From contig CM039010.1 in assembly GCA_017499595.2 (NCBI GenBank), forward strand, positions 1,984,001-2,048,000: a DNA stretch of 64,000 bases, read 5' to 3'. The notes beneath the pieces were generated by a model. The model made no database searches. It worked only from the letters and a program-made list of their open reading frames with translations, and was not told the DNA's origin. The translations under genes were made by a program, and so were the position numbers. The stretch comes from Psilocybe cubensis (taxonomy: Eukaryota). Positions within the stretch are counted from its first letter, which is position 1. Each line of letters begins with the position of its first letter. Positions 1-64,000 of this stretch are shown piece after piece.

Positions 1-1356
1 CGCTAGAGAATGAACAGGTGCGATTCCGAAACAGATATTCCACAGCGCGGAGCACTGACCTGCCGCTTTACAGGCCATACTAGAACCGTTTACATACATT
101 ACCTCTAATCCAGGCAAGGAAATACGCGGGAAACTCATCGAGGCATTCAACATATGGCTAAAGGTCCCCAGCGACAAATTGCAAGTCATTGCAAAAATCG
201 TAAACATGCTCCACGCAGCCAGTCTCATGTATAGTCGGACATATTGTGCTACGGTTACCGTTATTAAACGTCGTGGACAGGGTTGACGATATAGAGGATG
301 ACTCCCAATTAAGAAGAGGGACACCCGGTACGCAATATCTACGCGTTTGGCGCCTGTCGTTGTGCTAACAGACATGTAGTGACACACAAAATCTATGGCA
401 TTCCTCAGACAATTAATACAGCCAACTACGTGTACTTTCTAGCCTATCAAGAACTCTTTGCCCTTCGCGGATCCGAGACTTCAGATCCACCTCGACAACC
501 TCTTGATGCGTTGGTTACTAGTGAGTTTACTTTCTGGTGTCCACTGTTGGCTAACTAATTATGCCTCTCAAGCGGAACTGCTATCGTTGCATCGCGGACA
601 AGGTTTGGAGATACTTTGGCGTGACTCGCTCCAATGTCCCTCCGAGGAAGAGTATATCAGAATGGTCAACAACAGTACGTCTCAATTCATAGTACCAACT
701 CAATCAAGCTAGACGTCTCTCCAGAAACCGGTGGCCTACTCCGTATAGGGATTAAACTCATGATGGCATGCTGTACGACGAACGTGGATGTGTGAGTATC
801 TCGCATTTCTCTCCCTGAATACATTTTAACTCGTGGACAGTGATTATGTGCCCCTGGTCAATCTAATAGGAGTTTACTTCCAAATCCGCGACGATTTAAT
901 GAACCTGCAAAGCACAGAGGTAACGCAGTGCCTGACAAACAATCTATGTGTCCTCTGACTCTTACATTTAAATAGTACACGTCAAACAAGGGTTTCGCCG
1001 AAGACTTGTCAGAGGGAAAGTTTTCCTTTCCAGTTGTTCATGGAATCCATGCGGACAAGTCGAATCGCCAAGTACTCAGTCAGTATTTCTCTCATTATGA
1101 AGCCTCTATCTATCACGTCCAGCAATATTAACGCAAAATTCATTTAGACGTGCTCCAAAAACGGCCCACAACGCCGACATTGAAGATCCACACCATTAAC
1201 TATCTCAAGAACGTCACCAAGTCATTCGACTACACGCTATCTGTGATGGCCAACCTGGAGGCTCAGACTAGAGCGGAAATATCGAGGCTAGGGGGGAACA
1301 AGGGTCTAGAGGCTATCATGGACTTGCTGCATGTGGATGCAAGCAAATTTTCGTGA
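1..1356 (+). CDS. BTS1: Geranylgeranyl pyrophosphate synthase (5'-truncated by the window, multi-exon)
   Basis: Spliced translation gives [34 protein letters not shown] (first Asp-rich motif), [19 protein letters not shown] (second motif) and [18 protein letters not shown] introns; stop at 1354-1356. Confidence 0.93.
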
Positions 1357-1951
1357 GATGTAGAATTGTCACAATGGACTAACTCTTCCTACATCGCTCA
1401 GGATAATCTAGTCTAATTTGCCACATAACCGAAATCTCACTTTACACCTCTCGAGATGTGCACCAAAGTTGTACAGTACATCGCTCCATCAACAGAATAG
1501 AAATGGAAGGTCATTGAGCACATGAACGACCGTAGACGGTCGGCCATCTTAGTTCCGCCGAATGTCTGTTAGAAGTTAGGGTATGCTCCTTTGCCTCTGA
1601 AGCATCCAATTGACAGCAAAAATCTGGCTGGTGTCGTGCAGATCTAGGCGGACAAACGGATTGAACCTAGTCACTATCATTTGTGATGAAACCGTGCTGT
1701 GGAACACCACCATTAAGTTAATTTTTCCTCTCTCTCATATCTAACACAATTCGCACCACCTCGGACCACATTCTGATATGTGTCCGCTACGGCCATGGGA
1801 CCCGTCATGGGTATCACGTGGTATGTTGAATCTTCCTCTTTGAAGCCATGCAGGCTAGATCTCTGGTTGTTTCTGTGTTTCTGGAATACCGCAACACCGT
1901 CACTATCTTTTCAGACACTCATTCAACAAAGGCTCCGTTTATCAGGACGTA

Positions 1952-4191
1952 ATGATTCGAAACCACGATCCTTTTGCTCTTGCACTGCGACAATTTCTGG
2001 ATGCAGGCTATGAATATGCGGAGCCCTATCCAGATAACTCCAACAACCCTGAGCCGGTTAATCCTCTTATATTCTATGACAGGCATGTCGCATCTACTCT
2101 GGTGCTAAAGAATATCAAACGTGCGCCGTGGATTGCCAGGGAGCTTGCCAAAATTTGCGAGAACACCATCAAGGAATTTACTATGGCGGGTCACAAATTT
2201 ATTGACAATCGCGACTACCGGAAACTTTTTCATAAGCAACCATCGTATAACAGGTATTGCGACGGTGTAGCAGACTATCACTTCGATCATATTAGTCTGC
2301 CGTGCAGTGCATACGCCTCGAAGCTGCTTTTTAGCCCCAATGATCCACGGTGGTTTACCTTTATAGTGCCACGTAAAGGTGCGTATCAGGACATTCACTA
2401 CTCCTTTCGTTGCTCTGGCGACACTGCAATTATCAAACCCAAGGGTGAGGATATTGGAGATAGGGAATATGATATTCCACCTGAAACTCGGTCGACGCTG
2501 GATCGTTACACGCTATCGAAGATCAACAAACTTAGGGACATGAACAGCATTTTTAATTACGAATTCTTCATCAAGGCAAAACCTGCAGAGGCACTTCTGA
2601 AGAAGATGGATTGCTGGGGACCCTTCAAATGGGAAATGCCAACAGTCACAGGTGCTCCGGTATTGCCCGTCTCTCCTCCACACAAGGATTCGGATATCAT
2701 TCAACTCTTCTTCCCTGCATTGAATTCAGAAACCCCCCGTCCCTTATCCACTCGCAAGGGAAATACTTCTCCAAAGCCTGCTCGCATGAAACGAATTGTA
2801 GCTCCGCTGAGAAGGAATAATGGGGGCGAATCAAAATACAGGATTAACGTTCGCCATTACATACAAAAGGTGATATTTCGTCAATACTCACTACACAATT
2901 CTTATATTTGATGCAGGTGTGGGCAAATGCAGTTGAGACGGACGCTACATTCATCGTGTTTACCTGCGGCAGACAGGAGAGAATCGGCATTCGTCACCGT
3001 CAAAGTCAGACTCTGTATCTTTCCGACCCGATTGATCCAGTCCAAATGAAGGAACCTGGTTATCGCCAGATGCACCTTGGCCTCACTATCGCTGCCATAA
3101 AGGATCGATTGGCTATGTTGGTTCAAACGGAAGAGGTCAATCAACGACCTTCAAAGCGTAAAGATATTGCACAGAGTTTCGTTGCTTACAACAGCATGAA
3201 AGACAGAGCGACAAGAAGAAAGCGGAGGAAATTAAATCCTGAGCTGGATTCGATCTCTCTGGAAATAGATAAAAAGGCATGTTTTGTCATGGACCATACC
3301 ACGCACATTTGAACTCGCATAAATCTTATAGACATTCGACGAAGAATTAGCCAAGAGGGAGCTGGTTCTTTTTTATCTAAATTTTGGGGGCTGGACCTCA
3401 CCAGCACCCTCTTCATTTCAACGTATGGAGCCTTCGTGCACATCACGACCGTTCCAAAGCCAACCATACCGTTTTAAACGCAAAGCGTCGTACCGCCCAG
3501 AAGACTATATCTCGGTGGTTACACATGAAGACGCCATTGGGAGTGGGGCGATGGGTATGGTATACAGAGTCACCGTCGAAATTGAAATGGAGGATGGATC
3601 AAAACATCAGCGCACTCTTATTCTCAAACTCGCCATTGGTCCTAAAAAAGATCAAATTATCCGAGAATACGAAATGTATAAACGGTTGGCTGAAGCAGAT
3701 GTCATGTACGGAATTGTTAGCGTCCATGGCTTGTTTCACGATATGGAAACCGATGCAATGATCATGATTATGGATGATGCAGGGAAGTCACTTAGAACAC
3801 GCGCAATCGAGCAAAACCTCGAAATTCACTATAATCTGGATACCTCTGTCCAGACGACAGAGGAAGAACGGTGGGTATTCCTACACCCAAGTATGCATTC
3901 GTTATTAACTTTTGAACTTCTAGGGATGCCTTTATCAAGGCTTTGGAAGGCATCCATAGCGCGCGCGTAATTCACCAAGACCTTAGGATCGACAACTTGA
4001 TGATTAACGATGCTGGTGATGTTTTCATAATCGATTTTGACAACGCTGAATACGACACCTTCCAACGTACATCTATTTTCGAGGAAGATCTGGGAGAACT
4101 ATTGACAGTAATTGGGTGGCTAGACAGTGACGACGAGGACGGCGATGGTAAAGATGAAGATGGAGGTGAAGAGGATGGTGACCAAGCGTAA
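1952..4191 (+). CDS. Degenerate nuclease-like domain plus small protein-kinase-like domain, copy 1 (4 exons)
   Basis: Exons about 1952-2869, 2917-3276, 3332-3870 and 3924-4191. Kinase motifs GSGAMGMVY, LILK, EYE, HQDLRIDN, IIDFD; basic RRKRRK cluster; acidic tail. Clearly paralogous to the genes at 14657 and 17437. Confidence 0.85.
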
Positions 4192-4518
4192 TGCGTTGGT
4201 TTTTTAGGCTTGATGTATCCTTCTGCCGGACTCAGTACTCATTGGATGCCAATGTCAGCGCCGATGATTAAACTTATTTTACCATCATTAACTGAGGAAT
4301 AAAAAATGGAGCCAGGGCCTACAAAGCAGCTTTAAGTATAACCTATTTCCATTGTTTGTCATTGTTCCAAGTCCTCAAAACTCTGGTAAGGATAGATTAT
4401 TGTGAATGTATTCAGGCTGGACACAATTTAAGCAAATTCTAAGTGTCATCATGATTAAATTGTGGATACATATACTGCCGGACTACGTATGATTTGATGC
4501 CGACAGTCGTCAGCCAAT

Positions 4519-7117
4519 TTAAATCCAAAACTTGTCAAATAATTTCAACTCATCTTCCTTCGCTCTGCCAAAAATTGTGGCTTCGTCTTCCTCGTTGTTG
4601 TTGAAGGAGCCTGATTGAGGCTTATAGCTAACGATAGATACACGAGCGGTCCCATCTTCGACCTTGGAGATCAAAAAATGTCCCGATTTCGGGTTTCCGT
4701 GAAGAAGTCGTTGTTCGTGTAATGCGTTGATTGCTTCAACATAACAGTTTCTTGTTTCCACATTTGCCATAAGCATAATATATTTGAATGAGTGTAATTC
4801 AAAAAGACAGACGTACCGGTGCTTTTTTGCAAATGTGAACATCCTCTTATGCCGGAGGTCGTCGTACGAAACGCCAGCGTCATTCATTAACATCATGCGT
4901 ACGTTCGAATTGGGAACCTCTAATATTCCAAAGACTTTGACCCCAAAGCTGGTGGTTTCGACTCGACGATGGATTTGGAGCTCGTACTTCAACGTTTTGT
5001 ACTCATATTTGTTCTGAGTCACCTTTACAACAAATTTGTTGGAAAAGCTGGCACTTCCATTCCTAACGACAACAGGATAAACCTTGTCGGTTATTTTATC
5101 GCCAAGTTCCAAGATCCACTTCGACTCTAACTGAGATGGCGGCGTCGACTTGTGATCTCTCAACATGCATTTGTCGTACGGATCCTCCATGGATGCTTTG
5201 CCAGAAAGAATCTTTGGAAGAAGCACGTTGAATACAACTTTGTTTTCAAAATCATAAACAACATCCTGGAAAACAGTAGATATGTAAATCGATAGGCATT
5301 AAACTATTATCTGTTTGCTTACCTCCAATGTCAGCTGAGCTTCCGCTGCCTGCGACAGCCCTGCTGCTGCTGGATGAACCGGCGGGTAAGGATCAAAGTC
5401 AATTTGGAGGTGATATGATGGAGGGAAAATGGGGTCAGGTGTTGTTTCTAGTGCCTCCAGCTGATGCGACCGATCGCGAGCATCATAAAACGCCAAACCA
5501 TGCAAGCTGATTTGCGTCTTCCTGTAAAGGAGGTCGTCAACCTTAAATACATCCGACATGAATAGAGTATTTCTGGCTCTGTTGCGGATGAAGATGATTT
5601 CGTAGTTTCCCGCGTTGAGAATGAGAATTGTAGCGTCAAACTTCACCATCGCTGACCAAATCTAATAAAATGTTTCCAGAACAGCTCAATTCATCGAACC
5701 CTTTAGATTGATGAATTAAACGAACCTGTATAATCATATCTCGCGGCTTCGGAGGTCTTTTGTCATACTGTTCCTTTTTTTTCTTTTTGGAAATTTTTTT
5801 CGAGGACGTTATCGGTTTAAATGTCTTTGATGCTCGTTTCTTCCTGTTGGTTTGAATGACGGTCTTTTTTTTGGCGGTAGCTTTGGATGAAGTCATGGCA
5901 ATGGAAATATTCTCTACTGGAGTAGACTCTGGCCCGAAGGGATTCGTCCAAGTGGGATTATGATCGACTACATCATCTGCGTCCGGGTATGGGTTTGTAT
6001 CTGGCTCTGTATCCATATCGTCGTACGTAGTTGGACGATGATATCTGGTGCCACTACCACCCGCATTATGGCCATCAGAACTATCATCCATGTCTGAACC
6101 AGACGAGTCTGACTCCTCGTCTGACTCCTGGTCTTCATTTACTGGGTCTGGAACATAAACAGACTCATATATCTCGTTGATGATTTTGACGTCCCGAGAG
6201 TCAAACCCAACCTTACGACCTGTGGAAGTGCGACGCCCATCTCGATCATGCCTGCTATCCTTGCAGTGCTCTTTCCTTTCTCTGCTACACGTCGGCCATT
6301 TAAAATCCCCTGCCAGTTTGGAAAACTTGTCCAACGTTTGCCTGGAACCCGCGTAGAGGCTTTTGAACTCCCAGAGCATCATGTGATGCAAGTTGTGCTT
6401 TGTGATTAATTGAATATCTTTTTGGTCGTTCGCACAAAGGGATTTGAGAGCTTCAGCCTGTTCATCCTCAAGTTGACGCGAAATGCACAAGAAACCGTCT
6501 GGAGTGGCAAATTTTTTTCCAGCGTGCCGCTCCCTTGGTGACAATTCAAACTCGAATATCTTTGTCCATTTAGAGGGCTTGAATATCAGGTTGGAAGAAA
6601 GCAAAGCCAATGGGGTTCCGAATTTAGAGCCGTATGACGCCGCCAGGGCGTTTTCGTTCTTAATGGACTTCTCCTGGGAGGTTTGGTCTGATGCCAATTT
6701 CCCATTGTCAAGATCGCCTGTATTGTTTATAGGGAAGTCGTCTTTGGTTGACGTGAAAAGTAAATGTGTAGAAATCCAGTCGTCGCATACAGAAGACACC
6801 TTTTCAGGAAGATCTTTCACTGGAATAATTCTGCGCAATTGTAGCTCGGGGTGAAGATGTAGATCAAAAAAGCTAGCCTTTCGCGATGCTGTTGAGCGTG
6901 ATGCATTTTTCGAGGCTTTAAATGGCGTCTGGGGGGATTTGAGAAAGCGATCCAACCGCTCTCGGGGTGGGACATAGAAATCGGACGATATAGGTTGGGA
7001 GTTTGAGTGTTCTTCTTCTTTCACATCATCCGCACCATCGCTGATGTTACGATTTTGCTGCTCCTTAAGAAGTTCGACTGATTTGGCGGAAGTGACCTGA
7101 GATTGTTTATGATCCAT
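4519..7117 (-). CDS. Divergent paralogue: PD-(D/E)xK nuclease-like domain plus pseudokinase (4 exons)
   Basis: Exons about 7117-5726, 5661-5323, 5265-4817 and 4750-4519 (start could be 7234). TPDGFL...WEFK motif. IIQ|IWSAMVKFDATILILNAGNYEIIFIRNRARNTLFMSD aligns with YIQK|VWANAVETDATFIVFTCGRQERIGIRHRQSQTLYLSD of the plus-strand copies. Kinase loop reads HGNPKSGHF and the DF motif reads IVSY. Confidence 0.75.
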
Positions 7118-8369
7118 GATGCCGATGAAACTTTGGAGAGCCTGATGTAACACAAAGCCCAAGCGGGGAGTGAGGCTTGAGGAGACCTTGACTAACTTAT
7201 ATATATACGATGTGAATCGGATTGTCATTGGCATTCGTGAGATAGATCATTATCCATTACAAATTCTCCGTTTAGAATAGATAAGTCGATTCTCCGGGGC
7301 AGAAATTACCAGTCGTACACACGGCAGGCACGAGGCGTGTGTACTCGGTTGCTCTCTCTTTGCAGTTTTGCGTCAGTGTCGTATATACAAAATGAATTTG
7401 AAGATCTTCAAACATTTCACACGGGAGAGATGAGGTAGAAATGGACAAACATCAATGTTCCCTAAGTCAGAACGAGCTTTTGGGGAGTGCCGGGGTCCGG
7501 AAGCGCCCACCACTAGCTGATATGTTGATATATCATTTATCTCTTATCATAGGAAATTCGTGATATATCTAGTCATGATATATCACCCACCTGTAGTTGC
7601 TAGGCTCGTGACCATCCTGTATATAAAGTATTCGATATACAGGATGGTGCAGGGAATCTGGGATGGTGTATCTGAGTTTTAATCCTCGATACGCGCGCCT
7701 CCCACGCCCCAATTTCCTTTGATGAGTAAAACCTCCCCTAAATCAGACTAGTACAAGAAAATCAGAACTGCTGCCTTGCGTCGCGACACGGCCGTCTTGT
7801 GTGCAACTTACGTCCATCGTCTGGTACCATAAGCACAGCACGTTGAGGGTTTTGTCAATGACAAGTTAAAAAAGTGTTTCTCATGCTTGCCTTGTTCAAA
7901 AAAAGACATTGATTGAGTGGTTATGCAAGCCCGTGGAATACAAAAAAAATGACGATAAGGGACACACATATCATTTGACGTTCGAGGGCGAGTACAAATC
8001 GTAGAACTTGCAGCAACACGACGATACAGAAACATTTAGCAAATATATGGTTGAAGTTGTGTCCTCAGGCTGCCGAATGAGCGCCTCTCATGGCCTGACA
8101 CGTGATATCTTTAGGGCCGGTGTTTGTGCAGTTAAGGTAACACGGGCGTGGGACCGCGCGTATCAGGGATTCAAACTCAGATATACAGGTCTGTATAACG
8201 ACTACTTCTTATACAGACCGGTCACAGGTCTATGTAGTTGCGCTTACATGCAATCATTCTTTAAGACTCAAATATCAAGTCCGTCCTATATAAAATTTGC
8301 TTGGCCCAGTTCTGCCCAGTTTTGGGAATGCTTGTTTTGGAAAAAGGCGGGATGGAGAGAGTAATAATG

Positions 8370-8684
8370 TGTCAGAGACTCAAATAAATATATGGAGAAG
8401 GTGCCTGAGATGGAATATGGATTTGGGAATCTGGCACTGAGTTGATTCCGTGAGGAATCAACTCGACGAATCTAAGAACTATATACGACGAGAATTCCGA
8501 AACTAACTAACTACGTAGTTAAACCAGTCATACAAACTTGTCAGCCAAGTAATCAGTCAAATCAGAAATACAAATCATCCAACACCTAACTAGAGTGACC
8601 GATAGTGTCCGTTATCTAATCTATACATGCAGTCACGAGAGTCTACACTAAACAAGGAAACCAGTAATCGAACGAGTCATCACA
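8370..8684 (-). repeat. 3' LTR (315 bp)
   Basis: TGTCAGAGAC...GTCATCACA on the plus strand; no difference from 13971-14285 seen on reading. Confidence 0.97.
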
Positions 8685-8694
8685 GTACCCCCTC
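8685..8694 (-). other. Polypurine tract of the retrotransposon
   Basis: Minus strand GAGGGGGTAC lies directly before the 3' LTR and just after the pol stop. Confidence 0.8.
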
Positions 8695-8695
8695 G

Positions 8696-11600
8696 TTAGG
8701 ACTGAGCGAGGTATCGTGAGGGAGGCTTGGTAATTCGACCAGTACGAGTATGTTGATGATGAGGAGGTTCGTATTCAGTCATCCATGGTTGAGTGATAGA
8801 TTTATCATCGTTGCCTCGATAGAGGTGTTGACTTAAGTAATCGACTGAGGGTGGAGTTGGAATGTCGTTGAAACTTCGGGGTTGAGCATGAGGTAATGCC
8901 GAAAATTCGAAACGTGGGGGGTGAGGCTTGGAACGATTCCGACGATGGAATGATTCGAGTATGTCATAGTCGCGTCTTGAAATTTCCGAAAATGGAACCC
9001 ATGAATTTTCCGAATCGGGAAGTTCATGCCAGGATAGTAGATAGTCGTATCTTCGACCGACGCGACGGGAATCTAAAACTTTCTTGACTTTTGTGGTAGG
9101 ATCTTCCTCTAGTTCTAGATTCATAGAAGTTCCAGGTTGTTGAAATTCATTTTGAATATATGGTTCTAAGAGTGAAATATGAAAAACGGGGTGTAAGCGA
9201 GATAATGAACGAGGTAAATCAAGAAGATACGAAGAAGATCCTTTCTTGTCAAGGATCCTAAATGGTCCGATCTTCCTGTAATCCAATTTGTCCGATGGCC
9301 GCGTGGTCTTAATGTTCCGACGACGTAACCATACGAGGTCTCCAGCTTTGAACTCGGGTCCAGCGATATGACGACGATTATAGTACTGAGTAATGTAATC
9401 GTTAGAATGCTGTAGTTTGGCACGGAGCTCTTGATGTATGATATCAAGGTAGGAGGCGACATCGTTCGCCAGTGGATTGGTTGAGCGTTCAGTAATCTTG
9501 ATATCGAAGTCCGGATGATAACCTAGGTTGGCAAAAAATGGTGTTTGCTGAGTGGAGGAGTTAATCGTATTATTAAACGAAAACTCAGCTGTAGCCAGAT
9601 AGTCCACCCAATCATCTTGATTATATGAGCAGAACGAACGTAAGTAGACTTCTAAAGTTTGATTTGTTCTCTCAGTAAGTCCGTCCGTTTGGGGATGATA
9701 TGCTGTTGACGGTCGCATCTTCGTTCCACAGAGCTTCATAAGGTTGGTGAGAAACGAGGAAATAAAAACTGATCCTCTATCGCAAACGATTGACTGTGGG
9801 AAGCCGTGATGACGAAAGATTCGATCCATGTATATGCGTGCGAGAGTGGGAGCGTCCATAGACTCGTTGACAGGGATAAAATGGGCGGCTCTTGTCATGC
9901 GATCACATATTACCCATATCGCGTCGTAGCCATGAGATAGCGGTAATTTTGTGATGAAATCCATGGATATTGATGACCAGGGTCGATGCGGGATATCGAG
10001 AGGCTGAAGTAATCCATAAGGTTTGTGCGGGAAGACTTTGTTTCGTGCACAATGATCACACGAAGACACGTAAGAACGTATGTAGCGTCGCATATTTGGC
10101 CAAGAGAAATCTCTTGCAACGAGATCATAGGTTCCTGCACGTCCTGGATGTCCTGAGATCACAGAATTGTGACGGAGATGTAGGATTTTAGGACGAAGAG
10201 GTTCTGGAACGTAAAGACGACCATTGTGAAATACTAAGTCATCAGTAGAGGAAAACGACTCATCGCATTGTGTACGGGCTTCACGCCACTGAAGATCGTG
10301 TCTGTATGCCTCTTTGAATTCTTGAAGCAATTCTGAATTGTCCAATGTGAACGTGGACAATGCAGATATGACGGGAGGGTCTACAGAAAGTTTGTCAGAA
10401 GGGAAAATTCGTTGAAGATGGTACTCAGTGAGTATTGGTTTTCGCTGAATTTTGAGGACGTCATCCCCCTCTTTAGGCGCGAAGTCTGGACGTCTGGAGG
10501 CAGCGTCGGCAGGGTTGTGCTTTCCCGGTTTATAATCTAATTGAAAATCATATTCCGAGAGTAACATTGACCACCTAGCCTGTCTGCGGTTTAGGGTTTT
10601 CGAGGTCATGAAATATTCGAGGTTTTTGTGGTCGCACAGGACGGAAATTGGGTGAGGAGATCCGACAAGCCATGAGCGCATGTCGCGAAATGTGTCGACA
10701 ATGGCGAGCAATTCTTTGTCGTAAATTTCGTAGTTGATCTCGGCCGGTGATAATTTCCTAGAGTGATACGCGACGGGTTGTAAGATATTAGACTCATTAG
10801 GTTGTAGAAGTATGGAAGAAATGGCGTAGTCTGATGCATCCGTGACCACTGTTGAAGGCTTCGTGGAATCGAAGTGCTGAAGCACAGGCGCGGTAGTGAA
10901 AGCCAATTTTAGCCGTTCGAAAGAAGCTTTTGCGGCTTCTGTAAGGCCAGTGAAAGAAGTCTTCGCTGTTTTGGTTGTCAAGGATGTCAGCGACAGCACA
11001 GTTTCAGAATAATGGTCAACAAATCTTCGATAAAAATTTGTGAAACCCAGGAATGACTGAATATCTTTGACTGTTTTCGGTTCGGGCCATTCAGTGATCG
11101 TCGAAAGCTTTTTAGGGTTCATTTGGACACCCTGAGATGAGATGATGAATCCGAGGTACTCGACTTGAGGCTTTTTAAATTCGCATTTCTTCGCATTTGC
11201 AAAGAGCTTGGCTTTGCGAAGTCGTTCGAGTACTTGACGGACAAGGTCGTCGTGATCTTGACCAGGTCTAGAATATATAAGTATGTCATCAATGTAAACC
11301 ACACAGAATATATCGAGAATGTCTCTTAGCGTATCCTGGATGAATGCCTGAAATGTCGCAGGAGCATTCGTCAGACCAAATGGCATGACGGTGTACTCGA
11401 ATAAGCCTAGATGTGTACGAAAGGCGGTCTTCCATTCGTCTCCTTCTTTGACGCGAATGAGATTGAAGGCGTTTTTGAGATCGATAACGGTGAACTTATC
11501 GCAACCTGCAACGCGGTCAATTAAATCGCTAGTGAGAGGTAAAGGGTACCGGTTTTTCTTGGTTATCGCGTTTAAACCGCGATAATCAACACATAGACGC

Positions 11601-12952
11601 AATTCGCCAGTCTTTTTCTTGACAAATAGAATAGGCGAGGAAGCTGATGAAGAGGAACGTCGGATATAGCCTTTATCAAGTTGTTCTTCGATGTATTCGG
11701 CTAAGACTTTGCGTTCGTCTGGAGTAAGAGAGTAAATAGGGCCGAATGGAGGTTCTTTTCCATCCTCGATTTCGATATTGATATCAAATGGACGATGTTC
11801 GGGCATTTTGAGAACCTCCACCGGTGAAAAGACATCGAGGAATTTGTGGTATGCTTCCGGGACGGTTTTCCTGAGTACCTCGTCAGGATCAGGTACGTCG
11901 TCGATTGGAATGGGTATGGGTTCCTCAGAGGGTGTTTCTGAAGGCAGTGTATCAGCATCACTTGTCAATGCATTGATACGCACCTTGAGTTCTTCGTTAG
12001 TTGTGTACCAGACACAATTCACAGCTGCACTCTTAGCGTATTTGCGAAATCGTTGGGGAGACAAAGATTTGATGTCGACGGGCTTGTTAGGCGGACCGAA
12101 GACTGGAGTGGGAGTTTCAAGAGGGGTGCACCAAATAGCAAGGAGTTCCGCACGACTAGGGCCGCTTGGAGTGACAGGACGGATGACAGATGGCATCATT
12201 CTAAAATTAGAAAAGATGCCGGGAACAAACTTCTCTCGACTTGGGACCGGTGTAGGAGTTGGGTCAGGTAGAGATTGAACAAGAGGCTTCTTGTTGACCA
12301 GACGAAGGCCTAATCCAACAGAAGATACAGAGAGATGAGAAGAGGTGACCGATGGACTTGCAAGACTATAGCCTTTGCCAAAGGCCGAAACAGGAAAATG
12401 ATGATTGGCGCCGCAACATGACAAAGCCAATTTGCCGCGGATCCAATCTATATCAGGATTATGCTCACGAAGCCAATCAAGGCCAAGAAGTACTGGATAT
12501 GGCATAGAAACAATGCCTAATTTGATAACCTCTGAATGTGTCCGAACTTTGAGTGACGTAATGACGTCGTGAGTGAGAAGTCCAGAAGACAAAGGCCTGT
12601 CGTCGATAGTATAGATGGGGACAGGTTTAGGTTTGATGGTCTTGGGTAATGAATGTCGTTTAACGAAAGTGTCGGAAATGTGAGATAGAGTCGCGCCACA
12701 GTCGACGAATGCATAAGTCTTGATTGGTGTTCGATTTGGAAAAGAGATCGTGATTGGAATAAAGAAATGAGCTCTATTCATTGGATCTAAACGAACATGA
12801 TGATGAAATAAAAACTTTGGAGCACTAGAGACTGATATCCATTCGCCGTTCTTGGTTCTGACGAATGGAGGGGCGCGACAGGAAGAACTAGGTTCAGTTC
12901 CATCTGTCGCCGAAGGAGGAGGAACTACTTCTTCTCCGGCTGGGCTTTTGGG
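8696..12952 (-). CDS. pol: Pol polyprotein (protease, RT, RNase H, integrase, chromodomain), probably expressed as Gag-Pol by -1 frameshift
   Basis: FVDCGA protease; LCVDYRGLN and YIDD RT; TDASD RNase H; H-x5-GH...C-x2-C and D,D35E integrase; IGPF; VLDSRR...YLLSW...ENSWVP chromodomain. Frame is open upstream of the first ATG (12781) into the gag end. Confidence 0.95.
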   Translation of the reverse strand, partial: PKSPAGEEVVPPPSATDGTEPSSSCRAPPFVRTKNGEWISVSSAPKFLFHHHVRLDPMNRAHFFIPITISFPNRTPIKTYAFVDCGATLSHISDTFVKRHSLPKTIKPKPVPIYTIDDRPLSSGLLTHDVITSLKVRTHSEVIKLGIVSMPYPVLLGLDWLREHNPDIDWIRGKLALSCCGANHHFPVSAFGKGYSLASPSVTSSHLSVSSVGLGLRLVNKKPLVQSLPDPTPTPVPSREKFVPGIFSNFRMMPSVIRPVTPSGPSRAELLAIWCTPLETPTPVFGPPNKPVDIKSLSPQRFRKYAKSAAVNCVWYTTNEELKVRINALTSDADTLPSETPSEEPIPIPIDDVPDPDEVLRKTVPEAYHKFLDVFSPVEVLKMPEHRPFDINIEIEDGKEPPFGPIYSLTPDERKVLAEYIEEQLDKGYIRRSSSSASSPILFVKKKTGELRLCVDYRGLNAITKKNRYPLPLTSDLIDRVAGCDKFTVIDLKNAFNLIRVKEGDEWKTAFRTHLGLFEYTVMPFGLTNAPATFQAFIQDTLRDILDIFCVVYIDDILIYSRPGQDHDDLVRQVLERLRKAKLFANAKKCEFKKPQVEYLGFIISSQGVQMNPKKLSTITEWPEPKTVKDIQSFLGFTNFYRRFVDHYSETVLSLTSLTTKTAKTSFTGLTEAAKASFERLKLAFTTAPVLQHFDSTKPSTVVTDASDYAISSILLQPNESNILQPVAYHSRKLSPAEINYEIYDKELLAIVDTFRDMRSWLVGSPHPISVLCDHKNLEYFMTSKTLNRRQARWSMLLSEYDFQLDYKPGKHNPADAASRRPDFAPKEGDDVLKIQRKPILTEYHLQRIFPSDKLSVDPPVISALSTFTLDNSELLQEFKEAYRHDLQWREARTQCDESFSSTDDLVFHNGRLYVPEPLRPKILHLRHNSVISGHPGRAGTYDLVARDFSWPNMRRYIRSYVSSCDHCARNKVFPHKPYGLLQPLDIPHRPWSSISMDFITKLPLSHGYDAIWVICDRMTRAAHFIPVNESMDAPTLARIYMDRIFRHHGFPQSIVCDRGSVFISSFLTNLMKLCGTKMRPSTAYHPQTDGLTERTNQTLEVYLRSFCSYNQDDWVDYLATAEFSFNNTINSSTQQTPFFANLGYHPDFDIKITERSTNPLANDVASYLDIIHQELRAKLQHSNDYITQYYNRRHIAGPEFKAGDLVWLRRRNIKTTRPSDKLDYRKIGPFRILDKKGSSSYLLDLPRSLSRLHPVFHISLLEPYIQNEFQQPGTSMNLELEEDPTTKVKKVLDSRRVGRRYDYLLSWHELPDSENSWVPFSEISRRDYDILESFHRRNRSKPHPPRFEFSALPHAQPRSFNDIPTPPSVDYLSQHLYRGNDDKSITQPWMTEYEPPHHQHTRTGRITKPPSRYLAQS

Positions 12953-13932
12953 TAATCCCCGTACTTGGCTTGACGAACTCGACAGGTGTTAACTTTGTGA
13001 TCGGCGCTACCACAATAAAGGCATAGGTTGCCGTCAATACGGCGCTTCCGTTCTTGTGGATTGAGTTTGCCGGTAGTTTTGAGAGTAGAAGTCGAAACCG
13101 CGTCGACGTCCATTGGTACGACGTCTGGATTTAAGGCGACAGTGGAAGGAGTGGGGGGAGTGACACGAGCAGGTTTAGGAGGAGGGGCCTTCTTCTCTTC
13201 ACGACGACGTTCCATGTCGCGTTGATGAAGGTTAGAGTCAATCTGGATGACTATATATTCCCAGTCGGCAAGCGTCGTTGGACGATCTACGATGCCGACG
13301 AGGTGATCCTTGATGGCTGGTTTCAAACCCTTCATGAACCTATTTATTTTAGTCTGCTCTGTCATATCGAGATGAGATGATAACTCAAGGAATCGAGTTA
13401 AGTAATCGTGTGCGGATTTTGTTTGAACAAGGGCATCTAACTTTTGATCGGCGGTAAGCGTGAGTCTAGGATCTGCAAATTTCTCCTTAAACGCGCGAAT
13501 AAAACCGTCCCAATCATGAAGTAAGGGAGAATTGATATTTTCGAGATGTGCAAACCACTCCAGTGGGATCCCGGCCTTGAGGTACATGCCAGCATATAAA
13601 ACCTTTTTGTGATCAGTCGGGAAATCCTGTGAGTTGAACTCCTGGATGCGACGAAGGTCGTTAATAAATGGCGTGACTTCGTCCATCTTGCCACTAAACA
13701 TAATCGGCTCGCGTATTTTAACGTGCCCTCCCGATGGTCTTGGAGTAGACGCGTGAACAGGTGGGGGAGCGGCTAATGCGTGATTTTGCATATTGAGAAA
13801 CCGAGTGAAAGCTCCCTCGAGGTTGACTTGTTGAGTCGTAAGAGCCTCGAGCATGCGAGTGAAGTCGGTAACGTATTGTGGCTGACTAGGAGTTGGGTCC
13901 TCTGGATTGATAGGAGTAGTTTGTTCGGACAT
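12925..13932 (-). CDS. gag: Gag (capsid-like region plus CCHC zinc knuckle)
   Basis: 335-aa ORF with PIMFSG, VVPMDVD and the knuckle CLYCGSADHKVNTC. Confidence 0.93.
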   Translation of the reverse strand: MSEQTTPINPEDPTPSQPQYVTDFTRMLEALTTQQVNLEGAFTRFLNMQNHALAAPPPVHASTPRPSGGHVKIREPIMFSGKMDEVTPFINDLRRIQEFNSQDFPTDHKKVLYAGMYLKAGIPLEWFAHLENINSPLLHDWDGFIRAFKEKFADPRLTLTADQKLDALVQTKSAHDYLTRFLELSSHLDMTEQTKINRFMKGLKPAIKDHLVGIVDRPTTLADWEYIVIQIDSNLHQRDMERRREEKKAPPPKPARVTPPTPSTVALNPDVVPMDVDAVSTSTLKTTGKLNPQERKRRIDGNLCLYCGSADHKVNTCRVRQAKYGDYPKAQPEKK

Positions 13933-13957
13933 GATGAATTCGCACAGAGGATTTGCG

Positions 13958-13967
13958 ACGGAATCAA
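13958..13967 (-). other. Candidate self-priming primer-binding site
   Basis: Minus-strand TTGATTCCGT, 3 nt downstream of the 5' LTR, is complementary to ACGGAATCAA inside the LTR (14052-14043). There is no TGG tRNA-type PBS. Confidence 0.7.
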
Positions 13968-13970
13968 ACT

Positions 13971-14285
13971 TGTCAGAGACTCAAATAAATATATGGAGAA
14001 GGTGCCTGAGATGGAATATGGATTTGGGAATCTGGCACTGAGTTGATTCCGTGAGGAATCAACTCGACGAATCTAAGAACTATATACGACGAGAATTCCG
14101 AAACTAACTAACTACGTAGTTAAACCAGTCATACAAACTTGTCAGCCAAGTAATCAGTCAAATCAGAAATACAAATCATCCAACACCTAACTAGAGTGAC
14201 CGATAGTGTCCGTTATCTAATCTATACATGCAGTCACGAGAGTCTACACTAAACAAGGAAACCAGTAATCGAACGAGTCATCACA
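13971..14285 (-). repeat. 5' LTR (315 bp) with TATATA box at 14081-14086
   Basis: Direct repeat of 8370-8684, followed by the TSD TAATG. Confidence 0.97.
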
Positions 14286-14656
14286 TAATGCTGCCATTCA
14301 TATCATGATTTCACGTTCATGCTGCATGTGAATTCAATGCAGATTCAGATCATCTATACTATTTACTACTGCTATCTTGCTGTCAAGATCATCCAGTTCT
14401 TCCAATTGACTTTTGGCCTCACCCCAAGCTAAGGACACATTTGATTTTAAACTTAAAGTCGTGGGAATACAATCGAGATGTCACGTGTATGTTCAGTTCC
14501 GTGGCACGGTAACCTCAAACGAACTTCACCCAGCTATTTCTGCTCTACATCTACAAAGAAATCCTCTTGCTCGATATATTAACCTGGCAAATTCTCCTAC
14601 TCCGATAGTACTCTATCGACCTATACAAGGCCCTTCCGACCCACTTATTTAAAATC

Positions 14657-16892
14657 ATGATTCGAAGTGACGATCCTTTCACACCTGTTCTCCGACAATT
14701 TTTGGAATCATGTTACGAGCCTTTTCCATCATATAGCTCCTATAATCCTGATCCCGAGAATCCTCTCATATTCCACGACAGACATATCGCTTCTGCTCTG
14801 CTGCTAAAAAACGTCAAGCATGCGCCTTGGATTACGACAGAGCTTTCCCATCTTTGCGAGGGCACCATCAAAAACTTCACTGCGGCAGGGCACAAACTTA
14901 TTGAAAATCGCAATTACTGGGCAAAATTTCGCCAGCCTTTTGAGTATGTCAGCTATTGCTCTGACGTAGCAGAACGCCACTTTGTTAGCACCAGCAACCC
15001 CTGCAATGCTTATGCCTCAAAGTTGCTCTTCAGCCCGAATGATCCACTCTGGTTTAATTTGATTGATGCACGTCTAAGCGGATCCTACATAGCCCGTCGT
15101 TCCTTTTTCTGCTTTGGTGATACTGCCGTACTCGGATCCGGAGAGGAGGATACAGGCGACAGACAATTCAAAATTCCACCCGAAACTCGGTCGACGCTGG
15201 ACAATCGCGCATTATCAAATCTCAACAAGCTCAGGGACATGGAAAATATTTTTAATTACGAATTTTTTGTTGCGACCAAAACTGCGGAGGCTTTACTAGA
15301 CAGGATGAGTTGCTGGGGAGAATTCAAGTGGGAAATGCCTACAGTCACAGGCGCTCCTGTGTTGCCAGCCTCGCTCCCTCCGAAAGACTCGCCTTTTATT
15401 AAGTCTCTTTTTCCACTTCTAGGTGTGGAGCCCCTTCGTCCTTTGCCCAAACACATGGGAACTTCCTCTAGAAAGTCTGCCCACACCCGCAAGGTTGTAG
15501 CTCCACTGACAAATACTCGAAGAGCCGAGGCAAAATATAGGATCAATGTCCACCATTACATCCAAAAGGTAAGTTTACCGCAGCGATCATTACATTATTC
15601 TTATGTTTTGGCCAGGCGTGGATAAATGCAGTGCACACAGATGCAACGTTTATTGTTTTTTCCTGTGGCAGACAGGAGAGAATTGCCATTCGACATCGCC
15701 AAAGCCAGACTCTGTTTGTGTCGGATTTGATTGATCCCACAAAAATACCTGGTTATCGAAAGATACACCTTGGTCTTACAATCGCTGCCATTAAGGATCG
15801 ATTAGAAAGATGGGATCCCACAGAAGTTAAAAACCGGCGTCCTTCAAAACGTAAAGAGCCTCCAGGGTATTCAAATATTTATAACAGTATGAAGGACAAG
15901 GCGACAAGAAGGAAACGAAGGCGATTAAATCCCGACCTGGGACTTACTTCTGTGGAAATGGATAAAAAGGTCTGCTGCGTTTTCTTACGAGTATCACATC
16001 TTGCCAATGGCAAATTTTTAGGCATTCGACGATGAGCTAGCCAAGCGGGACTTGGTGCTTTTCTATCTCAATTACTCCAACATGAGTTCACCAGCACCGT
16101 CTTCATTTCGACGTATGGAACCTTCGTGCGCATCGCGTCCCTTCCAAAACCATTCATACCATTTCAAACGCAAAGCGTCATATTCACCAGCAAAATATAT
16201 CTTGGCGACTACATACCGGGATGGTATTGGGAGTGGAGCAGTAGGATTGGTATACAGAGTCACGGTCGAAATTGAAATAGAGGATGGGTCAAAACATCAG
16301 CGCACACTCATTCTCAAGCTTGCTATTGGCGACAAAAAGGATCAAATCATTCAAGAATACGAGATCTACAAACGGTTGGCCGAAGCTAATGCTACGTATG
16401 GCATTGTTGGCGTCCACGGCCTATTTCACGATATGGAAACTGACGCGTTGATGATGATCATGGACGATGGAGGGATGTCGCTGAGAACTCGCGCCATTGA
16501 AAAAAATTTAAAGATTCATTATGATTGGGATGATTCAGTTGAGACAACGGAGAAAGAACGGTACATACCTCTTCAACCCAGTATGCATTCATTTCTGACT
16601 CTTTTCTAGGGATGCCTTTATCAAGGCTTTAAAAGGCATCCACCATGCGCACGTAATCCATCAAGACATTAGGATTGACAACTTAATGATTAATGATGCT
16701 GGCGATGTTTTCATAATCGATTTCGATAATGGTAGTTATGACCCCCTCCATGAGTCATTCGAGTACGAAAGAGATATGGAAGAACTATTGACTGCAATTG
16801 GGTGGCTAGATAGCGACGACGACACAAGTGAATCGGATGAAGATGAAGATGAAGATGAAGATGGGGGAGAGGATCATGAGGACCGAACATAA
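14657..16892 (+). CDS. Degenerate nuclease-like plus kinase-like protein, copy 2
   Basis: Same 4-exon structure as copy 1; GSGAVGLVY, LILK, HQDIRIDN, IIDFD; acidic tail. Confidence 0.85.
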
Positions 16893-17436
16893 ATATGCAT
16901 AAATGGTTGATTTCTAGCCCTTGCTTGGTAATGGATAAAACACTGGACGTCAACGCTAATGATTATTTTATTACTATATTAGAGCAAAGTTGGAGAAAAG
17001 TTGATATTTATCATGGAATCGAACTTCTCAGCACCTTAAATTCTAACTCGCTATATATAGTTACTATCATTAAATAACTGCTAATGTTTTTGTTACTTCA
17101 GTGCTAATATCGTCGCTAATCACATATAGTTTCTGAACACTCGGTTGCCATTTTAGACTGTCGACCAAAGACTGCGCAACTTTTTTGTGGCTATAAAATT
17201 CGAGCAACCATCGCAGATGCCGAGGCTTGCCACCGCAAACCACGTGTTAGTTCATTTCCGACTCGGTGTGGTGCCATGGGCCGTGAAGCTCTTCTGAACA
17301 AAAACTTCACCGTAAAATGTTGGCTGGTCTCGAGACCTCGATATAGCAATTTCTCTTGGCTTATGAATACCGTGTAACATTCTGTGTTTGTTGCTACAGT
17401 TCAACGTCATTGTTGCACACATTTGCACTGGAAACC

Positions 17437-19706
17437 ATGATTCTAAACGGCGATTCTTTTGCTCCTACTCTCCGACAGTTTCTGGACACGGGTTACAAGT
17501 TTGAAAGAGGCTATCCAGATGATACCAATAATCCTGAACCCCAGAACCCTCTCCTCTTCTACAACAGACATGTTGCTTCTACTCTACTATTAAAAAATGT
17601 CAGGCGTGCCCCATGGATCCCGACGGATCTTTCCAAAATTTGCGAGGACGCAATTAGGGAGTTTACTATGGCGGGCCACACTTTCGTTGACAACCTCCAC
17701 TACCGGGGGATTTTTCGCGAAGACTACATATATAACGGACGTTGCTCAGGCGTAGCGGACTATCACTTCGATCGTGTAAGTAAACCATGCAATGCTTATG
17801 CCTCAAAGTTACTTTTCACTCCGGAAGACCCAGCTTGGTTCTCCTTTATTGTGTCACGTAGAGACCGATCTACTCGAGCCCAGTATTCTTTTCGTTGCGC
17901 CGGTGACACTGCCATTATCAAACCGAAAAAGGAAGATCTGGGAAACAAAGAATATAATATTCCACCGGAAAGAAGGTCAACGCTGGATCATGGGGCCCTA
18001 CAAAAGATCAACAAACTTAGGGACAAGAAAAGTATTTTTAATTACGAATTCTTTATCAAAGCTGAAGCTGGGGAGGCTCTGCTGCGGAAGATGAACTGTT
18101 GGGGGACATTCAAGTGGGACATGCCTACAGCCACAGGCGCTCCTGAGTTGCCTCTCTTGCCTCCGCACAGGGACTCTCCTATCATTCAGACCCTCTTTCC
18201 CTCTTTATACACGACGACCCCCCGCCCCTTGTCCACTCGCAAGGGCAGTCCGTCCACCAAGTCCGGCAGAATAAGACGAAAGCTTGTAGCTCCTCTGAGA
18301 AACGCTCAAAGGGACGAATCAAAATACAGGATTAATGCCCATCATTACATACAAAAGGTATTCTTGCCCCATTGTTATCGATTTGTTTTCTTATTCTCTG
18401 TATAGGGGTGGGCGAATGCAGTGGAGAGCGACGTCACATTCATCTTGTTCACCTGCGGCAAATTGGAGAGAATTGCGATTCGACACCGCCAGAGTCAGAC
18501 TCTGTATCTATCAGATCTTATTGACCCCATGAGAACTCCTGGTTATCGACAGATACATCTTGGTCTCACAATCGCGGCCATAAAAGATCGATTAGCCATG
18601 CTAGACCAGGAAGAATTATCCAACCAACGTCCTTTGAAACGCAAAACACCTCCTCCTCAGAATCCCATTGTTTACAATAGTATGAAGGACAAGGCAACCA
18701 GAAGGAAACGAAGAAAGTTAGACCCAGAGCTAGAACTAACCTCAGAGGGAATGGATAAAAAGGCTGGTTTCTTCACCCACCGCACCTCGCATATTTGGGC
18801 TCATTTAAATATTCTAGACATTCAATGAGGAATTGGCCAAGCGGGACCTAGTGCTTTTTTATCTAAATTTCGGGAACTGGAGATCTCCAGCGCCGTCTAC
18901 ATTTTGGCGTATGGAACCTTCGTGCGCATTGCGACCGTTCCAAAACCATTCATACCGCTTTAAACGCAAAGCATCATACCCTCCAGAAGGCTATATCTCG
19001 GTGATCACACATGAAGACGACATTGGTAGTGGGGCGATGGGTATGGTATATAGAGTCGCCGTCGAAATTGAAATGAATGATGGATCTAAACATCAGCGCA
19101 CACTCATTCTCAAGCTTGCCATTGGTCCCAAAAAGGATCAAATTATCCAGGAATACGAAATGTATAAACGGTTGGCTGAAGCTGATGTCACGTACGGGAT
19201 CGTTGGCGTCCACGGTTTATTTCACGACATGGAAAGCGATGCAATGCTCCTCATCATGGAGGATGCAGGGAAGTCGCTTAGAACGCGCGCTACCGAGCAT
19301 AATCTCAAGATTCATTATAGTTGGGATGACTCACTGGTTGAGGCGACAGAGGAAGAACGGTAGGCATCTTTCATCCAAGTATGCATTTCAGTTATTTACT
19401 CTTCGAACTTCTAGGGATGCCTTTGTCAAGGCTTTAAAAGGCATCCATAGTGCGCACGTACTTCACCAAGACCTTAGGATTGACAACTTGATGATCAACG
19501 ATGCTGGTGATGTTTTCATAATCGATTTTGACAATGCTGAATACTACACCCTCCAACATCCAAGAAATTACAGGGAAGAGATGGGAGAACTATTGTCAGT
19601 AATTGGGTGGCTTGACAGTGACGACGAAGAAAGTGACGACGACAGTGAAGACGAGGATGAAGATGAAAATAAAAATGACGGAGAAGAAGATGGAGACGAA
19701 GGATGA
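17437..19706 (+). CDS. Degenerate nuclease-like plus kinase-like protein, copy 3
   Basis: MILNGDSFAPTLRQFL start matches the paralogues; GSGAMGMVY, HQDLRIDN, IIDFD; acidic tail. Confidence 0.85.
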
Positions 19707-21165
19707 TTAATATTGGTTGGTTTGTAGCGTTGCTGGGTATACTCTACTCCTACTACATAGAATTCACTGGACGCCAATGCTGATGGCTGATTTTTCTAGG
19801 AAGTTTATCATTTATATCAATGGAACGGAAAAGCAGTCGCTTGCGCAGCTACTTAACGTCTAATTTACTGCAACTACTCATCCACTCATCTCATGCATCG
19901 CACTCTCTGAAAATTCTTTATGATGTGTTTAGTAAATTACTGCTTTTTAATAAATAAAAGATTCTCTTCTTTAAGTTACAGTGACAGAGAATACCAAACA
20001 AAAACTGAAAAACCCTATAAGTGTTGACGAGATTCAGTTCATAAAAAGCAGAGTATGTTTTACCAGGTACGATGTACAAGGGCTCGTGGGTTCACCACGC
20101 ATCCAAGGGTATAGAGAAGAAAGTCCTGACTCCTGCAGCAGTAGCCAGTTTTGGTAACCTTCGCCGTGGCGCTGAAACTTCATCGTAATAACGGCAGAAA
20201 GCTGAAGTCCAAAGGCAAAAACAGAGGACATTTTCTGGGTCGCACTCCAACATTGACAACAATTTGGACTGTAGAACGTGGCGTGAAGGAAACTTGAACT
20301 TGGGGGAAACCGTGAAAGTATTGGTATGAATTATTTTTAAAAAATTTATGTGCGGCGAGGAACTCGGAGGCACACTGGCACATACAAAAGCGGTATTCAA
20401 TCCTCCTATACTAGTATCGCTGGTACTCATGCTCATCGGAGGGGTGCAAACGAAGCAGCGATGACTGTATACCTATCCTAGTTATCTGAGTTATCAGTGG
20501 AATAACCATAAACTAAAACCCGACATCAAACTCTGCAACAGTGCACCTGAAGCATAAGCAAAAAAAAGGGAAAAACGTTAAGTGAACCAAAAACGAGAAT
20601 GATGTTATTCCAAAAAATACAAATGTAAAATGTAAATAATTGCAGGTCGTAGTGTACAATGGACGACGAAAAAAGAAAAAAAAAACCTATGTGAAATGAG
20701 ACTGAAATGCGAAATAGTGACCAGATTACTCCACCTGAACCCATTGTCCTGTATTTCACCGAAGCAAACGGGGCGAAGATCGGGGTCGTATGTGATTAAG
20801 CCAGGCTAGCGTAGCGTATGGTACCTTAGCAGGTGCCTCCGGACCCTTCTTACACCAGAAGGAACCCGGAAGGGCTTCCAAGCTCCGTAAAATCCAGAGC
20901 GCAGGATCCTAGATAGAATGGACGAAGGGCCAAGGATGTGTCGAGGCTGCCAAAACAAGGCATATGAGACAAATTCCGACGGAATATTCGTCGAGCGGAC
21001 GATGGACAGGGATGCAAAGAGGCGGACCACTTGCAAGCAATCGTTGAGTGATAACTTTGAGACAGAAATCATCGTCACTTTCCGATCCTATTCATAAAGG
21101 AGGTTAATACACCCAAGGACACACAAACAATAATCCAAAATAACCACTCACAATAAAGACACGCG

Positions 21166-22029
21166 TCAAGTTTTATACGGAAGCTCACCTACATCCGCAC
21201 CAAAAGCGATGGCCGCAAGGGCATCAGCGATCCACTCCTCGCCCGCCCGCCATTCTTCTTCAACGCTCCATTGACGAACAAGCTGCCCAGCTTCTGAAAC
21301 CCGGCGATCAACATCCATCTCCTCCCATGCACCCTCATCATCCGCGTCAACAAAGCCCCCTGATAGGCCGTATAGGTGGTATCCGACGAGCTCAGAGAGC
21401 TCCGATTCGAGTGTGGTGCGGGTGCCCCCGAAGCGGGGGTACATGGTCATCATCCGGACAAAAGACGCAAACAAGGCAGGTGGTCGGGGCACTAGAATCT
21501 TGGAGCACCGTGAAGGTTGTATATGGATCGGTGACTGCTCAATCAAATCGGCGGGAGCAAGGGTGGAAAAGGACATGGGGTAGAGTGTAATATGCTGAAC
21601 AGAGGAAATCCGAGTAGCCTTAGTGATTCTATGGAATCGGCCTTTGGCGTAGAAGTCGCCGTACGTTTTCATGAATAATTTGTTAGGGGGTGATAGAGGC
21701 AAGCCTGTGCGGGTAAGCAGATCCGAAGCTCGGTCTAGGTCGTCATCTGGCACGAGGAAGGAGTAATCCTACACAGACAAGATTCAGCTTGAGGTATCAC
21801 AGAAGCATGGTTGTGTGCTCACAAGTACGAGTACCGGGACCCCCAGTCTCCGATACAAAAGGGACCGCCATTCTACGAGTTGGATCCCGAGGCTCTGTAG
21901 GGTGTCAAGAGCGATATCCACGATTTCAGCTGGGTGCTTGTCGAGGATGTTATCCTGTTTGACATCTTTGATAAGTCTGGTGCACGGCACTATATTTTGT
22001 CTGAGTGGGATGGTGGGAGGGCGCAACAT
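21166..22029 (-). CDS. Hypothetical protein with a probable degenerate nucleotidyltransferase fold (2 exons)
   Basis: Exons 22029-21823 and 21768-21166 join by GT-AG to give ...EWRSLLYRRLGVPVLVL|DYSFLVPDDDLDRASDLL...; ORF is intact. Confidence 0.7.
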
Positions 22030-22171
22030 GTTGCTACAGATATTGTGGTGGTGGTCGGGGTTTATGTTGAATTAGCTCACCGCCGTTAGACAATGACCAG
22101 CGTTATTTGGTTTTATTTGGTCCAAGTGGCCAATATAGCCCGAGATAGTGTGGCACAGCCACCATGGACAT

Positions 22172-23086
22172 ATGGCCATTATCTCAATCACCACCTCGAG
22201 CAGAGATCAGTCCACTGCCGCTGAATCTCTTTCTCAGTATCTCGAACAGCTCAATTGTCGCCATGCTTATATAGGAGGATTTGCATGGGCTCTACTTGGA
22301 AGCCGCAGGCCGACTGAGATCAGTATTTTTGATGACTACTTTACATTAAGCGCTCGGGGTTGAATTCTCTACACGATATAGATGTATTGGTCGAAACTGT
22401 GAATCTTGACATCAAGACCCTTCGTGAGAAACTCACAGAGCTCAATAGACAGTTCGCTTCCGCAGGAATAAAGCTGTTTTATGTCAAAGTGAGATCTGTT
22501 GGTCCGTCGCGTGTGACTCATACGGAGTGAGCTGTACAGGAACCAATTGGGGATTTGCGCGACGACGACCTAGTCAGGGCGAGCAAGGACAATGTATTGA
22601 TCGAGACTTTGAAAGCCGGAACCATGGGATTGCCCATCGTTGCAGAGCCAGTGTACGTTGTCGAACACGAATCGGGTCGACGTACGTTTCCATTATGCTT
22701 GCATCGAATATAACTGCAATTTGAGGCCAGGCATCAATATCCTACATCCAGGCATTCTCATTTTGACGAAGATGAAACGATGGTCTCACTATCACGACTC
22801 GGACCGACCAAAAACTGTAATAAAGAACAAATCAGACCAGGCTGACATCGAATTTATGCTCAACTGGCTTGCCGCAAGTGAGATGTTTATCGACTTTGAG
22901 CAGTATCAAGGCAAATCGAGGAGCGACCTGTTAGGAATTGTGCGTGTATACAGGAACAAATTCATTTCAAACACGGACTTGATGGACACGTTGAAAATGG
23001 TGATGAGGCCAGAAGACTGGGATGAACTATGCGACGAAGAGGTGGCCATAGAAACATCGAACAGCACTGTTCACCTAAACGAATAG
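22172..23086 (+). CDS. AbiEii/DUF1814-like nucleotidyltransferase (4 exons)
   Basis: YIGGFAWALLGSRRPTE|DIDVLV (GG..A....R.T.DID motif); C-terminal LILTKMKRW...RPK...KSDQADI helix motif typical of this NTase group. Confidence 0.8.
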
Positions 23087-23381
23087 CTTACAGGTCACTA
23101 ATCACTCCTCAATGTAAAACATGTCGCACGACAGATTTGTCTCGTAGCAAATTGAATTGATTTGAGAATGTGTGATGAACGACTCGACAACCCCAGCGCG
23201 CTGTACATATGACACTGAGATTGCAATGCACTTTTTGGCTTGATATGCATCATGTAGATGCGCGGTATGACCCATTCCAATCGCTGAGCAACAGAAAGAC
23301 GAGAGCGGATATTTAACTCGTCCAATTGCTTCCGAGTACCAGCGAGTGATGCGAAACGACGCGCACTTCCATTCGAGGCGT

Positions 23382-23514
23382 TTACTCTGAAGAAAAAAAG
23401 ATGAACAGAACGTCCAGCTAGCATGTGAAACAGACACATACTGGAGCGGGCTCTCATCTTTCTGCGTTTACGCCTGAGCCTGCGCGATCTCTTTTTCTTC
23501 CACTTCTCTCTCAT
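23382..23514 (-). CDS. RPL41: 60S ribosomal protein L41 (eL41), 25 aa
   Basis: Exons 23514-23442 and 23386-23382 give MREKWKKKRSRRLRRKRRKMRARSK*; 5'-UTR intron acceptor just upstream of the ATG. Confidence 0.95.
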
Positions 23515-23735
23515 GATCTACACAATAATGCAAGATGAGCAAAGCACAGAAAGAAAATATAAAAACCGAGGGACTGACTGATTATGATATGTGGGAGAGC
23601 TTGGAGTCGTGTGGACCGCATCCTGTCGCAAGAGGGGTCCAAGCTACTATACAGTTCTGACGTAAGCATTTCCACGGTCTCGGCAGTCACCTGCCCAGAC
23701 TCTGCCGCTCCCTCGACTTATTTATCAGTGACACC

Positions 23736-25225
23736 ATGGTCAAGAAGCGCCCAGGGACATCTCGCAAGGTCCCAGCCGCTCTCCACCATGAATTGTCAGA
23801 GTATGCCTCACTGCTACGAGCCCTGCGCGTCAGGGACATGATGGATCTCACAAAGCACATTCTAAAGCCTAACCCTTTTCTAACCGACGCCGAAACGAAC
23901 CCGTCTGGTTCGCCTGCCTGTCTGTATCTTCCCGGTTACCCTTTCTCTAACGCGTCAAGTTAGGTGCTTCTCATGCTGGGCCGAGCGACTTGAACCACCC
24001 TTTCAATGCGCAGACACAACCGAAAAGCGCCAAGGCAAAGGGAAAGCAAAAGGCGGAGTCTTCGCCTGACAAACCTAAGCAGATCCGTCGGGACCACTGG
24101 ACCCGTTGGCCGCTCCTGCTGGAAGACGTTCCACCACCGGAATGGAATCTGTCAGACGAAGTTGCTGTCATAGCTTCCCAGGTCCTGAAAGCTCGTCCAC
24201 CACTCGCCTTTCCCTGCCCAATCTCTAGTTCTGACGTCGACGATCTAATGGCCGAAGAGGACGAGGACGATCGGGTAGTCAAGGTCAGGGAGATGGACGT
24301 GGACTCTGACGACCCAGACCCCCCATTCTACATCCCCTACCTTACCTCGATCATGGCCAAGTTCCTGTCCACCATCTTCCGCATCCTCGCCTCTCACACA
24401 CCTCGTCGGCCAGCCAGCATGCAGAACCGGATCGAACCTCTTGGCTGGCGCTCCGTTATCGACGTCGTGGTCTCCTGTGGCATACCCGAGTTCGCTAACC
24501 CAAAGTATGTATGTATCTCTCCGTTACTCGTAACTAGCTAGTGATCCATGTGTCCGTAGGGTAGTCGAAAATGTCATTAAACGAATAGAACGACTCGTCG
24601 GACCTTCGATTTTACCTATTGAAGGCAGAAAGGCCACAAGTTTCCGTGGTATGTCCTTTATAGTGCCTCTTTCTTCCACTGTCCGCATGCCAATGTCCAC
24701 CATATAGCTGTCGAGAGAATGAAGGGCAAGGACGCACAATCAGAAGCTTTCGACCAACTATTCGCTCGGGAAGCGGCCATGTATTGGGCACCTCTCGAAC
24801 TGCTTCCAGAATCAGAGAGAAATTCTGGTCCTGATCCATTACCTGTCAAGAAAAGGAAAAGCAAAAGAGAGAAACAAGAAGGTAAACCTTCCTCTTCTCT
24901 CTCTGTGGCGGATCGTTGACATGCTTCGTATCAAATTACAGAGGCTGGATATAGGGCTAGGAAACATTGGACTCCCAAGGACAAAGAACAAGGACAATCT
25001 AAATCTAAACCCAAACCCAAACCCAAACCAAAGTCCACTGCCAAAACTTCCAAGAAAAAGGCAACACCGACTCCATCAGTCGACGTCGAATCACCAAGCG
25101 CTTCAGATTCCGATACTGAGGTGCTCAAGACACCCGAACAACCACAGCCAGTTCGACGGAGCACTCGGGCAAAGAACAACGTCAGCTACCGCGAAATACC
25201 ACCCGACGATATACCTCTCATATAA
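23736..25225 (+). CDS. Rrn9-domain-like protein (putative Pol I initiation factor), multi-exon
   Basis: HELSEYASLLRAL...DLTKHIL and RDHWTRWPL motifs; basic K/P-rich C-terminus ending VSYREIPPDDIPLI*. Confidence 0.6.
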
Positions 25226-25538
25226 CAACAACAACTATCTTGCCACACGAACTTCTATCCTCAAACACTGGAACTCTTGCATCTTTCATTTGTAACAATA
25301 TCTTCATCTTGCTCTGGTGCGAGGATCATCTAGTTTTTTTTTATATATTTGTACATTTTATTTCTTGTAGCCTTAATTTTTTCGTTCTTCACGGCATATG
25401 TTACATGCTATCATATGGAATCCTGGTATCATTTCTTGTATCTCCTAACACCCGAGCTTATCGATGTCCTATAATCACAAATTCCGGCAGAAATTGCTAT
25501 AAATCATAAAAATATATAACCGACTCCTTCAATTCCCT

Positions 25539-27327
25539 TCACTTGGCCAATCCAGCGTAGAACGTTTCCTCGAACTCTGCGACGACCTTGAACACCTCGT
25601 GATCTCCTGTTGGTATAAGTTGGGTACCGAACACTGCTGCGACTCCAGTCGCTGGGTCCATGAAATGGAACGTATGCGCCCAGCCCCACCCTATCAAAAA
25701 CAAAAAAAACAAGGGTTAAGATGTCAACCTCGACGACGGTGAAAATGTGATCTGATTGTATACGCACAGAACGCGGTCCCCTTCTTTCTTCGCCCTGGCC
25801 AGTCGGTTTCACATAGACCCATCGCGGTGCCCCATTGTATCTTGGAGTCCTTCGGCATGTTGGTATCCATGGACATGAATCTTGATACCATTGCCGACCC
25901 TTCTTCGTTGAGCGCGGGTTCAAAGATCCCTCGCATACTTTCTTGGCTAACAATCGGGGATTTCGCCTTGCCGGCTAGTACACATCCCTGTTAGCACACA
26001 CCATGGCAGACCTACTACAACACGACACTGTCGTACCTTTAATCTGAAGCAGATGGCGCAGAAGGATGAGATAGTCTTTCATCGACATGTACAATCCACC
26101 GCCGCCAAAGTGAAGCGCGACTGTAAAAAACGAACTCGTAAATAAATCACATCCTCACAGACGCGCAGAACGGGGGAGAAAGCACACTTCTTTCTGGATC
26201 CTGTTCAGGAAGCGGGACCTGATTCGCCCAAGCTTCGAGTTTGCCGTCGCGTCGGTACGCTAGGTCGACCATCTTCTTCCTCACGTCAGGTGTCGGATAA
26301 AATGTACCGCTGATGCTCAGTGGCTTGAGTATATTTTCTGCTCTAAAGTTGGGAATGAGTGTTTGTAAAAGTTCTTTTCAAGAAATGAATTTGTTACTTA
26401 AACGCACAGGTATGTTTCCAAACTCTGCCCAGTGACAATCTCGACCACGAAACCCAAGATATCCGAGCTCCATCCATAGGCAACTGATGACTTCAGCAAG
26501 GTAGTATGAAAGACAATGTAAACAATGACCCACAACTTGTCCCAGGCTCAAAGAGAAGAGGGATTCCAGGCAGACCGCACTGTATGCATAAAATGTCAGA
26601 GTATTCCCCAATGCCAACGTATCTATGGTTGAGCTCTGACCTTGAGCACGGACACGAAATGTGATACTGGATTTTTCTTATCATGCGCCGCCGCGTAGCC
26701 ATCTGGCTGCTTGTCAGGCTTGTACCCCTTGAATGGATAAAACAGTCCACTGGTAAAGTTCAGTATATGCTTCAGGCGCATAACAGTCTTCGTCGGCTTA
26801 TATGTCCACACATCCGCCATCTGGTCATCAAGAATAACAAGGTCGCTGAATTCTGGAATGTAATCAGAGATAGGACTCTCGAACGTGATCTTCCCCTGCT
26901 CTACCAGCTGCAACGCCGCAAGCTAAAATAGATCGCACCAGAACGCGTCAATGACAGGTTTAGGGCGCTTCGATGAGTGTGCCACCCCCAAGATGGCAAT
27001 CACAGAAGTGGCAGAAAGAGCGCGCGTACGTACATGGACGAGCAGTTTGGTCTGACTGCAGATCATGAACACGCTATCTTCATTGATCTTCCCGCTCTCC
27101 GGCCTCCCTACGGCGTTGTATCCCCCCGAAGTAAAGTAGATCTCCTCATCGACGGAGGTGGCACCGAAAACAAAGCCGGGGATCTTTGCTTCCCCCACCA
27201 CTCTGGCCTAGGACAAATTGGGGTTTTTACCCAAGTGAGCAAAGATAACGAATCGAAGCTAAAAGTCACACGGGCGTACCGTCAAGCTATCAAGTGCTTT
27301 TCTTCCGGACTGCGTCAGGGCGGCCAT
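25539..27327 (-). CDS. Beta-lactamase/transpeptidase-fold hydrolase or acyltransferase (LovD/EstB-like), copy A
   Basis: MAALTQSGRKALD start; CSQTK (SxxK), HILNFTSGL, LLFEPG, FAYGWSSD, GWAHT...DPATG; many short introns. Confidence 0.88.
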
Positions 27328-27958
27328 GGTCCCAATATGCTGCAGAACTGTGCGTCGGGGCAGCAGCGAACGTCTTGGGGGATTGAGAGATGATAAATGC
27401 CTACACGATTCTGTCTTGATATCATATTGTGAGAACTTATATGGCAATTCCAAGGCGAATCCAAGGCCCGTCTTGAGCCCATTGGATCGGCTGCCGCGAT
27501 CACGCTCGCCTTCAGGGGCTTACCGCAGTGACCCCACCACCGCCGCCATGAGCGTGGCAGAATAGCTGGCACTTGAGTGGATGGTCATCATACGGATATT
27601 GCCTACGCACTCCGGATATCACGCCAGTATCACGCCTAAAATATCGTCAACCAACCGTTCTCATCAATGACCAGACAGACCCACAAGCAACTGCACCACG
27701 GTGAATATGTTCTAATAATAACCCTGTTGATCGAGTGATCCCTCAAAAGCTGAAGGACTTGTAAGAGTACATTAAGTGGATCGTTGGCGCTTACATGAAT
27801 CAATCAGAAGCCCACCGGTAGAAAATCAGTCTTAATTATATCTGGATTTTCATTTAGAAGCAAATCATTCGATGTGGGTCAACTTATGATGTATTAAGGC
27901 ATTTTCCCTAATCTCTTTTAGCCTACTAGATCCAGTATCCCCCGAATCTGAAAGCACT

Positions 27959-29657
27959 CTATTCTTGAAGTTCTGAATATAGTGTTTCTTCCAGTTGAGC
28001 CCACGCCTTGAACACATTTTGATCAAGGGTAGGGATAACTTGAATTCCGAGGACAGCAGCCACATTTGTTGTTGGATCAATGAAAAACATTGTATGCGCC
28101 CAGCCCCACCCTTCACAGGAAATTAATTAAACGTCAGTTATCCCAAACCAGGGGATCCAACCTAGTTACTTACAAGATGCCGACCCTTTCTTTCGTCGCC
28201 CAGGCCAATCCTCTGTATGAACCGACAAAGCAGTACTCCATTGCGCTCCTTTCGACGTTACAGTCGAATCAAGGCCTTGCAAAAATCCTAGAGCCTGTGC
28301 TCCTGCCTCAGTAAGCGCCGGGTCAAAGATCGTGTCCAAAGTTGCCTTCCCGATGATGGGATTTGAAGCTTTTCCGGCTGATAGTTCAGAGTCAGTGACA
28401 TATGAATCTCAAAACGTTTTATACCACTTGCCTCGGATCTGCAGCAAATGACGAAGAAGACCTAGATAGTCTTTTACAGAAGCGTATAAGCCTACTCCTC
28501 CCAAATGCACGGCCACTATCATAATTTGAGAAGTAAAATCGTGAGCGCTGTCCGGCGCGGTTGAGTCACAACTTCTTTTTACCTTTGGACGGATCTTGTT
28601 CAATGAGCTTGGTTTGCCCTGACCAGGGCTCTAACGTATCGCCGCGTCTATAGGACAGGTCCACAAGTTTTGATTTGATATCTGGAGTAAGGTAAAACGA
28701 AGCTTTCATTCCCAAAGGCTTGAAGATGTTCTGCTGGCTAATTAAAGGGTCAGTTGCCACGGCGCATAGTGGGGTAACGTTAGGGCTTACAAGTATTCTT
28801 CCAAGGTTTGTCCAGTAACCTTCTCTACCACAAAACCAACAATATCAGAGCTGTATCCGTACGCGACTAGAAGTCAAGTTTATGCCGTGGTTAATTAACA
28901 GCTTACACTGAAATATCAATTTCACTTACAACTTGTTCCGGGCTCAAAGAGAATAGGAATGCCAGGTAGACCTCCCTGTATTCCCATTTATTAATTTACA
29001 TCGTTGATTTGACGAGTTCCTTACGCACCTTCAATTCAGATAGGAAATGCCCAATCGGATCAGTCTTGTCGTGTGACGCAGCATACGCGCCACCTTGCTC
29101 ATCAAGCTTGAAACCCTTCATAGAGTAGAACAAGCCACTCGAAAAATTCAAAATGTGTTTAATTAGCATCACATTTTTTGCAGGCTTGTAGGTCCAGACG
29201 TCAGCAAATTGATCATCGATGATCAGTAAATTTGCAAAATCAGGGAGGTAATCGGAGACTGGGGTGTCATACGACACTTTCCCCTGATCTATAAGCTGAA
29301 GTAGAGCAAGCTATCCAATACCTTCACCATCAGCATGATTAGCTTTCAAGGGCGGAGATTGGACATACATGAGTAATCATCTTGGTCTGGCTGCAGATCC
29401 AGAATATACTCTCATCATCGATCTTTCCGCTCTCCGGTTTGTCGAGGACATTGTAACCAGTTGCTTTAGAATATATCTCCTCATCAATGGTGGTAGCAGC
29501 GAACAGGAAACCCGGGAGATTCTTCTCCGCAGCAATCTTGTCCTATGTGAGTATTGAATGTAAGTACTAATGTGTCCTGATCGTCCTTTACAGAAGGCTA
29601 CACACTCACCACAACGCGGTCAAGTGCTTCCTTACCGGAACTTTTCAAAACAGGCAT
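27959..29657 (-). CDS. Beta-lactamase-fold protein, copy B
   Basis: FWICSQTK, HILNFSSGL, ILFEPG, FAYGYSSD, HLGGVGLY. Confidence 0.88.
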
Positions 29658-30211
29658 CTGAGAATATGTAATGGGGGAGGTAATTGAGGGCCAGAATGTA
29701 CTGCACAGGTATTTATATGTAGGAATAAGCGATCATCATGCTTAGCTCCATCCAAAGCGCACCTCAAAAACAGCCGTATCTGGTCGTCCCCACTTCCAAT
29801 AGCAGCCGTAACACCCGAATCCCCCGACAACGTTACTAGAAGTGGCCAAATTTGCAATTATTTACCATAAGCGGTTTGCTAGGTAATGCATTGAGTAGTG
29901 ATTACCAAAGGCCAAAATCCAAAGCTTAGCTATCAGGGCGTCAAAATACTGACAGAGTACCCCAAAGAGGCACATTCGGGATCAATAAACTACATGTTTC
30001 GATTCTACTATATAGTAGTCTTGACACACGAGTCAGTTTGGATATCAAACTTTCCAACTAGATGACAAGAGTTACGTGCATTTCTGACTTTTGCTTACGC
30101 CTTATATCCCCTGTAGTTACACATCTAACAAACACTTTAATTGGACAATACCTCGAAGCCGCCTCTGTTCCTTATGGCCAATCCACCGTTCCACTACAAA
30201 CAGGCTGAAAC

Positions 30212-31906
30212 TTACGCTTCAGAGGACAATCCTGCATATAATGCCTCCTCAAGCTCTGCTACCACTTCAAAAATCTCCCGATCTCCAGCTGGCATAATTT
30301 GTGCTCCAAAAACGGTGGCAATTCCAGACGCCGGGTCTATCAAGAAAAGGGTATGCGCCCATCCTATCCCTGGAGAGGATATGAGAGCAGTGAGTTGCAT
30401 ATACTACGCAAAGAAAATCAATCACGCTTACAAAATCCTGAGCCCTTCTTCCGCCTACCCGGTAAATCCGAACCGGACAGAGCAAATCCTCCTACGCTCC
30501 ATTGTGTATGAGTTGCAGGGGTGAAAGGATCCATGGTTAAAAATCGATCTAGGGATTTAGAGCCTTGTTCATTAAGAACCGGTTCAAAGAGCTGCTCTAC
30601 AGTTTTAGATGTAAGAATTGGATTGGTCGCGGCCCCGGCTATAAATATACATAGTTAGATACAACATCCAAAAAGATCAAAACGCTGGTAGTGTACCCTT
30701 TATAGCCAGGATATGGCGCAATAGGGTAAGTACGTCTCTTAACGAGCCGTATAATCCAGCACCTCCAAGATGGCATGCCACTAAATGGGTTTGTTAGCGA
30801 ATTAGTTGTATTCGACAGCAAGAGAAGAGAAGATCAATACATTTTGAAGGGTCTTGCTCCATGATTCTTGACTGACCAGCCCAAGCCTCTAAAATATCAT
30901 TACGACGGAAGGTCATGTCAACGAGCCTATCTTTGATGTCTGGCGTAAGGTAAAAGGACGCTTTCATGTTCAAGGGTTTAAAAATATTCTCCTGTCTGAT
31001 CCGGTTTACAGAAGCTAATCAGACTTAGACAGGTCAAATAAACTTACAAGTATTCTTCTAGAGTTTGTCCAGTGATCTTTTCAACGAGAAATCCTGCAAT
31101 ATCAGAGCTCCATCCATGCACGTCTGTGAGCATATGGTCCATTGGTAAATGTTATATAACATTAGACGAGTAAGATGACTAACAGTTTTCTCCAGGCTCG
31201 AAAAGAAGGGGGATCCCAGGTAAATCACCCTAAGGGTCCCACAAAGCATCGATGAAACTTGAATTGGTCTATATCCTGTACCATACTCACCTTGATGAAA
31301 GAAAGAAACTGTGATATCGGGTCATCTTTGGTATAAGGAGCAATATATGCTTCGGGCTGCTGAGCAAGTGAAAATCCCTTCAAAGGATAGAACATCCCAC
31401 TGGTGAAGTTAAGGACATGTTTGAGCCGCATAATTGTCTTCGCAGGTTTGAAGGTGAATACATCAGCAAGTTGATCATCAAGAACAACTAGATCGGCGAA
31501 TTCTGGAATGTAGTCCGAAATGGGAGTTTCAAGTGTAACTAGGCCCCTTTCAACCAGTTGAAGAGCTGCAAGCTGCGAACCCGAGCGTTAGTGACATCCG
31601 GCGGTATAAATGGCAGAATAACCAACGTGAGTAATTATCTTCCCTTGACCACATAACGCAAAAGTGCTATCTTCATTGATCAAGCCACTCGCAGGGTCAT
31701 TGACGATGTTGTATCCGCTGGGCTTCAGATAAATCTCCTCAGTGGCAGAAGTTGCACCGAACAGAAATCCGGGGATCCTCTTGTTCCTGGAAATCTCAGC
31801 CTGGAAACAAGACAGTGTTAAGGAATTTGGGTACAGAATGAGGGGTAGAATGTAATACCACCAAGTTGTCCATAGCCCCTTTTCCAGTCTTTGTTAGAAC
31901 GACCAT
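30212..31906 (-). CDS. Beta-lactamase-fold protein, copy C (catalytic Ser and Tyr substituted)
   Basis: Same exon pattern as A and B, but FALCGQGK replaces CSQTK and YVHGWSSD replaces FAYGWSSD. Confidence 0.82.
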
Positions 31907-32975
31907 CTTGAATACATGTACGAGCGCAAAAGTTCTTGGAGGGCAGGAGCGATAAGCGGAATTTTTTTAAAAAGCTCTAGTAAGCAGAGGTCATCTGCGC
32001 TATTATTGTATCGAGCGTGCCCAACCGGTATGTTCTCAGTAGGGCAGCCCATCCGATTTCCGAGTCCCCTCCGTGAGATACATCATTCAGAAGTCGGTGT
32101 CGGTATTGTTTTGCGGTAGTAGACCCTCAGAACTAATTCCTCACAGTCAAGGACAGAGTCGAGGGTGTTAAGAATCTCAGAAAATGAAAGAAGATAACTT
32201 CAAGAGTCTTTCGAACTGAATTCCAAGATCTAAAGGCGAGTTGGAAGAAAGAGAGTACGACAGCATGTCTGACTCCCGAGTCCCCCGAAAGTAATGTTTG
32301 TGGCACGTGACATGCTACATCAGCGTGATTATCCTCCGGAGATTCCCACGAACGAACAGTGGCGTATACGGCAGCGGATGGATGAATTCGTGCAACGACT
32401 CCGAATCGAACCTGAATGGAACCTTCCCTTGGTCCTCATCCCATCTTAATCCATTGATGACCGACGTCTAAAACCCTCACTTATATATACCGAACGGGAC
32501 ATGTTCAATCATGGTACCGTATTCTACTAGTGCTAATCTCAATCATGATGCCTACTGTATGCTTGTCTCTGGCATGAGACAGTTGAAACAATCGGGTTCC
32601 CGATATTATGGACTCACCAATGAATACAAGTACGTATGCTCTGAGGGGACCATGATAACGTTAGCGCGATAGGCAAATTCCCCGCCTAATGTGCCCCTGA
32701 TCTAGTTATAATGCTTTTCTATCGGCGGCTCTTTGAGGTCAATTCACTATCATCTGTCGACTAGGGTTTTGTGCTATCCAATTCGGAGTACTGTCTCTCT
32801 TCTTTTGCACACTCAACACTACACACAACTACCTAGATTTGGGTCTTTCATTTAACATCAGCGAGAATGGAACAAGTTTCTGTGTTCTGGTTCGTCTGGG
32901 TAGCAAAAGCGGTTTCCTGTGGGTTGAATTTGCCTGGTCTTCCATAAATTACGCGTTTGACTGAAGAGGACTCAG

Positions 32976-34242
32976 ATGGGGCAGTTGTTTTTCAAGTTCT
33001 TGAATTATTCGACAACTTTATCGATGAAGTGGAATATATATGGAGGTACGAAACTAGATCTCCAATTTCATTTCACTTCGTCGCGTTAACTTCTATACTT
33101 TAAAGAGGACGTTTTCGCTTGATATCTTGTCTGTATTTTTTTTCACGCTACGTTCCGCTGATTGCGCAAATGTAAGGCTCTTCTGTACCATTGCGATAGC
33201 GATTACCTCTGAAGGACTGCACTGGTTCAGCGTCAATATCGTCATTTCCCAAAAAGCATACGCCACACCGACTCATCGAATGTGTATGGCGAGCAATACA
33301 CTCAAAGGTGCTTCATCACAGCTCACGGCCACTTGCGTCGAGGCCATCCAAATGATTCGTGGTAAGCTCGTCTCATCACCCAACTGGGGAAGCGTCTTCT
33401 CAATGCTCCAAAGTCCATGCGCTATATAATCGCAGCCATCGTTCAGGAAAAGTTCTCCTATGCGTCTTCGTGATTGGGACGGCACTTGAAGTAGCAGGCA
33501 CTGTAGCAACCATTGCGAGCCTAAAGCCTGGTGTATCGGGGAACCTTTGCCTTCCGAGCCGCTGTTCTGTCTGGTCAATCTCCCTTTTTACGTGAGTGTT
33601 ATTGATCTCCGATAAGGTTTTCTCTGTTTTTCCAATTCGTTTCTCATTGCCATTTCAACCAAAGCGCTGGATTTGCACTGATACAGGGCTGTCTTTTATT
33701 TATGACTTTTTCAAGAGTCGTGTTCACCCGTCACTGCTCGTGGATAGTAAAGACACCCGTCATCTCTGTCGTTCTCCGCGATGGCGTTGGCTTTTTTGTT
33801 ATCATTTCCGGTCTGTCTTTCTAGTCCACAGCATCATTTTCACCCTAAACTCAAGAGGATTGTACAGCGGTAATAGCGAGCATTACCGGGTTTGAACTTG
33901 TTCGTGGGTTGAATCAACATCAATTTGTGTGGAATCTAGCATTTTCGTAAGTGGATTTTTTTCCTAATCCTCCACAGGCGCACAAACATATTTAACCCCG
34001 GCGTCTATCAGGTGGTATATATGTATCCTTTCGGTTGCAGTGCGTTTGTTTCGTTTTTTGTGTTGGAAAATTGGCTGACAGTGTAAATCATTTTGTAGGG
34101 GTGTCGGATGATCTTGAGTATACGAAAGCTGGGGACCCCATCCCACTCACGCAATCGACATGTTGCGCAAGACTCTTCATTAGTCCAGTTCTCCACCATT
34201 ATAGATTTAAGCGAGTTTACTATCTCTGAGATGCCAGCATAG
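32976..34242 (+). CDS. DUF6533-like multi-pass membrane protein (first exon not located)
   Basis: VFQVLELFDNFIDEVEYIW|RGRF...LYFFSRY; VLRDG; GCRMILSIRK C-terminal motif. Confidence 0.7.
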
Positions 34243-34492
34243 ATATTTAACGTAAAACCCATTTAAATGCGGTATTCATCCTTGTTCAAGTACAGATGGA
34301 TATCATGCAATTCGATCGATAACCTGTCTACAGCTATGTACTGTTATAATACAACCAAATGTCCAACCTCGTTATGAAGCTGAACCCACAAAAGCGACTG
34401 CGAGACAATTCAAATCAATTAATGCAAACCAAACTTTCCCAAGTTAGCAAGAGATCCATTTCCTATCGTGGCTCGGTACCGTGAAAGATCCA

Positions 34493-36366
34493 TTAGCGAA
34501 TGCTCAAAATGCCCTCCTTGGTCGAATTCGGTCGACCCCCGCCAAGCTCGTCTCCAACCCCCAAAGTTTTCTTCTTCTTCGTAGTCTCGCTCGCGATTTC
34601 CCAAATCCGCCAGAACTTGAGGTTTTCGTCACCAGCTCCGGTGCACACGACGTCGCCGGCTGGACCCACGCAGCTGAACAGAACTCTGGAATCGTGCGCA
34701 TCGCGAATCTCGGCGACGCGTTCCATGCTAGGGTATGCGTGCACCATGATTGAATTGGTGGGATATCCGTGAGTGGTGAGAATCTCCTTTTTGTGAGGAG
34801 CCCATTGAATAGAGGTGATCTGAGACGGAGTACGTAAAGTGTGCAGACGGGCGCCGGTGGTGCTGTTCCAGACGTTGATAGTCGCGTCGTTGGTGCCTCC
34901 TCCAGAGGCGAGCAGCGAAGGCTGCCATGGACACCATGCAATAGCCTATTTATACCAAAGTTCCACCAGTCTGTGACAAAACTATGAAATTTCAAAGGGA
35001 ACAAACCTTAACGGCGGCAGTATGGTTCCTCTTCGTCCATTTGGCACTTCCTCGCGCACCTTCAGCAACGTCACCGACTCTACCGTCCCAAATGTTGACA
35101 ACGTTGTCGTTTCCACCGCTAGCAAGAAGTTCGCCGTCCGATCGCCATTTGAGGCCACAAACCTCTCCGGTATGGCCCAGGAGTTCCATGACTTTATGCC
35201 TCGGTACGCGCACGTCGTGATGCCAGATGCTACCATCTCCGCACCCTGAGCTCAAAATGTGTTGACTCCATGAAAGGGCCGCGACTTGTGCCTGGTGCCC
35301 ACTCATCGTACGAAGCTTTTGACCTGTCTCCACGTCCCACAACTCAACGTCTCCATTCCCAACACCGACACCCAGGAAAGCACCATCGCCCGAGAAATCG
35401 ACACAGGAGACGTAGGAGCCCTCAGAACACTCTCCTAGCTGGACGACTGCTCCGGTATCCGCCTTCCAAATGTAAGTAGAAGCCTCAAGAGCCACCGCCA
35501 CTGCATTTTGGCAGGACCAGCTGAGAAGGTTGAGGTAGAAGTCATCGACCATTCCAGGCGCGTCGAGCACTCGTTCAGGTTGTGTGGGTATCTTGCGCGT
35601 CTTGTTCGAAACAGCACCTGTAGACGTCGCGATTGCACCTGGACGCTGTGCATAGAGTGGCTTAGCAAACTCCCTTTGTTGAGCAAGCGTTGTGTCGGAA
35701 GACGATGCGGATGGGGGTTGTTCGTGGTATCCCAAAATTCGACGGTTGAGTGGCATGCCAGTGGCAGCAGCCAGGCGGGCGGTGTGCCCTGGGGAGCTGT
35801 TCTGGGGGTTGAGGCTCATCTGCTCCATGGTTGCAGAGACAGCTGCAATGTCGGTTGCTTCGCGGTTTGTAATAAAGCGGTCACGCTTATCAGCTCCCGC
35901 GCGATTCTAAAAAGACCATTCAATCGCCATTAGAAAAAGTATGAATGGAATATGAGGACCCAAGACATACCACGGCAGGTGTTGATTTTGACCGTTTTAC
36001 TTCAGGCTTTGGTGGTGGCACATAATCCCTAGTCACTACATCGAGCCGGCTCTCGACGCCACCCTTTCTAATGACACCTCCATTGGCCTGACGTTGGAAA
36101 GAATCCGAGTTGGGTATGCCACCCGATGTGATTCTCTTCACTGGGGAAGAGGGTCTCGATTTGGGTAGTGGCGCAATGAATGGATTCGTTGTATCAAAAG
36201 GACCTGTGGAGGATTTTGACTTTGTAGGTGCACCAGGTCGGGTGGTACGTTTAGTAGTGGAAGGTGCGAGTGAGATATTGTTAAGACCAGAGAGAATAGA
36301 GGGCGTCAAAGGCGTCTTCGCCTCTGAACGAGAGCGATGTCGTGAGGGTGTCTTTGGATTGTTCAT
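34493..36366 (-). CDS. CDC20: APC/C activator Cdc20/Slp1 (WD40)
   Basis: C-box DRFITNR, PERVLDAPGMVDDFYLNLLSWS, WD40 repeats, C-terminal IR tail (ILSIR*). Confidence 0.95.
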
Positions 36367-36615
36367 TGTAATGTAGAAGTTAAGGTCAAATGTCAAGTCA
36401 ATGTTGGAGTTTTGAGAACGAGTCAAAACTTGAACGCGTTTTCAACCTGTCACGTGATGGGCAATCCAAGATTCCAACTTGCAATCACGGGGCCGCGTTC
36501 TATGTCTTTGACTGGTTTTTTTCTACTCAAACGCGTACATCACACGTTGACTCAGGATGTAAAATTCTTGCATCATTCCATGTCACCTACAACAGTCATA
36601 TCGTCTACACCAACG

Positions 36616-38017
36616 TCAACTTTGATATACAGATCCCTGCGGCGTTGCCAGACATATCGACGAATCTTCAACACTGTCAAAGTCTCCAGCAGTGGACATC
36701 ATTTCCACTTGACTATCCTCCAGACCCCGACGCGCCAGACGACTCCTATAAAGCTTTCTCATATTCAGAGATAGACGACAACCCTGTTAATCTTTTTAGG
36801 AGAACCAAAAATCAGGGGGCTTGGATCGACGACTCACCGCTATGGACAACATGGCAAGATACCATCTGTCTTTTATGTTACTGCAGAAACCTCGGATGAA
36901 AACTGTGAGTAACTTACGCAAATCCAGCCTGCCTCGCTCCCATTCCAACATCGTGAAATGACTCGTAGATCAGCACGAGTCCAAGAATCCCTATATACTA
37001 ATATAAGTGTGATGCATGCCAGCAAGCAAGATTTCGACCTACCAAGTATCAACAAGAAGGTGGCTACCCCATCACGCAACATCAGGGAGGTTAAAGGAGT
37101 CCTGTTGGTCCATCCAACTCTCCCCTGAAAGATAAATTTTGCCAGTGTCCCGAAAAAAATGGTAAGTTGACAGAAACCCGCACCGATGCTAATCATAAAT
37201 GAGTTTTATCATGAAAATGCATACAGCGGCGACGAGAATATTACCCGTATATGACGAGAGCTCTCTTTTTTGACTCTGGCATGATACAACTTGTTGCATT
37301 TATGAATCTGTCAAGATTGATACATGCTGCATAAATTTCTAGAGCTGTTGACCCAAGAAATACTAGCGTAAGAACACGTCTTGCTTTATAACTCCCGTTG
37401 TATAGAGCATAAACTGCACAAAGTCAAAAATCAATTTTATTTATTTTCCTGCAAGCTAGTCGACTGACCTCTGATAAGCATGATCACCTCCACTGTTGAG
37501 AGAGCAATCTGCAAAATTATAACTTTGTAGATGAATATAGTCGGACAAATAGATGAAATTGTCCGCCTCAGCATTATTGATGTATACTCCAGCGAAAGAA
37601 TTTGGTTGCCGCTGCGCTCATTGTGTACATCAGTCAGATGGAGACAAGGGGATAACGCTAAGCGCTCACACTTGTCCAGCCAATAGCAAGTAGCGGGAGC
37701 AATAATACAGCACTTTTAGTAAGCTCGTTTTCCCTCTAAAAGATCCAAAAGGCATGAGAAAACTAAACCACATGTCCAGTAGACAAAAACTACTTACCCC
37801 CACATATAGTCCACCTCATCCGAGAGACATGTCATCAGCTCCCATATCTGCGCAGCTAGCGCTCCAACTAGGTGCAACAATATCATTTTCGAATCCTTCG
37901 AGCTCAGAGACTAGCAGAAGGTTTTTTCTTACATGAGACGAAACTGAATCCTTGTGTAGCCAGGCTATCTCGGTGATAGTTGAGATCAACTGTACTTGAG
38001 AGTGCGATGGAACTCAT
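36616..38017 (-). CDS. DUF6533-like membrane protein
   Basis: GALAAQIWELMTCLSDEVDYMW; CSRY; TPLTSLMLRDG; GCRLSLNMRK. Confidence 0.75.
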
Positions 38018-38513
38018 CGGAACAAAAAAATGACGCCGAAAGAGGGAGGCAGGCTATGCTCAGGCCTCGACAGGTGCCAAACTGGGAGACTGTTCTCTAG
38101 AAAGCCGAAATTAAGCGAAATAACACTGGAAGAAAATCAGGGACGATGAGAACATGGGCGGATGGTGGTCAAGCTTTGATGATACTCAACAGGCATTCAA
38201 TGGCTTCAACAGACGTTGGTCAGGGTAAAAGAGGAGAGGAAAATGCAATGAAAAACTGGCACGATGCGGTCATGTAACATCGTCTTTTGGGTTATTCCGA
38301 GTCCGAATACTGGGACTTCGGCCCCCGTTCGGCAAGAGGGATTGAATAGGTCATTGACGGCATTTAGAATCAATTTAGCGCCGCAAAAGAGGGAGAATGG
38401 TTTGGCTTCGCACGCGGCCCGCCGAAGTTGTCATACATTGAGCAACAGGGTTTACAGTAAAGTGTACAACAGAATATCATTCACATTAATTAGCATCTCC
38501 AGGCCCCAAAAAG

Positions 38514-39933
38514 TTAAAATGAATCGTCTGGAAGCGTCGTCAAGCATATCGACGCGTCATCAACACGATTGAAATCAATGTTAGTTGATGTTGCCTCTTC
38601 CTGCGAGAACTGTCCCGCCAGGCGTGTCGAACGGAGTTTTCGCATGTTCAAAATCAAACGAGATCCCTTTGGATAACAACCTCATCAGCACAACCACTAT
38701 TGGAACTATGAAATAAAAATAAACCCACCGCTACCGACAACAAGGTAAGATACCACCTAGTAAAGAGGTAATACCAAATTATGACGGGACAGATATAAAG
38801 AATATGGGACGTACGCAAATGCTGCTTGTCTTGCCGCCACATCCCCGTGGTTGAATTCATCGTATAGAAGCATGATTCCAAGAAGAGCTATGACGGTGCA
38901 GTTTAGCATATGGTTGGAGGCATGCTTTTCAACGCACCAAATATCAAAAGAAAAGTTGCGACACCATCGCGAAGCATTAGTGAGGTCAATGGCGTCCTGT
39001 TAGCCCACCCCTTCCCCCTTCGAGCAACAAACTTCGCTAAAGTTGAAGTGAAGATCACCACTTGACAGAGACCGGCCCCAATACTGTCGAGATATAAGAT
39101 CCTCCTATAAAAATTGTAATGTAAAAAGGCAACGTACCCGTATAGCACAACCGCTTCTGTGCCGGCTGTTGGAATAGCACAACCAGTCGTCTTCCAAAAT
39201 GCCAAAATATTTATTATGACTGTGGTGCACTCCATAATCGTCGATATTATGAATACCGATACAAGTAGACGCTTCATCTTGAAGCTGCAATTATATAACG
39301 CGTACACTAGATAATGTCAAACGTTCATAGCAACTTGAATTGTTCAAATCAATTAAGCCGACCAACCTCTGATAAGCAGGATCACTTCAATTGTAGAAAG
39401 TCCTGTCTGCGATAATACAGACTGATAGATGAAGATTCCGGGGCACACTGAAAATTTAGTTGGCCGTAATAGCTCTGTATTAAAGTGGAACAGAAGAAGT
39501 TGGCTGACACTGCATACGAGATCAAGTCAAACCAAACAAGAATAAAACTTGCATAAACCACTCACATTTGGCCGATCAACAGCAAGTATCGCGAACAATA
39601 ATAAAGCCCCTTTATCAAACTCTTCCCTCCACTATGAGCTTGTAATGAGTACTAACGGATGAGCGTCAAGGACAGACGTACATACTGACCCCCATATGTA
39701 TTCCACTTCTTCCGGGAAGTACGTTATCATTTCACATATTTGCACTACCAACGCTCCAACTGGATTCCCCCATAATAAAATGACAAATCCATGAGCATAA
39801 AGACTTTGTCGAAACCGTCCAGCAAGGAGAGTATAAGGAGTTGCTTACCAGAAGCAAGACTAAACGCGTGTGTGACGAACCTGTTCCGTTCTTGGGTGAT
39901 GCCAACCACAGCGACTGGCTGTGTGGCGTCCAT
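38514..39933 (-). CDS. DUF6533-like membrane protein
   Basis: GALVVQICEMITYFPEEVEYIW; CSRY; TPLTSLMLRDG; GSRLILNMRK. Close paralogue of the 36616-38017 gene. Confidence 0.75.
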
Positions 39934-41519
39934 AGGTCGAGTCCAGAACGAAAAGACAGCGGTTATGAAAGGAGGGGCAACAACAGTATGAGGGTGCAAG
40001 AAAGAAGGGCTTAGAAACGGGTGTTGTTAGTCGATGAAACTGATGATAAAGTTTTCGGATTCAGGGCAGATTAGCATCTGAGGAGATGTCGTCCAAGCTA
40101 AAGGATCAGGGGAACAATGAAAACGGGGTAATCTGGAAATGACACAAATACACTGATGCGTAAATGTGTTGATGTAACATCTTTAAAGCGATATAAATAT
40201 ATTTGACATTTAAACTGACCCGCTGCAACCTAACATGTTTTATTCAATGGTATTTAAGTGACCGAGTACTGTGTGATTCGCAGGGAATACTTATCATAAT
40301 GTCTGAACTTTAATTATCGCAGTCCATTGCGTATGTTCATGATCTGCATAAACATTAACGCTGAAAAACTGAGTCAATCAACGTCGTTAGACACACAAAA
40401 GCGTATACATATCAAATTAATTGATGTCTTGAGGAATCCGTCCCGCCAGGCGTAACAGTTTGCATGTTGAAAACAGTATGAAAGTCCTTTAAGGGAATTG
40501 ATAAGAAAAACAGGAAGACTAAGATTGAAGAGTGACCCACTCGCTGTCGTTTTAACGTCAACGTAACTCCTGAACCAAAAAAAGTCTCAAAAGCGCTGTA
40601 GCGATATCATTTGTGTATTTGCTTTACACACTGAGAATCATCAGGAGATCGCTGTTCTATAGCGCAACGTCGCAACAGGAGGTTGGGTCCCACTCCGCCC
40701 ATGGAAGATGAACTTGGCTCACAACAAGACGAAACGTTTTATCCACACAACACATTCATCCCATTCATCGGATCAACGCTAAGCTTTCTTGGTCGACGTT
40801 TATGCTTCTGAATCCAACGTAAAAGCTTCATTTGAGCAGAATTGTGGATTGACCTGAATCAAATGGCATACTCCCAGCCTGGTCAATATATACGCTTACA
40901 TTCGTCCAACCAACCGAGTATACCATGACCAGCAGCTTGTCTCCCCTATGCGAGTTTATCCGGGGCTCTAATCAATCAATCTAGTGTGGCATATAAAGGG
41001 TGCATCACCGTTCAAAAACAGGAACTTTTCTTCCCCCTGAGTTCGACGCAACTAGGTTTCCTCTGAGGGTCTATAGCAACACTGTAACGGGTCCCTATTT
41101 TTCGGATGTAAGGCAGCAAGAAGAAAGTCTGAGTCATCCAAGGGTGGATGGAACCAAGGAAAAGCGAGAGAGTCGTTGTACCAGCTTTGAATCAACTGAG
41201 CTCACAACGGAAGAGTGTGGGCAAGGCACGCAAACTCTATTTTACGTACTTGAGTCGGAGGTATTATTAGTCGGCAGTTTCCGTCGAGACGGCCGCTTTC
41301 TGATGACCCCCTCTTTCGGATTTCAGGGTCTCCAATGTTCCAAAAAGGTTGACGAGAGTAAATCGTTTGTGGGAAGGGCTTCAGCTGCCTTAGCATGACC
41401 CATTAATCGAGTAAGTGTTGAAAGTATTGAGATTATAATCATAATGCAGCACAAATACAATTTTCTGGCGCACCAGGACACACCGATGGTCTGGAACACC
41501 CTATATGTAAATTCTACAA

Positions 41520-42907
41520 CTACACATCGGCTTCTTCACGTCGACTCACTTCATTTATTTGCAAATCGGGTTCGCTGATAACGGTTAAGACGATCGTTTC
41601 ACTGTCTTCGAGATTGTTGGCCGGACAATGCTCATTGTCAGAGCGGGCAAGCTTCCGAATTTCAAGAATAAGTCTCGACGCCTGCGTTGAGTGCCAGTTT
41701 AATGGAGATGTTAGAAGAATTAACGTCTATGCTTACTCCAATAGAGGTGATCGAATTGTACCATCTGCAAGAACGTGTGGCATAAGTAGAGCTTGGGTCA
41801 AAGGTACAAGATCATATACATACGATGCTGTGGAGTTCCCATTTCCCATGTTAACCTCGCGAAAAAAGTTGTTGACCATCATGTGAGCAACGGAAGCTAA
41901 AATACAGGATTAGGAGGCAAAGCGACTATGCAGATCGTGAAAAATATAAACAATACCAAAAACCAAAACAAAGATTGCCAACCCTTGATTCATAACCATC
42001 GTTGATAGAGGTGTTGGTGACTGTCCTGATCGGTACCTCCTAGTTAATCGGACAATCGTGGCTAAGACGAGCACAATCTGTGCAGTTCCAACGCCGGCGC
42101 TGGTACCATTTATATCGTCAGCTTTGTTATAGACAGACTTGAAGAAAGGCATAACCTAACCCGAAGAGATATATACTCAAGTGTTCCGTTCTCAGTGACC
42201 TGCATTCTTTCAAAGTCCATATTGAACGAATAAAGATGATAGTGCCAGACGTCTCTAATGACGCTGAGATGATAAATATTAGAGATAAGAACCATTTAGC
42301 TTTTTGAGTATGATTGTAAAGTGCAAAGACTTGGGTGTCATAGGTTAGTCAAAGTCACTGGCATACCGTTCAGAGCACGTACCTCTTATTATTATCACTA
42401 GCTCTAGAATTAGCAACCCCATTTGTGTGTAAATGGATTGAAAAACATATATCCCAGGGCAAAGGCTCAATCGCTGTCTTCGGCGTTGTTGGGTGTAAAA
42501 ACAAAAAGAGAGAACTTGAGTTGCTCTAGCCGGCCACTATTAATCAAAGGTTTTACTGATAAAATAATGGAACTAGCTTACACTTGTCCTAGGAGCATAA
42601 GATAGCGCGAGCAGGCGTATAGGAGCTTAACCGCCCGGATCTTTCCTCTGCCTTCATGTTAATGGAGCAACAGATGAGAAAGGAGTGCTGCGTCAAACCT
42701 CCAGAGATATTCTACTTCGTCACCGAAACAGATAATTGCCTCCCAGATCTGAGCAGACAGCGCCGCAACTGCCATTTGGGACGTTAATATTCCGTCCTAC
42801 AAGAAGTAGCCAGTGCACTCACTGGAAGCAAAGCTAACCGGATCGGCCACATCGACTACATCATTGGTTTGGTCGGCAACGTAGTGCCTCTTCATTAGAT
42901 TTTCCAT
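41520..42907 (-). CDS. DUF6533-like membrane protein
   Basis: AALSAQIWEAIICFGDEVEYLW; CSRY; TPLSTMVMNQG; ASRLILEIRK. Confidence 0.72.
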
Positions 42908-44046
42908 CGATATTTTTGCCGAGTACCTCACAAGGACTGTTTGGACACGTAGTGAAGTCTTCGGGTTCGCTTTTAAATGACGAGTCAGGGTCAACAGGGA
43001 GTTCCAGAGTCATCACCGTTGATGCAAGTCTGCGGAGGTTACGGCCAGTTTGTCGGACCGCCGAAAAAAACCTTGCTTGATTTCGTCATTTTAAAGTTCT
43101 TTCCAAATTGTCGGGGTAATAAGTATCGAGTGAAGCGTAGTGACGTCTGCCCGAATTCCCATCTAGAGTAGTGGAGAGACTTTGAGAGATAGGCCTAGAT
43201 CTATTCATTATATCCGACCCACTGGCAACACTACCACTCAGAGTCAAACACAAAGGCCAAAGGAATATTCTGATCCCGAATTGCTCAACACCGCCGCTCA
43301 TCAAATTTATCAGCATATACATATAAAACAAGTCAAATGTACGCCGTAATAATGCAAAAAATCGTCACACATTATAACTTTAAGCAGTTTTCGGTTTCGT
43401 ACCCTATACTTTTAAACAACTTCTAAAGAAATGTCGGTTGACAGGGGTTGAACGTTGAACGTTGACGTTGATCAGTTGAATTGCTTTGCCAAGTGCCAAG
43501 ACCAGCTAAAAATAGACCAACCTCCCACGTGAGATTCGAAGACTTTCGTCGTCTATATTTGGTAGAAGGCCATAAGCGCCGATTGCATATTGAACGATTG
43601 CCGCCATCATGAGAAATGTTCTCATCGCAGTGTCTCCTAATGTAACGCAGGGCACCCAGCTAAGTGTTAGTCAATTACGCACATAGAGACACGAATCTAT
43701 GGCAATGCCATACGATGTTCGGAACACTTTAGCAGTACCTTAGCATGGAAGATGGAAGGGGAATAGGGAAAGGTACTGTATATCGTAATATCTCATAACA
43801 AAAAATTTTGCTAATATCCGAACTCTTCGCTCTGAGTCGCATACAATATGAATCAGAGCGAAGGAAACTATGAAGATACACGAATTTTATACTACATTGA
43901 TAACAAGTTACAGGAGCATAATCAAAACTATTGATACATACAGGTAGGCATGCGTGTGTCGTTAGATATAAGATCTAGAAATAAGTGTCGCTACGTAACA
44001 TGACATACGTGGTGTAGTTAAGTGCATCGGACAAAGCCATCTGAGG

Positions 44047-45470
44047 TTATTTGTCCGAAATGTCACAGCTGGTGCTTGGGCTGTTCACAGAGCGGTACAG
44101 CGATGGCGCAGCCATATAGTGGGAGGTCGTTGATGTAAGTGCCGTCATCCAGGCTGTAGTGTTGCCATTCCGATAATTAGAATCGCTCAGTGTAGTGAGG
44201 TGCAAATTTCCAGTCTCCGAGTCTCTGGCGAAGTTATGCTCAGAATTTTCTGAGGAGGGTAGTTTCCACATCTCGAGAATAAGGCGGGAGGTCTTGATAT
44301 GACTATAAGCGGGGACAGAAAGAAAGCCAAAAAAAATACTCACTCCGACAGAAATCAAAGTGTAGTACCATCTGTTGATAACCATGTTAAGAGCTGAACA
44401 TAAAGGGTGCTTAATCAAGGTAGAAGACGCACGATATCATTGCCTCACCCATGCTCTCATCCAAATAGCTAAAGAAATTGTAAACCATTAAAACTGCTAT
44501 GAGAGCTGCAAATTTTTATGTTAGATAAATACGAAATAAAGGGATAATTCAGGCGTAGGCGTACTGAGGACAAGAAAGCAGCTTGCGACTCCCTGTTGCA
44601 ACACCATGTTTGTGAGAGGTGACCGCACCCTTCTCTGACGCTGCTTTGAAGCTAGTTCTAGGAGTGTCGCGACTACAAGAACAATTTGGGCTAAACCCAC
44701 TCCAGTCCTGACGGCAATGATGCTTGAGCATTTGGCAAAGAAACTAAGAAAGTTGCCATACCCGAAGAAATACACGCTTTTGTCGTCCGCTCTCAAAAGA
44801 CCACACCCAGACATTGTCGACATAGACTGAATGAATAAAGCAGTTCCACATATCTCGAGTGTAAAGGAGACAAGAAAAGCGACAAAAAGAAACCATTTTG
44901 CTTGCGCGATGTGATGGTAGAGCGCATATACTGCATTTGTCATTCAATTGTGTCAATGTTCCTTATTTCAAAAGGCGTACCTCTGAGAAAGAGTACAATT
45001 TCCAAAAGCACCAGCCCTACTTGCGTAAGAGACGATTTAAAAATGAACATGCCAGGACATATATTTTGGTTTGGGGTGTCTCCTTGAGTGTGGAAAAGAA
45101 GTAAAAGAACTTCATTGGCGCTAAATACAGCAAATAAGGCTATTTGTTCTGAAAGGGTAGAACGTCTGACTCACATCTGGCCCAACAGCAAGAGGTAACG
45201 CGAGCAAAAATATATCAACTTCACAAATCTAAACCTCCCTCTGTAACTCTTAATAGCATGAGATTAGATGAAGCACATATACAGGGAGCAGCACGAACCT
45301 CCACAGATACTCCACCTCATCACCAAAGCAAATCATTGTATCCCAGAACTGAGCAGCCAACGCTGCAACTGATAAGTAGAAGCGTGCACGGTTAGTGGCA
45401 TGGACACAAACAAACGGTGTTACAATCACTCACCAGAGGCCAAACTGACTGGATTCGTCATGGGGTGCAT
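44047..45470 (-). CDS. DUF6533-like membrane protein
   Basis: AALAAQFWDTMICFGDEVEYLW; CSRY; SPLTNMVLQQG; TSRLILEMWK. Confidence 0.72.
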
Positions 45471-46664
45471 TCTGTGTTGCCAACTAACCTCGTTCAAACC
45501 AAGAAAGAGTAGAAATTTGGCGCTCTCGTGAGTCCCCGCCGTCGGTTTTATGACGATCGCCGCATGCCATCAAGAACCTAGTGCTGTCGAAACTGATCCC
45601 TATGTCTTCTGTGTCACAGTATTCCCCTCGGCGCAATGATCGGGTACTAGGTGCAATGATGTTATATAATTATAAGGACTACAGTTTATGTCACTGAGGT
45701 CCGCTCCCGGGTATGGCATTCATCGAGCATGAGTTTGATGTCAACGGGTTTGTCGTGTTTTATTTTTTGAAAAAATTCAGACCATTGAGACCTTGGGGAC
45801 AGTATTCTATAGTGTTGAGAGGTCAAGAATTTTGTTGGCCACTGTTCGACGTCAGCGGTGTCTGACTATGCCAGCCACTAGCTGTGTTTAGAGTGCTTGC
45901 CCTAAACTACTGACGGTAGGGACAAGCGGACTTGGCGTTCTATAATTAGACTAGACCTCCTAGTCGACCTGGGGCGTGCTAGTGTTGCCTAATTTAACAC
46001 AACCCTCCATGCTCAAAACCTGCCTGGTCAGCCCAGCTGAGCGCATATGGTCTTCAATCTGTTTCCTCTACCACCAGAAGCCAGCTTCCTCGATACTTGT
46101 CATGTCTGTTGAATCATTCGCAATATCAGTAGTTATTTACAGCGAGAGTTCTGGCTTCGGAGAACGATGACAATTCGATAAAAGGCCTCGAGAGAGTCAC
46201 GTAGAGTGCAATACGTATCTCAATTTCCCCCGCGGAGTCGTTCCACGCCAAATTTTATTCTGTACGTTAATATTCTACTCTCGTTAATCTGTGGCTGAAT
46301 ATCTATGGTGACCCACTGTCGACGCGACACTGACTCCACGTTGCATCATACTTAGTATCTGACTGAGGATTTTTTTAGATCCTCATATAATAATGTTGTC
46401 AGATTTGAACCCAGGTAAGTATATTTCCACGTCTTAGATGAAGAGGGCATTATTCAAACGATGTCCGTGATTCGCTTGACACAGAATCGGGTCCCCTCGC
46501 CGGGCGATGCAGTAAGCAAATGACTTTTGTTCTTGATATCTTCAGGGGTCTGACTATCTGAGAAGAATCTTCGGCTTCAACAAGGAATATAGGCAATTCG
46601 CGAATCAACTGTGAGTGAATTCAGTGTACACTACGACGCAGCGTGTTCTGATTGTTTCTTTTCA

Positions 46665-47361
46665 GACGAACTCCCTGGTACTGTTGTGTCTCTTCGTGAC
46701 GGTTGGCAATGGACATGTCAGAGTGGTGCTGTCGTCGTACGCTCGTCATAATCTCGAGCTAACACAATGGCTGAGCAATCCTTTTCACATCAGTCGGGCC
46801 TTCTTGCAGCAGTGGCAGGGCAATTCCTCGGCTTAGTTCGCTCAGTCGCTGCAGACAATGCATCATTTGAAACGCAGTCCTTTCTCCTAACAATGTGCTA
46901 TGCTGCAATCCTGTTCAATATCAGTGCCACAATAGGTTCATTCATTATAATGGACAACCTCGGTGAAATGGGGTTCCGTGCGTCGTGCAAGGCGACCGAG
47001 TTGGACGAGGTCTCCGACATGGGCCTGGGGACATTTATGACGAGCCAGGACGGGTTACTGATCAAGTTCGGCGCGAGTCCGGAGTGGAAATGGATGTTAT
47101 ACCACTGTAAGCTATATTCTTCTGTGTTGCATCTGCCATTATTGATCATCTTTGCTGATTCGGATGGCGCGGCGGCTGAACATGAATTGGACAGGGCTTT
47201 CCTCCTTTTACCTCGGAATTATATGCCTCGTTATCGCAGTTCTAAGCTATGTACTTGTCCAAGATGCGCTCGTGGTTAAAGTCATCACGTCCTTGATCGT
47301 CGGACTCACCGTTCTTCCATCAGCGTATTTTATATTTGTTCGCCCTTTTGTCCATTATTAG
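46665..47361 (+). CDS. Hypothetical multi-pass membrane protein (5' exons unresolved, probably from about 46.1-46.4 kb)
   Basis: Spliceable exons ...RDGWQWTCQSGAVV|SGLLAAVAGQFL...CYAAILFNISATIGSFII...LGIICLVIAVLSYV; about 4 hydrophobic helices. Confidence 0.6.
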
Positions 47362-47481
47362 GGGAATACAACGTCGGGACGCGCTTTTACATTTAGTTTC
47401 TTGATTGTTTATCTTAGGATAGAATAGGCACATTTATATTCTCCGATCATGCTTCAGTGTTATATGGCCTTTGTGCGGCGC

Positions 47482-49127
47482 TCATGCCTCCAATCCAGCA
47501 TAGAGAGTTTCCTCCAACTGCCCAAATAACTTAATAACTTCCGGATCGCGACTCGGCGCAAGTTGTGTTCCAAAAACGACTGAAATGCCAGTATCCGGGT
47601 CAATGAAGAAATACGATCCCGCCCAACCTGACCCTATTTTATTATTGATACATTGATTAGAATTGTGCATACTGCTTAGTCGCCCTTGGAAGACTCACAG
47701 AATGCTGTACCCCGTTTACGGCGCTTAGGCCAGTCAAGAGAGCAGACCGCAAGTCCTACACTCCATTGACCTCCGGGAAAGATTCTAGTGAAGAGATCCA
47801 GACTCTTCGAACCGGCTTCAGTCAAAGTAGGTACGAAGAGCTCTTTTGCAGTTTCTTGACTGATGATGCCTGTAGAGATTTTTCCATCTGTATTTGTTAT
47901 ATAAGATTAAACACATCCAAAAGAGAAAACGATGTCCAACCGCGTAGTTGATGAATGTGGCGGAGAAGTGTCAAATAGTCTCTAAAAGAGCAGTAGATCC
48001 CAACTCCACCCATGAAAAGGGTGACTATTTATCATTTTCAACGCTTCGTAAAGGTAGAACAAGACGAAGGTGTACTTACCGTTCTGTGGATCCCGCTCAA
48101 TAAGCTTAAGTTGGTTATTCCAGGGCACGAGAGTTCCGTCAGCCTCGCGATATGACATTGTAATTTCCTTCTCAATGATTTTGGGGGTGCGAAAGAACGA
48201 CGAGCCCATTCCCAGAGGTCCAAAGATAGTCTCTTGACTGTGGAAGAATTTGTTAGCCGAATTAAAAAATTGGAAAGGCTACCCGACATACAGGTGCTCT
48301 TCCATAGTTTTTCCTACAATTTTTTCAACGATGAAGCCGAGAACGTCAGCGCTGTATCCGTATGCAACTGTGCCCGTGCATTTAATGATTAGTACAACTC
48401 GAATGTCAGGGAACAACTCACAGTCAGTTCCAGGCTCAAATTTAATGGGAATTCCGGGGTAGTCTCCCTATATTGCAAAGGCAATGTGCGTCTGGAATTC
48501 GCGATAGTCGTGGATACTTCCGTACCTTCAAAAGCCTGAAGAATTCTGCAAATGGATCCTCAGCATCCTTGTAGCTATTCGTATAAGCAGGTGGAAGGTT
48601 TCTAGTTGGGTCAGGGAATGGCGGATAGAATAATCCACTGGAGAAGTTCAGCAAATGTTTTACGAGGATGGGGCTACTCGCTGGCCTGAAAGAAGGGGAT
48701 GGTGACAGAATATCATCCAAAATGACGGGTGTCGCAAATTCCGGGAAGAAATCCGAGACTGGGGTCTCTTTCCCTAGCTTTTCTTGTTCGATAAGTCTGA
48801 GAGCTGCGAGCTACGAGGGTCAGATAGTTGAGATCTACAAGGGTGCGTTATACTCACATGTACAATAAACTTGGTTTGGCTGCAAATCCAGTAAACGCTA
48901 TCTGGCGTTATCTCTCCGCTATTTGGATCATCGATTACTTTGAATCCCGTGGCGTTGAAGTATATTTCCCCATCTAAATTAGATGCTCCAAAGACGAAAC
49001 CAGGAATTTTCTTCTCCTGGGACGCTCGAGCCTGGCAACCTATGATCAGCTTGAGATCGAGGAATAGAGAAGAACATACAAAAAGGTTGTCCAAGGCCTG
49101 TTTCCCAGATTCCGTTAATTTGGCCAT
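47482..49127 (-). CDS. Beta-lactamase-fold protein, copy D
   Basis: MAKLTESGKQALD; YWICSQTK; HLLNFSSGL; AYGYSAD; GWAGSYFFIDPDTG. Confidence 0.87.
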
Positions 49128-49603
49128 CGCGATCTTAGTTTGTAGGAAACAGGAGTTTTGTGTGTTCGATGGCAATAAGTGGTGTTCTTATATACGCCAC
49201 TGCTACCCTCGGTTGCCACTAGCTTCCACTAGGTGTGAATCTGTCAGGGAACATGACCGGATGACCAAAGGAAATTCAGAGGGACATAAAGATAGACTGA
49301 GGACAACATGACCTTGTAGTCAGCAAGAGAGTGCTATTTTATCCAACACCTGTTTTCCAATGAATACCACGCTATAAATAGGGGCTTCGTAATGAGAGCG
49401 TGACTCTGTGACTGACGCGTCTTTGTCTCACGTGACTGCTTTGCTTTGCATGGAACGAATTCGAAAGTTTGTATCGAATGCACTCACCTTACGCTTAGCG
49501 TTCACCGGTCACCCATTGCAGCGATTCTTCTCTTGTAAGCTGTTTAGCTATTTAAAACAAAATGGAATAAAATTTCACGTTATAAATTTCTCATTGCAGA
49601 AAA

Positions 49604-51532
49604 ATGAAATCAGCTGTCCCAAAAATTGTCATCCGACCACGAGCATCTTCGGCACGCAATGCAGCTACGCCTTCAGCTGCTGCTACACCAACGAGCGAAG
49701 CAGGCTCCGCCCATGAAGAAGATGGGGAAGATGTAGAACACGACGAATCCAACGCAATGGATGTCGACCAGGAGAATCTGGACGACGATGCAGGCTCAGG
49801 GTCTGAAGACCAAGCCGAAAATGATAGTGTCTCAGGTCGTGCCGCTACCCGACCAAGAGGCAGGCCGAAAGGGAAAGGGAAGGCCGTTAGCAGTGGAACA
49901 AGTACTCCTCGTGCCCGTGGTCGAGGTAGGGGTCGTGGTCGAGGCAGAGGACGAGGCGGAAATTCTCTACTTATCAGGCTACCAAAACGGAACGATGACG
50001 ACACCGACGCGGATGAAGGAGAGGATGCGGACGTCGAGGGAGCTGATGCAGTTGATGATAACGACGCTGAGAAGGAAGCACCTATCGGGGGAGGGAAACC
50101 ATTCCGAAAGATTCACGGAGAGGTCTATGTTATCGACGGGGATGAATTCATAACGCCAGATAATCCAAAGGGAGACGAAAAGATTGACAAGTTTGGAAAC
50201 CTTCTTGGAGGTATGTATTCTTGATGTTTGTACGTACTCTTATATCTGACTCTTGAGCTTCAGGTCGTCGATTTAAAGCAGCTACATTCATTCTTCCCAA
50301 TCGGCATCCACAGAGAATGTATATGCTTGCCATTGATGCTGCTCGCACATCTGGCTTCAGGGACTCACTATACTACTTCCGTCGCAACCCCCTTGCCTTT
50401 AAGCTCAATGCCACGCAACCAGAAAAGGACTACCTCATCGCTGAAGGAAAGCTGGGATCACATCTCCGTACAAGAAGTGTCACCCTCGTTACAGCAAGAA
50501 GTGCATTCAAACTACACGGAAGTAAAATGGTCATCGGTAGGTTTTCAACTTGGTGTATTTGATTACAAACTGTTTGATAACTTTTCTAGACGGTAGATGG
50601 GTAACGGACGACTACGACGAAGAAAAGGTTCTAGAAGAGCTCGCCGAACGGGGTGCAAAACCCGGAGACCTCGTAGGAGAGCTTCCAGATCCCAACGCAG
50701 GGCACCACAACAATGAACTGTCTGCCTTGAACGCCAGTGCAACAGGTGCATCCAGCAACAAAAACGAACGTGGCGGTGGCGGTGGCGGCATCTACCGTGC
50801 TGGCGGGCCAACCACCTTGTTTGGCGGAAGTGGATGGGGTCCGTACAGTGATGGACCGTTGAACGCTGTCCGGAAGAGTCTACTATCACGCGACGGCGTG
50901 GACGAAGAAAACTGGATGCTAATGATGGCCAAACGGGTTTCCGAAGCAAACGAAGACTGGACAAAGCAGAGGAAAGAGAACCTGAAAGTTGTCGAGGGTG
51001 TAGATGGGTTGGTAATGGGAGGTGCATTGCTACCTCCTTCCGGTCCCACTCAACTTCCAGATGTCTCCAAAAAATGGAAAGAAGAGGAGGAAGACGGAGA
51101 CGAGACAGGAGAAACAAATGATGGGAATGTAACTATCACGGATGCTGCGATGCCTAATTCAAAGAAGCGGAAAGTGATGTTCGAGGATAACACACCTGTT
51201 GTTGGTGTGTATGAGCCTCATGGAAACCTTATACATTGTAAGTTTGTTTGAATCTGCGTATATGTATCATTAAACTAAATATTGTTCAAATAGACCGTTC
51301 CGATACCCAACCGACTAGGTGTCGGTGGGAAGCTCTGCCTGACTCAGCCACCAAACGACGCGTAATTGGGGGTACCAAAGTGGGCAATGGCGCATGGGCA
51401 CTGGCATGGGTGGATACCGTGATGGAGTTCCCAGATCCTTCGTCAGAACTCACTACACCTGAAGCGCAATATCGGGAGAAATTGATAAAGGAGGTAGAGG
51501 CATCCGGAGAGATGCCAATAGATCTCACGTAA
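49604..51532 (+). CDS. RSC7: Chromatin-remodelling complex subunit, Rsc7/Swp82/Npl6 family
   Basis: PKGDEKIDKFGNLLGG|RRFKAATF...YMLAIDAARTSGFRDSLYYF...VTARSAFKLHG; AT-hook-like RPRGRPK; RG repeats. Confidence 0.85.
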
Positions 51533-52127
51533 TTCCTTTGGTGTCGTCGTTGTTATTCTGTTCATTTCTGTATTTTTATGAGGCTAATGATTTTAAATGT
51601 TGGAAGTCCGGACCATTAAAAATCAACTGCCGTCGAGCCTAACAATTCATATATCTTTGGCCATTTCTCCCTTGCATTTTTCGTATGCATGATCTTTGGA
51701 GGAACCTTACACTTCGAATTTGTATTATGAGGTCACAAGGGTTCCGAAAAAATGTGCCGCAAACCATGGAGGAATGGTATCAGTTGTAGGAAGCTGTACT
51801 AGGGTAAAGCCTTTCATTTCGACAGGTAGTGGTACATATCACCTAGATGTCGATTCTATCAATGTTTTGTATCACCAACTGACAGTCATTTAGGTCTCGG
51901 TTATCCATTCAGCGGAACCGATGCGAGTACTTTCCATTTTAAAGTACTGACTCGCTTTCGTTCCGCCAGTTTAAACCCATCACTGTTAATAAGCTAATAC
52001 GAAGCTTCAAGAGTACGAAAATAGCTGTATCGGTAATTGCATCCGGTGTGGGATATAAAGACGCAAGGGCTTCTCAATTTATGCACGTTCATCAAGCTTT
52101 ATACCCCTACTATTATCAGCATACAAG

Positions 52128-53814
52128 ATGGTATCTTTGACCACTAGTGGAAAGAAGCAACTCGACGACCTTGTTGTAAGTTTATCAGCGACGATCATTT
52201 GGGGGCGATGTACTCACTCCATCCACTTCTTCCCACAGGCCAAAATCATCGAGGAGAAGAAGATACCGGGCTTTGTTTTCGGGGTCACTTCATCTGACGA
52301 AGAGATATACTTTAAGACGGGAGGTTACAGAGTTTTAGATGACCCCGCAAGTGGACCAGTAGTCCCAGACAGCATTTTCTGGTTATGCAGCCAAACGAAA
52401 CTGATCGCCCATGTTAGTCATCTTACCGAATGTCGAGACTAGGATGTCATCGTTTTATCACTAACATCTCCGACTCAGATTGCTGTCCTTCAGCTCATTG
52501 ATCTGGGAAAGCTTTCTTTGGATGACCTTGTGTCGGACTATATACCAGAACTCGCCAACCCAGTGGTTCTAGACGACATCAATGTAGAGAATTCAGGATT
52601 CAAGCCTGCGAAGACGCCAATCCGCATCAAACACGTCTTGAACTTTTCGAGCGGGCTATTCTACATCCCTAGAGTAGGGAATCCTACGCATCTATCTGGC
52701 CCGTATTCTAGCAAGCCTCATAATCAAGACAACCCCATTGGACATTTCCTTTCTCTCATTAAAGTATATTCAATCCCTTGGTTCTTGTACTGCCACAGAA
52801 TTGATGATTTCGGTGCTAGGGTGATTTGCCTGGTATCCCTCTGGCTTTCGAACCTGGCGAGAGCTGTATGTCAAAATTCACTATCTTACACAATGCAAAA
52901 CACTAACAGGCTGGCAGGGATATATGGTTGGGGCTCGGATATAGCAGGATTCGTTGTAGAAAAGGTCACTGGGAAATCCTTGGAACAATACCTGTACGTA
53001 TCAGCCCTTGCTCGTCTTAGCGTTTACTTATTCGATTGCACCAGCCAAGACAACGTATTCAAGCCATTAGATATAAATGCGTCATTTTATCTCACACCAG
53101 ACCTTAAAGATAAGCTGGTCGAACTTTGTTACAGACGAGATGGAAACCTAGAGCCCGGCTCCAAACAAACCGAAGAGGTTGTTATTGAGCGCGATCCAGC
53201 GAAATGTAAGTTATTGTTCTTTGTTCATCGCGTGTGTATAATCCCTCTCACCGCTTTTATCTCAGTAAAGTTGCACCTTGGAGGAGTTGGTTTGTATTCG
53301 TCACTTCAGGGATATCTCAATCTTTTGAGACATCTCTTACAAATTAAAGGTGTGTATGTCACATAATAAATTTACCTGTTGTCATTTTAATGGATCCCCC
53401 AAAGCTGGTAGCGCCCAAAATCCGATATTGAGCAAGAAATCCGTCGACTCTCTCTTCGAGGGGGCGTTGACCGAAGCTGGGGCTAAGAATATAACCTGGC
53501 TCTCGTCTGCTGTAGATCCTACTGTGCCAGCTACTCCCATTCAGTGGAGCACTGGGCTGGCAGTCTGTGAAGCTGATTGGCCAGGAAAGCGTAAAAAAGG
53601 CTCTGCTTACTGTGAGTATCACAACATTTTCACTTTTGACTCGTCTCAAGATTTATTTTCAGGGGGAGGATGGGCCAACCTTAGCTACTTCATAGACCCC
53701 ACTACAGGAGTCGCTGTAGTCTTCGCCACACAGCTTGTCCCTCCATTCGACCCTCATGTACAAAAGTATTACGCAGAGCTGGAGAAAACCCTCTACCTAG
53801 CACTCGGAAATTAA
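52128..53814 (+). CDS. Beta-lactamase-fold protein, copy E
   Basis: FWLCSQTK; HVLNFSSGL; IYGWGSD; HLGGVGLY; GWANLSYFIDPTTG; TATA-like GATATAAAG near 52053. Confidence 0.87.
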
Positions 53815-54328
53815 GGGACATGGATGATATTATTGGAGGTCTGACACAGTTGATACAATATCAGGGTCAGAAATTTAAACCCCATCTCTTTATGTATAAT
53901 TCAAGTTCCCAAATCAGTCTACTTATGTAGCTGTACAATCTCCACTCGCAATGATACAGAAATTGTGTATATCGTACAAGAGTGCCCGAATATTTAGCAA
54001 GTTACGGCACGGCGCTTGCTCTAACTGACGACCATCAAGGGATAGGTTGGCTGCTAAAAGTCGAAGTTTTGCTTCTTCGATTACAGTAATCCGTCAAAGT
54101 ATTACTATAATTTTAATGCTGTGTGGAATGATGGATTTATTTATGGCTTTCGCTTTTATTGTCCAAAAAGAGATCTCAAAAACTTAAGCGCCCAGTGTTC
54201 CACTCAGAAATTGTCGTTATCATTTTTTATATTTACAAATTGCAGATCATTATAGAAGACTATTTAATGGCGGCCCTGCTCTTTTACCATAGACCTTTGC
54301 CATATTTTCAAGGGCGCTCACCCAAGAT

Positions 54329-56020
54329 CTAGAGGCACTGGCTGTAGTATGGGTTGGAGACCTTGCAAGAAGATCCCGAAGCGCAGGCAGTGGGGCCAGT
54401 CCAGCCTTGGCCACCGCTGTAGAAGAAATGATGAGCTATGTAATTGACCTGATGAGATAAAGTTACTTACCATTGACCGTACTTGGTCTGGGTAGCAGCG
54501 GGAGCGGGAGTGGTGGTGGTTCCAACGGGCCTGGTGGTGCTGGTGCCAGCAGGAGCACTGGTGGATCCTCCGCCAGTGGAAGAGCTGCCGGAGAAGGTCG
54601 ATCCGATGTCACCGAAGCGGATGTTGGAGAAAGTGACGGAAGAGTTGGCCTCGGAGCTCTCAATGTCAGTGGGGACACCAGAAGTGGTGGGGCAGGATCC
54701 ACGGGCAACACCGGGCGCGGAGGGGTCAGCGGTGGTGGGGTAGTCACTGTCGAGCCAGAGCATGTTGACCGCGTGGTCATCCCAAACGGAGAGGACGAGA
54801 ACCATTCCGGTAGCCATACCCTTGCCAATGCCGGCAAGTCCACCCTTGTCCTGGAAGCTGGTGGTGTCGCCGAAAGCAGCCTTCTGGTCGTCGCAGAACT
54901 GCTCGGTGATAGAGTTGTAGCTGGAGGACATTCCTGGAACGTTGACGTTGGAGTTCTGGATGACCTGGCCGTTCTGGACGTAGATGCGGCGGATCTCCTT
55001 GAGGTTACCGTTGGCGGTACCGTCGTCGGTGATGAATTGGGTGACAACGGTGAACTTCTTGGTGGTGTCGACGGTCTTGCCCTGACCGTAGAAGTTGGGG
55101 GCGCCCATGCGGTAGGAGTTGAAGTCACAACCGTCGGGGTCGCAGACACTGCCGTAGCGGTCGTCGCTTCCACCGCAAGCGTCACCTTCGCAGCGAGATT
55201 GAGCACCAGTGGTGCATGGGTGAGGAGTGAAGGCAGCAGCGTTGTTGTTGGCTTCCCAGATATCCATCTCGTTACAGCAGGTACCGTATTGACCGGTTCC
55301 AGCGTTCACGTCAGAGGAGGAAGGAGTCCATCCGACAGAGTTGGCCTGTAAAATAGTAGTGTGAGGACTGGACGAGATACGGTCGCTAATTAATTATGCA
55401 CGTACAACACCGTTAATGAACTTGATGTCACGGGGGCACTGAGAGTCGCAGTATCCAGTTCCGTACTTAGCGCCGGCCTTGTTTGTGGGGTACTTGGCCA
55501 TACCACCATCAGCGTCCATTTGAGAGAAGTAGAGGGCACCGTTGAGACCGCAGGGAAGGTTGGAAACGTCAACGTCGAAGGTGAACTCCTGGTTGAGGAG
55601 CTTGAACATCTGGTAAGAGGTGTCACTGGCCATCAAGTAGACACGGGAACCGATGTTCTTCTGGGCAGAGCTGGTGACGAATTTGAGAGTAAGGGCGTTA
55701 CCGCTGGTGGTGATACCGTAAGTTCCAGAGTAGTCAGCACCGTCGAGAGCGCAGTTGGCAGCGCAAGTGGTACCATCAGGGCAAAGAGTCGCGTCCCAGG
55801 TGTTGCCAGTGTAGCAGTTGGTGGTGTCCTTGGTGCTGTGGAGCCAGCGCCAGTTGGAGTCGAGGACGACCTTACCGGAAGACTGAGTTACGCAACCACC
55901 GCTGGTTGTGCACTTTTGCCAGGGGAGAGCTGGGTGAGTCTCCGTGGTGAGGGTGCCGACCTGCTGACCACATGCCATGGCGATGAGAGAGAAAGCGACG
56001 AGAGCGGCTTTGTTGAACAT
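54329..56020 (-). CDS. cbh1: GH7 cellobiohydrolase I with Ser/Thr linker and C-terminal CBM1
   Basis: Signal peptide [33 protein letters not shown]; catalytic [25 protein letters not shown]...YYSQCL; two introns. Confidence 0.97.
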
Positions 56021-59000
56021 TTTGGATTTCCGAATGCCTGTTAACCTGAAGGTAGTAGACCGGTGCAGTTGTGGAACTGATGAGGATATTGGAACATTTG
56101 AGGTAGCTTTTATACAAGAAACAGACGGCGAATATCCGGTATAGTTGAAATATGATATCAGAGAAACGCAGGAACAAAATAGACTGATATCGTTGGAGAC
56201 ACAGGGTTGGAATCTCTTCGGAAAGGACAACAAAGCACAGTAGAATACGCACGCCACTTTGAAAAGGTCACGATGCTACTGAACTCCCCTGAACAACAGG
56301 GTGTTATTGCCACGAAGTAAGGGTAGAGCGTCACTGAGACACAGCTGTTGTGATACCTAGATTAGACTGTCAGAACCGGTCATAATGGAAGATCTAACTG
56401 GTTTCTCTGAGACGGAGAAATCTCTAATGGCAGCCGAAGTAAATGCGGAAAGTCAAAAACGAGAATCATGTTTGTCTCGGAACATAGGCAAAGCAGATGC
56501 ATGGCAGACCGTTTAGAGGAAAGCCTCAACCGACTTGCGTAGAGTCGAACGTTGAAATTTGAACGCGCTTAAGGTCTGACGACCCTGTAAGTATTCTGTG
56601 CTGCCCTGTACAGGTCGTGGTGAGATGGAAGCATATGTAAACTCAAAACGCCAGTCAACTCCTATCACCGTAGTTCCGATCATGCTTCGCAGCAGTTTAT
56701 ATTTAGAACTTGAAGAAAGCACGTGAGTTTATTTCGGGACCGCCGACATGCCGTGTCTATTTTTATCTTTCGGCCTCCGCCACGTACATTGGCAATTCAC
56801 ACGACGGCGGCTTGCCGTTAAATACGTCCGTGTTTTGCCGGCATTTTTTATGATGTTTTGGAGGGCGTAGTAATTAGGATATCTGTCAAGTTTCTCTGTA
56901 TCATATTTCGGACTGTCACACTGATCCAGTCGACCGAGAAACAGTCTTCTACATCTCCAGTATACTTTTTATGGAAACAAAAAACTGTAATACCAAGTCA
57001 ATCTGCGTGACGGTCCACTAAGAGTGACGCTGAAAAACTTGACAGATACTTTATTCCAGCCAGAACACCAAGGAACGCCGACAAAACACGGACCTGAATT
57101 TGAGCACTTGACAGCTGGATGCCGGTCGCCATACGTCACACGATAGGCCAGCTGTTTCACAAACATAACACAGTACTACTTCAAAAAGTTATTACTAACT
57201 TAAAAACCATTTTTACTGGACATACTTTCCACAGATTGGTACGACTAGCCCTTTTGTTCTACTCGTGCCAATCCTTCGTGCAGCGGTACCATAGAAATGA
57301 TATTGAATATCCGGATATTATCCTTGCGATTCATCTGAGCATCTCCAGCTGATTGATTGCTTGAATCACACCTGGTGCAAGTGGCCACTCTTCGGTAGTT
57401 TTTGCCAACAAAACCGCCTGGCTAAAAATAAACGAAGAATGTGACTATCCTTATGTCATAGGCATCTAATGTCTGTTCGGAAAAATTGAGTAAAGTCAGT
57501 CGTCAAGCTTGCTGAGCAAAAAGGTAGTGACAATAGACTTAATGACGGACTGAATTATATTAAAAGTTAAATATACAGAACATGTTGGAGAGGGTAGTGG
57601 ACCTACAACAAGGACAAGACATAATGGGCAGGAATATAATACAAAATACGATTTTACTACCCCCGTCAACAACGGGTAGGTATGCAAAATTCAACACCTT
57701 AGTCAAGAGGAAATTTACACGCCCATTTTTCTCATACGATCGGCTTCCGTAAATGCATGCGACGGAGCGTCAATGTTTAGTCGGTCTTCGGAGGTCTTAC
57801 AACACAGGCACACAATATTTACGACCCTCTTAACCACAAAGGAGACACCTACACTGTCCACTGAGGCGCTAAAAGTATACGATGACATGGCAAAACATCG
57901 ACTATTACTGAGCAGAAGGATATTTCGGTATAGGTATACTGGTAACATAGGTCATCAAGGCTAGCATTCGCTGTAAGCTGTGGGTCGTCGCTTAGATAGC
58001 TTACCACCACTACAGATACCACAACACGTTGCAACGGCACATCTTCACAGCACACTGTATTATGTGGACCAACCATTTAGCACGCCCAGTCATTATGACC
58101 CAATACAATGGATCGCAGCCTGCGGTGTGCAGGAGACCTCGATACAATACTTCCTCGGGTAGGCCGTGGAAAAAGGAAACTAAATCAACATAAACACCTA
58201 TTCTCTTAGCGCACCTCATTTTGACCATTCTCATTGTTGATTACATTCGACTGAGATACAGCGAACTGCTCCTAAACCTTTCTGGAATGTGAGTACACAA
58301 TATCCACATTCGTCCATCCGTACGATATTCACGGCCTTCCGCCTCGACGCGGGTGACGGTGGTCGTCAGTCTTCCGCGGAGCTAGTCGATATTTTGGGAG
58401 ATGATCAGAGCTCGAAAGGTGCTGTGAGTTGTAATAAGAATAGGAATGAGCCATGTTTTCAAACTTGATGAAGATCGCATCGTTATTAATGGTTTCGAAG
58501 ATCGCCAAGCAAACACTGTTCTTTCATTCCCTCGACGTTTATTCGATTTCATGGATAAACCTAGCCACTGCTATTTCCCCAGGATTCCCCGGGGAGCATC
58601 CAAGCGCACGCAAGTCTGTTCTACTACTAGTGTTATCTGCGTCAGATTTGATATACATAACCACAGAATGCCAGCGTCGCACGAGCCAACGAGAAGGTCA
58701 TATTTTAGAAATCGGCCTCGATTGCTGCGCACCCAAAGTACAGTCATTTGTACCGACGGCCCTTCGCCAGCTGGAGCACCCAGCGTCATATGAAATAATA
58801 GTCAAGGCTCCCTCGACATCAATGTACCCTGTGAACGTTTGCAAAATGAAATGATTGCACTTAGCCGCTCTTCTTACCGAGGATTATACCGTTCCTGTGA
58901 AATATGCCAGCGGAGAAATTGGCTGGAGTAACAGAGTAGTTTACAACAAAGTTTGAGAACTGCGGGGTAACTTGTTGGCAAGGTGGATTGTGATCATCCG

Positions 59001-59366
59001 AATGTATTTATAGATTGAGCTCTCCAGGAGGCTGATCACTTGCACTGGAAGGCGGACTATTATGCCGATTACCGACTTCTCATCGACAATAGTCGAGGGA
59101 GTCGTGCGCACGGAAAAAGCTCGAGCCTAGGAGGTGAAGAAATGTTTTGATTTCCATTTCGAAATTCATTCATGATAATGAAGTAGAGAGCAGCATTGAT
59201 ACGAATTAGAACCGATGTCGGGGAACAGTTCAAACACCTTGGAGAGGTTGGCTTGCAACTACATATTACGGAAAAGACAAAAATAAGTCCAGAAATCCGA
59301 TCTGTAACATAGTCCATTATCCTTCAGAGCGACACTAATACTGCATTTCTCTTATCCATACCACAA

Positions 59367-59863
59367 TTACTCCTCCTTTACCAATTCGTGGACGATGTCG
59401 ACAGCTCTCTTGAACTTCGCCTTCTCCTCATCGGTGGCCTGTACAGAGCTGGTTCCGCCTCCACAACCTTGAGGGCCTCCATTACACCACTCGAGGTCCG
59501 CGCTTCCAAAAGCAATACTGGTATCGAGACCGTAGATATCTTCACTCCCTGGGGGCGATTCGGTGGGTAACGTCTTCAGAATACCATAAAGTTCTTCTAC
59601 AAGGTCAACAATGTGTTGCTGTTTCGAGTTGATTTGTTTGGGAGCAATCTCCTGCAGGCTGGGAGTTCCGGCCGGTCTGATAGCTGCAGTGATATTGAGG
59701 GTATCGCTGTTCTGGGGTTGGGTGACGGTGAAGATGGCATTAGGGGTCGGGGGTGCGAAGCCTCCCGTAATTCCTATATTTTGTTCACCATGAAATCCTG
59801 CATCTATGTACAAGATTCATCCATACCGCTCTGGAGCCTCAAGGAATACTCTCCGACTGGCAT
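59367..59863 (-). CDS. Fungal hypothetical protein (2 exons)
   Basis: MPVGEYSLRLQS|GITGGFAPPTP...LPTESPPGSEDIYGLDTSI...WCNGGPQGC; clean GT-AG intron. Confidence 0.75.
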
Positions 59864-60037
59864 TCTGGTTGTCGTGGTTAGTGATTGAGAGGCGGAGATG
59901 GCTGGAAAGGCTAGATAACGATCCATCAATTTCGGACCTAAATTGGGGTTAAGGTTTCCTGACGTCATACTGCGCCTTTCTCCCACTGACATATAAACCA
60001 GTGCAGCAGCTCTCCGCATTTCTTTCCAACCACAAAC

Positions 60038-60338
60038 ATGTCGTCTACTGTCACTTACTTTGGAGAGTCTATGCCTGCGTACCCGAAGCAAACACACTCA
60101 CCAACCACGAGAAAACATCTCGTCGCTGAGCAACCTGCTCCTTCCAAAACGATGTCTGTCTCTCCACCCCAAAATAAAGGAGAACCAAAACAACCAGCAG
60201 CGCGACCGAGAGGAGGATGTGTTCCATGTCCTGTAAGAGATTTCTTTTGATATTTTTTCAATGCTTGTTGCTTATTTCTTGTTGTTCTTGTAGAATGGGG
60301 GCTGCTGCTATATAATACCAATACCATGCTGCTGTTAA
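60038..60338 (+). CDS. 79-aa protein with RPRGG motif and Cys-rich C-terminal tail (CYSTM-like)
   Basis: Exons 60038-60232 and 60294-60338 (GTAAGA...TTGTAG intron) give ...AARPRGGCVPCP|NGGCCYIIPIPCCC*; ATATAAA at about 59991. Confidence 0.75.
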
Positions 60339-62413
60339 GTTTCAGCGGCAGCGAGTTCCCTCAAGCTTAGCATGATTTCCAATGACGTAGAAGATTGTGG
60401 CGTTTTCGTTCGGCGTCGTATAAGGAGTTGGAGGTGTAAATTTAGATTGGTGCTGAGCTATCCAGCGAGATTTTCGGTTTCGAACAATATCAAGACCATG
60501 TACTAGTATTACCCATACCGTTTCTTTATTACCAGTTATACACAAACCTGATGTACGAAGAGTTATTTCATGAAGTCAAAATAACATGTACTTTCACTCA
60601 CCCATTAAGTTCGGCGTCGTTTAAATGTACCACAGTCGTCAATACAAATGCCAAGAAATCTTAACGTAGTAGTTTGAAGCAAGTCCTTGGGAATAAACAG
60701 ACCTTATGCGGCGAAAACTAGCAATCGGCAGGGAAGCTCGCAGTGTAATGGTTGACATCACAGGCTCACGATTGTCGTCTTTAATTGTTGAACATTTTTA
60801 GTGCAACCAATTTGCGCTCATGCGCAGGATTGTTTATGACGGCCGAACAGAAGTAATCGATCGCCTGAGAATGTGAAGGATGATAGTGGCCTGAAAATCT
60901 CGGTTCGAAGAGATACAGCGCCTAATGACAACACTAGACGTTTTTTCCTTTGGGTGGGGAGGAAGAAGGGCGATCAAAGAAGGAAAAATGAACGGCATTC
61001 CAGAGGAACGAGCGTGGATATCTGACCAGAGTTAAGGTAAGCAGTACAACACCCCAGAAAATTTTACCCTAGGAAGAACATGCAGTCTAGCCTATCCGAT
61101 TTGAAGAAAGTTGTTGGTTTTAATTGCTAACTTGTATGAAGAGAGTAGAACTTTCGCACCTAAGCACCCCCGAAGCCCATGAGCACCGAGTACCCAGTAC
61201 TGGCAAGTTAGGAAAAGTGAGACAACGGGAAATTTCAGTCTGACGATCCATTCGACCCTTCTGAATCTTCAGGAAAATCACCTAAATTCCCGAGTCATCT
61301 GTACAGTATGCTGGCCCCTCAACGGACCCTGTCGCTCTTCTAGCTTGACGAATTATTCGTCTTTCCATGAATTTTTCGGTTGCACGACTTGGAACATGTT
61401 CAGGGTAGAAAAATTTGAACATAACCACGCCAGAGAAACGGAACCGAAAGACAGTGACGACAGCGTCGCGTCGGCGCCAGACGCGTCCCAAAAATCCAAA
61501 AATTCAACCACGATGGTGGAAAAAAAAGTAAATCAAAAGGAAGGTGAGCGTGGGTAACCCACGAAGTCCCCGTCGGCCAGAGTGGGAGTTGTGACACAAG
61601 CATCACCAAACTTTGCTCTTTTACACCTTTGACCCTCTATACCACCCTTTTTTCTCTCATTGCAACGATTTGACAATGACTCGGAGAACGAGATAGATTG
61701 CGACGAGATTCTGCAGACTCAAACCGAACACCGGGATACACATTACCTGTGGGAGGCGCTGTACTTTTGACTTTGAGATGCGCCATGATCTGCAGATGTC
61801 GCCAACGATCGCAAACTGATCCCCAGGGATCCTCAGAGGACACATAACACGTTGGAGCAGTCTAACATTCGTTTCTATGTGGTAAAATGTATCAGCTTTG
61901 GCCGTGACACCCGAGCTTTACACGTCCAAGTCATCCACATTTGTCGATTCTCAGAAAGACCAAAGGAAGCAAGGAATGACGGTGATCATTTTTGAACATC
62001 GTACGACTGGCCCAGCAATTACCGCCGAAGATAACGCGCATACATGTGCCAGATGAAAAGCGTTGCACATAATGGAAGGCACAGTGATGTTGGATGGTTG
62101 TTCCTTTCCCTTGCTCTTCACCCTCTCGATTTGACGATGATGGCAAGGTGATTCTCGATCGGAGCAGCCACATTGTGGCCCGTGGATCCTTCAGAGATTC
62201 CATGACCTAGCTTTGCCTCTGATCTACTGACTCTTTTTGGCAGCGAACTGAACTTCACAGTAAAGGCCATCGTGACGCCCTTCATACATTTCCTTGCATG
62301 TTGTAATAGAATCTTGTCCGTAAATTCAATCTGCACGTAACAAGGAACGCTGATAACTAGATGGTCACAACAACGTCAAGATCTTTACTTCATTATCCTT
62401 ACTATACATGAAA

Positions 62414-64000
62414 TTAAACAATACGTCCGCCCTCAGCATTAGCTATCAACATCTGCACCTGTTGGCCATATCTAGCGGTCAACTTCTCGAGCTCTTGGTT
62501 CAGATACTGAAGGGGGTTGGTCACATAAGCCACTGGATCAAACTTCCTGCCAGTATCCGAAGCAGCAAGGCGTGAATAGGCGGCCTGGTAGCCAGCGTTT
62601 TGCTCCTCAAAGTCAATCGCAGTGACAGCTCCGTCATCAGCGCCATCCGGTTTAGTCTCCAGGTGCTGACGTTCACTGAACAATTTTCCGAGGGCAGAGT
62701 ACAAGCCAGACCTGATAAGGTTGTCATAAGTCGAGTTTCAGGCTAAAGATGCACATGCCTTACCATGTGCGGATTGATGGCTCTTGGAGCATAAAGGTGC
62801 TTTCGCAAAGAATTCGAGTGATTCCGACTGCAGCCAATTTCCGCTCTTTATGGGGGAATTTGGGGGCATGAGGAATTATGAAAGTCGTCACAATCTGAGA
62901 CCAGAGGCTGAGGAAATATTAATGTCAATTTTCGTTCATCCAAGGTGGATCGGCCAATAACGTACTTTGGTTGGATCTCTTCAATGACTTTTATGAAGTA
63001 GTCGGGTTCAAGTTCATCTACTTTGACCGCCATAATGTAGAGAATGAACTTGGCCATCAAATACGAGAACGAGTCATTTTTGTTTGCGTGCAGGCGAGTG
63101 AGTAGGCATAGGAAGATCGGCCTCATGTATTGCTGCAGCCAGACCCTACAAGATAGTCAGCATGGTCCGATCCATGAAACAATCGAAGCAATACATACGG
63201 TTTGATATTTACGACTACCGCTTGAAGAAGCTCAATACCCCATACATCGTTTGTTTTGGAAGGAATCAAACGTTGCTGCACGACACCCAGAAGGCCAACG
63301 AGCTGGCCTGTCTGGTACAAGTTGTCTCCATCCTGTTCGAGGAATGCGACCAGCAGGCGGACGAGACCGGGAATGCTGCCCTTTTGTGACCATACCTCGA
63401 CTTTTAGTAGGAATGGGACGAGACTTCGGTAGGCCACTGGGATCTGGCTGCCACGGTGCAGCTCTAGCATTTGAGCAAGAACTTGGAATACATAAGGAAC
63501 GTATTCTGTTGAATTAAAGGAATAAATGAGATGAATAAATTGGGGACTAAAAATAAACTCCGTACGATCAATGTCTTGCTCGATGATGATGATGAAGGGG
63601 CCAAACAAGGATTGCTCAAAGTTCAGCAATGACTCCCGCGATCCAGCAACGACGAATCTGGAGGCGAACCTTTACAAAGAGGCTGAGTTCGTGAATAACA
63701 ATTAGACCAACCTCATGAGACCCGATATGCTCTCAAAGATATATTGATCAAAGTAAGGATTGCTGGGATTTTTGGATATAACGCCCAAGATAGCGACCAG
63801 ACGAGCAAGAATACCCTCATGTCCTGGAATTAAGGTTTGTCTCGCTGTCACAATTATCCGCATGACACCTTTACAAACAAGATCAGTTTAGTTACACGAA
63901 GACATTGAGTTCCTATACACACATTTCATCAAATGATCGTTCTCCGCCACCTTTTCGGCTGTACGGGCGGCTTCAATCTTCGATAGCAGAGCATTGATCA
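62414..64000 (-). CDS. CSE1: Importin-alpha export receptor Cse1/CAS, C-terminal part (continues past the window)
   Basis: AENDHLMK, KNPSNPYFDQYIFESISG, FEQSLF, EYVPYVFQVLAQMLE, IPGLVRLL, GYQAAYSRL. Confidence 0.92.

Follow-up and report, generated by a model that had tools for sequence, protein, structure and literature searches.

A conserved, apparently U2-type AT-AC intron at the catalytic motif of a predicted nucleotidyltransferase gene in Psilocybe cubensis and other mushroom-forming fungi

The first intron of the Psilocybe cubensis gene JR316_0013332 starts with AT and ends with AC, and it was confirmed to be real and to be spliced at these ends. It is very likely a constitutive U2-type intron, an old one held in a two-end trap with rare escapes, and the product is predicted to be an intact enzyme. 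The gene is located in a window of 64,000 nucleotides, the whole stretch of DNA analysed here, and its features are listed in Table 1. Excision of 22319-22374 (56 nt, ATCAGT..CTACAC) gives RPTE-DIDVL, and the corrected product has 252 aa. Excision of the overlapping 22323-22381 (59 nt, GT..AG) gives RPTE-INVL, in which the first Asp is deleted and the second is changed to Asn; if intron 1 is left unspliced, a stop is reached 14 codons into the intron. The NCBI model (P0001) takes the GT-AG form and reads RPTEINVL. An earlier note, made from the sequence of this window, had proposed an AT-AC intron of the U2 type which automated annotation would misread, and these parts have stood. Its proposal of a splicing switch has not, and the deep conservation of the intron and the partner gene had been missed.

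Table 1. Features of the enzyme gene and its neighbour in the window
Feature	Position	Strand	Remarks
Partner gene JR316_0013331, head-to-head	21166..22029	-	269 aa; exon 1 22029-21823, GT-AG intron 21822-21769, exon 2 21768-21166
Intergenic region between both start codons	22030..22171	.	142 bp; probable shared promoter; X9 contigs end at 22072 and 22182, nothing covering between
Exon 1, nucleotidyltransferase gene	22172..22318	+	49 codons with a GGF motif; last residues R-P-T-E, final codon GAG; start as in the NCBI model; RNA contig over 22182-22318
5' splice site GAG/ATCAGT	22316..22324	+	U1-type, +1 being A; 17/17 lineages have AG at -2/-1 and G at +5
AT-AC intron 1, U2-type	22319..22374	+	56 nt; phase 0; between T-E and D-I-D; RNA joint, same ends in 29/46 loci
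Overlapping in-frame GT-AG pseudo-intron	22323..22381	+	59 nt; used in the public model; the RNA contigs gave no joint
Candidate branch site TTGAA	22360..22364	+	11 nt before AC; weak, suggested by pattern scan
Exon 2	22375..22488	+	opens with D-I-D (D50, D52 of the 252-aa product)
Intron 2, GT-AG	22489..22539	+	51 nt; joint in X9 and X11
Exon 3	22540..22681	+	IETL motif, E109
Intron 3, GT-AG	22682..22730	+	49 nt; joint in X9
Exon 4	22731..23086	+	K148, R151, D170, D173; stop codon

Three checks had been proposed for the AT-AC intron, which was said to be needed for the D-I-D motif: junction reads with non-canonical joints allowed, the bases in raw genomic reads, and the intron termini in orthologues. 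The first was answered by the contigs of X9, which, like X11, is not on record as RNA and was taken as RNA; both proved to be spliced, contig 4 of X9 skipping three introns. This contig joins 22318 to 22375 across AT..AC with 0 letters of ambiguity and 114 letters on the shorter side, which ruled out shifted junctions and bore out the claim. It also skips the GT-AG introns 22489-22539 and 22682-22730 on the + strand; it therefore represents spliced sense RNA, and an antisense GT..AT reading was ruled out. No joint for 22323-22381 was found among the four runs aligned, of which X9 is the only RNA set to span the junction, and rare forms are lost from contigs. No retained-intron contig was found in X9, the single RNA set at the site, in the form of contig data. 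X11 starts at 22401 and X12 spans only 22790-22940, so neither informs on intron 1. X11, which represents another allele, has a joint 22682 to 22734 with two other letters between; this is probably intron 3 together with nearby substitutions.

For X13, a set of raw genomic reads from a different strain at a depth of about 35, the rows listed (all but 8 weaker ones) gave no alternative letters at 22319, 22320, 22373 or 22374. The intron interior varies in the same reads: 29 of 35 lack one nucleotide at 22326, and there is a T>A at 22340. The AT-AC ends might be explained as a sequencing error, or as recent inactivating mutations of a GT-AG intron. This has next to no chance of being right, because independent raw reads agree, the RNA is spliced at AT..AC, and 28 of the 45 metagenome loci described below have the same ends.

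The intron termini in homologues were read from metagenome contigs, which were scanned with two exon patterns that excluded the intron ends. The scan gave 45 loci, or 46 with the window copy. When the intron was placed by the protein motif alone, 27 of the 39 loci with both motifs (window copy included) had AT-AC ends; the spliced aligner added L018 and L025, so that 29 of the 46 loci have AT-AC ends at one and the same codon boundary. GT-AG was found at the same boundary in L011 and slid by one codon in L037, and a decayed copy (L044) has GT..AC-like ends. Intron 1 is missing from 12 loci, mostly ascomycete-like ones plus L002, and two are unclear (L013, which looks decayed, and L023, where the site is not covered); L013, L023 and L044 were never counted as AT-AC. 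A changed first Asp or other decay was noted in L044 (1575-1640), L025, L013 and L030, and the GT donor and AC end of L044 might be a single-step intermediate in a dying copy.

After 12 near-duplicates were dropped, the 29 AT-AC loci represent 17 lineages. A+1, T+2, G+5, the exon-end AG and the YAC acceptor are each present in 17/17 lineages. The last exon codon is also NAG in all 17, compared with a background of 0.50 elsewhere in these genes. The likeness of the intron interiors in these lineages is at the level of shuffles (0.45 vs 0.44), and the lengths of 50-64 nt fall in all three frames.

The donors are of the U2 type by sequence, as had been claimed. The match of the AT donors to the U1 consensus is 6.0/7 in the 17 lineages, compared with 3.6 for other introns in these genes, namely the 18 (out of 34) with GT-AG ends and G+5. 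This subset was chosen because the aligner misplaced some of the comparison boundaries, window intron 3 among them. T+6 was found in 16/17 lineages, and the exact ATAAGT donor, given as the type-II AT-AC consensus in passages of PMC5029451, in 8/17. The stronger donor looks like a compensation for A+1, which favours efficient splicing over splicing kept poor on purpose. In 14/17 lineages a loose YTRAH match, a candidate branch site, lies between 6 and 32 nt before the intron end, a count that has no chance control; in the window this match is weak.

AT-AC ends are typical of minor introns, according to part of PMC7072748, which would suit a U12-type intron or relic removed by the minor spliceosome. 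However, the U12 donor ATATCC(TT) and a CCTTRAC-type branch motif were found in 0/17 lineages, the donors fit the type-II consensus, and the intron is missing from the ascomycete-like homologues. The snRNA searches of this genome found U6 three times and left U6atac and U12 unmatched; but U1 was missed too, so these blanks are weak. Passages of PMC10639083 report no convincing minor introns in Basidiomycota. The U12 reading is almost certainly wrong, and we infer that intron 1 uses the U2-type machinery.

The trees (77 rows and 36 rows) pair L011 with L002 as sisters within a clade (99.6/95) that includes AT-AC loci, and further AT-AC loci lie outside it. L037 and an Amanita muscaria model (PT-H-DID, P0035) were grouped (96.1/98) with the AT-AC loci L036 and L041, in which the intron ends TAGCAC. 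In L037 (1647-1700) the intron has apparently slid by one codon: its donor is GT, its AG acceptor lies 3 nt further upstream, and the CAC that formed the earlier acceptor would now encode His. Since L011 and L037 nest among AT-AC loci, AT-AC is most likely ancestral in the intron-bearing clade, in a tree where the deep nodes are poorly supported. L011 also shows that GT-AG is tolerated, so AT-AC is dispensable at the site. L002 is without introns 1 and 3 and keeps intron 2; this might represent intron loss or partly spliced RNA, and L002 was left out of the case for intron loss. The named cases come from Agaricales, Polyporales and Russulales, and the Agaricomycetidae ancestor alone is dated to 192 Ma in the part of PMC8480192 consulted; therefore the intron is probably older than 192 Ma, if it was inherited vertically.

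A mechanism can be proposed for the persistence of this intron. The major spliceosome would recognise it via the strong U1 match around A+1 (AG/ATRAGT-like) and the YAC acceptor, and the A and C ends would jointly replace the usual G and G. According to passages of PMC1557818, G>C at the last base compensates for G>A at +1, with lower efficiency. The intron would already have been present around the base of the Agaricomycete (intron-bearing) clade of the gene family, and it would persist because a change at one end alone spoils splicing at the catalytic D-x-D. If only one end reverted, the two ends at this motif would no longer match; in the window, the first AG downstream of a GT donor lies 7 nt into exon 2, out of frame. 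Escape would take a change of both ends, as in L011, or a one-codon slide, as in L037. Conversions were found in 2 of the 31 intact intron-bearing loci, and the need for two changes or a slide fits this rarity. The pattern suggests a two-step trap.

The earlier note had also claimed that splice choice switches between active and dead enzyme, i.e., a regulated choice between AT-AC splicing and the overlapping GT-AG splicing. Both routes are in frame in the window. However, the GT-AG route depends on two features, an ATA Ile codon and the GT that the U1 site has at +5/+6, and it is possible in only 5/17 lineages. The ATA codon is at the background rate (5/15 vs 0.26, p 0.56; related lineages count as independent in the p-values, which overstates independence). 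The alternative donor is without G+5, and its U1 match is 1-3/7; in the window, the match is 2, compared with 5 for the AT donor. X9 also has no joint for this overlapping GT-AG pair. Among assembly-derived, transcript-like proteins crossing the junction without an insert, 11/12 read D-x-D; whereas 1/12 (P0031) reads INVL. P0031 is an ENA protein of a polypore from a transcript-sized 1251-nt contig, which reads RPTE-INVL and has no other intron insert. It could be a real minor GT-AG isoform or a gene-caller product. The claim is not upheld: a conserved regulated switch is unlikely, and the regulated choice as proposed is very improbable; whereas some GT-AG leak is possible. The overlapping GT-AG pair would be a by-product of the U1-site GT at +5/+6 and the ATA codon, giving at most a minor mis-splicing product.

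The overlapping GT-AG pair is an annotation trap, not a conserved switch. It had been predicted that automated annotation would choose the dead form, and this is what P0001 represents. The 52 named basidiomycete models examined include 19 clean ones, six with the same I/M-N artefact, seven reading into the intron, and 20 without exon 1 or mis-joined, so that the correct D-x-D junction is absent from 33/52. The named NCBI models that continue past T-x with a residue other than D all start with I or M (13/13, an ATN codon), and none starts with V; these 13 models are from Agaricales, Polyporales and Russulales. Among the library representatives, the non-D continuations start with I or M in 17/20, and in those I/M continuations that resume, H or Y precedes D-x-D in 10/10. 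The AT start in the named relatives is deduced from these protein-model artefacts. Intron 1 thus corrupts the public record of the whole enzyme family, and the P. cubensis model P0001 loses its Pfam signal.

The structure model of the Flammula orthologue P0003 (pLDDT 94) best matches Pb27 (5UVD; E 5e-9, TM 0.62) and MenT1 (E 9e-5, TM 0.46), with a sequence identity of 16-18% to Pb27/MenT1. Pb27 is placed in the same DUF1814 superfamily in part of a preprint (10.64898/2026.01.19.700257). The residues T48/D50/D52 align with T39/D41/D43 of MenT1. In 23 rows chosen for a clean junction and aligned to MenT1 and Pb27, the highly conserved positions include: the N-terminal GG and T-x-D-x-D, invariant in 23/23; K148 and R151 in 23/23; and D170 and D173 in 22/23. 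Matches to Pfam PF08843 (AbiEii) were found for 20/23 members at E<=0.1 (best 4e-6), P0003 scoring 16.7 against a cut-off of 22.5; single exons gave no Pfam match. Since D41 is needed for MenT1 activity (passages of PMC10435456), the INVL form would probably be inactive. The spliced product is predicted to be an intact Pb27/MenT1-like nucleotidyltransferase, the enzyme activity being judged from fold and motifs; no described activity for this fungal family was found in the literature.

A paralogue search of the P. cubensis genome gave one match for exon 4, and the P0003 query gave only JR316_0013332 and two weak matches. One of the latter, on the same contig, is a distant, intronless nucleotidyltransferase-like frame (L054, G000:C13:265306-265791) with no intron at the D-I-D motif. 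An X9 contig over 23005-23250 overlaps the 3' end of the enzyme gene at a depth of about 350, compared with 38, and is perhaps a convergent or read-through transcript. The downstream gene at 23688-24541 (+) is syntenic in 4/45 loci (L003, L004, L017 and L033).

The head-to-head partner gene JR316_0013331 and the enzyme gene are both expressed in X9. The partner intron was located with the NCBI model and the sequence rather than by an RNA joint; the X9 contig reaches 22072. The partner model has a predicted MenT1-like fold (top matches MenT1, probability 1.00, E 1.3e-3), and the GG and D-x-D motifs are absent. Profile comparison found no sequence homology between enzyme and partner (probability 0.5%), and their putative kinship is one of modelled fold only. 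A partner homologue was found within 1.5 kb in 31/45 loci, intronless ascomycete-like ones included; several of the 14 misses have short flanks. The arrangement is head-to-head in P. cubensis and sometimes tandem at the intronless ascomycete-like loci, and the two genes carry neighbouring locus tags in P. cubensis, Agrocybe chaxingu and Grifola frondosa. A 522-aa record (P0133) joins both proteins, and it may be a fusion or a merged model. The only intron of the partner (21769-21822, - strand) lies in phase 0 just before a D/N-Y-S motif; it is GT-AG or GC-AG in the 8 loci read and is apparently the counterpart of the AT-AC position. A presumably active enzyme beside a presumably dead relative makes the gene pair a candidate toxin-antidote or enzyme-regulator pair.

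Such a pair could also give the intron a function. Selection might keep the AT-AC ends as a throttle, in which slow splicing limits a harmful MenT-like enzyme, the retained-intron RNA is destroyed, and the canonically spliced partner is in excess as an antidote. The intact T-x-D-x-D, K, R and D-x-x-D columns and the MenT1/Pb27 fold are consistent with this, as are the adjoining partner, whose first intron has GT-AG or GC-AG ends (8/8 read), and the joined record P0133. A retained intron meets a stop within 2-40 codons in 17/17 lineages, and the contig depth in X9 is 61 for the partner and 38 for the enzyme, which is a poor measure. However, the strengthened donors point to selection for efficient splicing, and X9 has no retained-intron contig. 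Moreover, L011, L037, L002 and the ascomycete-like loci have GT-AG or no intron, and several of them keep the partner. The throttle is unlikely. A wider proposal would be a two-gene toxin-antidote module of Dikarya, with an active MenT-like enzyme and a dead neutralising paralogue under a short shared promoter. The AT-AC intron, between the equivalent of MenT1 T39 (Thr) and the catalytic Asp pair, would have been retained in mushroom-forming fungi as a throttle on the splicing of the harmful half, over a span exceeding roughly 190 million years. This is doubtful, and the constitutive intron held in a two-end trap is preferred.

Intron 1 is an added case of a known rare class, the U2-type AT-AC introns. 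It represents a natural case of a long-lived intron of this class in a lineage without minor introns, with a stronger donor compensating, and the escapes seen in relatives make the question of trap or function directly testable. Once its model is corrected, the gene is predicted to encode an intact MenT/Pb27-like enzyme. Together with the degenerate protein conserved next to it, this enzyme is a candidate for a fungal toxin-antidote pair, and of the leads still open the two genes hold the most promise. The intron, the gene and the gene pair are not described in the literature found, a search outside which most subscription papers lie.

The closest animal cases are the U2-type (type II) AT-AC introns of SCN4A, SCN5A and TAF2 (passages of PMC1557818), which also have a major-type donor, are conserved between distant orthologues and belong to a very rare class. 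The same passages describe type II AT-AC introns as conserved in the SCN and TAF2 genes and mention cases hypothesised in fungal xylanase genes. Compared with SCN4A, SCN5A and TAF2, the intron described here is short (50-64 nt), lies at a catalytic motif and occurs in a lineage reported to be without minor introns; both-end conversion and one-codon sliding were found in its relatives, and its U2 dependence is deduced from sequence. In Ganoderma lingzhi, 13 AT-AC introns (0.014%) are reported in part of PMC11590231, one of them (chr6g0094801) confirmed by Sanger sequencing. These are likewise Agaricomycete AT-AC introns that break automated gene models; whereas the passages concerned say nothing on donor type or conservation and do not connect these introns with this family, and the terms 'AbiEii' and 'nucleotidyl' are absent from one supplement. 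The nested AT-AC intron of yeast RPL30 (passages of PMC5029451) is also a case of endogenous AT-AC splicing in a fungus without the minor spliceosome; however, it is a 1-2% side product with an atypical donor, whereas here AT-AC splicing gives the form required by the protein and the donor is of the consensus type.

Regarding the enzyme, Pb27 of Paracoccidioides (5UVD) and MenT1/AbiEii (PMC10435456, in part) are the top sequence and fold matches, and the C-terminal K and D-x-x-D of the fungal family may be the counterparts of K137 and D152 in MenT1. Most members of the fungal family fall below the Pfam AbiEii cut-off and are known from sequence and model, unlike MenT1/AbiEii. The neighbouring gene differs as well: compared with the MenA/AbiEi antitoxins (passages of PMC10435456), the partner found here would be a degenerate protein of the same fold as the enzyme.
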